Assembly (NCBI GenBank): GCA_958296135.2
Contig: CATQHZ020000001.1
Coordinates: forward strand, 3,200,001-3,264,000
DNA length: 64,000 bases
Reading direction: 5' to 3'
Source: an uncultured Poribacteria bacterium
GTDB taxonomy: Bacteria > Poribacteria > WGA-4E > WGA-3G
Numbering within the stretch: the stretch's first letter is position 1; the number at the start of each line of letters is the position of its first letter. Position numbers and translations under genes: made by a program. Below are positions 1 to 64,000 of the stretch, one piece after another. The notes under the pieces were generated by a model. That model was given only the letters and a program-made list of their open reading frames with translations. It did not search any database and was not told where the DNA came from.

Positions 1-5
1 ACCTC

Positions 6-1799
6 TTAAGTCGATGCATCCGAGTCATCGTCCTCATCGCGGATTACCGGCTTGCCCATCACTTTTTCGATTGCCTTGAGCAGTGCTTCCTTACGCGCGT
101 TAAAGAAACCCCAGAAATCGTTGCTACGGAGAGCGTCACCCCGGATAAGGTGGGAGGCGAGGACTTCATCCATGTCTAGACCTTCATCCATATTTGGACG
201 TGGACCTGAAAGATATTTTTGTGACTCTTTCTGTATCTCTTTCAAATACACCGAAGGAGCCTTGTCGCCTATCACTCGCCGATTCGTCCCTTTTGAAATT
301 GGGGTTTTGTTGATGATGCTATTGTAGTCATCCGCTTTGAACTCCCTTTTTTTGCACCAGGCTTTGGGGAAGATGTGGTGGATATCAATAGAATCGTCGA
401 AGAATATTTGCTCGTCAATAGATCGACCGGTACGGAAATCAAGACAGCCATTACGCATGATCAACGCGTGAACACCCTTGTATGCAGCACTCGCTTTCGT
501 CCGGAGCGTTTCCAAACGATGTGTTTGAAATGTTGCTTCCTGAATCATCGTAGGTTCAACAGCTTTGCCGTTTACCCAGTTTGTCACCTCCGAAAGATCG
601 TTAGCAAATCGAAGATCTGCGGAAGTGCCGTAAAGTTCACCCAATACGCCACACCAGTACCAGCGTGTAAGAAATTTCTCACGAACCTTTCTGAGCTGGG
701 CTACGCACCCAAGGTTCACCAGAATCGCTGTGAGCGGAACTAATTGAGCAGGATATGGCAGGCTGGCAGCGTCAAAAATTTTCTGCTCTTGCAGAAAGCG
801 GGCTGCTTCCTTAAACCCTTCTTCAACCCTGTCGGCCCAGTCTTTGTAGTCGGCCACCCCGAGTCCCAATATATCGCTATTTTTGCAACTAATGGCCATC
901 CTCGCCTTTGAATTGGTAACTAGGAGTGCAATGACCTTTAGAAAATTGACGTTCTTAAGGTCTGCGAGAACCGGATACTCACCCAAACGCTCTGCCCTAG
1001 TTTCCCAGTCCTCGCGGAGTAGAAAATCATCAGCCGCGAAGGTGGCGGTGAGTAACTCAAAAACGGTGAGTGGCTCTCCGCCTGTGTTGACTCTCTCAAA
1101 GACGTTGCAGACTGCTTCCTTCGGAGTTTGTTTATCAAGAATGATAACCGGGACATTGTAATCCTTGAAAACGTCAATGACTTTAATCTCGAAATTGTCC
1201 CACAACTCCATTTTGGCGGAATCACGGTCCCAATAATTGTTGTATCCTCTTCTCCACCTCGTATAGTCAAAGACTTTGTGGAGAGGAAACATTCCGCGCT
1301 TGTATTCTTTCTCGCGCGAAGATAAATCCATAGCTTGATCTCCGCGAAACTTCCTTACAATTTTGGTATCAGCTGGAACTGAAATGATGGATTCATCAAC
1401 CTTATCATCCACACACTTCTCCATGTCCATATAATACCAACGTTCAACGCGATTACCTCTCACATTTGTCGTCTGCACTGGTTTCTGAGCCACCAGAGAC
1501 TGAAACAGCGAGGTCAAGCGTTGTTGGCCGTCAAGAATTAGGGTTTCAGGTGCCCCCTGCGCTGATTGAGGATCAACCCCTTCAATAGGACGCACCTTGA
1601 ATCGGATATCCTCTCCGCCATTCTTCAGTGTCATTATCGCCCCTATTGGAAAGGCCTGCGATACACTAGCAATCAGACTTTGGATACGCTCGTGATCCCA
1701 TCTCCAGTCGCGCTGGAAGTCCGGAAGTTGGATTTTGCCTTCTCTGATTTCCCCAAGTAAATCCTTGAGGGATTTCTTGGTACTATCAAAGGTGCTCAT
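6..1799 (-). CDS. GmrSD-like (DUF262 + DUF1524 HNH) restriction/defence protein
   Basis: LPDFQRDWRW and LDGQQRLTS motifs, FERVNTGG, C-terminal DIHHIFP...N HNH-like motif; GGAG RBS before ATG at 1799. Confidence 0.85.
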   Translation of the reverse strand: MSTFDSTKKSLKDLLGEIREGKIQLPDFQRDWRWDHERIQSLIASVSQAFPIGAIMTLKNGGEDIRFKVRPIEGVDPQSAQGAPETLILDGQQRLTSLFQSLVAQKPVQTTNVRGNRVERWYYMDMEKCVDDKVDESIISVPADTKIVRKFRGDQAMDLSSREKEYKRGMFPLHKVFDYTRWRRGYNNYWDRDSAKMELWDNFEIKVIDVFKDYNVPVIILDKQTPKEAVCNVFERVNTGGEPLTVFELLTATFAADDFLLREDWETRAERLGEYPVLADLKNVNFLKVIALLVTNSKARMAISCKNSDILGLGVADYKDWADRVEEGFKEAARFLQEQKIFDAASLPYPAQLVPLTAILVNLGCVAQLRKVREKFLTRWYWCGVLGELYGTSADLRFANDLSEVTNWVNGKAVEPTMIQEATFQTHRLETLRTKASAAYKGVHALIMRNGCLDFRTGRSIDEQIFFDDSIDIHHIFPKAWCKKREFKADDYNSIINKTPISKGTNRRVIGDKAPSVYLKEIQKESQKYLSGPRPNMDEGLDMDEVLASHLIRGDALRSNDFWGFFNARKEALLKAIEKVMGKPVIRDEDDDSDAST

Positions 1800-1900
1800 A
1801 TTTGGATCTCCTATCAATAACAATTTATGCAAATTGAGAAAGCATCGCGATACCGTAGGCGGGACTCAGCAGAAATCCCGCCTTCAGATAAATCGCTATG

Positions 1901-3094
1901 CTAACTCACCTCACGCTGATAATACGCCATCAGAATCTCGGCCACTTCGGGCCGGGCGATTTCGGGGGGCAACGGGTCCCCCGCGGCGAGAATCTCACGC
2001 TGTTTTGTGCCAGAGATCGAGAAGTAATCATCGCCGCCATGCGGGCAGTCGCGCATCATCACAATCTCTTCGCACTTGCGGCACCACACCGTGAAATCGC
2101 CGCGGAAAATCTCGATTTCCAATGCATCCGCGGGTATCTCATCGAAGATGGCTTGCGCGTCAAACGGGCCGTAATAGTCACCTGCACCGGCGTGGTCCCG
2201 GCCGACGATGAAATGGGTGCAGCCGCAATTCTGACGGAAAACGGCGTGGAGCAGTGCCTCCCGCGGTCCGGCGTAGAGCATGTCGAACCCGTAACCCGTG
2301 ATGGACACCGTGTTTTCAGGGAAGTAGTGTTTCACCATGGCACGGATGGAAGCATCGCGAACGGCGGCGGGGATATCGCCCGGCTGGAGTTTGCCGAGCA
2401 GCATGTGGATGAGAATTCCATCTGCGTTAACCTCGCGCTGCGCGATTTTACAGAGTTCTTCGTGCGCGCGGTGCATGGGGTTGCGCGTCTGAAAAGCGAC
2501 GATTTTGTGCCAGCCGCGTGCCGCGATATCCTCGCGAATTTCCACCGCGGTGCGGAACGTTTCTGGGAAATCTGTCCGGAAATAGGAGTAGTTCAGCACT
2601 TGAATCGGGCCGGAGAGAAGATTATATCCGACATTCTCGAACGCTGGGACACCGGGATGCTCCATGTCATCTGTCCCGAACGTTTTCTCAATGATAAAAT
2701 TCTTCTGCTTCCACCTGAATGTCTCGATTGCCGAAACCTCCATCACCGCGATGGGCGGATGTCCCTTGACGTTCGGGTCGCGCAGTGCAACGCGGTCTGC
2801 GCTTTTCACTGCATCCGTGAGTTGCTCGTCTGGGACGAGGTTCATCACCGGTACTGGCCAGAAGAGCCCGTTCGGCAGCTTCATCTCGGCGGCGACGCTT
2901 GTCGCTTCGGCGATGTTCATGTAGCCCGTGAGCGGCGTAAAGTAACCTGACCCGAGCATAACGGCCGATGCGGCAGCACCGGAGGAAACGAGAACGGATG
3001 GCAGGGTTTCCGCCTCTTTCGTCAGTTCCGCGCGTTGCGCGTCGTCTGCAACGTAGAGCGGTGTTAAGGTTTCGGCTCCATGTGGTTTAATCAT
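1901..3094 (-). CDS. sat: sulfate adenylyltransferase (ATP sulfurylase)
   Basis: FQTRNPMHRAHE, YAGPREA, VGRDHAG and ISGT motifs; AGGAG RBS. Confidence 0.95.
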   Translation of the reverse strand: MIKPHGAETLTPLYVADDAQRAELTKEAETLPSVLVSSGAAASAVMLGSGYFTPLTGYMNIAEATSVAAEMKLPNGLFWPVPVMNLVPDEQLTDAVKSADRVALRDPNVKGHPPIAVMEVSAIETFRWKQKNFIIEKTFGTDDMEHPGVPAFENVGYNLLSGPIQVLNYSYFRTDFPETFRTAVEIREDIAARGWHKIVAFQTRNPMHRAHEELCKIAQREVNADGILIHMLLGKLQPGDIPAAVRDASIRAMVKHYFPENTVSITGYGFDMLYAGPREALLHAVFRQNCGCTHFIVGRDHAGAGDYYGPFDAQAIFDEIPADALEIEIFRGDFTVWCRKCEEIVMMRDCPHGGDDYFSISGTKQREILAAGDPLPPEIARPEVAEILMAYYQREVS

Positions 3095-3268
3095 TCATTT
3101 CTCCTTTTCAGGATTTATCAAAGGTTCCATTTTCGGTAGGCGTGCGTTGTAAGCGCGCCCCTGAAGAGTCAAGAGATAATGGGTTCATTTTGGCGGACAG
3201 GCGGAAACCATAGAAATCCGCCGTTACAAAAACTTCATCAAACCGCGCCTACTGGGTTCGGTAAAACG

Positions 3269-5419
3269 TCATTCCGAGGTGACTTGGGAGACTGTGCAGG
3301 TGTTCCAAATCCAGAAATGATTTTTGGTTGCCCAGTCATCATCAAGACGCACCCGTTTTTGGGGTGTGGAAATCACCTGGGTGAGGTACCCATCAGTTAC
3401 CGTCACCCGATAGGAATGCTGAATAGCGTCGTCATTTCCGGACACAGTGAGTTTTTTCAGGACTCGCGTTCCGTTCGCCCATAGGCTGAGGGTATGCGTT
3501 GCACCTTCTGATGCACAGAAGGTGTTGGTGACGCTATAGGTTCCGTTGGGAAGATCGATTTTGAAGGCCGCTTCCTCGCTGCTCCAAACAGCATCTTGGA
3601 CAGACTTCTCTCCCTCTGGCGAAGTGGGCAGTGCCTCACCGCTCCCTCCTTCTTTAGTGAACAAAGGATATTCACGGACAGCATAATTGCTTTTCCTCAG
3701 ACGATGTGCTTCGTGCGGGGCGCGCGTATCCCATCCGAATTTGCCACTGACGTAGGCTGTATTCGGGCCGATAGCGTGATAACCCCCCGCGGTTTCGGCA
3801 CCCTTCGGTTGCATATCAAAGCGGATGATGAGGTTACCTCCCTCCATCTTATCCCATAAATCAAGCTGTGGCTTATCGGCACGCTTCTTTCGGAAAAGTT
3901 GGAGGTATTTCGTCTCATGGATAATCTCATAATCTTTCGCTGTCAGTTCTGCTTCTGCCCCCGGGTCGTACCAGGCGACAACGTAATCTACCTGCACATC
4001 TTCCCTCGCGGTGTTGCGATTGACCGGAAAGTAATAGTAAGCGGATTCGTAGTTTGCGAGATGGACTACGTCATCAACATATACGCCATAAAACGCAGTA
4101 GAATGCACAAACGGCGTGACGTATTCGATCCGGCCCAATGCATCCGATTTGTGCCAGCCATCCTCGCCGGCCCGGATCTCAAACACTGTGTGCGGTTCTA
4201 TGAGATGCGTGCCGGATACTAATTCTTCAATCTCTGGTGCGATGCGTCCGTGGTCGTACGCAGTTCTGCCGCAGTGGAGCAAACAGAAGGCGATGAGACA
4301 CGTCGTGATGGCGTATCTCAGGATTTTGTTGACGTTTGTGATCAACCACGGTGCGAGCATCAGCAGGATGTAAATATGAATCCGGTCATTGATCCAACCG
4401 CCGGGGCCGTAACTCCACGGTGCCCTGATGAACATCGCGGTGAACAGCAGAGCGATTAGCAGGAACGCATCGTTCTGTTTTACCCATTCCTTGCGGCGGA
4501 TGCGGTAAACGATAGAGATAACAGTGGCCGCTCCTAACACGATGAGCAGCCCTTGGTTGACAGGGACGTGCCAATCAGTGAAATAGACGATGGACTTGAT
4601 GCCCAAAAAGTAGTCCCAAATCCACTCCATGCCGCGATGGTTTCCTGTCGGATGCTCCTTGAGGCTGAATAGGTAGTAGTCGATTAGCACAAAATACATC
4701 GGCACCATGTAGAGCCCGAAGCGGACGAGGGGTTTGAGGCTATGCCAGAGTTGTCGTATCCATTCGGCGTTTCGTTCGCGCCAAGTCGTCGCTAACGCGT
4801 TGCCGCCCCACAGACAGCCAGCGGCGATGGACATCGCCAGCACGACGAGCCCATAGGAGGCGATGTGCGACAGATATGTCAACAGCAATAGGACATAAAG
4901 TCCGGCCAGGTGCTGCACCTGCATATCGTCTTTATGCTTCCACCAGAGCCCGAAACTGAAGAAGAAAAACGCGATGCTCAGCGTGAAGTTGTAAAACCCC
5001 ATGTAGAGGAGGTAGTTGTAGGCGAATGGGAAACCGAGCCAGCCGAACATGTGCCAATTCCCGCCTTCTTCCTTCGGTTTTCCATGAACAGCGTGCAGGA
5101 AATAGAAGAACGCAATCGGTATCATCCCAATCGCTATCGTCAGGAAGACCTTTTCCGCGATGACCGGCGGACACACGTAGAGCAACCCCAGCAGCAAAAT
5201 ATGCGACAGCCAGTTCGGAAAGATGGTGATGTTGAGTTTCCACGCGTCGCGCATCTTATAGTTTTCGGGTTTCGCATATTCCTTCAGGACCAGGCCGTTG
5301 TAGACGTGGCTCGCTCCGTCTTGCGAGGGAAAATAGGCGAAAATCCAGATGGGGATGAGGTGTAATACCAGCAACGCCACAAAGAGATGTTTCCATGTCC
5401 AGTTTTTCCAATTCAACAC
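3269..5419 (-). CDS. polytopic membrane protein (GT-C-like) with C-terminal beta-sandwich/carbohydrate-binding-like domain
   Basis: Many TM segments, PSQDGASH loop, FKIDLPNGTYSV; GGAGG RBS before GTG at 5419. The upstream in-frame codons of the called 773-aa ORF belong to the RuvC N-fragment. Confidence 0.65.
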   Translation of the reverse strand: MLNWKNWTWKHLFVALLVLHLIPIWIFAYFPSQDGASHVYNGLVLKEYAKPENYKMRDAWKLNITIFPNWLSHILLLGLLYVCPPVIAEKVFLTIAIGMIPIAFFYFLHAVHGKPKEEGGNWHMFGWLGFPFAYNYLLYMGFYNFTLSIAFFFFSFGLWWKHKDDMQVQHLAGLYVLLLLTYLSHIASYGLVVLAMSIAAGCLWGGNALATTWRERNAEWIRQLWHSLKPLVRFGLYMVPMYFVLIDYYLFSLKEHPTGNHRGMEWIWDYFLGIKSIVYFTDWHVPVNQGLLIVLGAATVISIVYRIRRKEWVKQNDAFLLIALLFTAMFIRAPWSYGPGGWINDRIHIYILLMLAPWLITNVNKILRYAITTCLIAFCLLHCGRTAYDHGRIAPEIEELVSGTHLIEPHTVFEIRAGEDGWHKSDALGRIEYVTPFVHSTAFYGVYVDDVVHLANYESAYYYFPVNRNTAREDVQVDYVVAWYDPGAEAELTAKDYEIIHETKYLQLFRKKRADKPQLDLWDKMEGGNLIIRFDMQPKGAETAGGYHAIGPNTAYVSGKFGWDTRAPHEAHRLRKSNYAVREYPLFTKEGGSGEALPTSPEGEKSVQDAVWSSEEAAFKIDLPNGTYSVTNTFCASEGATHTLSLWANGTRVLKKLTVSGNDDAIQHSYRVTVTDGYLTQVISTPQKRVRLDDDWATKNHFWIWNTCTVSQVTSE

Positions 5420-5458
5420 GTTTTCCCTCCTTGTAAAGCAGTCGTAGATGTTCACCCC

Positions 5459-5557
5459 GTAATCCAGCCTAGGCTGGTAGACTGTCATCAAGACTACTCC
5501 ACAATTCTTAATACCCGAATCGACACTCAGAATTGTCACGTCTTTCTGAATTGTCAT
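5459..5557 (-). pseudogene. N-terminal 33 codons of a RuvC-family nuclease
   Basis: MTIQKDVTILSVDSGIKNCGVVLMTVYQPRLDY, matching the RuvC ILxxDxG motif; AGGAGAG RBS before ATG. Confidence 0.75.
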
Positions 5558-5685
5558 CTCTCCTGCGTTAGTAGTGGGAACACTTCCCACTTGTTAGTTA
5601 GGTTGGGCGGGACATCCGCCTCCTACCCCCAAAGCCCTCCCACACATCCGCGTGTAGGAGGGCTAATTGGGAGTATTCGGTTAGG

Positions 5686-6384
5686 TTACGGCTTGTCATT
5701 TGCCAAGCGTCGCTGAATCATCACCTTCAACATCCAATTGTCGGTTACCCAATATGTCTGAGGGTAATGCAATTTGTCGATAATATTACGCAACATCTCA
5801 AGCCATTGGTTTGTTCCGTAACGCTCAGGATCCTTCACAGGTATTCCACGATAGAGTTCCTTAAGTGCAATTAGGGCAAGTTCGGATTCAGTCATTGCAA
5901 TAATCGATAGACTGAAGTTATCGACAAGCACCACACCTATGTCTTGATCTTCGATAACACGCTTGATGTAAAGTTCCAGACCGCCCTTCATTTCATCTAA
6001 TAATGCCTTTTCACTGATACGACGATTGCCGAGAATTTTGTTGCGTTGTTCTCGTGTTATGGACTTGATGCTTTGTATGTAAGCATCAACCCAAAATTCA
6101 CGTTCGTCTTCAAAAACCATCTCAGTTTTCTTCAAAAGCAAGTGTTTTTTATCAGCGAGTCTATCGATAGATTCTTTAAATGGTCTAACACTCTCGGCAT
6201 AGTTAAAAACCAGAGGATCTCTGTAGATTGTCTCAATTCGATGTTTGACTAATTCTTGCACTGCATCAACCATCGCGGCTTTCGCTTCCGCCTTGATGCT
6301 TTCGACATCCTCTTCCGCTGCCAACACGTCCCCGACCAGTAGTGAAACTGCGACGAGTAAGATGGCAAATAAAACCCTTTTCAT
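5686..6384 (-). CDS. secreted hypothetical helical protein (cargo of insert)
   Basis: 232 aa, signal peptide MKRVLFAILLVAVSLLVGDVLA, AAGGAG RBS. Confidence 0.75.
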   Translation of the reverse strand: MKRVLFAILLVAVSLLVGDVLAAEEDVESIKAEAKAAMVDAVQELVKHRIETIYRDPLVFNYAESVRPFKESIDRLADKKHLLLKKTEMVFEDEREFWVDAYIQSIKSITREQRNKILGNRRISEKALLDEMKGGLELYIKRVIEDQDIGVVLVDNFSLSIIAMTESELALIALKELYRGIPVKDPERYGTNQWLEMLRNIIDKLHYPQTYWVTDNWMLKVMIQRRLANDKP

Positions 6385-6462
6385 TTCAAAGAACTCCTTG
6401 TGGGAACTTTTCCGACTAGTTTGTAGGGCGGGACACGTATGCCCCGCCGTGCGACTACCCCG

Positions 6463-7020
6463 TTACTCATCGAAGAGTTCGGGGGAGCTATCGGACTTCA
6501 ACCAATCTAGTTGCGTCCCTTGTTTATGCCAAGTCGTCTGTCGACGTAGGGTTAGAACCTCGAAGACAAACCTTGACTTTTGACTAATCACGGGGTGCAA
6601 GCGTTCAAGCGGTATGTGCCGCTTGTGTTGCAGAACCTCCGAAGCGTAAAATCCGACATAGGCAGTCGCCGCCGCGTCCGTGATATGGTGAGTGTTATCC
6701 GTAAACTGAGTCAACGCATATACGGCGATGGCGACTTCAACCTTACTTGCATTTGGGTTTGATGTCAGCAACCGCTTTGTAAGTTTAGCTGGCACAAAGA
6801 GTGCAGAGATTTTCAAATCCTCTGCCATCTCTGCCAAACCTAGTGACAGATGTCCCATCGAATCGTTGGGGAGGACGTTGCCTTTGACAGGCAGACGACC
6901 CTCGATGCACATTCCTCCGATGTTGAGATCACGATATACCTCCAACTCACCTTTGTAGTTGGTGATGCGCCGGATCCTGACTTGTGTGGCATCGGGCGAT
7001 TCCGAACGACGAAGGTGAAT
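6463..7020 (-). pseudogene. C-terminal 185 codons of a RuvC-family nuclease
   Basis: Open frame from just after the nth stop; CIEG, PAKLTKRLLTSNPNASKVEV and HITDAAATA match RuvC motifs; lacks the first catalytic Asp. Confidence 0.8.
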
Positions 7021-7026
7021 GTAGTC

Positions 7027-7698
7027 TTATCCGATGCCTGTCTCCTCGGCGAAATAGAGGCAATGCGCTGTCAGCGGGCATTTTTCGCACAACGGCTTCC
7101 GCGCGTTGCAAATCTGCCTGCCGAAGTAGATAAGGTTCATGTGAAACGGGTACGCCTTTCCTTCCGGTACGATGGGTGGCAGCACTTGATGCGCTTTCTC
7201 CGCGCTACAATTCTGCGGGATGAAGCCGAGACGTTTGGAAATCCGCAGAATGTGCGTATCCACGGGGAAAACTTCTCTGCCGCACGCGAAGGAGAGCACC
7301 ACCGAGGCGGTTTTGATGCCGATGCCTTTGTGTTGACACAGCAATGCTAACGCCGCTTCGGTTTCCATGTCGTGGATAAACGCCAGGGATAAATCGCCGT
7401 GTTCTTCCTTCAGCCACGCGAGGAAGTTTTTAATGGTGCGGCTTTTCTGTTTCGAGAGCCCCGCGATGCGGATTGCATCGATGATGTCCGATTCATCGGC
7501 ATGCAACACAGCCTCCCACGTTGGAAAATGTTCACGGAGGCGCGCGTAGCCTTTGTCGCGGCTGACATCTGTCGTGTTTTGCGACAACACCGTTAAGATG
7601 AGGCTATCGAGGACGTTTTCAGGGCCGCCCCGTGTCGGCACGCCGAGCAACGCCTCTAGCGCATCGGATATGATTGCGGCTTTTTGCTTCAATTCCAA
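7027..7698 (-). CDS. nth: endonuclease III / HhH-GPD glycosylase
   Basis: LSQNTTD, KGIGIKTA HhH, PVDTH, C-x6-C-x2-C-x5-C Fe-S motif. Confidence 0.9.
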   Translation of the reverse strand: MELKQKAAIISDALEALLGVPTRGGPENVLDSLILTVLSQNTTDVSRDKGYARLREHFPTWEAVLHADESDIIDAIRIAGLSKQKSRTIKNFLAWLKEEHGDLSLAFIHDMETEAALALLCQHKGIGIKTASVVLSFACGREVFPVDTHILRISKRLGFIPQNCSAEKAHQVLPPIVPEGKAYPFHMNLIYFGRQICNARKPLCEKCPLTAHCLYFAEETGIG

Positions 7699-7877
7699 TT
7701 TGTTTTCTTCCCGTAATATGATTTAGAAATAGTATAGCATGAATTAGGAAAATTGTGCAAAAAAAACGTTATGAAGATTCAGAAAAGAAACGGGTTATTT
7801 TTAGGGATGGGCGGAAACTATAGAAATCTGCGCGTGCACATTTTTCAAAGATTGTCCGATTTCATTATGTTGGCACG

Positions 7878-9338
7878 TCAAAAACTAAGCGGCAACGTGC
7901 GCAGGAGCGGCTTCCCCGTATAGGGGTTAATCATATCCGGTAGCCGCGGTATCTTCTCCTGAAATCGGCTCTCAACCGAATAGAGTTGGACGCGCGGGAA
8001 CACGTGGTTGCCTATCTGCACCGTGCCGAGTTTCGCCGTTTCGTTCTGCGCTGCCGGTGAAGTGACATCCTCCAGCGTCACATAGATACCCATCACGGCG
8101 TTTTCACGTTGCACGACATGCAGGAAATCGCGCAGCTGACTCAGCGAGAATTTCCCACTCTTTACCTGAGCGAGGACGACCTTGGTATAGTCCCCATCCG
8201 GTGTTTCCAGCGTATTCCCGATGCCATCGATGCCGCCATCTGCGCCGCCGCGCTCGTTCGGCGCGAGGCCGGGGATGAGGTTAATCGCCCATATCTCAAA
8301 GTGTCGGCGGTTCTCACGAGCAAGCCGCGTCGCGCTGGCCAGATCAGCTGGCACGCCGTAGGTTGGGATGTTCCGGCCGGGAAATCGCTGAGTTTTGATG
8401 ACATCCAGCGCGGACGGATTGATGTCAATACCAATCCATTTGCGGTTGAGGGTATCGGCGGCGACGACAGTAGTCCCGCAGCCACAGAACGGGTCCAGCA
8501 CAATATCGCCTTCGTTTGACGATGCTCTGATAATACGCTCAAGAAGCGCGAGCGGTTTCTGTGTGCCATAACCGAGCCGCTCCTTAGACTGCGTCTGACC
8601 GAGGGAGTGAATATCGTTCCACCAACTCGGAATTGCGCGCCCTGGGGATTCATCAAGGTAACTTCTGCCGCCGGGATATTCTTTGTAGGCTCTCCCCGCT
8701 TCATCTACCTTGTTGAACTTTTTCACCGCCGCTGCTGTCAACGCGGTGTAGGGCCGGTGAAACACCGCTTCTTTTTCGGACATGCCGTAGAACAAGATGA
8801 TGTCATGCTTGCGATGGAAGCCGAACTTGGGCCCCTGTCCGCCGGGGGGATAACACCACACAATTTCATTCCTGAAATTCTTTGTCCCGAATATTCCATC
8901 CATCAGCAGCTTGAGATAGTGGCTTGCTGTCGCATCGCAGTGGAGATAGATGCTGCCAGTGGGTTTGAGAACGCGATGGATTTCCAGCAACCGGAGTGCC
9001 ATGTAACTGACATAAGCCATCATCCCACAGTCGCCGAGAATCTGGTGCAACCCACCGATGACTTTGTGAATTGGCGAGGCAACCATGCCGGTGAGTTCAT
9101 CGACACGCGCCTGCGCATCGGGGCTCCAGTGCCACGTATCGTCAAACGCTTTGAGTGAGGCGGCCCGGGTGCCCTTGTTGGGTCCCTCTTCAATCGCGTA
9201 AAGTTGGTTATATTTCTGCTTGGAATTGAACGGCGGATCGCCGTAGACGATGTCCACCCAATTGTCGGGCCATTGGCGGAGAATGTGTAGGTTATCTCCG
9301 TAGTGGAGGCTGTTCAGTTCCGGAATTGTTAAGTGCAT
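7878..9338 (-). CDS. amino-DNA methyltransferase fused to Mrr-like PD-(D/E)xK endonuclease
   Basis: DPPF, TQKP, DPFCGCGTT; C-terminal DGGIDG...AQVK. Confidence 0.85.
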   Translation of the reverse strand: MHLTIPELNSLHYGDNLHILRQWPDNWVDIVYGDPPFNSKQKYNQLYAIEEGPNKGTRAASLKAFDDTWHWSPDAQARVDELTGMVASPIHKVIGGLHQILGDCGMMAYVSYMALRLLEIHRVLKPTGSIYLHCDATASHYLKLLMDGIFGTKNFRNEIVWCYPPGGQGPKFGFHRKHDIILFYGMSEKEAVFHRPYTALTAAAVKKFNKVDEAGRAYKEYPGGRSYLDESPGRAIPSWWNDIHSLGQTQSKERLGYGTQKPLALLERIIRASSNEGDIVLDPFCGCGTTVVAADTLNRKWIGIDINPSALDVIKTQRFPGRNIPTYGVPADLASATRLARENRRHFEIWAINLIPGLAPNERGGADGGIDGIGNTLETPDGDYTKVVLAQVKSGKFSLSQLRDFLHVVQRENAVMGIYVTLEDVTSPAAQNETAKLGTVQIGNHVFPRVQLYSVESRFQEKIPRLPDMINPYTGKPLLRTLPLSF

Positions 9339-9433
9339 TTCGTTAAACCAGAGATTGGACGTTGATATCGCTTTTCCCCTGATGATGAAGGGGCGCGAGG
9401 ACTGCAGAGTCGTTCCCCGGCATCGGGCCGGAG

Positions 9434-9770
9434 TCAGGTTGTCATGCGGGCGGCGAGGATGTTTCGGAAGCCGTTCGCGACGATGTGGCCGTATGCCTCC
9501 GGCACATCAATGCCGAACACCGTGCCAATCTCCATGCGGAAATCGCCATCGTCGACATTCAGCACGAGCAAGCCGTTTTCGACTACGGTGCAGCGTGATG
9601 ACACAGCCGCGTCTTTATAGCCGTTGAAGTTTGCTAGTTCGTCCGCGTCGACATCGAGTGCTGTGCTGATTAACCCGGTGATGTCGCTTGCGATGACTTC
9701 TAGTGCTTCATCGATGTCGGCGATAGTTTCGCTGGTGCCGAAGTAGTTCTGCAGGCCGCGGTTGAGCCAG
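9434..9770 (-). pseudogene. headless coding-like fragment of unknown protein
   Basis: Protein-like acidic sequence in the distal part of the 193-aa ORF; no convincing start codon. Confidence 0.3.
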
Positions 9771-9944
9771 CTCTCCTTTTCTCCTGAGACCGGCGTGCAA
9801 CGAAAATAGCCCGCGACGCGAAGAACGCGTGCGGGGGTGAGAGCAGTATACCGACATTTGTCGGCACTGCCATGTTTTGTAATACTTAACAGTTTATAGG
9901 GGGGGGGTAAATCCGGACTTGTTGTCAAGACAGTTGGGAACGTG

Positions 9945-10123
9945 TGATGGAGCGACGAGGGGGCCAGGCGCGCACCAAGCGTGCCGCGTGCTGCGGACGG
10001 TGACTTTTTTTGCAATGAGATTGAGATTTCGCTGGTTCACTGTTCGCTGTCCCTATGCTATCAGTTTTGCGGATTGCGGTCCGTCGTGATTGTCTTCTCA
10101 AGCGCGCTACATCGCCCCTACCA
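9945..10123 (-). ncRNA. candidate rod-shaped ncRNA, 6S RNA-like
   Basis: Consensus promoter directly upstream; nested pairings GGGGCGATG/CGTCGCTCC, GCGCGC/GCGCGC, GACGG/CCGTC, GCAAT/ATTGC; ~180 nt. Confidence 0.45.
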
Positions 10124-10137
10124 CTGCCTTTGCGACA

Positions 10138-10167
10138 ATTATACCCGAAAAATGCAATGAATGTCAA
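10138..10167 (-). promoter_or_regulatory. sigma70-type promoter
   Basis: TTGACA-18 bp-TATAAT on the minus strand. Confidence 0.7.
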
Positions 10168-10291
10168 ACATTTTTCAGTCTGTAGTTCGGGTTCGGGCGG
10201 GCCCGAACAGTGTGCATCTCTGCAGGTTATGGCTGTAGGGAAGACATCGTTGACTGAACGGTGCCCCAAAACGGTTATCACAGGGCTCTCC

Positions 10292-10343
10292 GTAGGGCGA
10301 GGGGCACCCTCGGCGATTCGCGCTCGCCGGGCCCTCGCCCTAC
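10292..10343. repeat. REP-like palindrome
   Basis: GTAGGGCGAGGG...CCCTCGCCCTAC; related copies at ~31851-31922 and ~44624. Confidence 0.75.
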
Positions 10344-10424
10344 GCACCGGGGGCTCGGTGCAGTGGCGATAACTCTATGAGATACTAGGATAACCTGCCC
10401 TAATCTAGCAGTGTGCATTTTGAC

Positions 10425-10453
10425 TTGCATTCCGCTTGATTTTGTGGTATAAT
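10425..10453 (+). promoter_or_regulatory. sigma70-type promoter upstream of tnpB
   Basis: TTGCAT-17 bp-TATAAT with extended TG. Confidence 0.7.
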
Positions 10454-10460
10454 ATAGTTA

Positions 10461-11818
10461 CCGTTGGGGGCGAGACTGCTAGGCGCGGCTTCCCGCCGTG
10501 TCTCTCGCCCCACCTATCTAGCAGAAGGTGACAACCAACTGGAACGGTGACTCTATGGCACTACGAGCCCAGAAGATAGCACTCAATCCAACTGAGGAAC
10601 AGGTCGAGGCATTTAACCGGCATGTGCAATTCGCACGCGCCGCCTATAATGCCGCGCATTCGGATTGGAACGCCGACCGCCGTAACTCTCTCTACGATTT
10701 GAAGAAAATCTTCAACTCACGGAAGCGCGAGGTGTTCCCCGAATTCGCCGCGTGTTCTCAAAACGTAGGCAAGAATGCTATCCACGCTTTCGGTGATGCT
10801 ATCGCCAGATACAAATCGGGACAGAATGGTGCGCCCAAACGGAAGACGCATAAGTCTGCCCCTGCGTTCCAGATTGATAATGGTGTCAATACTGTCAAAA
10901 TGACGGCGGACGGTAAACACGTCGTCCTCCCGATAATTGGACAGGTTAGGTTGCATGAAACCCCTCGATGGACAGGTGAAGTTCGCCGTGCTTTCGTCAA
11001 GCGAATCGCACATCGCTGGTATCTCAGCATCCTTGTCGAAGTTGATGTCCCTGAACTGCCTGACACGTCAGCACTGCCCCCTGCAGGTTGTGATGTCGGC
11101 ATCTCTGCCCTCGCCACGATGGACGATGGCACTGTCTACGAAAATCCGCGTGCCTTGCGCGTCAATGAACGCAAACTACGTCGCGCAAATAAGGCACTCG
11201 CCCGCAAGACGTTCCTGAGCCGCAACTGGTGGAAGGCGAAGGAACGCCTCGCCCGCCTGCATGCCCGTATCGCAAATGTGCGAACCGATGCGCATCATCA
11301 GGCAACACATCGCATTCTGAAAGGCATTTCAGCACTTGGGATTGAAAGCCTCACCGTCAAAGGTTTGATGAAAAATCGCAAGCTTAGCAAGGCACTCGCT
11401 GACGCAAGCCTCGGTGGTTTTCTCGTCAAACTTAAATACAAAGCGGTGCGCCGGGGTATCCGTATTGTGTCAGCAGATAAGTTCTGGCCGTCAACACAAC
11501 GATGCAGTTCCTGTGGCTACGTCAAACGTGGCGAATTCAAACTGACGCTCAAGGACAGAGAATACCACTGCGGTATCTGCGGATTGGTAGAGGACAGAGA
11601 CGTTAACGCCGCTATAAACCTTCGACAACTCGCCTCAAGCACTGAGGAGAGCCAAAACGCCTGTGGAGATGCTGTAACACCTACCCTGGTAGGCTGGCAT
11701 CAGAACCCGCTTGTGCGCGGAAGAAGCAGGAAACCGCTGACCGAACAGAGACTCGTAGACTTTGCACATGGCAGATAAGTCTACATTTGACGAGATGCTC
11801 ATAGGTTATGTAGTGCGG
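10461..11818 (+). mobile_element. TnpB-only IS200/IS605/IS607-superfamily element (ends approximate)
   Basis: 5' hairpin TGGGGGCGAGA/TCTCGCCCCA, tnpB, 3' GCCTGTGGAG...AAGCAGGAA...TAGGTTATGTAGTGCGG omega-RNA-like tail; no tnpA. Confidence 0.6.
10555..11778 (+). CDS. tnpB: RNA-guided endonuclease TnpB
   Basis: GCDVG, GIESL and DRDVNAA RuvC triad; CSSC/CGIC zinc finger; N-terminal HTH. Confidence 0.95.
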   Translation: MALRAQKIALNPTEEQVEAFNRHVQFARAAYNAAHSDWNADRRNSLYDLKKIFNSRKREVFPEFAACSQNVGKNAIHAFGDAIARYKSGQNGAPKRKTHKSAPAFQIDNGVNTVKMTADGKHVVLPIIGQVRLHETPRWTGEVRRAFVKRIAHRWYLSILVEVDVPELPDTSALPPAGCDVGISALATMDDGTVYENPRALRVNERKLRRANKALARKTFLSRNWWKAKERLARLHARIANVRTDAHHQATHRILKGISALGIESLTVKGLMKNRKLSKALADASLGGFLVKLKYKAVRRGIRIVSADKFWPSTQRCSSCGYVKRGEFKLTLKDREYHCGICGLVEDRDVNAAINLRQLASSTEESQNACGDAVTPTLVGWHQNPLVRGRSRKPLTEQRLVDFAHGR

Positions 11819-13708
11819 CTAAAATAGGAATCGATACATCGGCTTGTCAAGCACGACAGCCAAGAGACTCCAGAATGACCCGATTGCAAATTCACCGAGT
11901 ACAATGCCGAGGAAGAACGGAATCGCCTTCCGATGCAGACGGATGCCGCCGTATTTTAGCACTAACCATTTGAGCAGCCATCCGACAAAAATCGAGCCTA
12001 CCATCGGGTTAATTGCCCAACTGCCGGAGATGGCGTAGCCGACTGGGTGCAAATTCCACCACAAAAAGCGCATCCGCATGGCGGCGAGGAGGAGCGTCAA
12101 TCCGAAGCCGAACGTTGCGAAGCCTATCGCGGGCACATCCGGTGGTGCGGCATAAGTTAACCACGTCTCCAACCGATTAAAAGATTCTCTGCCGAACCCG
12201 GAGAAACCTCCCTCCGCGTAATACATAGAGAGATATGCCCAGAACGAACCCAGCGCGCCTAGCGCGGATGCGAGCATCATGAGTATCGCGAACCGTCGAA
12301 TTGGAATGTTCGCGCCCTCTGCCAATTTGAAACCCTCTAATTGATGCGGCATCGCGTGCGAACGGTGCGCGCGATTGAGGCCGTAAAGATAGGCGAATCC
12401 GGTCAGGTTTACAGCACCGAGCCTACGGATGCCGAACAGCCGCGGCAACATCTCATCAGGCCCGATGAAGTGCAAATCATGCACGGGTGAACCGAGTTCC
12501 GCGCGGAGGCGTGTAATCGCCATCGCAATCGCAAACCAAACGGCGAAATAGAGCACGATAACCCAAAACGTCATCCCCATCTTCAGGCAGAATCCGACGA
12601 TGAACGTTGCCGCGCCGAGCAGTGCTATCAACGTGGCTCGGTGCGAAACCGGTTCGTCTGGACGCGGCGATACGATTTGGCGCGCCACCTGCTTCAGGTA
12701 ACGCCGACTCATCCAGATAGCTAAGACACAAAGTCCCAGATATGCGCCGTGCGACTGCTCCGCTTCATAAGGGAATCTCGGTAGCCCGCGCCAGCCGGCG
12801 ATGACTCCCAGGAGCCGTTCTGCGCGCCAGATGAGCCAAAATGCCCAGCACGAGAAGGAGAGATCGAGTGGGATAAAGAATGAAAGCCCGACACCGAATG
12901 GGAAAACGCCAAGCGGGCTCCACCCGATACCGCTCCAGGGACGCTCCGTGAAAATCTGCCGCAGATCATACAGTTTTCCGCCGAGGCTCGGCACAACTGG
13001 GAAGAGAAAGTTGAGCCCGTTGATAATGTCTATCGTGATGCCGATAGTCAGGCCTACCCACATCCACGGCGAACGGAAGAATCTGCCGCCGGGCGCGGTC
13101 ATCTCAAACGGCAGTTGGATGATGGGGTAGCTGAGCCGTTCTGATTCAACCCACTGCTTCCGAAAAATCAGGCTGAGGCAGAGCATCACGAGGTGGACAG
13201 CGACGATGAAGAGCGTCCACCAAAAGATGGGGGCTAGCCATGCGGTGAAGTGCGGCTGTTCATAAATGCTTGAGAACCCGCGGTAGTATCCCTCGAGTGC
13301 GTGTCTATCGCTGACAACCAGCCATTGCGGGATGTGCAGATGAAATAGGTTGAGCCAGTCGTTTTCCGGTGTGGCGAACCAGTGTGCATGCCCGATGATA
13401 GGCATTAGCACCAGAAATCTGTCCACGCCTGCGAGCCCGGCACCTACTGAAATGCAGGTATAGATTACCAGCAATTCTGCGCGGTTGAGCATGAACGCGT
13501 GGTGGAGTTTGCGGAGCAGCAACCCGATTCCCAGTAAAATCAAAATTGTGATAACGGCGTTGTAAAAGAGGGATACCTGCGTTGGGCTCCCGCCGCCACG
13601 AATGATAGACGCGGACACCCACCAGCAGTTTAGCGGCACGAGCACACAGATAAGAAAAATCGCAAAGGGCCGAATTCGGAGGCTTTCTCTTTGAACCTTA
13701 TTCACCAT
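11819..13708 (-). CDS. polytopic membrane protein, DUF6785/DUF6784-like putative transporter
   Basis: About 15 TM segments; RKQWVESERLSYP, RLRAELG, WWNLHPVGY motifs. Confidence 0.75.
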   Translation of the reverse strand: MVNKVQRESLRIRPFAIFLICVLVPLNCWWVSASIIRGGGSPTQVSLFYNAVITILILLGIGLLLRKLHHAFMLNRAELLVIYTCISVGAGLAGVDRFLVLMPIIGHAHWFATPENDWLNLFHLHIPQWLVVSDRHALEGYYRGFSSIYEQPHFTAWLAPIFWWTLFIVAVHLVMLCLSLIFRKQWVESERLSYPIIQLPFEMTAPGGRFFRSPWMWVGLTIGITIDIINGLNFLFPVVPSLGGKLYDLRQIFTERPWSGIGWSPLGVFPFGVGLSFFIPLDLSFSCWAFWLIWRAERLLGVIAGWRGLPRFPYEAEQSHGAYLGLCVLAIWMSRRYLKQVARQIVSPRPDEPVSHRATLIALLGAATFIVGFCLKMGMTFWVIVLYFAVWFAIAMAITRLRAELGSPVHDLHFIGPDEMLPRLFGIRRLGAVNLTGFAYLYGLNRAHRSHAMPHQLEGFKLAEGANIPIRRFAILMMLASALGALGSFWAYLSMYYAEGGFSGFGRESFNRLETWLTYAAPPDVPAIGFATFGFGLTLLLAAMRMRFLWWNLHPVGYAISGSWAINPMVGSIFVGWLLKWLVLKYGGIRLHRKAIPFFLGIVLGEFAIGSFWSLLAVVLDKPMYRFLF

Positions 13709-13773
13709 CTTTCCTCACAAAAGTAGTGTTATTATTCTATCACATTTCCAATTTTTGCGGCAAGGATTTTTTC

Positions 13774-13803
13774 TTGGCAAACGAGGTGAGGATTTGGTAT
13801 ACT
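13774..13803 (+). promoter_or_regulatory. sigma70-type promoter
   Basis: TTGGCA-18 bp-TATACT with TG. Confidence 0.5.
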
Positions 13804-13857
13804 ATTTATAGGTAACGCAAATTCTACATTTTTACGCATTGCGGAGGTGCGCAAACA

Positions 13858-14427
13858 ATGAATCTACTAGAATTGAACCAATTCGCGCAAGAAGGGATCC
13901 TCCCCGAAAACGTCACGATGACGTTGGAGGAATTCCTCGCAAACGACGTAGAAGGATACGAATACGTTAATGGAGAATTAATACCCAGGCCCGGGACATC
14001 ACTAGAACACGGTTCGATCGGGGCGAATGTTTTTCGGTACTTAGACCGGTATGTCTACGAGAAGCAGCTTGGCAAAGTGTATTTCTCGGAAACGGGCTTC
14101 CAAGTCAACGAGCGTGTGCTCAAACCGGATATCGCTTTTCTTTCCACCGAGCGAATTCCCGAAGACCAGCGCAAGGCATCCCCTGTTCCACCAGACCTGG
14201 CGATTGAGGTAGTGTCCCCGTCAGACGCGTGGGATCGCGTTGAAGAAAAGGCGTTTGCCTATCTGGCAGCTGGCACACGAATGGTATGGGTTTTCAAACC
14301 TATCTCACAGACTGTGACGGTGTATCGCTCCAGAACCGACATCAAGTTGCTGACTTGCAATGATACCCTTACCGGTGAGGATGCCGTTGAAGGGTTTTCC
14401 TGTCAGGTGGCACTGCTGTTTGAATAG
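13858..14427 (+). CDS. Uma2 (DUF820) family endonuclease-like protein
   Basis: YEYVNGEL, KPDIAF, PDLAIEVVSPSD; GGAGG RBS. Confidence 0.9.
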   Translation: MNLLELNQFAQEGILPENVTMTLEEFLANDVEGYEYVNGELIPRPGTSLEHGSIGANVFRYLDRYVYEKQLGKVYFSETGFQVNERVLKPDIAFLSTERIPEDQRKASPVPPDLAIEVVSPSDAWDRVEEKAFAYLAAGTRMVWVFKPISQTVTVYRSRTDIKLLTCNDTLTGEDAVEGFSCQVALLFE

Positions 14428-14490
14428 CAGGGGCCTTGTGTTCCCCTATCCAAGTCCCCGGCCCTTGAACTTGAGGAGCATTTCTAGGAA

Positions 14491-15354
14491 ATGGACAACA
14501 CGAAAGAACGGAAGGTTGCGAATCGGAAGGAAAAAGCGGCGCAGCGCGGTAAACACTATTACACCGATAATCACACCTTTCAGCGGAAAAATACGCCGTG
14601 CCCCGCGGAATTCACCGATAAAATCATCTGCGGCGATTCGCTCCAGGTGCTGAAAGCACTACCGGATAATTGCATCGATCTCGTCTTTACTTCGCCGCCC
14701 TACAACTTCGGCTTGGATTACAAGCAGACCGGGGATGCCTTTGCGTGGGAAGTCTACTTTGAGGAACTGTTCCGCATCTTTGATGAGTGCATCCGAACGC
14801 TGAAGTTTGGCGGCCGCATCGTCGTGAACGTGCAACCGCTGTTCTCGGATTATATTCCGACGCACCATATCGTTTCGCAGTTCTTTATGGACAGAAAACT
14901 CATCTGGAAAGGCGAAATTTTGTGGGAGAAAAACCACTACAATTGCAAGTATACCGCTTGGGGCAGCTGGAAAAGTCCGTCCAGTCCCTATCTCAAATAT
15001 ACGTGGGAGTTTTTGGAAATATTTTGCAAGGGGAGTCTGAAAAAGGCGGGCAGCCCTGCCGATGCAGACATTGACGCTGAGTCATTTAAAAAATGGGTAT
15101 CGGCGAAATGGACCATCGCGCCGGAGCGGCAGATGCACAAATTCGAGCATCCGGCGATGTTTCCGGAGGAATTAGCGTATCGGGTGCTGAAGTTGTTCAG
15201 TTTCAAAGGCGATGTAATTCTTGATCCCTTCGCTGGCGTGGGGACGACGTGTGTTGCGGCGCGTAAGACAGAGCGGCACTTCTTGGGGATAGACATTTCG
15301 CCGGATTATTGCCGAACCGCCGAGGCGCGATTGCATCAAATCTTACCTATGTAG
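14491..15354 (+). CDS. orphan N4-C/N6-A DNA methyltransferase (beta class)
   Basis: TSPPY, HPAMFP, DPFAGVGTT. Confidence 0.9.
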   Translation: MDNTKERKVANRKEKAAQRGKHYYTDNHTFQRKNTPCPAEFTDKIICGDSLQVLKALPDNCIDLVFTSPPYNFGLDYKQTGDAFAWEVYFEELFRIFDECIRTLKFGGRIVVNVQPLFSDYIPTHHIVSQFFMDRKLIWKGEILWEKNHYNCKYTAWGSWKSPSSPYLKYTWEFLEIFCKGSLKKAGSPADADIDAESFKKWVSAKWTIAPERQMHKFEHPAMFPEELAYRVLKLFSFKGDVILDPFAGVGTTCVAARKTERHFLGIDISPDYCRTAEARLHQILPM

Positions 15355-15639
15355 AGTTCCTTCGTAGGTAAAGATCGCCTGATCTTGCCCCCGTTGAGAG
15401 TGTCTAATCCCAATGAAATCCGACAGATCGGGATTAGGCGAGCCCCACCTACAGGCGGGGGGAGGCGGTGTGGATTTTCACTTTGAGCTCACCTTGCAAC
15501 GACATCTGGACATGCTTTTCAACTTGTTTCAATGAGAAAGGCGCGAGCCCCACGCGAGGCGGGGCTGTTGTGACGCAATAGAGACAAGTGCTATTGAAGG
15601 AGATAGTTCGCCGAACGTTCCTGACGAAGTTTCGGCAGT

Positions 15640-16029
15640 TTATCGACGTTCTTCCTCGTTCTGCTGCGCCATCTGGTTTTCCAGTTCGGTGTTGCGCGCT
15701 TCCAACTCCGCGTTGCGCTGTTCCAGGATACGGACTCTTGCAGCCTGGTTTTCCAGTTCGGTGTTGCGCGCTTCCAACTCCGCGTTGCGATTTCTTAACC
15801 GCTCACGCTCTTCGATTCTGAACAACATTTTTTGAACTCCCCACATAGTTAACGCGACGAGTAAAACGACTGCAACAGAGACAACTTGTGCTGCGCTGCC
15901 ATGTGCCTGCAGTGTTTTCACGACGACGGCATTCGGATAAAAATGTGCGTAGACGAGATAAACAATGAAGGCGAGCAAAGCAATGAGTGCCAGTCTGGGA
16001 CCTCCATTGTTTTCTAGGTGTCGCACCAT
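15640..16029 (-). CDS. small 2-TM protein with repeated coiled-coil tail (start uncertain)
   Basis: Two hydrophobic segments, then RNAELEARNTELENQ twice. Confidence 0.55.
   Translation of the reverse strand: MVRHLENNGGPRLALIALLAFIVYLVYAHFYPNAVVVKTLQAHGSAAQVVSVAVVLLVALTMWGVQKMLFRIEERERLRNRNAELEARNTELENQAARVRILEQRNAELEARNTELENQMAQQNEEERR
15673..15789. repeat. 45-bp exact direct repeat, 72-bp period
   Basis: 15673-15717 is identical to 15745-15789. Confidence 0.9.
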
Positions 16030-16359
16030 ACTTCTCAAACTTTCTACTTTTCTGCGGATTTGCCACGAACGGCTCCTTTTTGGATTCGTGGTTGGATACC
16101 GACTCACGAGAGCAGTGACGCACCGCGCAAGGACATGCGCAATGAAACTCTTATCCAACAAGTTAACAAGTATGATACCATATTTGTGGGATTTTGTCAC
16201 GTCCAATTTATTGCTGCATTTCTGTGCTGATGACAAAGCGGACAAAATGAATAATTTTAACTTGATTTTTTCATCGGTATGTGGTAAATTTAACGTGTCG
16301 GAATTAACGCGAGTCGCACGGTATGTTTACGCATGCAAACCCTTTAGGAGATAACTCAC

Positions 16360-16578
16360 ATGAAACTGAAACCTGATAAAAAGCGGCTTGAAGAAATTCA
16401 GGACGTTTATCGCACGTTAGGACTGGATTCTGAAGAGTTCCGGAAGTACCTCGTTTCTCTAGCAGCTCCATCTCTAGAGCCGCCTCGCTCCGTGGTTTAC
16501 ATAGAGTGTGGAGGCACATCTGAACTTCAAGGAGAATTTAAGAATGCCGGACTGGAATCAAATCCTCGACGAGATTAA
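16360..16578 (+). CDS. small hypothetical protein (72 aa)
   Basis: AGGAG RBS; TTGATT-17-TAAATT promoter-like sequence at 16262-16290. Confidence 0.6.
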   Translation: MKLKPDKKRLEEIQDVYRTLGLDSEEFRKYLVSLAAPSLEPPRSVVYIECGGTSELQGEFKNAGLESNPRRD

Positions 16579-16585
16579 CAAAAAT
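16544..16585 (+). pseudogene. possible 5' remnant of an SDH/ClpP-fold serine protease gene
   Basis: AAGGAG RBS then MPDWNQILDEINK, resembling N-termini I recall for that family; the frame then becomes a shadow of the next gene. Confidence 0.35.
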
Positions 16586-16586
16586 C

Positions 16587-18134
16587 ATGCGAATTCCCAG
16601 AAAAAAGCTCATTACTATCACCCTCATCGCGCTCATCGGAGTTGTCATCTTGCTAGCCGTCATCTATCAACACACCGCGCTGTGGAAACCGGAACAAAGC
16701 CTTATCACGCTCCTCCCAGAAGCACCAATCTGTTATCTTACCTTGAAAGACCTGGGTTCCTTCGTCAAGACGTTCACCCGTAGCGAGTTTGGAAAACAGA
16801 CAGCAGCAATGCCGCTCCTCGCCGATATTCAGGCGCAACGCTGGTGGAAAGAGCTCGTCTATCAGAAAGCACTCTGGGAACACGAGATGGGCGGCAAACT
16901 TGATTTGGCAGCCGTCAAGGCTTATTTCGGCGAGGAGACTCTCCTCGCGCTTTACGAACGGGACGATGAGCTCTCGTTCCTGCTCATCAGCGTCGTCGGT
17001 GGCGCAGAGAAATTAAGCCTTGAGGCACTTACCGCTACCGATGCAATTAATCCGCAATATGAACGCATCCAGACGGAGCATAACGGCCTTACAATTAACA
17101 CGATTACCGGTTACCCGCGCGATTTCAGTTATACGTTCATCGGCAAAGTCGGGGTGCTGAGTCTCAGCTATCCGTTGTTAACGGAGACGCTTGACATATA
17201 CGCGGGGAGAAAGGCTGGTTTTCTCGCGCGCCCTCCGATGCAGGCTAACTACGAAAGCGACAAAAGCACGGGATATGTAGATGTGCCGCGACTTGCAACT
17301 ACGCTGAAAGATACGGTGCCGCAGTTGCGCGGTGTTGTTGAACTGATTTCGTCGCTGCTTGGGAATGCTGCATCCTGGTCCTTCGGCAATCGGTATGAAG
17401 ATAGTGTGGTTATTTCGCGGCATTTGATGCGGCATCGCACCCGGGCGGGCGCGCCTACCGAAGAGAATCGCGACCGGGGGGGCGCGCCTACCGGGTTGCC
17501 GGAACGAACGGCGTTTGCCGCTGTTTTGTCTATGCCGCGCCAGATGAAAGAGCTCTTGCCCAACAGCGGGCTGTCTCGGCATCTCACGGTGGGGTTCGTC
17601 GCGCCACAGCCGGAGGAGGTGTCCGTAGTGCCATCGATAGTTTTGCTGATGAAGGGCAGCGAATTGGAAACCGATTTGGAACGCCTCAAGGCGCGAGAGA
17701 TTTCCATTGCCGGCAAACCGCTTGAATTCCTCGCGCCGCAGGATTATCACGGCAGTGTCATCCATCCTTTCCAGTTGCGCTTCAATTTTCTGCTGGCACT
17801 CACCGGCGGGTATGCGGTTGTCAACGATTCGCTTGTCTTCAGCACGACGCTGCCCGGTTTAAAATCGGTAATTGATACCGTATCCGAGAATGCACCGGCG
17901 TTGGATGTCGGTGAGGTGCAGACGTTCATCCAACCATCGCTGCTCGTGCCAGAGATAAAACGATTTTTGCCGTTGGTAACGCTGCTCACTTCAGGACAGC
18001 TTGTGGATGCGGCGTTGATAGAGCAGGTTAAGGAGAATCTGTTTCCGCTTGCATCGCTCGGCCCCGTTTCTGTGAAAATTGAGGCACAGGCGGAAGGAAC
18101 GGAGGCGGAGATTCGGGTGGTTTTGGAGAAGTGA
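16587..18134 (+). CDS. membrane-anchored hypothetical protein (DUF3352-like)
   Basis: 515 aa, N-terminal TM; internal REP-derived peptide. Confidence 0.7.
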   Translation: MRIPRKKLITITLIALIGVVILLAVIYQHTALWKPEQSLITLLPEAPICYLTLKDLGSFVKTFTRSEFGKQTAAMPLLADIQAQRWWKELVYQKALWEHEMGGKLDLAAVKAYFGEETLLALYERDDELSFLLISVVGGAEKLSLEALTATDAINPQYERIQTEHNGLTINTITGYPRDFSYTFIGKVGVLSLSYPLLTETLDIYAGRKAGFLARPPMQANYESDKSTGYVDVPRLATTLKDTVPQLRGVVELISSLLGNAASWSFGNRYEDSVVISRHLMRHRTRAGAPTEENRDRGGAPTGLPERTAFAAVLSMPRQMKELLPNSGLSRHLTVGFVAPQPEEVSVVPSIVLLMKGSELETDLERLKAREISIAGKPLEFLAPQDYHGSVIHPFQLRFNFLLALTGGYAVVNDSLVFSTTLPGLKSVIDTVSENAPALDVGEVQTFIQPSLLVPEIKRFLPLVTLLTSGQLVDAALIEQVKENLFPLASLGPVSVKIEAQAEGTEAEIRVVLEK

Positions 18135-18198
18135 TAACCACGTTGAGGCACAGGGGTTGGAGCGGTGTCGCGACCGGGTTTGCAACACGTTTGACAAC

Positions 18199-18294
18199 TG
18201 AGACTGGGAGGGCTCTCCTACAAGGAGGAAAGAATTGAGACCGGGAGGGCTCTCCTACATCAAGAGGGCATCGAGACCGGGAGGGCTCTCCTAC
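18199..18294. repeat. three copies of REP-like GAGACCGGGAGGGCTCTCCTAC
   Basis: Same motif also at 31039-31136, ~34232, ~35166, 43862-43914 and ~45995. Confidence 0.85.
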
Positions 18295-18409
18295 GGGCGG
18301 CGGATGCGCAGCGATGGCTCGCGCAGGCGCAACGGTTGGACCGCGCAAACCTCGCTTATCAACGCTGCATTGCTGTGTTGGAGCAGCTCCGCGCCGTACA
18401 TCGGGCCTT

Positions 18410-18672
18410 TTTCGTTTGGGTCTAGGGTTCGCGGGGGAAACCCTCGGCAGTTAGTGACTGCCGGGCCCCCGCGCTACGGTAGGGTGGCGTGTTTTCGTCG
18501 GGTGTTTTTCGTTTCGGCTGAGAGTTTGCGGGGGAAACCCTCGGCAGTTAGTGACTGCCGGGCCCCCGCGCTACGGTAGGGTGGCGTGTTTTCGTCGGGT
18601 GTTTTCGTTTGGGTCTAGGGTTCGCGGGGGAAACCCTCGGCAGTTAGTGACTGCCGGGCCCCCGCGCTACGT
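18410..18672. repeat. three tandem ~97-bp palindromic units (BIME-like)
   Basis: GCGGGGGAAACCCTCGGCAGTTAGTGACTGCCGGGCCCCCGCGCTACG at ~18431, ~18528 and ~18624. Confidence 0.9.
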
Positions 18673-18812
18673 TCAATGGGCGCGATTGGGCCAAGGGTGG
18701 TTTCGTTTGGGTGCTCGGTAATTGTCCAATGCACGAATTGGCTTGGCAAAATCCAAAAAATATGCTATCATGCAAGCAAATTCAGGATTGGGAAGATTGG
18801 ATAAGGATGCTT

Positions 18813-19865
18813 ATGAAAACAGCGATTGGAATCGGTATTATCAGTTTCGCGCATGGGCACGCCAACGCCTATTGCAACCGGCTGCAGACGTTTGACGATG
18901 TCAACCTCGTTGCGTGTTGGGACGATAATGCCGAACGCGGCGAAGCCGCCGCTACGCAATTCGGGCTGAACTATTCGCCGCATCTTGAAGACGTGATTCA
19001 CCATCCGCAGATCGATGCCGTTATCGTGACGTGCGAGACGAATCGGCACGCGGAGATGGTAGAAGCGGCCGCGGCGGCAGGCAAGCATCTCCTCTGCCAA
19101 AAACCGATGGCACTCACGTTGGGGGATTGCGATAGGATTGCAGCGGCGGTGCAGAAATCTGGCGTGCAATTCATGATGGGCTATCAGATGCGGCGCGACC
19201 CGGCGAATATTGAGATGAAGCGGCTCATTGATAGCGGTGTGCTCGGAAAAATCGGAGTGCTACGCCGGCGGCACTGTATCAACGCGCTTTTCAGTGAGGC
19301 GTTCGTCACGGGCCCGAGTCGGTGGCACATTGAACCGGAGAAGAACATGGGTATGTTCATGGACGATGCCTCGCACGCCACCGATTTTATCCACTGGATG
19401 CTCGGTAAACCTACCAGCGTCATCGCCGAGATTGATAACATCTTAACTGACGTAGCACCCGACGATACCGGGTTAGCTGTCTACCGATTTCCGTGCGGCG
19501 CAATGGCGATTCTCCTGAACACTTCTGTCACGCTCGCTGGCGAAAATACCACCGAGATTTACGGCGACGAAGGCGTGGTTATCCAAAACTACGGCGATGG
19601 TCCTTCGTGTAACATGCCGCGTCCGGCGGACGCAGTTGCGCTGAAACTCTACACGCGTGATAAACCGGCATGGAAAGACTTGGGTATCCCGATTCCAAAC
19701 GGCCACGGTGAACGCATTGCGGCGGTGCCGCGTCCGTTTATTGACTGCCTCAAGAACGACACGGAGCCTGATGTGACGGTGGAAGATGGGCGCGTTTCGG
19801 TAGAGATGGTGTTGGGCGCGTATCAGTCAGCGCGCGAAGGAAAACGCGTTACGTTTCCGCTCTAA
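18813..19865 (+). CDS. Gfo/Idh/MocA family oxidoreductase
   Basis: GKHLLCQKP, DDASHATD. Confidence 0.9.
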   Translation: MKTAIGIGIISFAHGHANAYCNRLQTFDDVNLVACWDDNAERGEAAATQFGLNYSPHLEDVIHHPQIDAVIVTCETNRHAEMVEAAAAAGKHLLCQKPMALTLGDCDRIAAAVQKSGVQFMMGYQMRRDPANIEMKRLIDSGVLGKIGVLRRRHCINALFSEAFVTGPSRWHIEPEKNMGMFMDDASHATDFIHWMLGKPTSVIAEIDNILTDVAPDDTGLAVYRFPCGAMAILLNTSVTLAGENTTEIYGDEGVVIQNYGDGPSCNMPRPADAVALKLYTRDKPAWKDLGIPIPNGHGERIAAVPRPFIDCLKNDTEPDVTVEDGRVSVEMVLGAYQSAREGKRVTFPL

Positions 19866-19890
19866 ACATTGCATTTGAGCGTGACTCTCA

Positions 19891-20625
19891 TCACGGGCTA
19901 TTCCGGCGCATGATGCTGAGAATCTGTCCTGTCATCCCGCTATCAGTCGGTTGTGTTGCCAGGAAAAGTGCGGACGCAACAACCTGCTCGGGCTCCTTCC
20001 ACGGGTCGCTCTGAGCCCGGAACGTAGTCTGGCTTTGCCATGCCGATTTCGATAATTCCGTCTTGACGGGCCCGGGGATAAGCACATTGGCGATGATGCC
20101 GTCTTGCCACATTTCCTCGGCGATGGCTTGCGTTAGCCCGTGCAGAGCCGCCTTGGAGGCACAATAGATGCTGAGGTTGGCGTGTCCAACTTGTCCCATC
20201 CCGGAACCGATGTTGATGATATTCCCGGTTCCCTGTTGCTGCATGATTGGCAACACCGCGCGGCAGCAGTGGACAACGCCCATGACGTTTGTCTGCCATG
20301 TCTGTTCCCACTGCTCATCCGTGGTGTCTAAAAAGGGGCCCCTCGGATTAATGCCGGCGTTGTTCACGAGGATATCTATCTTTCCAAACCGCTCTACCGT
20401 TTTCTGAACGAGGGTTTTGATGTCGGCGCGGACTTGCAAATCGGTTGGCACTGCGAGGACTTCGCCGTCTTGTGCCGTGATTTCATCGGCCACCTCGTTC
20501 AGCTGCGCGTTACTTCGCGCGGCGATGACGACACTCGCGCCGTCGGCGGCGTAAGCAATCGCAATGGCTCTGCCGATGCCGCGTCCTCCTCCTGTGATGA
20601 TGGCGACTTTGTCTTGGAGTTGCAT
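19891..20625 (-). CDS. SDR family oxidoreductase
   Basis: TGGGRGIG, NNAG, YCASK. Confidence 0.95.
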   Translation of the reverse strand: MQLQDKVAIITGGGRGIGRAIAIAYAADGASVVIAARSNAQLNEVADEITAQDGEVLAVPTDLQVRADIKTLVQKTVERFGKIDILVNNAGINPRGPFLDTTDEQWEQTWQTNVMGVVHCCRAVLPIMQQQGTGNIINIGSGMGQVGHANLSIYCASKAALHGLTQAIAEEMWQDGIIANVLIPGPVKTELSKSAWQSQTTFRAQSDPWKEPEQVVASALFLATQPTDSGMTGQILSIMRRNSP

Positions 20626-20636
20626 GGTTGATTCCT

Positions 20637-21464
20637 TTATGAAGTTATTGCGCGGTGCCATATCTCCATTAACCGCGCCAACTGCCCCCGGCGCGCCGTG
20701 AGTTTCCGTTCTAAGTCTTTAGCGAGCGCGGTGAGCAAATCGGTGCCGCAGTCCCTCGCGTTTGCTACCTGTTGCTTAAGTTGATAGGTTCGTCCCGCTT
20801 TGAGGCGGTTCATCTCTAAGCGCAATTCGCCGGTTGCCCGGTTGAGGTGCCGCAGTTCGGCCTGCAGTCTGGCGTGCTTGTCGGCATTCGTTTCCTCGCG
20901 ATGCACCGCCGTGTCAGTATCGCCGATGCTCAATCGTTCTAGCGTTTGAATATCCTGTTCCTGATAGGCGCGATTGATGAGCGGCATGAGTTGTTCCCGC
21001 CGTTGCTGCTCGGCGGCATCGACAGTCTTGTCAGGGTGATACTGCTTCGCGAGTTTCCGATAGAGCATCTGGAGGTGCTTCGCCTTTTCCGCTGGTAATT
21101 CGTCGTCCGCTTTGGATGCGGGCGGCGATTCTTCCGCCTCCGCTGCTGCCTTGATGCGCGCGCGGTTTTCCTGAAAACAGGAAGTGACGCGCGCCTCTAT
21201 CTCTTTCTCGCTCACCTTTTCTCGATGCAGTTGCAAGCGGAGCCGATACGCCTTCGTCTCAAGTTCGACTTTATCCAACTCAAGGTAATAGCGGCCGACA
21301 TGCGCGTGATACTGATTCTGAAACGAGTCAACATCTGCCTTGAGATGTTCAACCTCCAAGGTGAGTTCGGCTACCTGCCGCCGTTTTGCTTCAATAGCCT
21401 GAAGTAGTTGGGAGGCTTCCTTCTCATCGGCACTGTTGACGTGAACTAAGGTGGCAGGCTTCAT
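20637..21464 (-). CDS. coiled-coil protein with central J domain
   Basis: LYRKLAKQYHPD...INRAY. Confidence 0.8.
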   Translation of the reverse strand: MKPATLVHVNSADEKEASQLLQAIEAKRRQVAELTLEVEHLKADVDSFQNQYHAHVGRYYLELDKVELETKAYRLRLQLHREKVSEKEIEARVTSCFQENRARIKAAAEAEESPPASKADDELPAEKAKHLQMLYRKLAKQYHPDKTVDAAEQQRREQLMPLINRAYQEQDIQTLERLSIGDTDTAVHREETNADKHARLQAELRHLNRATGELRLEMNRLKAGRTYQLKQQVANARDCGTDLLTALAKDLERKLTARRGQLARLMEIWHRAITS

Positions 21465-21489
21465 ATTTTTAAGGGAGCGGTGCGCGCTT

Positions 21490-21636
21490 ATACCAAATGA
21501 ATCAAAGTCGTTCGGGCTCGCCTAATCCCGGTGCTGATCTGGGAATAAATCCGCTCCATTCCCTGTATGACATGCAGGGCAGGATTAGACGAATCCTCCA
21601 CCTACAGGGGCAAGACGAGCCAACCTCATTTGGTAT
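21490..21636. mobile_element. MITE-like element with 11-bp terminal inverted repeats
   Basis: ATACCAAATGA ... TCATTTGGTAT. Confidence 0.6.
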
Positions 21637-21667
21637 TATGCGCGCTTGGAACGCGCGCCTACGGGCC

Positions 21668-22045
21668 CTACTTTTTCCGATAGGTGATACGTCCCCGTGT
21701 CAGATCGTAGGGGGACAACTCCACGGTTACCTTATCGCCCGGCAGAATTTTGATGAAAAACTTCCGCATTCTGCCAGAGATGTGCGCGAGGATCTGGTGC
21801 TTGTTGTCCAATTCCACGCGGAACATCGCGTTCGGGAGCGGTTCAACGACGACACCTTCCACCTCAATCTTATTGTTCTGAGCAGGGGCGCGTTCCGTTT
21901 CTTGTGATTGCGCGTCCTGTTCAGAACTGGGCTTTGTGTTGGGGTTGTTGCGCCGCTTTTTGGATTGCGGCTTCCGCTTTGAACGGCTCGGATTCACGTA
22001 GCGCGTCTGCGGCTTCCGCTTGTTTCCAGCTGGTCTTCGGTTCAC
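21668..22045 (-). CDS. infA: translation initiation factor IF-1 with N-terminal extension
   Basis: [20 protein letters not shown]...[15 protein letters not shown]; AGGAG RBS before GTG at 22045. Confidence 0.9.
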
Positions 22046-22137
22046 AATAAATCTCCTTGTCTTATGGACAGCACCGCCACCCGTAGGCGCGTTTTGCAAC
22101 CGCGCCTACGGGGTTCGTGTTGCGTCTGTCCTATTTT

Positions 22138-22932
22138 TTACGATTCCTCTTCAAGACTGAAGAGGTTTCCGGTTTCGGCAACGAGTTCGTGGAAATAATC
22201 TATCGCGCGCTGAAGTTGCGCGTCGGCATCCGCGCCATCGGTGCTCGTTGAAACCAGATCTACCGGCATCGTGTCTCCGTCCGCTTTTCGGAGGGAGACA
22301 TACGCCTTTAAATAGACGTTCGGGTGGCGTTCCATCACTTTTTGCATTAGTGGGGAGACCGCCGCCTCAAACATAGTCACATAAACCCGCGCAGTGGCAA
22401 CCTCTGCGCTGTATCGTTCGGCAATTAAGGGTGCGACGTGCGCCTCAAAGATTGCCTTCATTTCACGCGGTGGGCCGGGCATCAGCACGAAGGTAGACTG
22501 CTGTTGAGCAACCCGGATGCACGGTGCCCATCCCGCTGGATTCTGAAAGACATCCGCCGTTTCTGGCATCGTTGCCATCTTCAGCAATGCTTCGTTGAGT
22601 GCTTCGTTTTCCTGCATGTTTCGGCGTTCCCGAAAATGCGCGACGGTTTCTTCGCTCACCACAACTTCTTTGCCGATGAGCGCGGTGACAACCGCCACCG
22701 TCATATCGTCCGGAGTCGGGCCAAGTCCCCCGGTCATCAGTATGAGCGAGGTTTCTCTATCGACAGCGGAACGCAACGCTTCGTGCATCTCCGCGAAATC
22801 GTCTCGAAGCATGGTAACCCGCCGTAACTCGCCGCCGAGTTGCAGAATCTGCTGCGCGAGCCAATGCGCGTTCGTATCCTGAATCTGTCCAATGACTAAT
22901 TCTGTGCCTATCGAAAAGAGTTCAATTGCCAC
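22138..22932 (-). CDS. CinA-like molybdopterin-binding-domain protein (no deamidase domain)
   Basis: IGTELVIGQIQDTN, GGLGPTPDD, MPGPPREM. Confidence 0.85.
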   Translation of the reverse strand: MAIELFSIGTELVIGQIQDTNAHWLAQQILQLGGELRRVTMLRDDFAEMHEALRSAVDRETSLILMTGGLGPTPDDMTVAVVTALIGKEVVVSEETVAHFRERRNMQENEALNEALLKMATMPETADVFQNPAGWAPCIRVAQQQSTFVLMPGPPREMKAIFEAHVAPLIAERYSAEVATARVYVTMFEAAVSPLMQKVMERHPNVYLKAYVSLRKADGDTMPVDLVSTSTDGADADAQLQRAIDYFHELVAETGNLFSLEEES

Positions 22933-23058
22933 ATTATGCTCCTCTAGGACTTACACCCAATGGTGTTAATTCGTCTTGTGAAGTTGCTTGGCGTTGGTAT
23001 TGGTATAACCGCCTGCTTCTGGGTTGCGCGCGTGGCACGCGCGCCTACCGGGGACGAC

Positions 23059-24093
23059 TTATAACACCCCGCGAAGGAACTGAAACGCGCCGATTCCGTG
23101 GAAGCTGTGCCCTGCCTCAAACGCCTCAAACCCTAATTTGTCGGCGGCTCCGAAGATCCTGAAGCACTCCTTTGCGCGATTCACGGCGAGACGGGTGGCT
23201 TCAATCGGGAAAATGGTATCTTCAGTGCCGGCTTCAACAAACATCGCCCGCGGCGCGATTAGCCCGGCAATATCAAACATCTCTGCGTATTTTAGCACAG
23301 ATGGGATATAATTGTCTATACAATGGCTCAGACTGAAGATACTATCCCGGAACGTGTTGAAATATCCGCTCACGACAGCCGCTTTGAAGCGCGTGTCTAG
23401 GGCAGAAGCGAAGAAGGTGGTTGTCCCCCCGCCGGAGATGCCCATGATACCGACGCGATTGCTGTCTATCTCCGGTAGCGTTTCCAAGTAGTCAAGTGCG
23501 CGTATAGCATCGTAGACGCGCCACCCTACCATGGTTTGTCCGAGGAGGAAGGCTGCGCCTGCACTAGGTTGGCACGATGAGTTTCCTGCACCTCTCTGCC
23601 GCGCGGCCCTATCGCGCCGATGGCCAAATCCGAATTGCTCAATTGCAAGGACAGCGTATCCGTGTGCAACGCATTGAAGTGCGAAATCGTTCTGATAGCC
23701 GCCGTATTCTGTCCGCATGCGGCCATTTTCTTCTATGCCGACGATGTCATCTACGCCGCGGCCGTGCCCTGCGAGACAGAGTATTGCGGGGCCCGGCGGC
23801 GCGAAGTCTTTCGGCAACAGCAAATAACCGAAGACTGTCATGTTTGGGCGGCTCTGAAACTGAACCGTTTCACGGTTATAACTCGCGAATTCGCGCGATT
23901 CCAACACTTGTGGTTGGAGGTTGCAGGGCTGCGGCGGGAAGCCGCCCACTAGTTCGGTGAGTTTGCGCCGCAGCGCGTTCTGCCATCTCTCCGCTTCTTC
24001 CCGCGTCGTCGCTTGAAACGCGAATTGGCGCGGTGTCTCCTCGTAGAGCACGTGAGAAAATGCTAACGTGTCCAGATGTTGTTCGTGAGCCAT
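23059..24093 (-). CDS. alpha/beta hydrolase (dienelactone hydrolase/acetylesterase-like)
   Basis: GISGGG nucleophile elbow, Asp and His near C-terminus. Confidence 0.85.
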   Translation of the reverse strand: MAHEQHLDTLAFSHVLYEETPRQFAFQATTREEAERWQNALRRKLTELVGGFPPQPCNLQPQVLESREFASYNRETVQFQSRPNMTVFGYLLLPKDFAPPGPAILCLAGHGRGVDDIVGIEENGRMRTEYGGYQNDFALQCVAHGYAVLAIEQFGFGHRRDRAARQRGAGNSSCQPSAGAAFLLGQTMVGWRVYDAIRALDYLETLPEIDSNRVGIMGISGGGTTTFFASALDTRFKAAVVSGYFNTFRDSIFSLSHCIDNYIPSVLKYAEMFDIAGLIAPRAMFVEAGTEDTIFPIEATRLAVNRAKECFRIFGAADKLGFEAFEAGHSFHGIGAFQFLRGVL

Positions 24094-24097
24094 TGCC

Positions 24098-25339
24098 TCA
24101 ATTCCTCAATAAATTTAAGACGAACCCTGTCGCCATTTTTGGGTAAAAATAGGTGGACTTCTGTGGCATCGTCTTTCCCGCCATCGCCACGTCCAAGACT
24201 TCCGAGACAGGTGTCGGATTCATTAACAGCGCGACGCGGCCGGTGCCGTTTTTGACGTATGCGACAGCCTCCGTTGCGTCCGCTGTGTAACTGAGATGTT
24301 CCGGCGTTGTCTCAATGCGGAACAGCCCATCGATGATGAGGTGCTGAAGTAGCGTCACATCCAGCTCTGTGGTTGCTGCATCCACCCTTGGAAGTAACAA
24401 ACGATAGGAATCGTCCGGTGTATACAGTCCAAAGGCGTTTTTTTTCCCTCGCCGTGCGGTAAGGTGTTCCATGAGCGATGCGAGACTATCTGTTTTGTGA
24501 ACATCAAACGCTTCGGGGAGTTTCGCGACGATGTGCGCGATTTTGTTTGGGTTAAGCCCTTGGATGAGACGATGAATGGCGAGCACTGCTAAGCCGGGTG
24601 ACTCCATTCGCACCAAATTCATCATCATGTAGTTGTAGCCTGCGCGGGCGTGCATCTCGTCGCGGAAAGCGAGGGCCGTCTCGTAGCGGTGATGTCCATC
24701 CGCGATGAGGAGCGGTTTGTCGGTGAAAAGTTCTTGGATTTCGCGCGTTTGGCTATCCATGCGCCACAATTGGTGGGTGCTACCGAACGCTGCGCCTACG
24801 CTGACAAGTGGTTCGGTAACCTTGGTGAAAGTGTCAGTTATTTCCTCAATATCCCCCGCTGTATCGGAGTAGAGCACGAAGATGGGGCTGAGATTCGCGT
24901 GGCATGCGCGCATCAGATTGAGCCGGTCTGCCTTCGGGCCCGCGTGCGTTTTTTCGTGCGGGAAAATGACGCGGTTCTCAAAAGGTTCTAGTTTCACCTT
25001 TGCGATAAGGGCGCGGCGCGTGTAGGTGATGCCATCCGGTGCCGTGAACGTCTGAGCATAGATGTAGTAACTCGGTGTTCTGTCGCGCACGAATGTCCCA
25101 TCGGATATCCACGTATCCATCAGTGCAGCGGCGCGCGTATACTGATTTTCGCTATCGGTATCGGTATCGCGCGGTTGGCTCAAAATTAAGCGGATGATGT
25201 TCGCCGGGTGGCGTGCTTCCAGTGCGACGCGTTCATCCGGTTTGATGACATCATACGGTGGTGCGATGACATCGGCAATGTCGCCTATCTTGTTGGGGTT
25301 GTAACGCAGTCCGCGAAACGGAGTAACTGTCGTCTCCAT
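24098..25339 (-). CDS. DUF1015 family protein
   Basis: PPYDVI, PHEKT, IADGHHRY, MPQKSTYFYPK. Confidence 0.9.
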   Translation of the reverse strand: METTVTPFRGLRYNPNKIGDIADVIAPPYDVIKPDERVALEARHPANIIRLILSQPRDTDTDSENQYTRAAALMDTWISDGTFVRDRTPSYYIYAQTFTAPDGITYTRRALIAKVKLEPFENRVIFPHEKTHAGPKADRLNLMRACHANLSPIFVLYSDTAGDIEEITDTFTKVTEPLVSVGAAFGSTHQLWRMDSQTREIQELFTDKPLLIADGHHRYETALAFRDEMHARAGYNYMMMNLVRMESPGLAVLAIHRLIQGLNPNKIAHIVAKLPEAFDVHKTDSLASLMEHLTARRGKKNAFGLYTPDDSYRLLLPRVDAATTELDVTLLQHLIIDGLFRIETTPEHLSYTADATEAVAYVKNGTGRVALLMNPTPVSEVLDVAMAGKTMPQKSTYFYPKMATGFVLNLLRN

Positions 25340-25438
25340 ATTTTTCGTAATCCTGTAAGGGAGAATTTCCATATCCTCCCGGTTTCTCTTGCGGCGGGCG
25401 GATATAGAAATCTGCCCTGACGACGTGTTCTGTATGGT

Positions 25439-26356
25439 TTAATCCCACAATCTCGTGCTAAAATAGCGTTCGCCCAGGTCATTGAAGACGGTGACGATAA
25501 CGCCTTCCTGAATCTGTTGCGCGACTTTGTATGCGCCGTAGAGGTAGCCGCCGGATGATTGTCCAACGAACCAGCCTCTTCGCGCGAGTCGGCTGCACAT
25601 CTCGTGTGCGTGCTCAATCGTTGCATGAATGCGGCAATCGATGATGCTCTCATCCAGAATTTCTGGCACAATGTCTTCTGAGTGCCCGAGCGGTTTTAAC
25701 CCCTCGATGCCGGGGAACGCCTCCGGCGAAATGGAGCATACCTGAATGTCAGGGTTATAGGTTTTGAGCCGTCTGCCGACACCGGTAATCGTGCCGCCCG
25801 TGCCGACACCGGCGACGAAATGGGTGACGTTTCCACCTGTCTGTTCCCAGATTTCCACACCGGTGGTTTCATAATGCGCGCGCCAGTTGTTCTCGTTTTC
25901 GTATTGCGATTTAAAAAAATACCTATCCGGTGCCGCTTCATAACGCCGCTCCACCTCGCGCAGGGCTTCGTCGTATCCGAGGATGGCATCGGTGTAGATA
26001 ACCCGCGCGCCGTGAGCGTGGATGCGCTTTTTGCGTTCGTCACTAGCGTTCTCTGGAATGACGAGCTCCACTTGGTAGCCGAGTGCCGCGCCAATCATTG
26101 CGTAAGCGATACCGGCGTTGCCGGAACTGGAATCCAAAATCACTTTGTCGCGCGTGAGTTCCCCCGATGCGATTGCCGCGGTGAGCATACGCGAGACTGG
26201 CCGGTCTTTGATAGAACCGCCGGGGTTATAGGTTTCTACCTTTGCGTAGATGTCAACGTTCGGCAGCTCGTCCTCAAATAGGGCTATCTTGGCGAGCGGT
26301 GTCTGTCCAATCAGTTGAAGCAGTGGAGAGTCTGCTGGGATAGTTCGGTTGCTCAT
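25439..26356 (-). CDS. PLP-dependent cysteine synthase family protein
   Basis: NPGGSIKDR, SSGNAG, GTGGT. Confidence 0.9.
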   Translation of the reverse strand: MSNRTIPADSPLLQLIGQTPLAKIALFEDELPNVDIYAKVETYNPGGSIKDRPVSRMLTAAIASGELTRDKVILDSSSGNAGIAYAMIGAALGYQVELVIPENASDERKKRIHAHGARVIYTDAILGYDEALREVERRYEAAPDRYFFKSQYENENNWRAHYETTGVEIWEQTGGNVTHFVAGVGTGGTITGVGRRLKTYNPDIQVCSISPEAFPGIEGLKPLGHSEDIVPEILDESIIDCRIHATIEHAHEMCSRLARRGWFVGQSSGGYLYGAYKVAQQIQEGVIVTVFNDLGERYFSTRLWD

Positions 26357-26443
26357 ATCGTGTTATTTGTCCTATGATTTCTGTAAAGCGGTTTCCGTTA
26401 GGGGCGAACGCGGCCGCCCCTGCGGGCGAAATTTGCGCTCATA

Positions 26444-26641
26444 TCACCCGATTTGATCTTCCACGCCGGGAACTTTTAATAAGTTCCTTGATTTTCGCCA
26501 ATTCTCGCTCAACGCCATCAAGTTTTTGAATTTTCGCATGAAATAAACAGTCAGCGTGACAATTAGTCCTGCTAGTCCTGCGGTTGCGATAACACAGAAG
26601 ACCAGGGTGCCGATTGCATTTGCGAGTTCCAAACTTGTCAT
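26444..26641 (-). CDS. small single-TM protein
   Basis: AAGGAG RBS, hydrophobic helix, basic tail. Confidence 0.5.
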   Translation of the reverse strand: MTSLELANAIGTLVFCVIATAGLAGLIVTLTVYFMRKFKNLMALSENWRKSRNLLKVPGVEDQIG

Positions 26642-26656
26642 TATTGTTCTCCTTTT

Positions 26657-27289
26657 TCAATGAAGCGTTGTGGAACTGAGGACACACGCTGGCCTATTAC
26701 GAAGGAGCCGCTCCATGTAAGCCTGCGCTGCGTCGCCCGTTAATTCGCCGCTCAGAATAGGTGTTACCTCGAATTCTGCCAACCGCACTGTTGGCTTGAG
26801 TCCGTGCATCGGCGGAAGCCAGTCCCGGAACGTATCAAAAAAAGCCCGCTGCGCCGCGCGCCCGTTTTGATAAGGAAAATCCGCTGTTGCGCGTCGGAAC
26901 CGCGCTGGCCCTTTTGCCAATGCCGCCGTGTGATACTGTCGGCAAAACTGCCGGTATGCCTCCGGTTCATACGCCAGTGGCACATCCGCTGGATAAAACT
27001 GCAATGTCCGTTCCCGATAGCGCGTGAAGTGTTGCACCTCGTCGAACTCAAAGATGAAGTGGTAAGGCTCTGGAAAATAGGCATCGGGAGTCAGGTACCC
27101 GTCAGCTTTCGTCGTTGTGCCTTCCCAATCTCCTTGCAGTTCGGCGTAAAGTGCCATGATGTCGGTGTAGGTGTCGCCAAAGTGTTCGGGGTGCGGTTTG
27201 TTGCGGAGCCATTCAAACTGGGCGCGTTTCTCAGCAGGTACTCCCAGGACTTCTTCTAGGATTGCGATGATACCGATTTCTAGGCGCAT
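26657..27289 (-). CDS. putative PD-(D/E)xK / Vsr-like nuclease
   Basis: LTPDAYF...FEFDEVQHF motif. Confidence 0.6.
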   Translation of the reverse strand: MRLEIGIIAILEEVLGVPAEKRAQFEWLRNKPHPEHFGDTYTDIMALYAELQGDWEGTTTKADGYLTPDAYFPEPYHFIFEFDEVQHFTRYRERTLQFYPADVPLAYEPEAYRQFCRQYHTAALAKGPARFRRATADFPYQNGRAAQRAFFDTFRDWLPPMHGLKPTVRLAEFEVTPILSGELTGDAAQAYMERLLRNRPACVLSSTTLH

Positions 27290-27368
27290 TTTTTTATTTC
27301 TGGAGATGCCCGCGCGGATGAAGACGAAAAATACCCACGTTAATTAAAGCGGGCCTCCCCGATACGCG

Positions 27369-28175
27369 CTACACAGGCGCGATGTCCAGATTTTTCAGCG
27401 AATCCTCCGCGGTTGAACCGATTAAACTGGCGAGGTAATCCCGGTCGCGTTGCAACGCCTCCAATTTGTCGTTGCCGTGGACGAATTCTACCTCGAGGTA
27501 GCCGTCATATCCGGCACTGCTGAGGATTTCAACGATGCGCGCGTAATCAACGATTCCCTCCGCGATGGGGCACGCTTTTCCCTGTTCGTCAAAATTTTGC
27601 GCGTGCACGTTGACAATATGCGCTGCGAGTTGTTGTGCGGCTGAGTGTGGTTCGTCGGCATCTGTCCGTGCAAGCGGCTGATAGTAGGTTTGGAGGGATG
27701 GCACGCTCACTCCTTCGACTACCTCCAAGATAGTCGCGATGCTATCGGTGAGGTTGTTGTTGTGCATCTCCAGCCCGAGTGTCATATTGCGGAAATTCGC
27801 CCACTGCGCCATGCTCACGAGTCGGAAGAGAATCAACCGTTTATCGGAAGGCGCGATGGATTTGGAGGGCCCACCGCCAGACCAGATTCTCACCAGGTCT
27901 GTGCCGAGTTCCTGCGCGATTTTGAACGCTTCTTCAAAATGTTTCTGGTAGAGCGGCATCATCGGGTTGACGTATGAGCCGAACGCGGAGATGGCCAGGC
28001 CTCTGCGGTGCGCTGTGTCTCTTATGTTTCTGATGTAAGCGACATCGACGTCCGCGGGGATGTGCGGCGGCTTACCCCAGATCTCGAGGCCGTGAAATCC
28101 GTAATCCGCGGCTATGTCTATTACCTCTTCCAGCGGTTTTTCTTGAAAAGCGATGGTGCATAAACCTAATTTCAT
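27369..28175 (-). CDS. sugar phosphate isomerase/epimerase (xylose isomerase-like TIM barrel)
   Basis: GFHGLEIW, LEMH, GYDGYLEVEF. Confidence 0.85.
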   Translation of the reverse strand: MKLGLCTIAFQEKPLEEVIDIAADYGFHGLEIWGKPPHIPADVDVAYIRNIRDTAHRRGLAISAFGSYVNPMMPLYQKHFEEAFKIAQELGTDLVRIWSGGGPSKSIAPSDKRLILFRLVSMAQWANFRNMTLGLEMHNNNLTDSIATILEVVEGVSVPSLQTYYQPLARTDADEPHSAAQQLAAHIVNVHAQNFDEQGKACPIAEGIVDYARIVEILSSAGYDGYLEVEFVHGNDKLEALQRDRDYLASLIGSTAEDSLKNLDIAPV

Positions 28176-28266
28176 CCGATTCCCCCCACTTTTGTCTATT
28201 TATATCAATTAAGGATACCACAAAAACAAAAAAATTGCAAGGAAAGTTTTTATTTTTTGTTGATAC

Positions 28267-28295
28267 TTGACATTAATGCGCCGGTCTGCTATAAT
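28267..28295 (+). promoter_or_regulatory. consensus sigma70 promoter of modABC
   Basis: TTGACA-17 bp-TATAAT with TG. Confidence 0.8.
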
Positions 28296-28331
28296 TTTCG
28301 TCAGATTAGCGTTTGCTTTCAGGAGAAAATC

Positions 28332-29096
28332 GTGTGCCAAAGCGTTACATTTGCAATCTTCGTCCTCTTGATGTTCATCGGGTTTTTCGGTTGCTCACAA
28401 CAGGCCGAGCTCACCGTTTTCGGTGCGATGAGTTTAACCGATGCGCTCACCGAAATCGGGGAGCAGTTTACCGAGGCGCATGATGTTAAAGTTTACTTCA
28501 GTTTCGCCGCGTCGTCAACGCTACAACGGCAACTTGAAAAAGGCGCGTCGGCGGATGTGTTTATCGCGGCGAGCCCGAAGCAAGTGGACGCGCTAGCGGC
28601 ACTGGATTTGGTAGTCACAGAGAGTCGCCGCGATGTGCTGGGCAATCGGTTGGTGCTCGTCGCGCATACCTCTACTCCGCTACAAGATGGACAAATATGG
28701 AAATCTGTCCTTACGAGTGAGGGTATCTCGCGAATTGCGATTGGCCAACCGGAAATCGTGCCTGCTGGCACCTACGCTAGAGCGGCGTTGACTACCTTAG
28801 GCGTGTGGGACGTGCTCCAACCCAAACTCATCTACGGTGTAGATGTCCGAGCGACTCTCGCCTATGTCACAGCGGGCAATGTCGATGTCGCGATTGTCTA
28901 TCAAACCGATGCAACGCTGGGCCGGGATGTCAAGGTGCTTTACCGATTCCCTACTGAAATGCATGCGCCGATTGTCTATCCTGCAGTCATCATGAAGGGG
29001 AGCCGGCAAAAGCAACACGCACAACAATTTATTGACTTTCTGAACTCCGCCCGCGCCAGCGAAATTTTTGAGAGGCACGGGTTTATGTGTCTGTAA
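28332..29096 (+). CDS. modA: molybdate ABC transporter substrate-binding lipoprotein
   Basis: AMSLTD, FAASSTL, VPAGTYA, VYQTDA; RBS plus GTG. Confidence 0.92.
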   Translation: MCQSVTFAIFVLLMFIGFFGCSQQAELTVFGAMSLTDALTEIGEQFTEAHDVKVYFSFAASSTLQRQLEKGASADVFIAASPKQVDALAALDLVVTESRRDVLGNRLVLVAHTSTPLQDGQIWKSVLTSEGISRIAIGQPEIVPAGTYARAALTTLGVWDVLQPKLIYGVDVRATLAYVTAGNVDVAIVYQTDATLGRDVKVLYRFPTEMHAPIVYPAVIMKGSRQKQHAQQFIDFLNSARASEIFERHGFMCL

Positions 29097-29196
29097 GCGT
29101 CAGGCGGATATGGACATCCGCCCTTACAATCTAAACCGGGTTTGCGCAAAACAGACCCGGGTGGCGCGCTTTGTAAGCGTGCCTACGGAATATTTG

Positions 29197-29865
29197 ATGA
29201 GGATAACCCCCGCAGAAATTACGGCCCTCACCTTGTCCATAAAAGTCGCGTTGCTGAGCCTCATTGTTATGTTTCCACCGGGGCTCTTAGTCGGATGGCT
29301 CCTTGCCAAGCGGACGTTCCCCGGCAGAGCACTCCTCAACACCTTCGTCATGTTACCGCTCGTGCTGCCGCCTGTGGTGAGCGGGTATGTGCTCTTAATA
29401 TTGCTAAGCAAACACGGGCCTATTGGGGGATTCCTCTTCCAAGTTTTTGGGATAGAGCTTGTTTTCTCGGAGTTCGCCGTTGTTGTCGCGCTGTCGGTTA
29501 TCTCCTTTCCGCTTCTCGTGCGCGGCATCATGACAGGCATATCAGCCGTGCCGCTTGAACTCGAAAACGTCGCCCGGACGCTTGGCGCATCGCCGATGAG
29601 AGTCTTTTTCACCGTGACGTTACCTCTAGCGGCGCGCGGCATTATCGGCGGTGTCATCCTCGGTTTCTCCAAAAGTCTCGGCGAGTTCGGCGCGACTATC
29701 ATGGTGGCGGGCAACATCCCTGGCAAAACCCAGACGATGGCATTGGCGATTTTCAACGCGGTGCAACTCGGACAGGATGCTTCTGTCTATCGGCTTGTAT
29801 TTATTTCGACTGTCGTTGCTTTTGTCGCGCTACGGTTATCGGAACGCTCACTCGCCAGGCTGTAA
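29197..29865 (+). CDS. modB: molybdate ABC transporter permease
   Basis: LPLVLPPVVSG, SLGEFGATIMVAGNIPGKT. Confidence 0.95.
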   Translation: MRITPAEITALTLSIKVALLSLIVMFPPGLLVGWLLAKRTFPGRALLNTFVMLPLVLPPVVSGYVLLILLSKHGPIGGFLFQVFGIELVFSEFAVVVALSVISFPLLVRGIMTGISAVPLELENVARTLGASPMRVFFTVTLPLAARGIIGGVILGFSKSLGEFGATIMVAGNIPGKTQTMALAIFNAVQLGQDASVYRLVFISTVVAFVALRLSERSLARL

Positions 29866-29904
29866 CGGCGGATTTCTATTGCCGCCCATTCCAAAAGAGA
29901 AAAA

Positions 29905-31023
29905 ATGATCTGGCTCAATTTCCGCAAACGCCTCGGTAACTTCACGTTAAACCTTGACTGCACGCTAACCAAAAAGGTTACGGCGTTTCTAGGCGAATCC
30001 GGCAGCGGCAAAAGCACCCTTCTCAATTGCATCAGTGGTACCCTCTCCCCAGACGAAGGGGCAATTGCCTTCGGCGATGAAGTGTTGGACGATGCCAAAA
30101 CGCGCACCCACCTGCCGCCAGAGAAACGCGGATTCGGATGTGTGTTTCAAGAGGGATATCTGTTTCCACATCTGACTGTTGCGCAGAATATCCGTTATGG
30201 GCAGGGAGGCGCGCTTTGGAAGCGCACGGCGCGTTTGAAAACCGCGCCTACGGAGCTCAGTAAGGTAATTGACACGCTTGAAATTGGGACGTTGCTGAAA
30301 CGATACCCGAACCAACTCTCCGGGGGGCAACGTCAACGCGTCGCAATCGCACGTGCGCTCGCAATGGAACCGCGGTTGCTGCTCATGGATGAACCCCTTG
30401 CATCGCTGGACTACGGGTTAAAAAACCGCATTCTCCCCTACCTCCATCATGTGAAAGAGGCGTTTGACATGCCGATTCTCTACGTCACGCATGCTATCTC
30501 AGAGGCGATGGCGATTGCAGATGAGGCTTTTCTTCTTTCCGAGGGACAGATTACCGCGAGCGGCGAACCGCATCAACTGCTCACCGCGCCTTCCGCGCTC
30601 CCCATCGCACAATTGACAGGGGTAGAAAATATTTTATCTTTACCTGTCGCCTTTTCAGACAAAGTGAGTGGGATAACGGCGTTGCAAATCGGGAATCAGC
30701 GGATAATCATTCCATATGCCGAGGAAACGCGCCTCCAAAGCGCGCCTACGAAAATGAGTCAAGACATGCCAATTGCCATTCGCGCTGAAGACATTATCAT
30801 CTCGCTTGAGCCAAATCTCCCTATTAGCGCGCGCAACATTTTAAAGGGCACGATTCACGAGATAAACCGTGTTGGCGACAAAACCCTGTTGTCCATTCAC
30901 GTTGAGGGGCACCCGTTGTCGGTTAAAATTACGCACGATGCACGCGAACAACTTCAATTGCGCGAGGAAATGCACTGCTATTGCGTTATCAAGGCAAATG
31001 CGATTAATCTGCTCTGGCGTTGA
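29905..31023 (+). CDS. modC: molybdate ABC transporter ATPase
   Basis: GESGSGKS, LSGGQRQR, SARN TOBE domain. Confidence 0.93.
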   Translation: MIWLNFRKRLGNFTLNLDCTLTKKVTAFLGESGSGKSTLLNCISGTLSPDEGAIAFGDEVLDDAKTRTHLPPEKRGFGCVFQEGYLFPHLTVAQNIRYGQGGALWKRTARLKTAPTELSKVIDTLEIGTLLKRYPNQLSGGQRQRVAIARALAMEPRLLLMDEPLASLDYGLKNRILPYLHHVKEAFDMPILYVTHAISEAMAIADEAFLLSEGQITASGEPHQLLTAPSALPIAQLTGVENILSLPVAFSDKVSGITALQIGNQRIIIPYAEETRLQSAPTKMSQDMPIAIRAEDIIISLEPNLPISARNILKGTIHEINRVGDKTLLSIHVEGHPLSVKITHDAREQLQLREEMHCYCVIKANAINLLWR

Positions 31024-31038
31024 GCATCAAGACGCATC

Positions 31039-31136
31039 GAGACCAGGAGGGCTCTCCTACAAGGGGAAATCGAGACCGGGAGGCCTCTCCTACCGGGTGG
31101 TATTAAGACGCATCGAGACCGGGAGGGCTCTCCTAC
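31039..31136. repeat. three REP-like copies between convergent genes
   Basis: GAGACC(A/G)GGAGG...TCTCCTAC three times. Confidence 0.8.
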
Positions 31137-31771
31137 TGCGAGAGCTCTTCCCACAATTTATCTATCTGCGTGCGAAGTTCCGCTAGCGTTCCATCATTTT
31201 CTATGACGATGTCCGCGTAATTCACCTTCTCTGCCAGCGGCATTTGTGCATCAATTCGCGATTGCACTTCGCTTTCGGTGAGCAGCCTGCCTTGCGCGTG
31301 ACTGCGTTCCAGCGTTCGTCGCAACTGCGTTTCTGGCGAGGCTGTCACAACGACAATCAGATCGACTGTGTCATAGGCACCGGCTTCAATAAGAAGTGGC
31401 GCGTCAAGCAAGGCGATGGTACTCGGGTTTTCCGTGACAATTTGCCGCGCGCGGGCACGGGAACTTCTAATGATTAGCGGATGCAGAATGGCATTTAGCT
31501 GCTCGCGCGCGGCTTTATCGGAGAAGACAACCGCGCCCAGTTTTTCTCGGCTGACATCCCCGGATGCTTCAAGGATAGCCGCCCCGAACGCTTTGACGAG
31601 TTCGTCAATAACGGGACTGTCTGCTTTGAGCAGTTGATGCCCGATCTCGTCGGCATTAATCGGAATCGCGCCTTTTTCTGCGAGGATTTCAGAGACGGTA
31701 GTCTTCCCGCATGCGATGCCGCCTGTAATCCCGATGATGATGCCGCGGTTGGGGGGTGTTTGGGTGTTCAT
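31133..31771 (-). CDS. coaE: dephospho-CoA kinase
   Basis: GITGGIACGKTT, DAPLLIE, RIDAQMP. Confidence 0.93.
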   Translation of the reverse strand: MNTQTPPNRGIIIGITGGIACGKTTVSEILAEKGAIPINADEIGHQLLKADSPVIDELVKAFGAAILEASGDVSREKLGAVVFSDKAAREQLNAILHPLIIRSSRARARQIVTENPSTIALLDAPLLIEAGAYDTVDLIVVVTASPETQLRRTLERSHAQGRLLTESEVQSRIDAQMPLAEKVNYADIVIENDGTLAELRTQIDKLWEELSQ

Positions 31772-31918
31772 GCTGTTGAGTGTATCTGATAATTGGAAAG
31801 ATGTCAAGGGTTTTTCACGGGGGCTGTCCGCAAGTCCTGCCCCGGGTGCCGTAGGGCGAGGGCCTGTCCCTCGCGAGTGCTTGATGAACCGTGGCATGGC
31901 GGGGGACAGGCCCTCGCC

Positions 31919-32812
31919 CTACGGGCCCGAGGAAGGAAATTTCATCAGTTCATCATAATCTGCATTCACCAACTCAATTCCGTAAAACGCCAACCGCTCC
32001 ATGGTCTTCCGGATGGCAGAGAGATTATTATCCACCAGAATAGATGACCGGCTGTGCAAAGCCGCCGCTTCGCCGAGAGTGCCGCTGCCAGCGAAGAAAT
32101 CTAACAAGGTATCGCCCGGTAGAGAATGCACCTTGACGATGCGATTCAGGATACCGAGCGGTTTCTGTGTCGGATATCCTGTCTTTTCACTGCCATTCGT
32201 GCTGACAATAGTATGCCACCAGACATCTGTCGGCGTTTTACCGCGCGCCGCTTTTTCCTTACCTACCAACCCCGGTGCCATATACGGAATCCTATCCATC
32301 TCGTCAAAATTGAAGGTGTAGTGCTGCGGTGTTTTGGCATACCACAAGATGTTATCGTGCTTCGCGGGCCAGCGCGACTTCGGCCGGCCGCCGTAATCGT
32401 AAGCCCAGATAATCTCGTTCATAAACGAGTCGCGCCCGAAAATCTCGTCGAGCATCACTTTACAGTAATGCACCTCCCGGTAATCAATATGCAGGAAAAA
32501 ACTGCCGTGCGGATGCAACACCCGATATGCCTCCTCAAAGCGTGGACGCAAAAACTGCAGGTAAGCCTCGGAGCTCTCAAATTTATCCGAGTACTGGATT
32601 CGGGACCGCGCCGATTTGACAGTTCGGTAAGTCTTGCCTTGGAAACCGACTCTGTCGCCTTGTGTGTCTTGTAGCATTTGGACTTCGCCGCGCTGCTGGA
32701 TTTTGCCGGTATTGAAAGGCGGATCGGTGTAAACGGTGTTAACGCTTTCGTCCGCGATATGCGCCTGAAGAATCGTCAGGTTATCGCCGTAATAGAGTTG
32801 ATGTGTAGACAT
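31919..32812 (-). CDS. orphan adenine DNA methyltransferase
   Basis: DPPF, YPTQKP, DFFAGSGT. Confidence 0.9.
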   Translation of the reverse strand: MSTHQLYYGDNLTILQAHIADESVNTVYTDPPFNTGKIQQRGEVQMLQDTQGDRVGFQGKTYRTVKSARSRIQYSDKFESSEAYLQFLRPRFEEAYRVLHPHGSFFLHIDYREVHYCKVMLDEIFGRDSFMNEIIWAYDYGGRPKSRWPAKHDNILWYAKTPQHYTFNFDEMDRIPYMAPGLVGKEKAARGKTPTDVWWHTIVSTNGSEKTGYPTQKPLGILNRIVKVHSLPGDTLLDFFAGSGTLGEAAALHSRSSILVDNNLSAIRKTMERLAFYGIELVNADYDELMKFPSSGP

Positions 32813-33029
32813 GGTGCCTCCTTGTGTTTTGAACTACGTCCATTATACAAAAAATCCCGTAGCAATGCAAGTCTGAGAAAAAGGGGTGTGTTGAGGGCTT
32901 GTCCCTCGCGCTCGCTGCAGAGATATTGACGATAGGATAACTAAATCGTCAGACAAAAAAACTTGCCATCCACATACAATTTGTGTTAGAATAAAAAATG
33001 CAACATAAATATAGAAGGAGTTAAGGCAT

Positions 33030-34130
33030 ATGGCGCAAGAAACTATTCAAGGAATCGTCTCTCCCGAGGTCTTGGGAAACAAACCGAGTGGAGAAACGGA
33101 GCAAGAGACAATCCGAGTCGGCATCATTGGAGCAGGCGGGAATACCACCGCCCGGCACATCCCAGGCCTGCAGGCAATTGAAGGCGTTGAAATCATTGGC
33201 GTTTGCAACCGGAGCCTGGAATCTTCGCGGCGCGTGGCAGATAAGTTTGGTATCCCTAAAACCTACAGAATTTGGCAGGAAGCCATCGCCGATGCGGATA
33301 CGAATGCGATCGTCATCGGGACGTGGCCCTATATGCACTGCCGCGCGACGGTTGCAGCGCTCGCTGCAGATAAGCACGTCATGTGCGAAGCGCGGATGGC
33401 GATGAACGCCCGCGAAGCGCGTACGATGCGCAACGCTGCACGCCAGAAAACAGAACTCATCGCACAGATTGTTCCCTCGCCGATGACGCTGCGGGTGGAC
33501 AACACGATAAAACGGCTCATCGCCGAGGGATACCTCGGTGAGGTGCTCGCCGTTGACGTGCGCGCTGGCGGCACATTTCTCGAACGCGAGGCACCTCTCA
33601 CCTGGCGACAAGACTTCGACCTCAGTGGGCTTAACATCATGAGCATGGGCATCTGGTATGAGGCACTCATGCGCTGGGTAGGCGAAGCCACGCGGGTTAT
33701 GGCGATGGGCAAAACGTTCGTCAAAATGCGTTCAGATGCCGAAGGGACCTTGCGCGCAGTGCGGATTCCGGAGCATATTGATGTTGTCGGTGACCTGGCG
33801 TGCGGCGCGCAACTCCATGTGCAGGTTTCTAATATCGCCGGGTTCGCGGGCGCGCCTGAGGTTTTTCTCTTCGGCAGTGACGGCACGCTGCGTTTTTCCG
33901 GGAACCGGCTCTACGGCGGGCGAAAAGGCGATTCGGAACTCAGTGAGATTGACATTCCCGATACAGAAGCGGGCGCGTGGCGCGTGGAAGCGGAATTCGT
34001 GAACGCTATCCGCGGCACCGAAATCATCACGCACACCGATTTCGACACCGGGGTGAAGTATATGGAATTCACCGAGGCAGTCACGCGGAGCATGCAGACA
34101 GGTAGCGCGATTTCGTTGTCGCTGTCGTAA
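33030..34130 (+). CDS. Gfo/Idh/MocA family oxidoreductase
   Basis: GIIGAG, KHVMCEARMA. Confidence 0.9.
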   Translation: MAQETIQGIVSPEVLGNKPSGETEQETIRVGIIGAGGNTTARHIPGLQAIEGVEIIGVCNRSLESSRRVADKFGIPKTYRIWQEAIADADTNAIVIGTWPYMHCRATVAALAADKHVMCEARMAMNAREARTMRNAARQKTELIAQIVPSPMTLRVDNTIKRLIAEGYLGEVLAVDVRAGGTFLEREAPLTWRQDFDLSGLNIMSMGIWYEALMRWVGEATRVMAMGKTFVKMRSDAEGTLRAVRIPEHIDVVGDLACGAQLHVQVSNIAGFAGAPEVFLFGSDGTLRFSGNRLYGGRKGDSELSEIDIPDTEAGAWRVEAEFVNAIRGTEIITHTDFDTGVKYMEFTEAVTRSMQTGSAISLSLS

Positions 34131-34295
34131 GAATCCAGATATGCCGGTAGGCGCGGTTTGCAACCGCGCCTTGGGTGAGCTGCGCGTTTGGCGCGCGGGT
34201 TCATCTCGGGGGAGAAACCTCTGTCTGTATCGAGCCCGGGAGGGCTCTCCTACGGCACTGCATTGTCCGATTTAATATAACAAAAAGGAGGAACA

Positions 34296-34868
34296 TTGAC
34301 ACTAGGAAAACTCTTTAATCTTTGCCAAGACATTGAATTCCGGCAAGCCAAGCTCTACGCCTCTCTCTCGTTGCTTTTGGGGGGTGTCGATGAACGGATT
34401 GCGCGGTTTTGGGAACGGATGAGCACTGAAGAGTGGCAACACTACATTCTCGTTGATTTCGGACGTTCCTTATGCGCCGAGGTATTCGGCATCGATTCGC
34501 GAGTCACGGAGTTGCCGGATGTAGCGCGCCGCTTGCCAGCGAATATTGGGAAGACAATCCAACAGATTACGGACGCGTTGGATACGCATGAGGGGAAGGT
34601 AAATAGCGGACAGATTTCGCTAGACGAAGCATTCGCTATTGCCATCGCCATTGAGGGCAGCGAGGCGGATACCCTCTATATGTATCTGCTATCCATCATC
34701 AGAAGGGCGATTCATCAGAGCGACCAGCCGTATCTGATGAGCCGCGTCGTGCAGATTGAAAAAGACATGGTATCGCACGTAGACGGCCTCGTTCAGGCGA
34801 CGCAGCGGTTCGCGAAAGATGCGAGTCTGATTCGCAAGGCGCATCGGCTCAAAGTGCATCACAACTAA
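34296..34868 (+). CDS. ferritin/rubrerythrin-like protein
   Basis: EEWQH and AIAIE helical metal-ligand motifs; AGGAGG RBS plus TTG. Confidence 0.65.
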   Translation: MTLGKLFNLCQDIEFRQAKLYASLSLLLGGVDERIARFWERMSTEEWQHYILVDFGRSLCAEVFGIDSRVTELPDVARRLPANIGKTIQQITDALDTHEGKVNSGQISLDEAFAIAIAIEGSEADTLYMYLLSIIRRAIHQSDQPYLMSRVVQIEKDMVSHVDGLVQATQRFAKDASLIRKAHRLKVHHN

Positions 34869-35218
34869 AAGGATTGCGCCGATGATGCATTTGAGCAGCC
34901 GGTTCTCTATCGGTTACGCGGTGGCGCGCGCCATTGGTTTCCCTGTTCTCTCGGGTTCCGATATTCAGGTTCGGACGCATCATGCAGTTAATGGGCTTCG
35001 GGGTATATTCCGATGCTGGGCAGTGTCGATATGACTATTTCCGCGCCCGGTTCATTCGGCGTTCAAGTTGTTCCGCGAGCTCGGGGTCGCGCTGTTTTAA
35101 AGCGGCGAGGGACAGGGCTTCTCGCTCCCTTGCGCGCCGGTCTGGTTGATGATACCGCAGGCATCGAGACACAGGAGGTCTCTCCTACGGGAGAGCGAAT
35201 CAGCCAGTCTTGGGGGAT

Positions 35219-36160
35219 TCACTGATGCTGCGCATTGCACAACAAATTCCCCGCCTGCGCGCACTCAACCTGTTCTAACTGCAGCGTCGTATGGCCAATA
35301 CCGAAATGCGTTTGCAATTCGGCGTTGATTTGCTCCAAAATCCGATCTGGTGCCAAGACGGTGTTTTCGTCCACCACAATATGCGCGCTCAATGCGCAAT
35401 AGTTAGAACAGAGGGACCAGATGTGCATATCGTGCACGTCTTTCACCGCATCTAAGCGGCGGATATGCGCCGCCACGGTGTGCGCGTCAGCATTCCGTGG
35501 CGAGTTTTCAAGCAGGATATGCACCGCGTCTTTCGTGACGTTCACTGCGCTGACGAGAATAATCCCGCCGATGAGGAAGCTGAGTATCGCATCGGTGGGG
35601 TACCAGCCTGTCCAATAGATAATCGCGCCACCGATGACAACGCCTACCGAAGAAAGCGTATCCCCGACAACATGCAGCACCGCGCTGCGGACGTTGAGGT
35701 TGCCGTGGCTTTCGCCGTGCAGCTGCCACAAGATGATGAGGTTCGCCACGAAGCCGAGGCACGCTACAATCAGCATCCCACTGACTTTAATAGGTGCCGG
35801 TTCGAGATAGCGATGATACGCCTCATAGAAAATCCATCCGGAAATCCCGATCAGCGACACGCCGTTGAGAAACGCCGCGAAAACCTCGGCGCGATGATAA
35901 CCGTAGGTGCGCGACGCGGTCGCGGGGCGCGTGGATAGGTAGATGGCCAGCCAGCTGAGCAGCAGCGACAGCACATCCGACAGCACATGCGCTGCGTCGC
36001 TCAGCAACGCTAAACTGCCAGACCAGATGCCGCCGATGACTTCTCCCAAAAAGACGATAAACGTGACAAACACGGCAATCTTGAATTTCTTTTGAAGCCG
36101 CGTCTGATGGCTATGTCCGTGCGCTTCGCTGTGAGGGTGTTCGTGATGATGGTTATGCAC
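35219..36160 (-). CDS. cation diffusion facilitator (CzcD/ZitB-like)
   Basis: His-rich N-terminus, SDAAHVLSD, LHVVGD, HTTLQLE. Confidence 0.92.
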   Translation of the reverse strand: MHNHHHEHPHSEAHGHSHQTRLQKKFKIAVFVTFIVFLGEVIGGIWSGSLALLSDAAHVLSDVLSLLLSWLAIYLSTRPATASRTYGYHRAEVFAAFLNGVSLIGISGWIFYEAYHRYLEPAPIKVSGMLIVACLGFVANLIILWQLHGESHGNLNVRSAVLHVVGDTLSSVGVVIGGAIIYWTGWYPTDAILSFLIGGIILVSAVNVTKDAVHILLENSPRNADAHTVAAHIRRLDAVKDVHDMHIWSLCSNYCALSAHIVVDENTVLAPDRILEQINAELQTHFGIGHTTLQLEQVECAQAGNLLCNAQHQ

Positions 36161-36370
36161 CGTTCCTCCGTTATTTCATGCCGCCATAAGGCGGTTGATT
36201 TGGCAGGACTTCTGTTCCTTGTTGCATCCAAGTCACCTCTATAGTTCGGGTTCGCCTGCCACCCAGGCCAACCAGGTCCAGAGCGGGCGAATCTCCACCT
36301 ACAGAGGCTCCATTGCCTGCGCGGTTACGAACCGCGCCTACGGGGTGTGTCTGCGTAAATCCTATGTGGC

Positions 36371-36679
36371 TCAGTCAGCCGCTTTGCTCTCGGATTTGCT
36401 GCTGCTACCGCTGTCAGTTTTCTTCTCTTTCTTGCCGGATTTGTTCTCGGTGCCGCTAGAAGACTTCTTGTCCTTTTTGGCGGATTCTTTGTAGCCTTCG
36501 CTGCGGTAATCGGTGATATAAAAACCGGAGCCTTTGAAGATGAGTCCCGCGCCCGCGCCGATGAGCCGCTTGACTTCGCCGCCGCATTCGGGGCATTCTG
36601 TCAGTGCCGGGGCAGTTATCCCCTGAAACCGCTCGAATCGGACATCGCAGGTGAGACATTTATAGTCATACGTTGGCAT
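36371..36679 (-). CDS. FmdB family zinc-ribbon protein
   Basis: MPTYDYKC..C...CPEC, FKGSGFYITDY. Confidence 0.9.
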   Translation of the reverse strand: MPTYDYKCLTCDVRFERFQGITAPALTECPECGGEVKRLIGAGAGLIFKGSGFYITDYRSEGYKESAKKDKKSSSGTENKSGKKEKKTDSGSSSKSESKAAD

Positions 36680-36728
36680 ATCGCATTTTCTCCATTTCTT
36701 TCTTGCGAAAAAAGATAGTTTCTGGTAG

Positions 36729-36757
36729 ATTTTAACCAGTCTAACCAGAAATGTCAA
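36729..36757 (-). promoter_or_regulatory. sigma70-type promoter
   Basis: TTGACA-17 bp-TAAAAT. Confidence 0.7.
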
Positions 36758-37070
36758 GTTAAAATTGCATCGGTGTTCAGTTTTCCCATAAATCGTAGTT
36801 GAACGTAGGGCTAAGGGCTGAAATTAATTTAATGCGTCGGATCGCGAGGGACAGTGGACATCTCTGCAGCGAGACTGCAGAGAGGACAAAGTTAAAGGTA
36901 GCGTGTTTACGCAGGGCGACACACGCACATTTTCTGTAGGCGTGACCGTGACGGCCCTCGCGCTACGGGCTAAGGCCTGGTTCTAATACCAAATGCCGTT
37001 GATTTGTCTCGTATTCGGGCTCAGGCGAACCCGAACTATAGAGGTTAATTTGATATAATAGGAGATTTTC

Positions 37071-38429
37071 ATGTTTCGATTGCTCATTGATGCGGACAGC
37101 TTTCCCCTCGGCAAAGGGCCGATGGTGATGCTGATACTCTTCCTCATCTCAACGATTTTCATCTTCGCGCGTTCCGAAGAACAAGGCCAGAAGTTGGAAT
37201 TTTGGATCTTCGCCAATACCCATTTTGAAGAATATCAAACGCGCGTCCCTATTTTTGAGGCGGAGAACCCCGGTGTCAACGTGCAGCTCATCAACTTCGG
37301 CGGCACGATGCACGACAAACTCCTCGCCGCCATGTTGTCCAATTTCGGCGCACCAGACCTGGTGGAAGTGGAGATTACTTCCATCGGCCGATTCCTCAAG
37401 GGCGCGATTGACGAAGTGGGGTTCGTCGATCTTCGTCCCCGCTTGGAGAGCGAAGGGTGGATGGAAAAATTAGTCGTCAGCCGATTTACACCCTGGTCAT
37501 ACCGCGGAAGGATTTACGGCATACCGCACGATCTGCATCCAGTTGTGCTGCTTTACCGCGATGACCTTTTTAAGGCGGCCGGCGTTGAGATGACCGAGGT
37601 TGAAACGTGGGATGACTTCATTGCGGCGGGCAAAAAAGCGACGCGCGATTTAGACGGCGATGGAACGGTCGACCAGCACGCTATCGTCTTGGACCGGCGG
37701 ACCGAAAGCGACTACTTTTCGCTCCTCCTTCAACAGGGAGGTGGATTTTTTGACGAGGAAGGCAACGTCATCATTGATAGTGAACTCGCGATTGAGACGT
37801 TAGAATTTTTTGTCTCACTGTTTAACGAACATAAAATCGCGACTCCCGTCTACGGTACATGGCACGGCGACCCGAGCAACTTCGCTGCGATGCAGGACGG
37901 TAAAATCCTCTCCATCCTCGCCCCGGATTGGTATGTCGGCATTCTCAAAAGTCAGGTGCCGCAGATGGCTGGCAAGTGGAAGGCGATTAGCATGCCGGCG
38001 TGGAAACCCGGTGACAGGCGCACCACGACGCGCGGCGGCACGATGATAGGCATAACGACGCAGTGCAAAAATCCTGACCGCGCCTGGGAACTCCTTAAAT
38101 TTACCTATTTCGACCGGGGTGGCTTAGTCAACCGATACGAGACGACGCGGATTATTCCGCCGCTCAAATCGGCGTGGGACGCGCCTATCTTCAAGGAGCC
38201 GGACCTTTATTTAGGCGGCCAACCGTTAGGAGAATTGTTTATTGAACTCGCCCCCGACTTACCACCGCGGTATCAGAATCCCTACTGGTCAGAAGGCGCG
38301 GATTTGCTGAACGACGCTATTTTCGCCGCTGTCACAGAAAAGCAGACCTCGAGGGAAGCATTGACTGAACTCGCTGCGAAGGTTCGCGCGCTTATCGCCA
38401 AAGACCAGGGCCGTTGGAGGGATCTGTAA
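37071..38429 (+). CDS. sugar ABC transporter substrate-binding protein
   Basis: APDLVEVE, IYGIPHD, LLYRDDLF, TWDDF. Confidence 0.9.
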   Translation: MFRLLIDADSFPLGKGPMVMLILFLISTIFIFARSEEQGQKLEFWIFANTHFEEYQTRVPIFEAENPGVNVQLINFGGTMHDKLLAAMLSNFGAPDLVEVEITSIGRFLKGAIDEVGFVDLRPRLESEGWMEKLVVSRFTPWSYRGRIYGIPHDLHPVVLLYRDDLFKAAGVEMTEVETWDDFIAAGKKATRDLDGDGTVDQHAIVLDRRTESDYFSLLLQQGGGFFDEEGNVIIDSELAIETLEFFVSLFNEHKIATPVYGTWHGDPSNFAAMQDGKILSILAPDWYVGILKSQVPQMAGKWKAISMPAWKPGDRRTTTRGGTMIGITTQCKNPDRAWELLKFTYFDRGGLVNRYETTRIIPPLKSAWDAPIFKEPDLYLGGQPLGELFIELAPDLPPRYQNPYWSEGADLLNDAIFAAVTEKQTSREALTELAAKVRALIAKDQGRWRDL

Positions 38430-38435
38430 GCAACC

Positions 38436-39335
38436 ATGAGAACCAAACCTCGTTCGTCCCGCTTTTGGCATCAACAGCAGAAAATCGCGCCGTATCTTTT
38501 CATCGCGCCGTTTTATCTGCTTTTTGTCCTATTTATGGGCTACCCGCTGCTCTCATCCCTCGTGATGAGTCTTTATGAGATGCGTGGGTTTCAGAGTCGG
38601 GTATTTGTCGGCATCGGCAATTTCACGGATTTGTTCCGCGACCCGATTTTCTGGAAGTCGCTTCGGAACACCGCTTATTTCGCAATCGGCACGCTCACCC
38701 TCCAATTGCCAATCGCGCTGTTATTGGCGATTTTACTGAACTCGAAGTTCGTCAAGGGCAAAAATGTGCTGCGTCTCGCTTTTTTCGCGCCGGTGCTTGT
38801 GGCGGGTGTCTTCGTAGCGATTATCTTCAACCTCGTCTATGACCAGCGTGCTGGCTTGATCAACCAGGAATTGATTCTTTTCGGGCGCGAAATCGGTTGG
38901 CTGAACGAGGAAAACTACGTCATGCCCGCGGTGATTTTAACGGGTGTCTGGCAGTGGGCAGGATTCAACATGATTTACTTTTTGGCGGGGTTACAAGGCA
39001 TTCGCCAAGAGCTTTATGAAGCCGCTGCTGTGGATGGGGCGAATTGGTGGCAGGCGTTCCTGCATGTCACACTGCCCTCGTTGCGGCCGGTGATAGCCTT
39101 CGTCTTTGTTGTCTCGATGATAGGTTCGCTGCAACTCTTTGACTTGCCCTACATTCTGACGAACGGCGGGGAACCTGCGGATGCCGGCTCAACTATCGTG
39201 ATGTATCTCTACAAAAACGGGTTTCAGTTCATGCGTCTCGGTTATGCAGCGACGATCGGGTGGGTGCTATTTTTCATCATCGCCGTTATTTCGATTGTCC
39301 AATTGAAATTGCTCGGTATCTTCCGGGATGAATAA
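38436..39335 (+). CDS. carbohydrate ABC transporter permease
   Basis: ELYEAAAVDGA EAA motif. Confidence 0.93.
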   Translation: MRTKPRSSRFWHQQQKIAPYLFIAPFYLLFVLFMGYPLLSSLVMSLYEMRGFQSRVFVGIGNFTDLFRDPIFWKSLRNTAYFAIGTLTLQLPIALLLAILLNSKFVKGKNVLRLAFFAPVLVAGVFVAIIFNLVYDQRAGLINQELILFGREIGWLNEENYVMPAVILTGVWQWAGFNMIYFLAGLQGIRQELYEAAAVDGANWWQAFLHVTLPSLRPVIAFVFVVSMIGSLQLFDLPYILTNGGEPADAGSTIVMYLYKNGFQFMRLGYAATIGWVLFFIIAVISIVQLKLLGIFRDE

Positions 39336-39384
39336 GACAAACCGGTAGGCGCGTTCCAAGCGCGCTGCTTGAAAAGGAAATAGC

Positions 39385-40095
39385 ATGCTCATTTTACCAG
39401 CCATCGACTTGCGCGGTGGGAAGTGTGTCAATTTGGTGCAAGGCATCGCCGAACAGGAGACTATCTTTTCGGACGCGCCGATAGAAATGGCGAAACGGTG
39501 GCAGGCAGAGGGTGCCGCATACCTCCACCTCGTCGATTTGGATGGTGCATTTCAGGGGCAATCGGCGAATCTGCACATTGTCCGGGAGATTGTCTCCGTG
39601 CTTGATATCCCTGTCCAACTCGGCGGCGGCATCCGGACGTTAGCGCAGGTGGACGCAGTGTTGGCACTCGGCGTTCATCGGGTGCTCTTCGGCACGGCCG
39701 CGCTGAAGCAACCGGATGTGGTGAAACAGGCTTGCGCGCGTTATGGCGAACGTATTGCTGTCGGTATAGACGCGAGGGACGGTGCGGTTGCTACCCATGG
39801 CTGGCTGGAGGTTTCGCAAAAGTCGGCGGTGGAATTCGCGAGGGAGATGGCAGAATCGGTGCAGACGTTGATTTACACCGATATTAAGAGCGACGGAATG
39901 CTCAAGGGCCCCAATGTTGAAGCAACAGCGGACATTGTTAGCGCGGTGACGGCGGATGTCATCGCTTCGGGGGGAGTCACGTCGCTTGAGGATATCGCTG
40001 CGCTCAAGCGCATCGGTGCCAGCGGGGCGATTGTTGGGCGTGCTTTGTATACCGGCGCGCTCTCGTTGCGTGATGCAATCGCTGCTGCGAAATAA
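39385..40095 (+). CDS. hisA: ProFAR isomerase
   Basis: PAIDLRGGKCV, LHLVDLDGA, IYTDIKSDGML. Confidence 0.95.
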   Translation: MLILPAIDLRGGKCVNLVQGIAEQETIFSDAPIEMAKRWQAEGAAYLHLVDLDGAFQGQSANLHIVREIVSVLDIPVQLGGGIRTLAQVDAVLALGVHRVLFGTAALKQPDVVKQACARYGERIAVGIDARDGAVATHGWLEVSQKSAVEFAREMAESVQTLIYTDIKSDGMLKGPNVEATADIVSAVTADVIASGGVTSLEDIAALKRIGASGAIVGRALYTGALSLRDAIAAAK

Positions 40096-40203
40096 AAAAG
40101 GAAAAAAGTTTGCTTAACGCGAATGTGATGTGATAGACTAATGTTAAGTTTCTTTAAAACTGCGCCTACCAGTAGAGAGTTATTTTAAGGAGGAATTCAC
40201 ATC

Positions 40204-40893
40204 ATGAAAATGAAACTGTTCCTGTGCGTGCTTTGTCTCGCGCTTTTTGCGGAAGGGCTGTTGCCCCAAACCGCACCGGTGGACGAAGCGACGAGGCTCA
40301 CCCAGGTAGAGTTGGCGTTAGGGCGACAAGCGGAGGACATCAGCGAAATCAAAAGGAGCTCGCGTACCGAGTTCATGTGGGCTGTCGGTTTAGTGCTCGC
40401 TATCTTTATCGCGGGGTATGCCTTAGTCCATCAGATGCGAACACAATTCAGTGATTTTATGGCGAAAATGGTGGATATGCACATACAAATGGTTGCCAAA
40501 ATGGCGGAGTTGCAGGGCAGCGTAGCCAACTTGCAGGCCGAGATGGTTCATCTGCGGAGTGCCGTAGACGTGAAAATCGCGAACCTACAGAGTGACATGA
40601 ACGCGAAGATCGGCACTCTGCAGAGTGACATGACTGTCAAAATGGCAGATTTGCGGAGCGATGTCGGCGACGTGAAAATCGATGTCGGCGGGCTAAAGAA
40701 GGATGTTGCAATCGTCCAAAACGATGTCCGCACGCTAAACGGAAAGGTTGACAGAATTGATGAGTATATGGCGGAAGTTGAACGCAGCACGGGGGCGCAG
40801 CTCACCGACATTCGCGAAACCCTCGCGAAGCAGCAGGAAATCAAATCCGACACCGAAACGCCGAAAACGGAGGCCGATTCCTTTGAACCATAG
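40204..40893 (+). CDS. signal peptide + TM + coiled-coil hypothetical protein
   Basis: AGGAGG RBS; KIANLQSDMNA-type 11-residue repeats. Confidence 0.7.
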   Translation: MKMKLFLCVLCLALFAEGLLPQTAPVDEATRLTQVELALGRQAEDISEIKRSSRTEFMWAVGLVLAIFIAGYALVHQMRTQFSDFMAKMVDMHIQMVAKMAELQGSVANLQAEMVHLRSAVDVKIANLQSDMNAKIGTLQSDMTVKMADLRSDVGDVKIDVGGLKKDVAIVQNDVRTLNGKVDRIDEYMAEVERSTGAQLTDIRETLAKQQEIKSDTETPKTEADSFEP

Positions 40894-40952
40894 GTAGCGG
40901 CTACCGGGCTCGGTAAAAAAAGGAGGGGCGGATGTCTCTATCCGCCCTGACA

Positions 40953-42194
40953 TCAATCCAACGCTGTAACAACCCCAATTCCGATGCACGAACCCATCTT
41001 CTTCACCTCAAACCGCGTTCCGACTTCCATCGCCAACGGTAAGTCAAGCGTAACGGTGACGCGCGCGTCCATCCCCGGTGTGACAATTGAAATATCTGGC
41101 GGCAGCTGGAGGTGCGTCGGCATGTCAATCCCCCATAAACGGAGAGCCGGTCTGTCGTTATCAACGAGCGGGATGTGCGTGCTGCTCTCTTCTTGCGTTA
41201 GGAGGTAGACAATCGCCGTAAACACGGAATGCGATTTGATAGTCTTCGGTGTGCAAAGCACCTGTCCTACAGCCAGCCAGTCCTGTTCGGCCTCCACGCG
41301 CGCTTCAGTTTGTTGCGATTCGGCGTTCGCTCCGACAGCACCTTGGGTGCCGAGGCACCGGGTCTTGATTCGCTCCCCTTTCCCGACGACATCGACTGCC
41401 TGTCCTACGGCGAGATGCCCTTGGACAATTTCGCCTTGAATCGAGACACTGTCGCGCGTCTCTTCGGTAATCTCATAAATCGGCATGATGAGCGGCAAGT
41501 CCGCGCGGTTGATAGGTTCCGGCATGTGCCGATTCATCGCGAAAACCAGGTCGACAATCGGTTTCCAATGCGCAGAGGTAAGTTTGTCGCCTTTGTAATT
41601 TAATGCTTTGCGCGCGTCGCCGATAATGATAGGAGCCGTTTCCGCTCTAAACATTGTCCCTCTAACAGGGTTTGAAAGGAGCGGTGTCTTTTCTTCTTTC
41701 CAGCCGCACTCGCTGAGCAGTTCCCGCATTTCCATCTGGCAGATGTCTAGCAGTTCATCGTCTTTCGGGATGCCGCCGGTATTGAGGAACGGAATCACGG
41801 GTGTCAGGTGAATCTGGCTGGCGAGGCGGAGAAGGGCCTCGGAGTCCGGTGTGATGCCTTCAACGGCGTTCACTATCCAAATCGCGCCCTGAATTGCAGG
41901 CGAGCCGCTCACGAGCATTTTGACGATATCCTGCTGCGTTTCACAATCGATTTGCGTATAAAATTTGCCGCTGGTTTCATAATCAACCGCGCGGTAGGTA
42001 ATGCCAACGCCTTCGCGAATCGGGTGGCGCATCGGGGTTTGTGCTTCAAAACTGCCATCGATATCGGTGTGGATAGCACCAATCCTGGCGACAACCCGTG
42101 CTATTGCGGCCGTTAACGTCGTTTTTCCGTGCCCTGGCGCGCCGAGTGTGCAGATAGGTAGGGCGCGGTGCGCGAGGGCTCTTTTCTGGTTCAT
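40953..42194 (-). CDS. degenerate EF-Tu-like protein
   Basis: GAPGHGKTTLTAAI, MEMRELLS, three-domain layout ending GIGVVT; G3/G4 motifs altered. Confidence 0.8.
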   Translation of the reverse strand: MNQKRALAHRALPICTLGAPGHGKTTLTAAIARVVARIGAIHTDIDGSFEAQTPMRHPIREGVGITYRAVDYETSGKFYTQIDCETQQDIVKMLVSGSPAIQGAIWIVNAVEGITPDSEALLRLASQIHLTPVIPFLNTGGIPKDDELLDICQMEMRELLSECGWKEEKTPLLSNPVRGTMFRAETAPIIIGDARKALNYKGDKLTSAHWKPIVDLVFAMNRHMPEPINRADLPLIMPIYEITEETRDSVSIQGEIVQGHLAVGQAVDVVGKGERIKTRCLGTQGAVGANAESQQTEARVEAEQDWLAVGQVLCTPKTIKSHSVFTAIVYLLTQEESSTHIPLVDNDRPALRLWGIDMPTHLQLPPDISIVTPGMDARVTVTLDLPLAMEVGTRFEVKKMGSCIGIGVVTALD

Positions 42195-42371
42195 CGGTTT
42201 CTCCTTGTTGATGTTATACGAAATTAATCTGATGCGTCCCGCGTCTGTAGGAAAACCAGAGCGTCGGGTCTTGCCCTATTCGGGTTTCCTGCGAATCAGG
42301 GCGAGCCCGAACGACTCAGGTGAATTATGAATATTATAGCAGAAATTCGCGTATTGTGCAATAATACTATC

Positions 42372-42866
42372 ATGTTACGTTCAAAGATTTACTATCGCAA
42401 TGAACTTGCGCCGCTCCTTCAGAATGCCAAAGCCGATGGGAAAGTCGTCGTCACGACAAACGGGTGCTTTGACGTGCTACATCTAGGCCATCTCCGCTAT
42501 CTTCAAGCCGCGCGAGAGCTCGGAGAGCTGCTGGTTGTCGCGGTGAACAGCGATAGTTCGGTTCGGCAGCTCAAGGGCGAAAACCGGCCGCTTGTCCCTG
42601 AAGCAGAGCGCGCGGAAATGCTCGCGGGCTTGGAATGCGTTGACTACGTCGTTATCTTCCCCGAATTAACGCCGGTCGAGTTGCTTGCCGAGCTCAAGCC
42701 GAGCATTCATGTCAAAGGCGGCGACTATAAATTGGCGGAGCTTGTTGAGAGAGAAGTCGTTGAGGCACATGGCGGCAAGGTTATCGTCGGGCTAAACGTC
42801 CCCGGCAAATCCACAACGAATCTCATCCAAGTTATCTGTGAACGGTATAACCCAAGAATTAGGTGA
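42372..42866 (+). CDS. rfaE2: D-glycero-beta-D-manno-heptose 1-phosphate adenylyltransferase
   Basis: TNGCFDVLHLGH, NSDSSV, KGGDY, STT. Confidence 0.88.
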   Translation: MLRSKIYYRNELAPLLQNAKADGKVVVTTNGCFDVLHLGHLRYLQAARELGELLVVAVNSDSSVRQLKGENRPLVPEAERAEMLAGLECVDYVVIFPELTPVELLAELKPSIHVKGGDYKLAELVEREVVEAHGGKVIVGLNVPGKSTTNLIQVICERYNPRIR

Positions 42867-42965
42867 GAGCGTCTCGCCTCTGTAGTTCAAGACCGCGGCT
42901 CTTGAACCCCTGTTCGGAATCGGGAGAGCCCAAACTACAGCGCAGCCGACAAACAAAAAAGGATA

Positions 42966-44423
42966 ATGAAAATGCGCATCAACAATTCATTGACAGTTCA
43001 GGAACTAAAACCCTACATTGAAAGGCTTTTTGAACTCTCCGGCAAAAAGATTCTAGCGATTGAGGAAACGTGGCCCGCCGAAAAAGGCACCCCTGTCTTC
43101 ACCGTCGCAGGCACCTGGACAACGCGCGGGTGGACGGAATGGACGCAAGGCTTCCAATTCGGTTCTGCCATTCTCCAATTCGAGGCGACTGGCGATGAAC
43201 AGTTTCTTGAACTCGGCAGGCAGAACACCATTGAGAAGATGGCACCGCACGTCACGCACATCGGTGTCCACGACCACGGGTTCAACAACGTATCCACGTA
43301 CGGCAACCTCCGCCGTTTAATGCGGGAACGCATCATCCCGTGGAACGACGGTGAGATGCACTTTTATGAGCTCGCCTTGAAAGCCTCCGCAGCCGTGCAG
43401 GCGAGCCGATGGACACCTATTCAAGGGCGTTTGCAAAGCGCGTCTACCGGAGAAGATGGAGCGGGGTATATCTACTCCTTCAACGGGCCGCACTCCCTCT
43501 TTTCGGATACCATTCGTTCGCTGCGGGTATTAGGACTTGGACATACCCTCGGCGCAGTCCTCATGGGCGAAGGCGATGTGCCGATTTCGCTGTTAGAACG
43601 CCTGCTCCACCATTCCGAGACAACAGCTACCTATAATGTCTACTACGGCGAGGGGCGCGATGCTTATGATTTACGCGGGCGCGTCGTCCACGAATCTATA
43701 TTCAATACCAACGATGGCAATTACCGGTGTCCGAGCACGCAACAAGGATATTCGCCGTTTACGACGTGGACGCGCGGGCTCGCGTGGATTATCACCGGCT
43801 ACGCCGAACAGCTTGAGTTTTTTGATACGCTGAGCGAAGATGATATTGCGCAGGGATGTCAAGACCGGGAGGGCTCTCCTACTGAGGGGAATCGAGACCG
43901 GGAGGTCTCTCCTACGGGGATAATAACGGCGCACATGCGCAAGGCGGCGGAGACAACCGCCGATTTCTATATTAAAAATACCGCGCAGGATGGGATTCCG
44001 TATTGGGACACGGGTGCCCCCGGATTAGCGCAACTCGGCGGTTATTTGGAAACACCCGCTGATCCGTTTAACGACGTTGAACCGGTGGATAGTTCCGCTG
44101 CAGCCATCGCCGCGCAGGGATTAATCCGCCTCGGCAATTACCTTAAAAAACATGGTGAGCCTGAGGCGGGGCAAACCTACTATCAGGCCGGGTTGACAGT
44201 AGCGAAGACGCTTTTCGCCGCGCCGTATCTTTCCGAATCGGAGGCGCATCAGGGGTTGCTTTTGCATTCGGTGTATCATCGTCCGAATGGGTGGGATTAT
44301 GTGCCGGAGGGCAGGCAGATTCCGTGCGGCGAGGCATCGATGTGGGGTGATTATCACGCGCGGGAGTTGGCACTGTTGTTGTCGCGGGAAATTGAGGGGA
44401 AGCCGTATTTGACGTTTTTCTGA
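42966..44423 (+). CDS. GH88-like unsaturated glucuronyl hydrolase
   Basis: HDHGF, WTRGLAW, DSSAAAI, WGDY. Confidence 0.8.
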   Translation: MKMRINNSLTVQELKPYIERLFELSGKKILAIEETWPAEKGTPVFTVAGTWTTRGWTEWTQGFQFGSAILQFEATGDEQFLELGRQNTIEKMAPHVTHIGVHDHGFNNVSTYGNLRRLMRERIIPWNDGEMHFYELALKASAAVQASRWTPIQGRLQSASTGEDGAGYIYSFNGPHSLFSDTIRSLRVLGLGHTLGAVLMGEGDVPISLLERLLHHSETTATYNVYYGEGRDAYDLRGRVVHESIFNTNDGNYRCPSTQQGYSPFTTWTRGLAWIITGYAEQLEFFDTLSEDDIAQGCQDREGSPTEGNRDREVSPTGIITAHMRKAAETTADFYIKNTAQDGIPYWDTGAPGLAQLGGYLETPADPFNDVEPVDSSAAAIAAQGLIRLGNYLKKHGEPEAGQTYYQAGLTVAKTLFAAPYLSESEAHQGLLLHSVYHRPNGWDYVPEGRQIPCGEASMWGDYHARELALLLSREIEGKPYLTFF

Positions 44424-44440
44424 GAAGAGCGTCTGTTTCA

Positions 44441-45080
44441 CCGTAGGGCGATGGGCTGTGCCTCGCCAGGCCTCGGTCGTCACAGAACCTCACGCCAAGG
44501 ACGTTTTTCGCGTAGGTCGGGAGATCGCGAGGGACAGTGGACATCTCTGCAGCGGGACTGCAGAGATGACAAAGTTTCGGCGTAACGGCCCTCGCGCTAC
44601 GGCTAAATCCCGCTCCTTCCACCGTAGGGCGAGGGCCTGTCCCTCGCCAGGCATCGGTCTAAAGAAAACGCCCGGGCCTCTGGGCTGCGGACGGTTTTCG
44701 TGTCGGTTGAAAGATCGCGAGGGACAGGCCCCCGCGCTACGTTCAAAGAAGGCGGTTTTCTTCGGGGGATCGCGGGGGACAGGCCCCCGCGCTACGGCTA
44801 AGTCCCGCTCCTTCCACCGTAGGGCGAGGGCCTGTCCCTCGCCAGGCATCGGTCTAAAGAAAACGCCCGGGCCTCTGGGCTGCGGACGGTTTTCGCGTAG
44901 GTCGGGAGATCGCGGGGGACAGGCCCCCGCGCTACGGTTCAAGTGCGGTTTGCGTTAGGCTCGCGGGGGACAGTGGACATCTCTGCAGCGAGGCAGCAGA
45001 GATGACAAAGTTTCGGCGTAACGGCCCCCGCACTACGATGAAAAAAGAAAATCGCGGGGGATAGGCCCCCGCGCTACGCA
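44441..45080. repeat. mosaic REP array with ~108-bp internal duplication
   Basis: 44593-44700 is near-identical to 44788-44895; many GGGACAGGCCCCCGCGCTAC units; GGGACAGTGGACATCTCTGCAGCG also at ~36848. Confidence 0.9.
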
Positions 45081-45104
45081 CTCCGGACGTTTTTCGTTAT
45101 AGCG

Positions 45105-48100
45105 TTAAAGCTCCGCGCTAACGCTCATCTCTAATCGATGCTCCGGTTTCCGTTGCTGAGTCGAGAGCAGGCGGTAGTTAACCCGAAACAGCAGGTCTGT
45201 GAATTTGCGCAACCGATAATCGGCAATCATGCGCACCTCATGGCTAATGCCTTCGTAAAAATAATACTGCGCAATCGGCACGCCGCCTTCACTCTCGCCA
45301 TAGCCGAGCTTGTAATTGAAATCGATCCGTCCCTGGCCGATAAGGCTATACGTGACGCGATTTTCAAACGAAAAAGTTCGAGTTTTTGCCTCAGGTTCTT
45401 CGTCCAGATGCTCCAAATCCGTGGTGCGTTTGTAGCCGCCGATACCGCTCCATCGCACCGCGCGGCTCAGTTGATATTGCAGATTCAGCTCTGTCTGCTG
45501 CTCAACTTGCCGTAGATCGGAGATAGGCGTCGGCGGTAACGGGCTCGGGCGAGCCTGCTCTATATCCGTTTCGGTAGGGTCCCCAGGCTCTGAAACATCC
45601 AAGCGCGCTACTTCATGGAGTTGGCTATACTTCTCCTTTTCCCGGCGTTGTTCCCAATTTATCCCGACAGAAAGACGTGCTGTTGGATTGACTGACAGCG
45701 CAACCTCCCATGTTCGGTGCTGCCTGTTGCGTTCCTGCGTGTTAATCCGGCGGTTGAGCGTCCGGCCAAGACGCAGGTTGAACTCAAAACTGAATTGCGG
45801 CGAAGGCGAAAATTCTAGCCGATAGTGCTGATTGACGCGCCCGAAAAGCGTTTGTGAACCTTGCAGGTTTTGGAGCAAATAGAGGGATGCCGCATCTGCT
45901 GCCTCTTGTTCCTCTGTTAGCCACACGCGCGTTTGCCCCCGGAGCGCGTTGAGAAACCACTCAAGTCTACTGCGCTCATACACGGAAGTAAATCGAGACC
46001 GGGAGGGCTCTCCTACTGGGGAACCGGTGGGCGCGCTTTGCAAGCGGGCACTACCACTAGTCACCCTCTCCCCACCGGTGGCGCGAAGACCGGTTCCTCG
46101 CGTCCGTTCCCGCCTCGCAAAAAACTGCCGCGGTTGAAAACGCAGCCTGAACGCCGCATCGATTGCAGTTGTCGGTTTATCGCCAACGTTCTGGTAGATT
46201 TTGATATGCGTGCCTTCCTCCAGGTCCTCCGCATAGTGCAAGTCGTCTAATTTGACGAAATATCCCTCTCCCGGCAGGAGCCTGCGGCCCGTGTGCGGGT
46301 GAATATCGGTGTAAATTTCCCGGCGTTGCGTCGTCAGTTTCTTATCCAATTCATAAGTAATCTCCACATCAAGCGCGCGGCTCAGGGGCGTGAGGTGGAG
46401 CGCGATGTCCGCCAGCTGCGTCGTCGTATCCGTTCCCAGTTCGGTATGCGCTTTCAGCCTCCGCCGCGCAAGGTTCGTCGTCAGATTTACCCACTTTCCC
46501 TGTTGCGAAAAGATACCCATCTTCCATGTCCGTGCTGTCGTATCCCGCTTCCAGTCTGAAATGCCCAATGCCTCCCCATCTAAAGCGAGTAAGGCCTCTT
46601 TAGCGAAGGCACTTTCAAGCTCATAACTCGTGTTGAGGGATGCCCATTTGAATCCGACCAGGTTGATACGCCCAGTTGAGCGAGTCCGTCTTCGGTTGCG
46701 GATAGCGTTCTGGGCATCGTTAGATGCTAAACGGCCCAGGGTGCCACTCATTTCAAACGGACCGAGGGGATAAGCGAGGTTGCCCTCCTGCCGCGATTTA
46801 CGAAACGTTTCCTCAGCATCCTCGCTTTGCATCATGACGTTACTACGATAGTCATCCCATCGGAGATTCGGCAGAAACTTGCGCCAATCGCTCCTAGTAA
46901 CCTCGGTTCCTCTTTCTTTCTCGCTATCAGAGAAGGAATTTGCTTGATTTTTTCCCGTGCCAAGCTCGCTCCTTAACCCATAGGACAGGGGCATGCCCCT
47001 CGCTGTACCGCCGCCGTAGGCACGCGCGCCCGAGTACGATGCCCGCCGATTGAAGTTAACCCCCCAGTTGAAATTATTGCGACGGGTTGTTGCCTCCATC
47101 CGGTCTGCCCGTGAGTTTGCCGTGTTGATTGTCCTATCCTGTTCTACACTCCTACCAAGCCCCGCGTCCACTTCTAACCAAGCGGCTGGCATCCCGCGCA
47201 AATCGAAGTTGATTGCCGTTTCATCGGTGCTCTTAGGGGCCGTCCCTCGCGACTGCAACAGAAACGCATCGTCAAACCCTTCTTTGGCATACTGCGTCTC
47301 ATAGCGGGCACGGGTACGGTTGCTACTTGATGCACCCACCGGCACGAAGCCTGCATCCATCGCGCGGATATCCAAATTCGCCGTTAACTTTTCCCAACCT
47401 GCATAACCGAGAAGTTTCCATGCCTGACTTACCTCTTTCCGGTCTGCTGTAGAATAGGTATTTTTGTCCACCGCGCTAGACGCAAATTGCCCTTCCATCC
47501 ACATCTTCTCGGTGAGATTCAGACGACTTTCCACCCCCCAGACAGTATGTTTCTGCGGCGCGGTGAGGAGACTCCCATCTCCATCCGGATCGAGGATATT
47601 TTGGCGCAGTGCATCCACATCCTCATCGTTAAGAATAATGAGTGCTTGCTCCGGTTGATTCAGATCTGTCTCGACAGCATAAGAGACACCGAAGGAAAAC
47701 CGGTCTCCGGGCAGCGTGAAAACCGAATTGATGCCGTAAAGATTCTGCTGATAAGCCCGGTCTTCCGGGATATATTCAAAGTCCACGCGGATGACATCGT
47801 TGCGGGTGATAAGGTGTTTGCTATTGAATTCTATAATCGGATCCCCGTATTCCCGGATGACATAATCGTTATTCTCGCCGCGCCGCATCTTCTCGCCGTT
47901 CAGCCAGACAATCTCACTGCCGGCTTTCACGATAACATACTCGCCATCAACCGAGAGCCGATATTCGCTGCGTCCCTCTTCCCCAGGGATGACAAGGCTG
48001 GTGGATTGCCCCTTCGGCAGCGCACTCGGAATCAGATGAAAGCGTCCCCATGAAAACTCGCCATCAACTTGGACACCCTCTAACGCGCGCGGAAAGAAAA

Positions 48101-48911
48101 TGAACTCTGACGAACCGAGCGAGCCTTCAAAATCCCCCAAAGTGCCACTCACGTTCGGATGCGTGATGCGAATTAACTTCTGATCGATGTCTTGGATGTT
48201 TTCTGTTGTTCCCTCCGGTTGGATAGGCAAATCCTGATCGGACAACATGGCGAGGACACTGATATTATCGGAGACTTTCCCCTCAACGTTGATGCGAAGT
48301 TCCTGATTCTGCGACACGGCGCGGCCGCTCCCCACCGAAATGCCGAATGTCTGACTCCCAGAAACCTCCAATTCGGAAGAGGGATCCGGCCGAGCCCCAA
48401 CGTCTTGTCCTACGATACCAGGCGATGCTACCGTTATCTCCGGTTTGTCGTCCAACAATTCATCCCCCGGACCCAAAAAGGAGCGTTTATATACCCGTTC
48501 AATGGCAAAGGGCAAAGCGCGGTAAGTTATCGTCACGTTTAACACAGAGCCCGCTTGTGCTTTATCTGGTGCTGTAAGACGAAATTGCAAGATTTTGTCT
48601 TTTTCTATCGTAATTTTCCCCGCATAGAAATCAATCTGGTAATCTACACCTCTCACCAGCACGATGCCGTTCGATGTCGTCATTTTTTCGCTATTGGGAA
48701 GAATAGGGGGATACTTGACTGTGAATTCGGGCAGCACTGCCGTAAGTTGAAACGATTCCACCTTTTGGAGAACGGAGAATGTCGGCAGAGCGAGAGAACC
48801 CTCCGTTCTTCCTAAAGCGGGTGCCATGCCCAAACAGCATGCGAGGAAAAGGAGAAGGATGCGCAAATCAGAGCCCCTCTTAACAACTTCGCGCGAGAAC
48901 CTGTCCCTCAC
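45105..48911 (-). CDS. large exported, probably outer-membrane beta-barrel protein
   Basis: 1268 aa, signal-like N-terminus, GVDYQIDF, LSDQDLPIQPEG, amphipathic beta strands. Confidence 0.65.
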   Translation of the reverse strand: MRDRFSREVVKRGSDLRILLLFLACCLGMAPALGRTEGSLALPTFSVLQKVESFQLTAVLPEFTVKYPPILPNSEKMTTSNGIVLVRGVDYQIDFYAGKITIEKDKILQFRLTAPDKAQAGSVLNVTITYRALPFAIERVYKRSFLGPGDELLDDKPEITVASPGIVGQDVGARPDPSSELEVSGSQTFGISVGSGRAVSQNQELRINVEGKVSDNISVLAMLSDQDLPIQPEGTTENIQDIDQKLIRITHPNVSGTLGDFEGSLGSSEFIFFPRALEGVQVDGEFSWGRFHLIPSALPKGQSTSLVIPGEEGRSEYRLSVDGEYVIVKAGSEIVWLNGEKMRRGENNDYVIREYGDPIIEFNSKHLITRNDVIRVDFEYIPEDRAYQQNLYGINSVFTLPGDRFSFGVSYAVETDLNQPEQALIILNDEDVDALRQNILDPDGDGSLLTAPQKHTVWGVESRLNLTEKMWMEGQFASSAVDKNTYSTADRKEVSQAWKLLGYAGWEKLTANLDIRAMDAGFVPVGASSSNRTRARYETQYAKEGFDDAFLLQSRGTAPKSTDETAINFDLRGMPAAWLEVDAGLGRSVEQDRTINTANSRADRMEATTRRNNFNWGVNFNRRASYSGARAYGGGTARGMPLSYGLRSELGTGKNQANSFSDSEKERGTEVTRSDWRKFLPNLRWDDYRSNVMMQSEDAEETFRKSRQEGNLAYPLGPFEMSGTLGRLASNDAQNAIRNRRRTRSTGRINLVGFKWASLNTSYELESAFAKEALLALDGEALGISDWKRDTTARTWKMGIFSQQGKWVNLTTNLARRRLKAHTELGTDTTTQLADIALHLTPLSRALDVEITYELDKKLTTQRREIYTDIHPHTGRRLLPGEGYFVKLDDLHYAEDLEEGTHIKIYQNVGDKPTTAIDAAFRLRFQPRQFFARRERTRGTGLRATGGERVTSGSARLQSAPTGSPVGEPSRSRFTSVYERSRLEWFLNALRGQTRVWLTEEQEAADAASLYLLQNLQGSQTLFGRVNQHYRLEFSPSPQFSFEFNLRLGRTLNRRINTQERNRQHRTWEVALSVNPTARLSVGINWEQRREKEKYSQLHEVARLDVSEPGDPTETDIEQARPSPLPPTPISDLRQVEQQTELNLQYQLSRAVRWSGIGGYKRTTDLEHLDEEPEAKTRTFSFENRVTYSLIGQGRIDFNYKLGYGESEGGVPIAQYYFYEGISHEVRMIADYRLRKFTDLLFRVNYRLLSTQQRKPEHRLEMSVSAEL

Positions 48912-48951
48912 GCTCCTGCCAGAACAAACGCAACAAAGTCACAAGAAGACG

Positions 48952-50082
48952 TTATTGCCCTGAAGACGTATCCGAACGCTCTGCACCACTATAAAAAACC
49001 TGGAACACCTTGATGTCATGCGCTTCGGCATCGCTGACGAACATGCGCCCCGTTTTTGAGACAGCAATCCCCGCAGGTTCAAGCAGTGCATCGACACGCA
49101 ATTCCGTGACGCTCAAACCGGCCGGCGTGAAAACTTGGACGCGTCGATTCGCACTATCGGTAACGTAAAGGTAATTCCATTCGTCAAGCGCGATTCGCTT
49201 CGGTTCACGGAATTCGCCGCGCGCGCGCCCTTCGCCGCCCCACTGATGGACAAGATTGCCGCTGAAATCGTATTTTTTGATGAGATGGTTGCCGGTATCA
49301 ACGATATAGAGGTTGCCGTGCGCGTCAACGCCCAAGTCTGTCGCGTGCCAAAGGTGCTCCGTCCCGCTACCGAAACTGCCGCGCACTCGCACCGGTAACC
49401 CTTCAATGTTAAATTGCAGCCAGCGATGGTTGCCGGTGTCAACCACGTAAACATCGCCGTTCCTACCGATACCGATGCCCTCCGGCCGGTCCAGCGCGAC
49501 ATGGGTTTCAGAAACAGAGGTTCCACCTACCTGCAGTGGATAAAAAATCTCATCAACGAGATTGCAGTATTGCACTCGATTATTGCCCGTATCGGCAACG
49601 TAGAGGCGGTAACTCCGTTGAAAGCTGAGGGCGATGTCGGTGGGCGTATCAAATTCGCCTACGCGCCACCCACGGCTCCCGAATTCGGTGATGAAATTCC
49701 CAGACGTGTCAATAACCTGCACTCGATTATTACCCGCATCGGCAACGTAGAGCCACCCCTGTCCAGATAGGGCAAGTCCCATAGGCATCAGGAACTCAGC
49801 TGGCCCCTGTCCGGGCCTGCCATAAGTTCCAATATAGTGAATCCCGACGATACGCGGCGTTTCCCGCTCGCGATTGGAGGAACGTATCTGAATCTCTTCA
49901 GATTGCGGCAGCGTGCTGCAACCGAGGCAGACACCAAGCAGGAGACAGGCGAGCACGCGTCTGCTCTGGTAGGCGCGCTTTGAAAGCGCACACGGATAAT
50001 CGTAAAAAAGTAGCATCAAAAACGAAGTCATCGACAACGTCGGTAACGGGTGACGTAAAGCCATGTTATTGCACCCACTCAC
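48952..50082 (-). CDS. NHL-repeat beta-propeller lipoprotein (true start probably downstream of 50082)
   Basis: Repeated LYVADxGNNRVQ; CLGC lipobox-like motif. Confidence 0.85.
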   Translation of the reverse strand: MSGCNNMALRHPLPTLSMTSFLMLLFYDYPCALSKRAYQSRRVLACLLLGVCLGCSTLPQSEEIQIRSSNRERETPRIVGIHYIGTYGRPGQGPAEFLMPMGLALSGQGWLYVADAGNNRVQVIDTSGNFITEFGSRGWRVGEFDTPTDIALSFQRSYRLYVADTGNNRVQYCNLVDEIFYPLQVGGTSVSETHVALDRPEGIGIGRNGDVYVVDTGNHRWLQFNIEGLPVRVRGSFGSGTEHLWHATDLGVDAHGNLYIVDTGNHLIKKYDFSGNLVHQWGGEGRARGEFREPKRIALDEWNYLYVTDSANRRVQVFTPAGLSVTELRVDALLEPAGIAVSKTGRMFVSDAEAHDIKVFQVFYSGAERSDTSSGQ

Positions 50083-50639
50083 GTAGCCATCTGATTGTGG
50101 AACTGTGGTGGCAATTCAATCATCGCCTTATTGAGGAGAACCGGCAGGGGATTGAGGTCGGACGCACGAGCGCGCAAACCTAGCCGCTGTGCTTCTAGCG
50201 GAATGGAGCCGCCACAAAACGCATCATAGATGGCAGGGCAGTGTTCACCGAGGTATCGCAACACTTCATCGGGGTTCGTAGGGGCCGCTTCACCTGAGTC
50301 GCGTGCGACAGCGCGCGCAATCTCGTAGCGTGCTTCTGCCAAGAGGCTTTCATCGTTGCTGTTCTTCCAGCGAATAAGCCGCCTCACGGTGCCGTGGAGC
50401 CGGTTGCGTTCTGCGCTCTGAGCCCCTTCGGTAGGAAATTCGTCTGGACATGACGAGGGCTCGTCCACCAAACTGGCGAAAATGCAAGCGCGGCAGGATG
50501 CAAGCGGGCGGCGCGCCCAATATCTATGCAGCGTTGAGGGATGCCCAAGTTTTGAGCCTCTTTTCTCGCTGGGTCCTTCTTGATTGATAGCCTCCAGAGG
50601 CAGGCTCACCTCTATGAGTTTCTTTCGGTGTGTGGACAT
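50079..50639 (-). pseudogene. truncated DUF1156-family DNA methylase
   Basis: KKLIEVSLPL, LHRYWARRPL, degenerate DAFCGGSIPLE; ends at 186 aa without catalytic motif IV. Confidence 0.8.
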
Positions 50640-50789
50640 GATGCGTTATACCAAATGACGTTGATTTGTCTCGCGTCTATAGGCGGAGACTCGCCTGCTC
50701 TTGACTGTTACGCCTAAACACTGGTATCTCTGCTGGGGCATGTCAACAGGAAAGACATCGATTCGCGGTTTTCCTGAAACGACAAAAAA

Positions 50790-51416
50790 TTAGTTCCGCT
50801 GCACCTTGAACTTGAAGACGAATGTCGTCTGCTGTTCATTAAATTCGCTGGTGACTCTGGGTACGATAATCCGCAGGTTGCTGTAGTTAATACTCCGCTT
50901 TGGAAAATAGAGGAAAAAGCGGGTATGTTGCCTCGGCATGACGGTAGTCTTCTCAATATCTTCCCTGGGTAAGACGGCCGGATCTCCTTGTATGCGGATG
51001 GCTTTGTCCCAGCGGAACACCTCAGCGGCGAATTCGGGCGGCAGTTTCGGCCTGAAATTTTTCTTCAGGTAAAAGGATTCCTGCGATTTGTCTATCGGTT
51101 TGGTGACTTTCCCAGTCCCATCAAGCATCTGGCAATCCTTCTTTTTCAAGGAGATCCAGTGGTTCGTGCCGTTATAGATAAAGATACCGAACGCGTCAAC
51201 AGCCTTGACATCGTTAAGCGGGACTGCCATCGCTTTCACGCCGTTTCTGACGTAGCCGATGGTGCCTGTCTGCGGCATGATGGTGGCATCCGGGTCGAAA
51301 ACCGGAACGATTACCTCCGGTTGGAAGGTATCCTTGATGAAATCGGGCACCTTCGCGCAACCGAAGTGCGCGCATGCCAAGAATAGCAAGGCGACAATGT
51401 GCATCACTGTTTTCAT
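50790..51416 (-). CDS. hypothetical lipoprotein
   Basis: HFGC lipobox-like motif; GGAGG upstream. Confidence 0.7.
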   Translation of the reverse strand: MKTVMHIVALLFLACAHFGCAKVPDFIKDTFQPEVIVPVFDPDATIMPQTGTIGYVRNGVKAMAVPLNDVKAVDAFGIFIYNGTNHWISLKKKDCQMLDGTGKVTKPIDKSQESFYLKKNFRPKLPPEFAAEVFRWDKAIRIQGDPAVLPREDIEKTTVMPRQHTRFFLYFPKRSINYSNLRIIVPRVTSEFNEQQTTFVFKFKVQRN

Positions 51417-51628
51417 GTTTCTCTCGTGAACCTCCGATCGATTTTTTTCTAGGGCGTGGGTACGCCGCCGCATGAAGATTAAGAAAATAAACAGGTCATT
51501 TCCTGCACTAGGAGCCGGTCTCCCGTATACGGAGAATCTGATTATGGGCGGATAGAGACAGCCGGCCTTACACTCTTTTGAAAATAACCGCCTTAATTAC
51601 TGAAACTTCATAACGGGGGCGTATTCGG

Positions 51629-52519
51629 TTACTGCCCGCTTTGGTCTAAGACTTCCCGGAAGTCTTCCGGTGAGTCTGCGAGGATTGCAGCGCGATGCAA
51701 CTGCTTAAGGCGTTGCAAGTCGTCAATTGCCTCCAGTCGCGGCTTGAAGCGGTTGGCAGCGTCGGGTTGCAAGCGGAGTTCCAGCACCTCAAGGATGCTC
51801 TCAAGGGCGTTGTTTCTTTCACCTTGTTGAATCCCCTTTTGCCGCTCCACGGCGGACCAGTATTGGACCAGTTCAGATTCGTACATAGTTTCCTCCGTTA
51901 ACACCTTCCAAAGCAGTTGGCGGTCGTACGTTAAATTACTTAACACCGCCATTCCGCCCAAATACGCAGGCTTGTTTGGCACATCAACACTATCGGCAAC
52001 TCGCACACACCGCCGCAGCCACTCCTCTTGGCTAACATTCGCCGGCCGCTTCATCAGCGGCGTAAAAGGGATTAACCCCTCAATTTTCGCGTTGAGAACC
52101 TGCTCTCCATCCATATCGATCAGCCGAAAAACTTGATACTCAACGAAAACGCTGTTGCCCAGTTCCTCTTGCACAAATCGTCCCGGGTCGTTTCGGCCAG
52201 CATTGGAACGAAGGTAGATGACACTGGAGAATACAGGCACCCGATAGGTTTTAATCAACCATATAATATACCATGCCATTCGGAGTGCCATGGGTGGTTC
52301 GTAACTATCCGCCGTCTGGAACTCAAAATGGATGAGGATTTCTCGACCGCTCTCAAACTTCACCTTGATGAGAACATCCGCGCTGTGCGATTCAACGGTG
52401 GGTTGCTCCGGCGTAAGCACCTCTACCTCGGTGCCTTCTGACAACTCAAAGCGGAGGCGCGCGAAGTCCTTCGGATTCTCGTGTGCATGTTTTTTAGAGA
52501 CAGTATCAAAAGATAGCAT
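51629..52519 (-). CDS. Rpn/YhgA-like PD-(D/E)xK nuclease (putative transposase)
   Basis: ADVLIKV...HFEFQ, MALRMAWY, low-complexity C-terminal helix. Confidence 0.8.
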   Translation of the reverse strand: MLSFDTVSKKHAHENPKDFARLRFELSEGTEVEVLTPEQPTVESHSADVLIKVKFESGREILIHFEFQTADSYEPPMALRMAWYIIWLIKTYRVPVFSSVIYLRSNAGRNDPGRFVQEELGNSVFVEYQVFRLIDMDGEQVLNAKIEGLIPFTPLMKRPANVSQEEWLRRCVRVADSVDVPNKPAYLGGMAVLSNLTYDRQLLWKVLTEETMYESELVQYWSAVERQKGIQQGERNNALESILEVLELRLQPDAANRFKPRLEAIDDLQRLKQLHRAAILADSPEDFREVLDQSGQ

Positions 52520-52628
52520 GGGGGCCCCTACCGCCGCAGGAATGTAGAGCGAGGAACCGGCGATGCTAATCGCCGAGGGTACCCCCTCGCCCAGACCAGA
52601 TCTGCCATAGGCACGCTGACAACCGCGC

Positions 52629-53588
52629 CTACCGGCACATGGCGAATGCAAGCATCGCTGCACCGACGATGCCTGCCCTGTTGCCGAGGTGTGCTGGCAC
52701 AATCTTCATCATCGCCGGGATGTCCATCGCGCGGTTGACGAATGTTGCCCGGATAGGTTCAAAAAGCAATCTCTCGCCTGCTTCAGCGATGCCGCCACCA
52801 ATAATCGCAACTTCAGGGTTCAGAATGTGCGCGATAGAGGTGAGAGCAATACCGATATACCGGCCCGTTTCAGCGAAAATTTCGAGGGCGAGGCTGTCAC
52901 CGGCATGAGCCGCCCCAGCTATCCGTTTCGGTGTGAGAGATGCATCAGGAACCAAATTGGTGTTTCTGCCATCCGCTATTTTCTCCAGCACCCGTTCAAC
53001 GATATTTTTTGCACCCGCGTAAGCCTCCAGACAGCCTTGGTTGCCACAGCCGCAGTAACGTCCGTTCGGTTCAACGACGGTGTGCCCAAGTTCCCCAGCG
53101 GTATTTCGGCTCCCGTGGTAAACCTGTCCATCAATGACAACGCCGCCGCCAACCCCGGTGCCGAGTGTGAGCGCGACGATATTCTGGTAACCAATGCCAG
53201 CACCGTGGCGGAATTCGCCTAATGTCATTGCGTTCACATCGTTGTCCATGAAGACCGGAAGAGAACGAGGCCCCAATCCCATTTTGACGTAATCCACGAG
53301 AGGGATATCTGTCCAGCCGGGGAAGTTCGGCGAAAAGTGGACGACACCGGTATCCGCGAGGATTAACCCCGGCGCGCCGAGTCCTATTCCGATGATAGCG
53401 GTAACGCGTTGATGCTCTGCTTGGGCAAGCACCTCTCGAACTGTTTCCACAATCCGCGACGCAACAGCCCTCGGCCCCGCACTCACATGGGTAGGCCGCA
53501 CCACTTGGCACGAAATATCACCTATTGCTGAGACAAGTCCGGCTTTGATGGCTGTTCCGCCAAGGTCGATGCCGATGCTATGTTTCAT
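52629..53588 (-). CDS. ROK family sugar kinase (glucokinase-like)
   Basis: GIDLGGT, NDVN, GELGH, CGCGNQGCLE. Confidence 0.92.
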   Translation of the reverse strand: MKHSIGIDLGGTAIKAGLVSAIGDISCQVVRPTHVSAGPRAVASRIVETVREVLAQAEHQRVTAIIGIGLGAPGLILADTGVVHFSPNFPGWTDIPLVDYVKMGLGPRSLPVFMDNDVNAMTLGEFRHGAGIGYQNIVALTLGTGVGGGVVIDGQVYHGSRNTAGELGHTVVEPNGRYCGCGNQGCLEAYAGAKNIVERVLEKIADGRNTNLVPDASLTPKRIAGAAHAGDSLALEIFAETGRYIGIALTSIAHILNPEVAIIGGGIAEAGERLLFEPIRATFVNRAMDIPAMMKIVPAHLGNRAGIVGAAMLAFAMCR

Positions 53589-54775
53589 GAGACTTTTTGG
53601 ACGCTTGCCCCATCACCCACAGTGCACAAGTAGATTTCAGGTTCAATGCCCGCCTGTTGGACGTATTCCCTCATGATGCGCGTGCGTAAGGTTTCCACCG
53701 CGTCCCGATGTGCGAGCGTGACGGTGCATCCGCCGAACCCCGCGCCTGTCATCCGCGTGCCGAGGACACCCGCGATGCCTCCCGCAATCTCCGTGAGCAA
53801 ATCCAATTCTTTGCAACTCACTTTGTAATCGTCGCGTAACCCGCGATGCGAGGCATTCATTAGATTTCCAAACGCAGGCAAGTCGCCCGCTTTCAGCTCA
53901 TCAATTGCCTGTTGCACGCGCGCGTTCTCTTCAAGCACGTACCGACATCTTTTTTGTGTCAATTCGGGCAGCTCTCCTTCATAATTTTTAAAATCGGTTA
54001 AGTTTACATCCCGAAGTGATGAAATGTCGGGAAACCATCTTTTGAGGATGCCCACCCCTTTTTCGCATTCGGCGCGCCGTTTGTTATATTCGGAAGCCGC
54101 GAGTTCCCGTTTCACCTTCGTATTGCAAATCACGATGACATGTTCCCCTAAATTGAGCGGAACGTGTGTGTGTGCCAATGAACGGCAATCGAGGAACAAC
54201 CCGTGGTCCGCCCGTCCAAAGAGGGAAATAGTCTGATCCATGATGCCACACTTCACGCCGATAAATTCGTGTTCGACGCGTTGACACAGTGTTGCAAGCC
54301 CCTTTTTGTCCATTTCTAAACCATTTGCGGTTAAAAATGCAAGTGCCGAGGAAACAGTCAGCGCGGCGGAGGAACTCAACCCGGCACCTATTGGGACATC
54401 TCCGGTGATGATGGCATCCATCCCGCATAACGTTTTGTCAGAGCGTTGTAGGAGTGTCGCCACGCCGACGAGATATTTACTCCACGTGGGAGCGGAAACC
54501 CACTTTTCGTCGCAGAGCATTGCGAGACTGAATTCATACCGGGCATCAACATCTAAGGCATGCAGAGTGACCTGTCTATCCTTGCGCGGCCGCGCGACGA
54601 TGTGAACATACTTATCGATTGCAACGGGAAACACATAGCCGTCGTTGTAATCTGTATGCTCGCCGATGAGGTTCACCCTACCGGGGGCAGATACGATGAA
54701 TTCAGGGGCTCCGCCGAAGAAGTTTTCGTATGTTCTGTCGTTCGCAAAGCGTTCGGAGGCGTGGGTTAGTGTCAT
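53585..54775 (-). CDS. galK: galactokinase
   Basis: GRVNLIGEHTDYN, GAGLSSSAA, RMTGAGFGG. Confidence 0.96.
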   Translation of the reverse strand: MTLTHASERFANDRTYENFFGGAPEFIVSAPGRVNLIGEHTDYNDGYVFPVAIDKYVHIVARPRKDRQVTLHALDVDARYEFSLAMLCDEKWVSAPTWSKYLVGVATLLQRSDKTLCGMDAIITGDVPIGAGLSSSAALTVSSALAFLTANGLEMDKKGLATLCQRVEHEFIGVKCGIMDQTISLFGRADHGLFLDCRSLAHTHVPLNLGEHVIVICNTKVKRELAASEYNKRRAECEKGVGILKRWFPDISSLRDVNLTDFKNYEGELPELTQKRCRYVLEENARVQQAIDELKAGDLPAFGNLMNASHRGLRDDYKVSCKELDLLTEIAGGIAGVLGTRMTGAGFGGCTVTLAHRDAVETLRTRIMREYVQQAGIEPEIYLCTVGDGASVQKVS

Positions 54776-54969
54776 GTCGTACCTTTACGTAGAGCCGCCC
54801 TCGCCGTTGGCGATGTCTACGTTTTTGTGGTTATTCTAGGTTATACCTTCCTTACGTTCCTTCTCTCCTTCTCTATAGAGGGAGCTATAGAAATCCGCTC
54901 CTATAAACATTGCACGCCTTAGCGGCGTTTTAAAGGAATGGCACTTTCCGCTCTTACGTTCCTTGGCGG

Positions 54970-55743
54970 TTACTGAAAAAACTTGAGGAGTTTCCCCAAG
55001 ACGCTGGGAAGCTCGCCCCGTGAAACATAACAATCCACGCTGATGTCGGATGCTGGACCGTTTTCTGACGTTTGCGCCAAGTGTTGTTCTTCAGGCGCGT
55101 GTAAAGCGGGTTGGAGCGTTGTGGCTCTTTTTCCGATTCGCGAGTGCTCAGCGATAACCAGTTCTCCGACAGGAAAATGCGTTGTGAGCGGCCCCACGTC
55201 TGTTTCTGTTAGCACGGTAATGTGCGGCAGCGATACCGCCGCGAGCCGCTCCATTTCCGCCGCCACGTATGCAGTTGCCGCAAATCCAAGCGGTAACTCT
55301 TGTGGTGCAGCGGGAATAGGCTTCCTTTGATTTGAAAACCTGTCTGTGGCGTACTTTGCACTGACGACGGTAATGAGCGGTAGCCCTTCCTTCACAGCGG
55401 TATCAGTGGCCGTTAAGAGTGCATCAAAGTGAACCCGCGTCGGTATCACATCAGAGCTCGCAATGAACAGACTGACCGGGTATCCAGCGAGAGTACCAGT
55501 GAGCGTTACCGCTGTATCGCCCATCGTAAACGCTGCATCCGTAGCGTCAAGCAAGTGTTGGCACCGTTTTTCAACGGAGAGCGGGAACAGGTGTCCGCAG
55601 TAGGCACAGACGTAGAAGTTGCGTTCAAGTTCGCCTCTGAAAACGAATTCGCTGCAGGCGGCGCACTTATGCCATAAACTGATGCTCTGTTCGGTTCTTT
55701 CGTCGTTCGCGAGGCGTTCGATAAAGGTAGTTGGTGCCATCAT
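54970..55743 (-). CDS. degenerate AccD-like protein
   Basis: LWHKCAAC...YVCAYCGH zinc finger and VD..V.R.EL tail; carboxyltransferase motifs missing. Confidence 0.7.
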   Translation of the reverse strand: MMAPTTFIERLANDERTEQSISLWHKCAACSEFVFRGELERNFYVCAYCGHLFPLSVEKRCQHLLDATDAAFTMGDTAVTLTGTLAGYPVSLFIASSDVIPTRVHFDALLTATDTAVKEGLPLITVVSAKYATDRFSNQRKPIPAAPQELPLGFAATAYVAAEMERLAAVSLPHITVLTETDVGPLTTHFPVGELVIAEHSRIGKRATTLQPALHAPEEQHLAQTSENGPASDISVDCYVSRGELPSVLGKLLKFFQ

Positions 55744-55861
55744 ATCTCTCTGCGTAAGCCATCTTCGCCGTTGGCGAGGACTACGTTGTCGATGCTAGAT
55801 TGATCGGCCACCGAGAGTCGCGCCGGGGGATAGGGGACGTGCTTCCATGCTCAGAAACCTC

Positions 55862-56206
55862 CTATAGAAAACTGGCTATCGCCTCCGCTTCGGTATCGTA
55901 CCGGTCGAAGATTGTCACCAGTTTTGCCATCACGATGAGGCTTCTGATGTTGCCGCCGAGGTTGAGCAGCACGATGCGTCCCTCATTCCGCTTGATAGTG
56001 GAATAGGAGGCAACGAGGATACCCAACCCGGAACTATCCATCATCTGGACACGTGCCATGTTCAGAATCAGATTGAGTTTGCCCTCCGGTGCAGTCTCAA
56101 GCTGTTTGTCGATGACCTTTTTCAGTGCCAGGGTGTCTGTCCCGATGATTTTCCCTTCAATATCTAAAATCGTCACGCTCCCTTTGTGGCGAATGTTGAC
56201 TTGCAT
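55862..56206 (-). CDS. STAS anti-sigma factor antagonist
   Basis: MDSSGLG. Confidence 0.92.
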   Translation of the reverse strand: MQVNIRHKGSVTILDIEGKIIGTDTLALKKVIDKQLETAPEGKLNLILNMARVQMMDSSGLGILVASYSTIKRNEGRIVLLNLGGNIRSLIVMAKLVTIFDRYDTEAEAIASFL

Positions 56207-56278
56207 AGCGTCCTCCCTTCATGAGCGATCCGAGAAAGCCGTTCTCCCCACAGCGTCGGGTGGGGGAGACCTGTGCAT

Positions 56279-56710
56279 CTACCGGATTTCCTCAGGATCT
56301 GGTGTTTCCTTGTATTTCACCATTTTGATAATGGTGCCTTTGGCTTCAAAGTCCACTGAATCCATGCACTCCTCCATGAGGAAAATGCCTCTGCCGCTGC
56401 TTTTGAGCAAGTTGGCCGGGTCGAGCGGGTCGGCGACATCTTCGCGCGTGAATCCGGGGCCCTGGTCTTGGATGATAATCGTCAGTTTTTCCTCAGAGAG
56501 AATGAACTGAAAATCGGCTCGTTTGCCCAGGTCTTCTTTATTGCCGTGCTTGATTGCGTTTGTGCCCGCTTCAATGACAGCAAGATTCACCTGCATCTGG
56601 AGTTCTTCAGCGAAATTCATCTCGCGAAGAATCTCGGTGATGACAACATCCAGCAGGGAAACATGTTGCATTGAGCTTGGGAGAGAAAGGGTGATAACCT
56701 GCTCGCCCAC
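56279..56710 (-). CDS. RsbW-like anti-sigma factor / Ser kinase
   Basis: EAGTNAIKHG, DQGPGF, SGRGIFLM. Confidence 0.92.
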   Translation of the reverse strand: MGEQVITLSLPSSMQHVSLLDVVITEILREMNFAEELQMQVNLAVIEAGTNAIKHGNKEDLGKRADFQFILSEEKLTIIIQDQGPGFTREDVADPLDPANLLKSSGRGIFLMEECMDSVDFEAKGTIIKMVKYKETPDPEEIR

Positions 56711-56847
56711 GTTTCAGCTCCTTTTTTGGTTCAGCCTCATCAGATTTCTGAGGCAATGCTAAATGAAGTAACAGACATGCAAGTCTTGACAACGTCAAGA
56801 CGGCCTGATAAGTCAACGTCAGCTGCCGAGCAGCAGCTGAACAACCG

Positions 56848-58110
56848 CTAGGAATAACAAAAATGCTTGATGACAACTAAGGCGCGGTCATCGCTCGGTT
56901 GCGTGCTACCGCTAAACCGCGCCAGGTCATTTTTAACAAGCTCACAGAACGCCGTGGATGTGAGTGTCCCACTGGCAGCGTGGTGTGCGAGACATGCGGC
57001 AAGCCGTTCTTCGCCGTAGAATACATTTGGCTGCCCCTCCGTCTCGGTGATGCCATCGGTATAGGAGACGAGAATATCGCCAGGGGCAAGGGTGCAGGTT
57101 TTCGTCGTAAACGTTGCTTCCTCAAAAGCCCCCACCAACATCCCGCATGTCTCTAAGAAATCAATTTTTCGCGTGTGATGCTTATAGTGCAATGGATAGC
57201 AATGCCCGCCGTTGGTATACGTGAAAGTTGAAGCCTCTGTATCCAATACGCCGTAAATCATCGTGGCAAAGAGTTCGACATCCGTGTCGCGCACGAGTAA
57301 GTCATTAATCCTTTTGAGAACCGATGCTGGCTCTCTGTAGGGATAGGCGGAAACCGTCAGGGCTTGCTCTTGACTGAGCGTCTCGTCACAGAGCAACCGT
57401 AACGCGGTGCGAATCATTACCATCACGAGTGCTGCCGGAATCCCACTCCCCTTAACGTCACCGATGACAATGCCGATGTGTTTCTCACTGAGTGGGATAA
57501 AATCGTAAAAATCGCCAGAGACAGAGGTTGAACTTTGCAATAACGTCGCGATATCAAACCCCGGTGGACTCGGTGCCTTCTCCGGTAACAATTTCCGCTG
57601 AATTGCTGCAGCCGCCTCAAGGTGTCCCGCGAGTTTTTCAACGCCTTCTTCACTGAACCCGTCGCCCATCGCCTGCATGAGCGGATTGATGTATTTTATG
57701 GGACGGGTTCTTCCCAAGACTGTCTCAACCCGTGCGGTAACTTCCCGCAAATCGAACGGTTTCGTGATATAGTCGTCGGCACCTGTATCCAGGCCGCGCA
57801 ATTTATCTTCTGTTTGCCCGCGCGCCGTGAGCAGAATGACAGGAACCGTTTTCGTCCGCTCGTCCTCCCGGAGTTCTCTGAGGACTTGGAAGCCGTCTTT
57901 ATGCGGCATCATGACATCGAGAAGAACCAGATCTGGGACGTTTGCCTGCGCACGCCGCACACCGCTAGTCCCATCGTTAGCCGTGCGCACGTTAAAGCCA
58001 TCGGATTCCAAACTTATCTTGAGCAGTTCAACGATATCAATATCGTCGTCTATAACCAAAATCGTTTCTGCTGTTGTTCGCAATACGTTCGGAGACGTTG
58101 GTTGGTGCAT
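56848..58110 (-). CDS. receiver domain + PP2C (SpoIIE/RsbU) phosphatase
   Basis: LLDVMMP, KPF; SGDFYD, GDVKG, YTDG, SDD. Confidence 0.92.
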   Translation of the reverse strand: MHQPTSPNVLRTTAETILVIDDDIDIVELLKISLESDGFNVRTANDGTSGVRRAQANVPDLVLLDVMMPHKDGFQVLRELREDERTKTVPVILLTARGQTEDKLRGLDTGADDYITKPFDLREVTARVETVLGRTRPIKYINPLMQAMGDGFSEEGVEKLAGHLEAAAAIQRKLLPEKAPSPPGFDIATLLQSSTSVSGDFYDFIPLSEKHIGIVIGDVKGSGIPAALVMVMIRTALRLLCDETLSQEQALTVSAYPYREPASVLKRINDLLVRDTDVELFATMIYGVLDTEASTFTYTNGGHCYPLHYKHHTRKIDFLETCGMLVGAFEEATFTTKTCTLAPGDILVSYTDGITETEGQPNVFYGEERLAACLAHHAASGTLTSTAFCELVKNDLARFSGSTQPSDDRALVVIKHFCYS

Positions 58111-58307
58111 CGCCGTTCCTTTACGTAATCTGTCTTCGCCGTTGGAGAAGACTACATTTTTGGTGCTACGTTTTATTTTACCAAGGCATGCAAGAAAAGA
58201 CAAGGTTTTTACGGACAACCTGATCAGAAGCAGCCAAACCACCGCTAGGAACGACGAAAGTTGTCAAGTTGGGTTCAGGCGATACCAACCCATAGTTTTC
58301 GTGGTGA

Positions 58308-60683
58308 TTAGGCGAACGGGATAAAGAACTGGAAATTGCTGCCCTGTCCATTATCGCCCGCGTCCACCCATAATTTTCCGTGGTGCGCCTCAACTATCGC
58401 GGCTGCAATGCCGAGCCCTAACCCTGTCCCCCCTTGCTGCCGGGTTTGGACATTTCCGAGTTGGTGGAATCTGTCAAACACCTTTGCCCGTTCCTCCGGC
58501 GGAATGCCGGGGCCGGTGTCAATAATTTCCACATGCAGTCGGGGTGAGCCCTCTGTTGCATCCATGGCTGATATTTTGACGGTTATCCTACCTTGATACG
58601 GCGTAAATTTGATAGCATTGCCGATGAGGTTGATAAACACTTGTCCAATCCGGTCTGCGTCGCCAATCATCATTGGCAGATTGCGTTGCACTTTCAGAAA
58701 CAGCGTGATTGCCTTTTCATCGGCTTGCGGCCGAAGTTCCTCGATACGCTGTTTCGCGATTTGCGCGACGTGAATCTGCTCCTGCTTCATCTCAATGCGT
58801 CCCGCTTCAATGCGCGAAACGTCAAGGAGCTCATTAATGAGCGCGGCGAGCCGTTTTGATTGACGATGTGCGCGGCTCAGGCTCTCATACTGCTTTTCGT
58901 TAATCGCACCCGTCTTTCCATCAAGGATGAGCGAAATAAATCCGATGATAGAGGTAAGCGGTGTGCGCAGTTCATGCGAGACAAGGGAGACGAACTCCGA
59001 CTTCATCCTATCGATTTCATATTCATGTGTGATGTCATCAAAAACATACACGGTGCCGGCTACGTTGTGGCTCTCATCAGAAAATTGACTTGCCACGATG
59101 CGGAGGATTCGGCTTTCATTCACTTTGGCGATGACAGTCTGGTGCTGCGTCGCCTCCCGCTGCGCTGCGGATAGCACGTTGAAATCCGCCGTGAGCGTGA
59201 TGGGTGGCTGCGTCGATGTTGATTGTTTCCGCCAATACATCTTGCCGGTGTCTGTGTCTACCGATGCGAAATTTTCATAGTCGCGCGTGTCGCCGAGATT
59301 AAACAGCATTTCCGCAACCGGATTGACATACAACACGCGTTCGTTTTCGTCAACAACAATCAGTCCTTCGCCGAGGTTCTCAACAATCGCTGTGAGTTTC
59401 TTTTGCTCTCTCGTGAGTTCTTCAACGGCAGTTTTCAGGTTTTGCCGCATGTCGTTGAATTCTTCAACAAGGATACCGACTTCGGTGTCAGAGTCGACAG
59501 CTGTATCAGAAGCGCGTTGCAAGTTGCGCGCGACATCTCCTTCAAATTCGCCATGCCCGATACTATGTGCGGCATGCGCGATTTGCATGATGGGTTTCGT
59601 AATCCGCTGCGCAACCCACCATGCAATAAAGATAACGATAACCGCAGACACAAGCGTCAGATAAAAAATATATCTGTTCAGTCTTTCTACTGCGGCATAA
59701 GCGGCTGCGACAGGACGTGAGACGAAAACCATCCAGTTGCTAAAATTTTGTTGCGCCTTCCACGGTGCAGAAGGTGCAGGTTGTGTTCTGGCCCATCCGT
59801 AGACGCGCTTCTCTCCAAAGTTATCGTCTTCTCCTTCTGATTCATACCCGTAATACTTTCCGATGTCGCCTCTTTTTGCCTCTACGATTGCAGCAGTGGC
59901 GGCATCGCTCATCTCGTAACCGCCGCGTGCGTATCCGCTCCCCGGCGAGGCGGCGATAATCGTGCCAGAGCCGGTTGTCAAAAAGGTGTACGTCTCTTCG
60001 GTATCCGGTCGCGATTCCACCAGATTCGTCAATTCCGGTAGCAATAACTCGGTTTTCAGCACACCGACAACTATCTTCCCGTTTCTGATTGGCAGTGCCA
60101 TCTGTAGGACATGCACGTCTCGCGCGTCATCATAAGTGACATCGGCGACGAGAGGGTAACCGATGCCATTGTTGTAGGCATTTTGCCACCAGTCTTCGTT
60201 GTTGACGCGATGTGGCATCCGTTTTTTCGTGTCGTAATCCACCCCCGGGTCGTTTGAGCGCAGCACGTATCCGGCTGCGTTCGTAATCGTTACCTCACTG
60301 CCATAACCTGCGTACGCCTCAAGCAGTCGGATGCTATCTTCTAAGCGCGCCCACACTGTCAAAAAGACTACCTGTTTTCTATTCGCAGTGTTGGAGCGGA
60401 TGACAGCTGCCGTGAGATTCGGTAGTTCGCCGTGGATATTTGCCATCTTCTCGGCGATAGCAAGATCTGCGCGGTAGAGTTTCTCTTCTGCTAATAGCAC
60501 GAGGCTGTCGCCAACGCTGCCTTTCAAGGCGTTCTCACCGAGCACTTTGATAGTGAGTGAGACAGCGAACAGGGGCATCAGTGAAACGAATAGGAACAGG
60601 ATAATCTGCTGTCCGCGTAAGCCTATTTTAAACGGTGAGCGTTTCGCCGATTGTTCGCCTTTCATAGCCCACCTCGCGCCCAT
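58308..60683 (-). CDS. Cache-HAMP-PAS sensor histidine kinase
   Basis: Two TM segments, SHELRTPL, NLIGNAIKF, GTGLGL. Confidence 0.93.
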   Translation of the reverse strand: MGARWAMKGEQSAKRSPFKIGLRGQQIILFLFVSLMPLFAVSLTIKVLGENALKGSVGDSLVLLAEEKLYRADLAIAEKMANIHGELPNLTAAVIRSNTANRKQVVFLTVWARLEDSIRLLEAYAGYGSEVTITNAAGYVLRSNDPGVDYDTKKRMPHRVNNEDWWQNAYNNGIGYPLVADVTYDDARDVHVLQMALPIRNGKIVVGVLKTELLLPELTNLVESRPDTEETYTFLTTGSGTIIAASPGSGYARGGYEMSDAATAAIVEAKRGDIGKYYGYESEGEDDNFGEKRVYGWARTQPAPSAPWKAQQNFSNWMVFVSRPVAAAYAAVERLNRYIFYLTLVSAVIVIFIAWWVAQRITKPIMQIAHAAHSIGHGEFEGDVARNLQRASDTAVDSDTEVGILVEEFNDMRQNLKTAVEELTREQKKLTAIVENLGEGLIVVDENERVLYVNPVAEMLFNLGDTRDYENFASVDTDTGKMYWRKQSTSTQPPITLTADFNVLSAAQREATQHQTVIAKVNESRILRIVASQFSDESHNVAGTVYVFDDITHEYEIDRMKSEFVSLVSHELRTPLTSIIGFISLILDGKTGAINEKQYESLSRAHRQSKRLAALINELLDVSRIEAGRIEMKQEQIHVAQIAKQRIEELRPQADEKAITLFLKVQRNLPMMIGDADRIGQVFINLIGNAIKFTPYQGRITVKISAMDATEGSPRLHVEIIDTGPGIPPEERAKVFDRFHQLGNVQTRQQGGTGLGLGIAAAIVEAHHGKLWVDAGDNGQGSNFQFFIPFA

Positions 60684-60689
60684 TGCGCG

Positions 60690-61028
60690 TTAGGAAAAAG
60701 CGGAAATCGCGCTTTCCTCTGTATCGTAGATTTCAAGGACAGACGCGAGGTGTGTCACCTCCAAGATGTCCCGAACCGCCTGCTGTGGGTTGAGCAAAAC
60801 GAGTTTCCCACCGGATTTTTGGAAGCCCTGAAGGGTCAGAATAATGGCACCGAGGGCACTGCTATCAATCAGCGGGACATTCATGAGCTCAACGACGAGG
60901 TTTCTGTTCCCTTTTGCCAACTGTCGTTCCATCGCTTCCTGAAAGGTATCCGCGGTGCTGCCGATGATTTTCCCCTCAATGTGAAGGATAGAGACATTTT
61001 GCGCACGCGTTGTTGTATCAAAATTCAT
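60690..61028 (-). CDS. STAS anti-sigma factor antagonist
   Basis: IDSSALG. Confidence 0.9.
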   Translation of the reverse strand: MNFDTTTRAQNVSILHIEGKIIGSTADTFQEAMERQLAKGNRNLVVELMNVPLIDSSALGAIILTLQGFQKSGGKLVLLNPQQAVRDILEVTHLASVLEIYDTEESAISAFS

Positions 61029-61058
61029 AGCGTTTTTTTCACACTCCTCTCTTCAGAA

Positions 61059-61733
61059 TTATGCCGCGCTCAGACGGCTCACGACAATATAACTGCGCAG
61101 GGATGATGCGTTTGTATCTTGACCGGAAAAAACAGCTTCCACTGCGCCGCCGAGCGCGTTTAGCCTCTTTTGACTGTCCCGAATTTCTGCATGGGTATCC
61201 TCACCGGACTTGTAAGCCACCCACTTACCGTTCGGTTTTAGCAGCGGCACGCAGTATGCCGCGGATTCAGTGAGTGAGGCGACGTAACGCGTCACAACCC
61301 AATCATAGGCACCGGTGTGTGCCGGTTGTCGCGCGCAGTCTTCTGCGCGTGATGCCAAGACGAGCGTCCCATCTAATCGCAATTGCGCAATGAGAAATTT
61401 GAGGAAACTTACCTTCTTCTGTGACGCTTCAACGAGGGTTAACCGGATGTCGGGGACGTAGATTTTAAGCACAATCCCCGGAAACCCCGCGCCTGTGCCG
61501 ATATCAATGACAGCGTCATCGGCGTTCAGGGTGATATGGTTTAGCACCCTGAGCGAGTCAAGAAAGTGTTTCTCCAGTATTTCCTCATCTTCAGTGATAG
61601 CGGTGAGGTTCATTGCCGCGTTCCACCGACGCAATTCGGCGCGATACCGCGTGAGTTGTTCTACCTGCCGCGCGCCTAGGGGAAACTGGTTTCGTCTGAA
61701 CGTCTGTTTTAACTGTTCCGCGAATAGGGACAT
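61059..61733 (-). CDS. rsmG: 16S rRNA m7G527 methyltransferase
   Basis: NLTAI, HFLDS, DIGTGAGFPG. Confidence 0.95.
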   Translation of the reverse strand: MSLFAEQLKQTFRRNQFPLGARQVEQLTRYRAELRRWNAAMNLTAITEDEEILEKHFLDSLRVLNHITLNADDAVIDIGTGAGFPGIVLKIYVPDIRLTLVEASQKKVSFLKFLIAQLRLDGTLVLASRAEDCARQPAHTGAYDWVVTRYVASLTESAAYCVPLLKPNGKWVAYKSGEDTHAEIRDSQKRLNALGGAVEAVFSGQDTNASSLRSYIVVSRLSAA

Positions 61734-61795
61734 CTATTAACATTTTGGCGGACCGATATAGAAATCCGCCCTTACACGCAAGGGAACTTTCCTTT

Positions 61796-63712
61796 TCAGA
61801 CGTTCCTTTTCTGTTGGTGCAGCATCACCGTCAAAATAGAGATGTCTGCCGGGGAAACGCCGGGCAGACGGGAAGCTTGTCCGATAGATGCAGGGCGAAT
61901 TCTTGCGAGTTTCTCGCGTGCCTCTATCTTTAACCCCGGAACGTCGGCGTAGTCAAATGCTTCCGGAATCGGGAAATTTTCCAATTTCTTAAACTGTTGG
62001 ATTTGTCGCTGCTGCCGTTGGATGTACCCATGGTATTTAATCTGGATTTCCACCTGTTCCTTAACAGCAGGTGGTAGGGCATCCTGTGGTGGCGCGAGTC
62101 GTGCGATCTGTTCGTAGCGAAGCGCGGGACGTTTCAGGAGTTCTGCCAACGACGTAGGCTGCTTGAGTTGCCCAGTCTCAAGAATATTCGCGAGCACCGC
62201 GCTACTGAGACGCTCAGGAGTCGGCTTCAGCACGGTTTGCTGCAGCCGCGCGCGTTCGCTCTGGATTTGCGCGGCTTTCGTCTGGAACCGGCGATAGGCA
62301 CCGTCATCAACGAGTCCTATCTGTCTTCCGAGTTCGGTGAGCCGCAAATCAGCGTTGTCTTCCCGTAATGTCAACCGATACTCGGCACGCGAGGTGAACA
62401 TACGGTAAGGTTCACGGATGTCCCTTGAAACCAGATCATCGATGAGCACGGCGATGTATGCCTGGGCTCTATCCAGAACAAACGGTTCCTTTCGCTGCAC
62501 CTTTAAGGCGGCATTGATACCAGCCATCAGGCCCTGCGCAGCGGCTTCTTCGTAACCGGTGGTGCCATTGAGTTGTCCTGCGAAGTAGAGGTTTTCGACT
62601 TGCTTCGTTTCAAGCGTGGGCTTGAGCTGGGTCGCGGGGGCGAAGTCGTACTCAACAGCATACCCGAACCGCATGATTTCGGCGTTCTCTAATCCGCTGA
62701 TGCTATGCACCATGGCTACTTGCACGTCTTCGGGCAAACTGGCAGAGATACCGTTGAGGTAAATTTCATCGGTGTTGCGTCCCTCAGGTTCAACGAAGAC
62801 CTGGTGTGCAGTCTTCTCGGCGAACCGGACGACTTTGTCCTCAATTGAGGGGCAATACCGGGGGCCAATACCGACGATGCGGCCGCTATACATTGCGGAA
62901 CGGTGAAGATTCTCCCGAATCAGTTGGTGCGTCTTCTCATTGGTATGCGTGAGATAACAAGGTAACTGCGGCTGCGTAATGCGCTCTGTTGAAAATGAGA
63001 AGGGCCCCGGGTCTTCATCGCCGGGCTGAATGTCCATGACGCTGAAATCGACGGTGTGCGCATTGACGCGCGGCGGCGTGCCCGTTTTGAGCCGGCCAAT
63101 CTCAAAGCCGAGACTTAAAAAACTCTCGGAAAGTTTCTCTGCCGCGGATTCCCCTGCGCGGCCGGCACTGTAGGATATGTCCCCAATGTGAATTAGGCCT
63201 TTCAGGAAGGTGCCTGTCGTGAGAATCACTGTCTCGGCTAGATAGGCGGTTTTCGTCTGGCTCAGAATGCCGAGGCAGCGTCCATCTTCGACGAGCAATT
63301 CTTCCACCAATACCTGCTTGATGTCAAGCCGTTCTTGCGTCTCTAGGACGCGCTTCATTTCATCCTGATACGCCTTTTTGTCAGCCTGTGCGCGGCTCGC
63401 TCGCACCGCGGGGCCCTTTTTGGTATTCAAGCGTCGGAATTGAATCCCGGTCTTGTCAATATTTTTTGCCATCTCGCCACCGAGCGCGTCTATCTCTTTG
63501 ACGAGATGCCCCTTCGCCAACCCACCGATGGCAGGGTTGCAAGACATCTTGGCGATAGTATCCAGGTTGATAGTCACAACGAGCGTTTCACAGCCCATGC
63601 GCGCGGCGGCAAGAGCGGCTTCACAGCCCGCATGGCCAGCACCGACAACGATGACATCGTAACGTTTTTCGTATTTCGCAATGCGTTGAGTTAGGGTTGT
63701 TTGTGTAATCAT
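61796..63712 (-). CDS. mnmG: tRNA uridine 5-carboxymethylaminomethyl modification enzyme
   Basis: GAGHAG, SCNPAIGG, GPRYCPSIEDK, EPYRMFTSRAE. Confidence 0.98.
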   Translation of the reverse strand: MITQTTLTQRIAKYEKRYDVIVVGAGHAGCEAALAAARMGCETLVVTINLDTIAKMSCNPAIGGLAKGHLVKEIDALGGEMAKNIDKTGIQFRRLNTKKGPAVRASRAQADKKAYQDEMKRVLETQERLDIKQVLVEELLVEDGRCLGILSQTKTAYLAETVILTTGTFLKGLIHIGDISYSAGRAGESAAEKLSESFLSLGFEIGRLKTGTPPRVNAHTVDFSVMDIQPGDEDPGPFSFSTERITQPQLPCYLTHTNEKTHQLIRENLHRSAMYSGRIVGIGPRYCPSIEDKVVRFAEKTAHQVFVEPEGRNTDEIYLNGISASLPEDVQVAMVHSISGLENAEIMRFGYAVEYDFAPATQLKPTLETKQVENLYFAGQLNGTTGYEEAAAQGLMAGINAALKVQRKEPFVLDRAQAYIAVLIDDLVSRDIREPYRMFTSRAEYRLTLREDNADLRLTELGRQIGLVDDGAYRRFQTKAAQIQSERARLQQTVLKPTPERLSSAVLANILETGQLKQPTSLAELLKRPALRYEQIARLAPPQDALPPAVKEQVEIQIKYHGYIQRQQRQIQQFKKLENFPIPEAFDYADVPGLKIEAREKLARIRPASIGQASRLPGVSPADISILTVMLHQQKRNV

Positions 63713-63763
63713 GTCTGGCTACGTTACCTGTTTTCGCCGTTGGCAATGTCTACGTTTCTGATT

Positions 63764-64000
63764 TCAGAGGCCTTGATAAATGACGCTGAGCACGAGAGTT
63801 CCAACAATCTCTAGGCTCTTCGGGCTACATTTGTCCACCGTATCTTCAAGCGTGTGCCAATACGGATAAGTGAAGTCTATCACATTAACCATCGGGATGC
63901 CGGCCTGAATCAATGGGACATGGTCATCCATGATTGCGGGTCCGATGCGGTGTTGAAATACGCCTAATCCGAGTTCACGAGCGCGATGCCACAAGGCCTC
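63764..64000 (-). CDS. M28 peptidase / glutaminyl cyclase-like protein, 3' part (runs off window)
   Basis: DDHVP, YPYWHTLEDT. Confidence 0.8.
   Translation of the reverse strand, partial: EALWHRARELGLGVFQHRIGPAIMDDHVPLIQAGIPMVNVIDFTYPYWHTLEDTVDKCSPKSLEIVGTLVLSVIYQGL

Follow-up and report, generated by a model that had tools for sequence, protein, structure and literature searches.

How does a gene come to lie in a bacterial chromosome in two pieces, its end ahead of its beginning and another gene in between? This question is raised by a locus of an uncultured Poribacteria bacterium in the window, i.e. the whole stretch of 64,000 nucleotides analysed here. Read along the minus strand, the locus consists of nth, the C-terminal part of a RuvC-like gene (C-part), the gene of an orphan secreted protein (cargo), the N-terminal part of a RuvC-like gene (N-part) and a membrane gene. 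On inspection of the sequence, all features listed in the first-pass annotation were found in their places. They are given here with the junctions as we now define them:

7027..7698, minus strand: nth (endonuclease III family; Pfam HhH-GPD, E 3.7e-16), the host gene on the upstream side
7029-7027, minus strand: nth stop codon TAA, in the same frame as the C-part and followed by GACTAC (7026-7021)
7018..7029, minus strand: left junction 12-mer TAAGACTACATT, nth stop included, matching the right junction 12-mer at 9/12 positions
6463..7020, minus strand: RuvC-like C-part, 185 codons and a stop, its 5' end without a start codon
6385..6462, minus strand: spacer 1, with, in this order, a GC-rich hairpin, the 18-nt motif AGTCGGAAAAGTTCCCAC (6417-6400), an AAGGAG ribosome-binding site and the cargo ATG
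5686..6384, minus strand: cargo ORF of 232 aa, an orphan with an N-terminal signal-peptide-like helix
5558..5685, minus strand: spacer 2, with three hairpins, including a 21-pair terminator-like stem
5438..5557, minus strand: RuvC-like N-part, 40 codons from the ATG at 5557, encoding strands beta1-beta3 with the first catalytic Asp (D13)
5435..5446, minus strand: right junction 12-mer TACGACTGCTTT, matching the left 12-mer at 9/12 positions
3269..5419, minus strand: conserved 716-aa membrane gene with a GTG start at 5419, the host gene on the downstream side

The open frame of the C-part runs from 7026 to 6466, with its stop at 6465-6463, and contains the active-site residues E, K, K, H and D plus a C-terminal extension. 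The ATG of the N-part at 5557 has an AGGAG upstream; its frame reads ...RLDY at 5459 and continues into the membrane gene with no stop between. Ahead of this ATG, spacer 2 holds a second copy of the 18-nt motif, which is the palindrome AGTGGGAAGTGTTCCCAC (5591-5574). Both start codons are thus preceded by a GC hairpin and the motif (AGTSGGAA..GTTCCCAC), which occurs only within the insert in the whole 5.19-Mb genome. This element-specific motif ahead of both genes argues that the cargo and RuvC-like genes belong together.

We compared the two pieces with five intact homologues of 226-287 aa (P0004-P0008), encoded on contigs of 3029, 5175, 39679, 2445 and 10266 nt (ENA, Logan); with the window copy they bring the family to six members across the collections searched. 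The N-part aligns with residues 14-41, at the N-terminus of P0004 (BLASTP, E 2e-7), and residues 21-174 of the C-part match its residues 73-226 (HMMER, E 1.8e-40). Similarly, positions 14-57 of the family profile align ungapped on the N-part and positions 62-230 on the C-part, the latter with 187 bits. Since intact homologues begin with the region found in the N-part and continue with that of the C-part, the pieces are the halves of one RuvC-family gene, and the order in which they lie is a circular permutation. The first-pass annotation had described a single permuted ruvC-like gene, and the colinearity of both pieces with the same homologues upholds that description.

A stretch of 40 codons might resemble a RuvC N-terminus by chance, or the locus might be misassembled. 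We scanned the whole 5.19-Mb genome in six frames (121,000 frames) with the family profile and obtained four frames at E <= 10. Three of them, namely the C-part, the host's own RuvC and the N-part frame (E 5.8e-4), are at E <= 0.001, and the fourth is at E 0.57. Against a coincidence, the N-part match is therefore significant genome-wide as well as in the comparison with P0004, and the N-part shares its upstream motif with the cargo gene. As for misassembly, contigs of three separately assembled runs (X1, X3 and X4) each span the whole locus in an identical arrangement, with 0-2 single-base differences over 3101 bases. The three per-run assemblies thus agree on the arrangement, but all runs derive from a single sample, from which the assembly itself was probably made, and are therefore not independent of it. 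Taken together, an artefact or a coincidence is very improbable.

The exact position of the join required a correction. It had been proposed that the N-part ends at LDY, that GVNIYDC beyond it is host sequence and that joining 5459 to 7020 yields a 1562-bp circle. This join is indeed in frame and gives 218 aa; it scores 202.6 bits with the family profile. However, the profile alignment extends ungapped 7-10 codons beyond LDY and across GVNIYDC, so that GVNIYDC is not borne out as host sequence and the join is placed 21 nt further. Joining 5438 to 7020 gives a 1583-bp unit with a 225-aa ORF, in which a single domain covers profile positions 16-230 with 218.7 bits. The extension of the N-part to 5438 adds 16 bits, a gain that just 6 of 2000 random 7-residue fillers can equal. 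Because the extended join scores higher and random fillers seldom equal the extension, the unit is more likely 1583 bp long with a 225-aa ORF, a correction for which the profile draws on only five sequences. The reconstructed empty site shrinks accordingly, from the ~45 nt first suggested to 24 nt.

The catalytic residues are divided between the pieces: the N-part carries the first D, the C-part E, H and D. All four are kept. We confirmed the positions D13, E73, K115, K126, H145 and D148, which align with the invariant D, E, K, K, H and D of the hosts' canonical RuvC. Both pieces are free of stops and retain 43 of the 52 family-invariant columns. So little decay suggests that the event was recent.

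We next consider what the undivided protein would be. The family aligns with the hosts' canonical RuvC over 148 columns (hhalign, 96.3%, E 1.8e-9), with family residues D26, E92, H165 and D168 facing host RuvC D7, E67, H140 and D143. The AF2 model of P0004, i.e. of an intact homologue and not of the split window gene (pLDDT 63.6, pTM 0.64), has an RNase H-like fold in the order beta-beta-beta-alpha-beta-alpha-beta-alpha. In a Foldseek search with this model, the top 10 PDB matches are all bacterial RuvC (E 2.4e-10 to 1e-7, TM on target 0.65-0.75), and the nearest viral folds are phage RuvC-like resolvases. The phage profile phrog_159 matches the five intact homologues (5/5, E 5.9e-6 to 8.9e-9) and the window C-part at E 0.025. 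The Pfam RuvC (PF02075) cut-off of 22.2 bits was missed by four of the five homologues (13.1-20.9 bits), and neither P0008 nor the window C-part gave a match to this family; searches of Pfam, NCBIfam and PADLOC with the C-part, the N-part and the cargo returned nothing. The single match of a PDB sequence search with the C-part (E 0.92) is meaningless. The profile and the structure search thus agree with the RuvC identity proposed at first, and the family is RuvC, the split gene being a predicted phage-type RuvC-like Holliday-junction resolvase.

Its likeness to phage RuvC-like resolvases (PHROG 159; e.g. Mycobacterium phage Arbiter and Lactococcus phage 67 RuvC, PDB 4ktw) lies in the RNase H-like fold of the P0004 model, the conserved D, E, H and D, a size of 190-230 aa and the profile and fold matches. 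In contrast with them, the window gene is in two permuted pieces with another gene between, although its five homologues are intact, and the family falls below the Pfam RuvC cut-off, has a conserved C-terminal extension of ~50 aa and counts six members. Resolvases cut junctions. Phage Holliday-junction resolvases are not known to integrate DNA or carry out strand exchange. The neighbours by fold and profile being ordinary phage Holliday-junction resolvases, the earlier view of the RuvC-like protein as a recombinase finds no backing.

The host setting was analysed in two sets of relatives' loci. No part of the insert is held by any of them (0/19 and 0/53), and nth lies directly upstream of the membrane gene in 19/19 and 52/53. 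The gap between the two genes is 3-286 nt in 52 of the 53 loci; the 53rd (L102) has no usable gap and was left out. The nth-membrane junction is conserved in all relatives searched and the insert is present in the source genome only. The RuvC-like family occurs in one of 176 genomes of the phylum, and in a single copy in that genome. Weak profile matches in the relatives are the hosts' canonical RuvC (11 loci read) or RuvC-like domains within long helicase-TPR proteins and are not family members. The GC content of the cargo is ~0.40, compared with ~0.53 for the host. Altogether, the insert is foreign DNA, specific to one genome, between conserved host genes.

Further searches for relatives of the insert were negative. 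A second split copy was not found among 1.84 billion representative proteins. A scan with the family alignment yielded 54 pattern matches in GTDB genome contigs, 27 in IMG/VR and 147 in JGI metagenomes, none of which encoded a relative, and tblastn with P0004 against phage and plasmid collections gave no match. For the cargo, the protein collection holds only the cargo itself, 158 other genomes of the order hold no relative (0), an atlas search gave no usable match, and tblastn against the phage and plasmid collections gave none; its AF2 single-sequence model (pLDDT 41) is unusable. The DNA pattern of hairpin plus motif has 0 matches in IMG/VR. Its one match in JGI metagenomes (L048) is due to chance, as nothing else is common to it and the insert.

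Could the gene pair have been inserted in normal order and then permuted in place, e.g. by a tandem duplication and two deletions? In favour of this, mobile and defence genes abound nearby (GmrSD, an MTase-Mrr fusion, TnpB and Uma2), and the nth-membrane spacer differs widely among close relatives (71 and 286 nt). However, to yield a unit-length, in-frame and colinear permutation, the endpoints of the two deletions would need to be no more than about one codon apart, and no leftover duplicate of any part was found. Such a rearrangement is quite unlikely.

The simplest origin is one crossover, inside the gene, by which a circle joined the chromosome. We infer that a circular DNA recombined once with the chromosome inside its own RuvC-like gene and that the insert is its integrated form, a reading that we hold to be fairly probable. 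A single crossover inside the gene means that the integrated copy reads C-part, cargo, N-part. The circle would have been the 1583-bp two-gene unit by itself or, alternatively, a larger phage or plasmid that later lost its other genes, perhaps by deletion between motif copies. The crossover would lie in the loop after strand beta3, parting the first catalytic Asp from the Glu, His and Asp, and neither piece alone is predicted to be an active nuclease. Most likely, this was a one-off illegitimate or trans-catalysed event rather than a reaction programmed by the element.

Several observations count against a circular origin. Neither a circular form nor the circle junction and the empty site whose detection had been suggested at the outset was present among the contigs of X1, X3 and X4 (one sample) and of X5. 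Because contigs drop rare variants, this negative result does not show that such forms are absent. A single joint was listed; it falls within nth and comes from a diverged low-depth contig. X5 provides only two 151-nt pieces of nth. Moreover, a 1.58-kb circle devoid of a replication gene has no obvious way to persist, and the version with a larger element requires that a clean internal deletion followed as a further step.

The junctions themselves are also at chance level. The crossover lies at the left 12-mer or a few bases away, and it would have used at most the 9/12 match beside the nth stop codon. This match is the best among 1500 pairs of 12-mers, and ~0.59 matches of at least 9/12 are expected by chance; being no better than chance, it neither supports nor locates a specific site, and it counts against the circle reading as well as against a programmed reaction. 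The GAYTAC junction repeat of the first-pass annotation (5/6) is likewise at chance level. Only chance-level repeats were found when the insert was searched for complementarity to the junctions. A 14-nt perfect palindrome (5464-5477), first thought to abut the join, is 21 nt from the corrected one and was dropped as evidence; five such palindromes are found in the 64-kb window and 4.0 are expected.

Does the element use its own gene as an attachment site? Integrated elements with SSV1-type ('type I', suicidal) integrases are flanked by the N- and C-terminal parts of their own integrase gene, which is whole only in the circle (PMC7253208). In the account of that source, these integrases are restricted to archaea so far. 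The window gene is split in the same manner, with the C-part at the nth side and the N-part at the membrane-gene side. By analogy, the RuvC-like protein, alone or with the cargo protein, would recombine an attP in its own ORF with a chromosomal site, and the nuclease would be whole only in the circle. Apart from this geometry, as described for SSV-type integrases (PMC7253208), the in-silico join provides one open frame of the family length (225 aa, compared with 226-233) with all catalytic residues, and the unit is compact, with two same-strand genes each behind the element-specific motif. In the circle, a 6-bp inverted repeat (GGTGAA/TTCACC, 14-nt spacer) would flank the crossover, for which we estimate a probability of ~1-in-20 by chance.

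In contrast, SSV1-type integrases are tyrosine recombinases with attP inside the recombinase gene, whereas the window gene is RuvC by fold and profile, and searches of Pfam and other family libraries with the pieces and homologues gave no match to an integrase family. SSV1-type elements target tRNA genes with an identical attP/attB core and leave many independent integrated copies; here a 9/12 match lies beside the nth stop and a single copy is present, in one genome of a bacterial host. The search among 1.84 billion proteins also speaks against a programmed reaction, as do the phage resolvases as nearest neighbours. All five relatives are intact (5/5), one of them on a 39.7-kb contig, far above the size of a 1.6-kb circle. 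The protein region of the crossover is the least conserved in the family alignment, so there is no conserved attP. Finally, a split recombinase would be unable to excise the element again. A programmed 'suicidal' reaction is thus unlikely. The same applies to the ~1.6-kb bacterial mini-element that it would imply, with an attachment site inside its own RuvC-like gene and a nuclease made only from the excised circle, which we consider doubtful. With one copy in the 176 phylum genomes searched, no circle or empty-site contig and a chance-level junction, the family of elements integrating through their own nuclease gene that had been put forward is not supported.

Illegitimate (microhomology) integration of a circle, e.g. 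the chance capture of a plasmid or phage, resembles the window locus in its unit-length permuted copy, its short imperfect homology and its single occurrence. It is a class of accidents and not a family, and it accounts for the break in the nuclease gene only by the share of the circle that this gene occupies, 43% (678/1583 bp).

A permuted gene between two conserved host genes would be a rare, clean record of circular DNA entering a bacterial chromosome via its own coding sequence. If a one-off accident, it exemplifies a route by which an uncultured sponge symbiont acquires phage-type genes and orphan secreted proteins, and it shows how a nuclease brought in this way is killed on entry. Should further cases with a break at the same codon exist elsewhere, the 'suicidal recombinase' design, which in the account of PMC7253208 has so far been described only for archaeal tyrosine integrases, would reach into bacteria and another enzyme fold, and one would have to ask whether small RuvC-like proteins are capable of DNA integration. 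The mini-element, if true, would be the RuvC-fold counterpart of archaeal suicidal tyrosine integrases and the first sign of a stand-alone RuvC-like integrase. An abstract-level search of the literature found neither a report of a RuvC-like gene split by integration nor one on Poribacteria mobile elements bearing on the insert.

A last comparison concerns insertion sequences of the IS110/IS1111 type with DEDD (bridge) recombinases, which move via a circular intermediate whose junction switches on expression. The insert shares with them a RuvC-like catalytic domain and a size of ~1.5 kb. However, they carry a second Tnp domain and a guide RNA, their gene is whole when integrated and they are usually multi-copy, whereas the window gene is split and single-copy. 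No Pfam match to the Tnp domain (Transposase_20) was obtained on the pieces or homologues, and the region 5300-7200 has no Rfam match at E <= 1; the lack of both a Tnp-like second domain and an Rfam RNA also argues against a programmed reaction. With respect to a guide RNA, spacer 2 is strongly structured, with an RNA fold of -61.4 kcal/mol (z -5.18) that none of 200 shuffles equalled in stability (0/200).

The nth gene and the gene of a conserved membrane protein are separated in this genome by an insert carrying two pieces of a RuvC-like gene, here called C-part and N-part, on either side of a cargo open reading frame (ORF). Read from the sequence, the locus is arranged as follows.

7029-7027, minus strand: TAA stop codon of nth
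7026-6466, minus strand: C-part, open frame of 187 codons in the nth frame, without a start codon at its 5' end (stop codon 6465-6463)
between C-part and cargo ORF, minus strand: spacer of 78 nt
6384-5686, minus strand: cargo ORF of 232 aa, with a signal-peptide-like N-terminus
between cargo ORF and N-part ATG, minus strand: spacer of 128 nt
5557, minus strand: ATG of the N-part, preceded by AGGAG; frame free of stops into the membrane gene
5419, minus strand: GTG start of the conserved membrane gene (716 aa)

All features listed in the first-pass annotation were thus found, and the residue numbers in its 218-aa joined protein are correct. At either junction, the reading frame of the insert matches that of the adjoining host gene (5557-3269 and 7698-6463, minus strand): read through, the N-part would lengthen the N-terminus of the membrane protein by ~46 residues, and the TAA alone lies between nth and the C-part. 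This state is probably a coincidence, with an estimated chance of ~1 in 18. Defence and mobile genes abound around the insert; five intervals (6-1832, 7878-9338, 10528-11778, 13858-14427 and 14491-15354) hold genes for a GmrSD-type restriction enzyme, a fusion of a DNA methylase and an Mrr-like nuclease, a TnpB (IS605 OrfB), a Uma2-family nuclease and a second DNA methylase.

In all 19 relatives' loci from the same taxonomic order, nth is directly upstream of the membrane gene with a spacer of 22-286 nt, and none carries the C-part, N-part or cargo. Similarly, no piece of the insert was found in an overlapping set of 53 loci from species genomes recorded as Candidatus Poribacteria, 52 of which have gaps of 3-286 nt, most commonly 29 nt (locus L102, with a nonsensical gap, is excluded from this range). 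The insert is present once in its own 5.19-Mb genome, and the GC content of the cargo gene is ~0.40 vs ~0.53 in the surroundings. Judged by these sequence comparisons, the insert is foreign and has sharp boundaries. The spacers of two same-genus genomes can be aligned with the window at the ribosome-binding site only, and thus this comparison limits the insert only to ~5433 through the end of nth. In one of these genomes, G002 (locus L005, 3660-3900), the spacer is 286 nt long and has four GC-rich palindromic repeats of ~30 nt each, REP-like and unrelated to the insert. The spacer of two relatives' loci (L010 and L013) carries the opening ~45 nt of the membrane gene, twice in tandem, upstream of that gene.

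Searched with the C-part by full HMMER, the 1.84 billion representative proteins yielded three hits: the C-part itself as a 149-aa gene call; P0004, with 229 aa and 53% identity (E 1.8e-40; query residues 21-174 aligned to 73-226); and P0005, with 287 aa (E 9e-15). Profile searches added P0006, P0007 and P0008 (226-233 aa), giving five intact homologues. The 33-aa N-part aligned by BLASTP with residues 14-41 of P0004 (E 2e-7) but not with P0005, the most distant member. A six-frame scan of the genome with the family profile, covering 121,000 frames of at least 25 aa each, matched the C-part (E 1.1e-54), the RuvC of the host (E 1.5e-4), the N-part frame (E 5.8e-4) and one further frame (E 0.57). 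Thus, the two pieces fit the same homologues colinearly, N-part then C-part, as the first-pass annotation had proposed for permuted halves of one gene. Their chromosomal order is C-part, cargo, N-part, and a circular permutation of the RuvC-like gene is well supported. Neither piece contains a stop codon, and of the 52 columns invariant among the five intact homologues, 43 are conserved in the pieces, all catalytic positions included. The insertion looks recent, or the pieces are still under constraint.

The earlier assignment to RuvC was also borne out. Pfam RuvC matched four of the five homologues below its cut-off (13.1-20.9 bits vs 22.2), and PHROG 159 ('RuvC-like Holliday junction resolvase') matched all five (E 5.9e-6 to 8.9e-9) and the C-part at E 0.025. 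An hhalign comparison of the family alignment with six canonical RuvC proteins from relatives gave a probability of 96.3% (E 1.8e-9, 148 columns) and placed family residues D26, E92, K134, K145, H165 and D168 on the RuvC invariants D7, E67, K108, K119, H140 and D143. In Thermus RuvC, a His reportedly replaces one Asp. The AlphaFold2 model of P0004 (pLDDT 63.6, pTM 0.64) has the order beta-beta-beta-alpha-beta-alpha-beta-alpha. Its best ten PDB matches are all bacterial RuvC (E 2.4e-10 to 1e-7), and its leading viral matches are RuvC-like resolvases of phages (~190-230 aa). The neighbours in the atlas are clusters of RuvC-like proteins, roughly half of which are viral. It is well supported that the split gene codes for a phage-type member of the RuvC family. 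In some relatives, proteins of ~1100-1470 aa unite a helicase of the UvrD type with a RuvC-like domain and numerous TPR-like repeats (positions 1-3336 of locus L029 in genome G107; similar in G090, G105, G086, G119, G111 and G082); their RuvC-like part matches the family profile weakly.

The first-pass annotation had ended the N-part at LDY, joining 5459 to 7020. The N-part frame aligns without gaps with the family profile from two residues ahead of the ATG through ...RLDYGVNIYDCFT, 7-10 codons beyond LDY. That join scored 202.6 bits in silico against 218.7 bits for a 225-aa protein joined from 5438 to 7020, with intermediate scores for end points in between; random 7-residue fillers from the window averaged 209.3 (sd 2.6), and 6 of 2000 reached 218.7. 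From these scores, a unit of 1583 bp with the join 21 nt further on is more likely. The rejoined 225-aa ORF has the family length (226-233 aa), and the reconstructed empty site, 24 nt, is near the relatives' usual 22-30 nt. The break falls in the loop after strand beta3, ahead of the first helix, and parts the first catalytic Asp from the remaining catalytic residues; the crossover segment is the most variable of the family alignment. The best of 1500 pairs of junction 12-mers (7029-7018 vs 5446-5435) matches at 9 of 12 positions, with 0.59 such matches expected by chance. The GAYTAC repeat noted earlier is no better than this chance-level match, and thus the junction sequence tells little of the mechanism. 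The N-part also contains CCAGCCTAGGCTGG (5464-5477), a perfect 14-nt palindrome located 21 nt away from the corrected crossover and of a kind found five times in the 64-kb window vs 4.0 expected. In the reconstructed circle, GGTGAA (5451-5456) and TTCACC (7014-7019) would flank the crossover as a 6-bp inverted repeat spaced by 14 nt; in the chromosome they lie near the insert's two ends. This repeat is near chance level.

Most likely, a circular DNA would have recombined with the chromosome by a single crossover inside the RuvC-like gene, which would yield a unit-length, in-frame, colinear permutation. A tandem duplication followed by two independent deletions would require these to end within ~1 codon of each other, and a leftover duplicate is absent by repeat and six-frame genome searches. 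The circle may have been the 1583-bp unit itself, towards which the compact two-gene layout leans. Alternatively, it may have been a larger phage or plasmid from which all DNA from the cargo terminator to the upstream motif of the RuvC-like gene was later deleted, possibly by recombination between repeated motif copies; the 39.7-kb contig with intact P0006 and the phage-like fold neighbours lean this way. Misassembly had been named as a possible refutation, and in each of three runs of a single sample, probably the assembly source, Logan contigs span the integrated form. The proposed search for a circle junction or empty site found neither in these contigs, which may miss rare forms.

The permuted insert is real and unusual. 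The proposal of an element integrating through its own nuclease gene holds for its geometry; self-integration is not required by any evidence, given the single copy, the absence of copies in relatives and the variable crossover segment, and a new kind of element of this sort is improbable. Of the phylum's 176 genomes searched, one carries the family, as a single copy. Searches of GTDB genome contigs, IMG/VR, JGI metagenomes and the phage and plasmid collections brought up no relatives, and neither the HMMER search of the 1.84 billion proteins nor the profile search gave a second truncated member. The geometry is that of archaeal 'suicidal' SSV-type integrases, which the authors of PMC7253208 describe as so far restricted to archaea. 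In contrast, these integrases are tyrosine recombinases; their long identical cores lie in tRNA genes, and they have many integrated copies. The literature searched held no description of a RuvC-like gene divided in this manner.

The cargo and RuvC-like genes form one unit. Ahead of each start codon stand a GC-rich hairpin, the 18-nt motif AGTSGGAANNGTTCCCAC, found genome-wide at these two sites only, and a ribosome-binding site. The copy ahead of the N-part (5574-5591) is a perfect palindromic hairpin and also gave one 1-mismatch match on the opposite strand; the spacer holding it is strongly structured (z -5.18). No Rfam family matched in 5300-7200. The cargo protein had no relatives in any search run, and its model was unusable. 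In the contig of one of the three runs (X4), one extra T behind 5813 would shift the cargo frame; it is absent from the other two (X1 and X3) and reflects either a homopolymer error or true variation.
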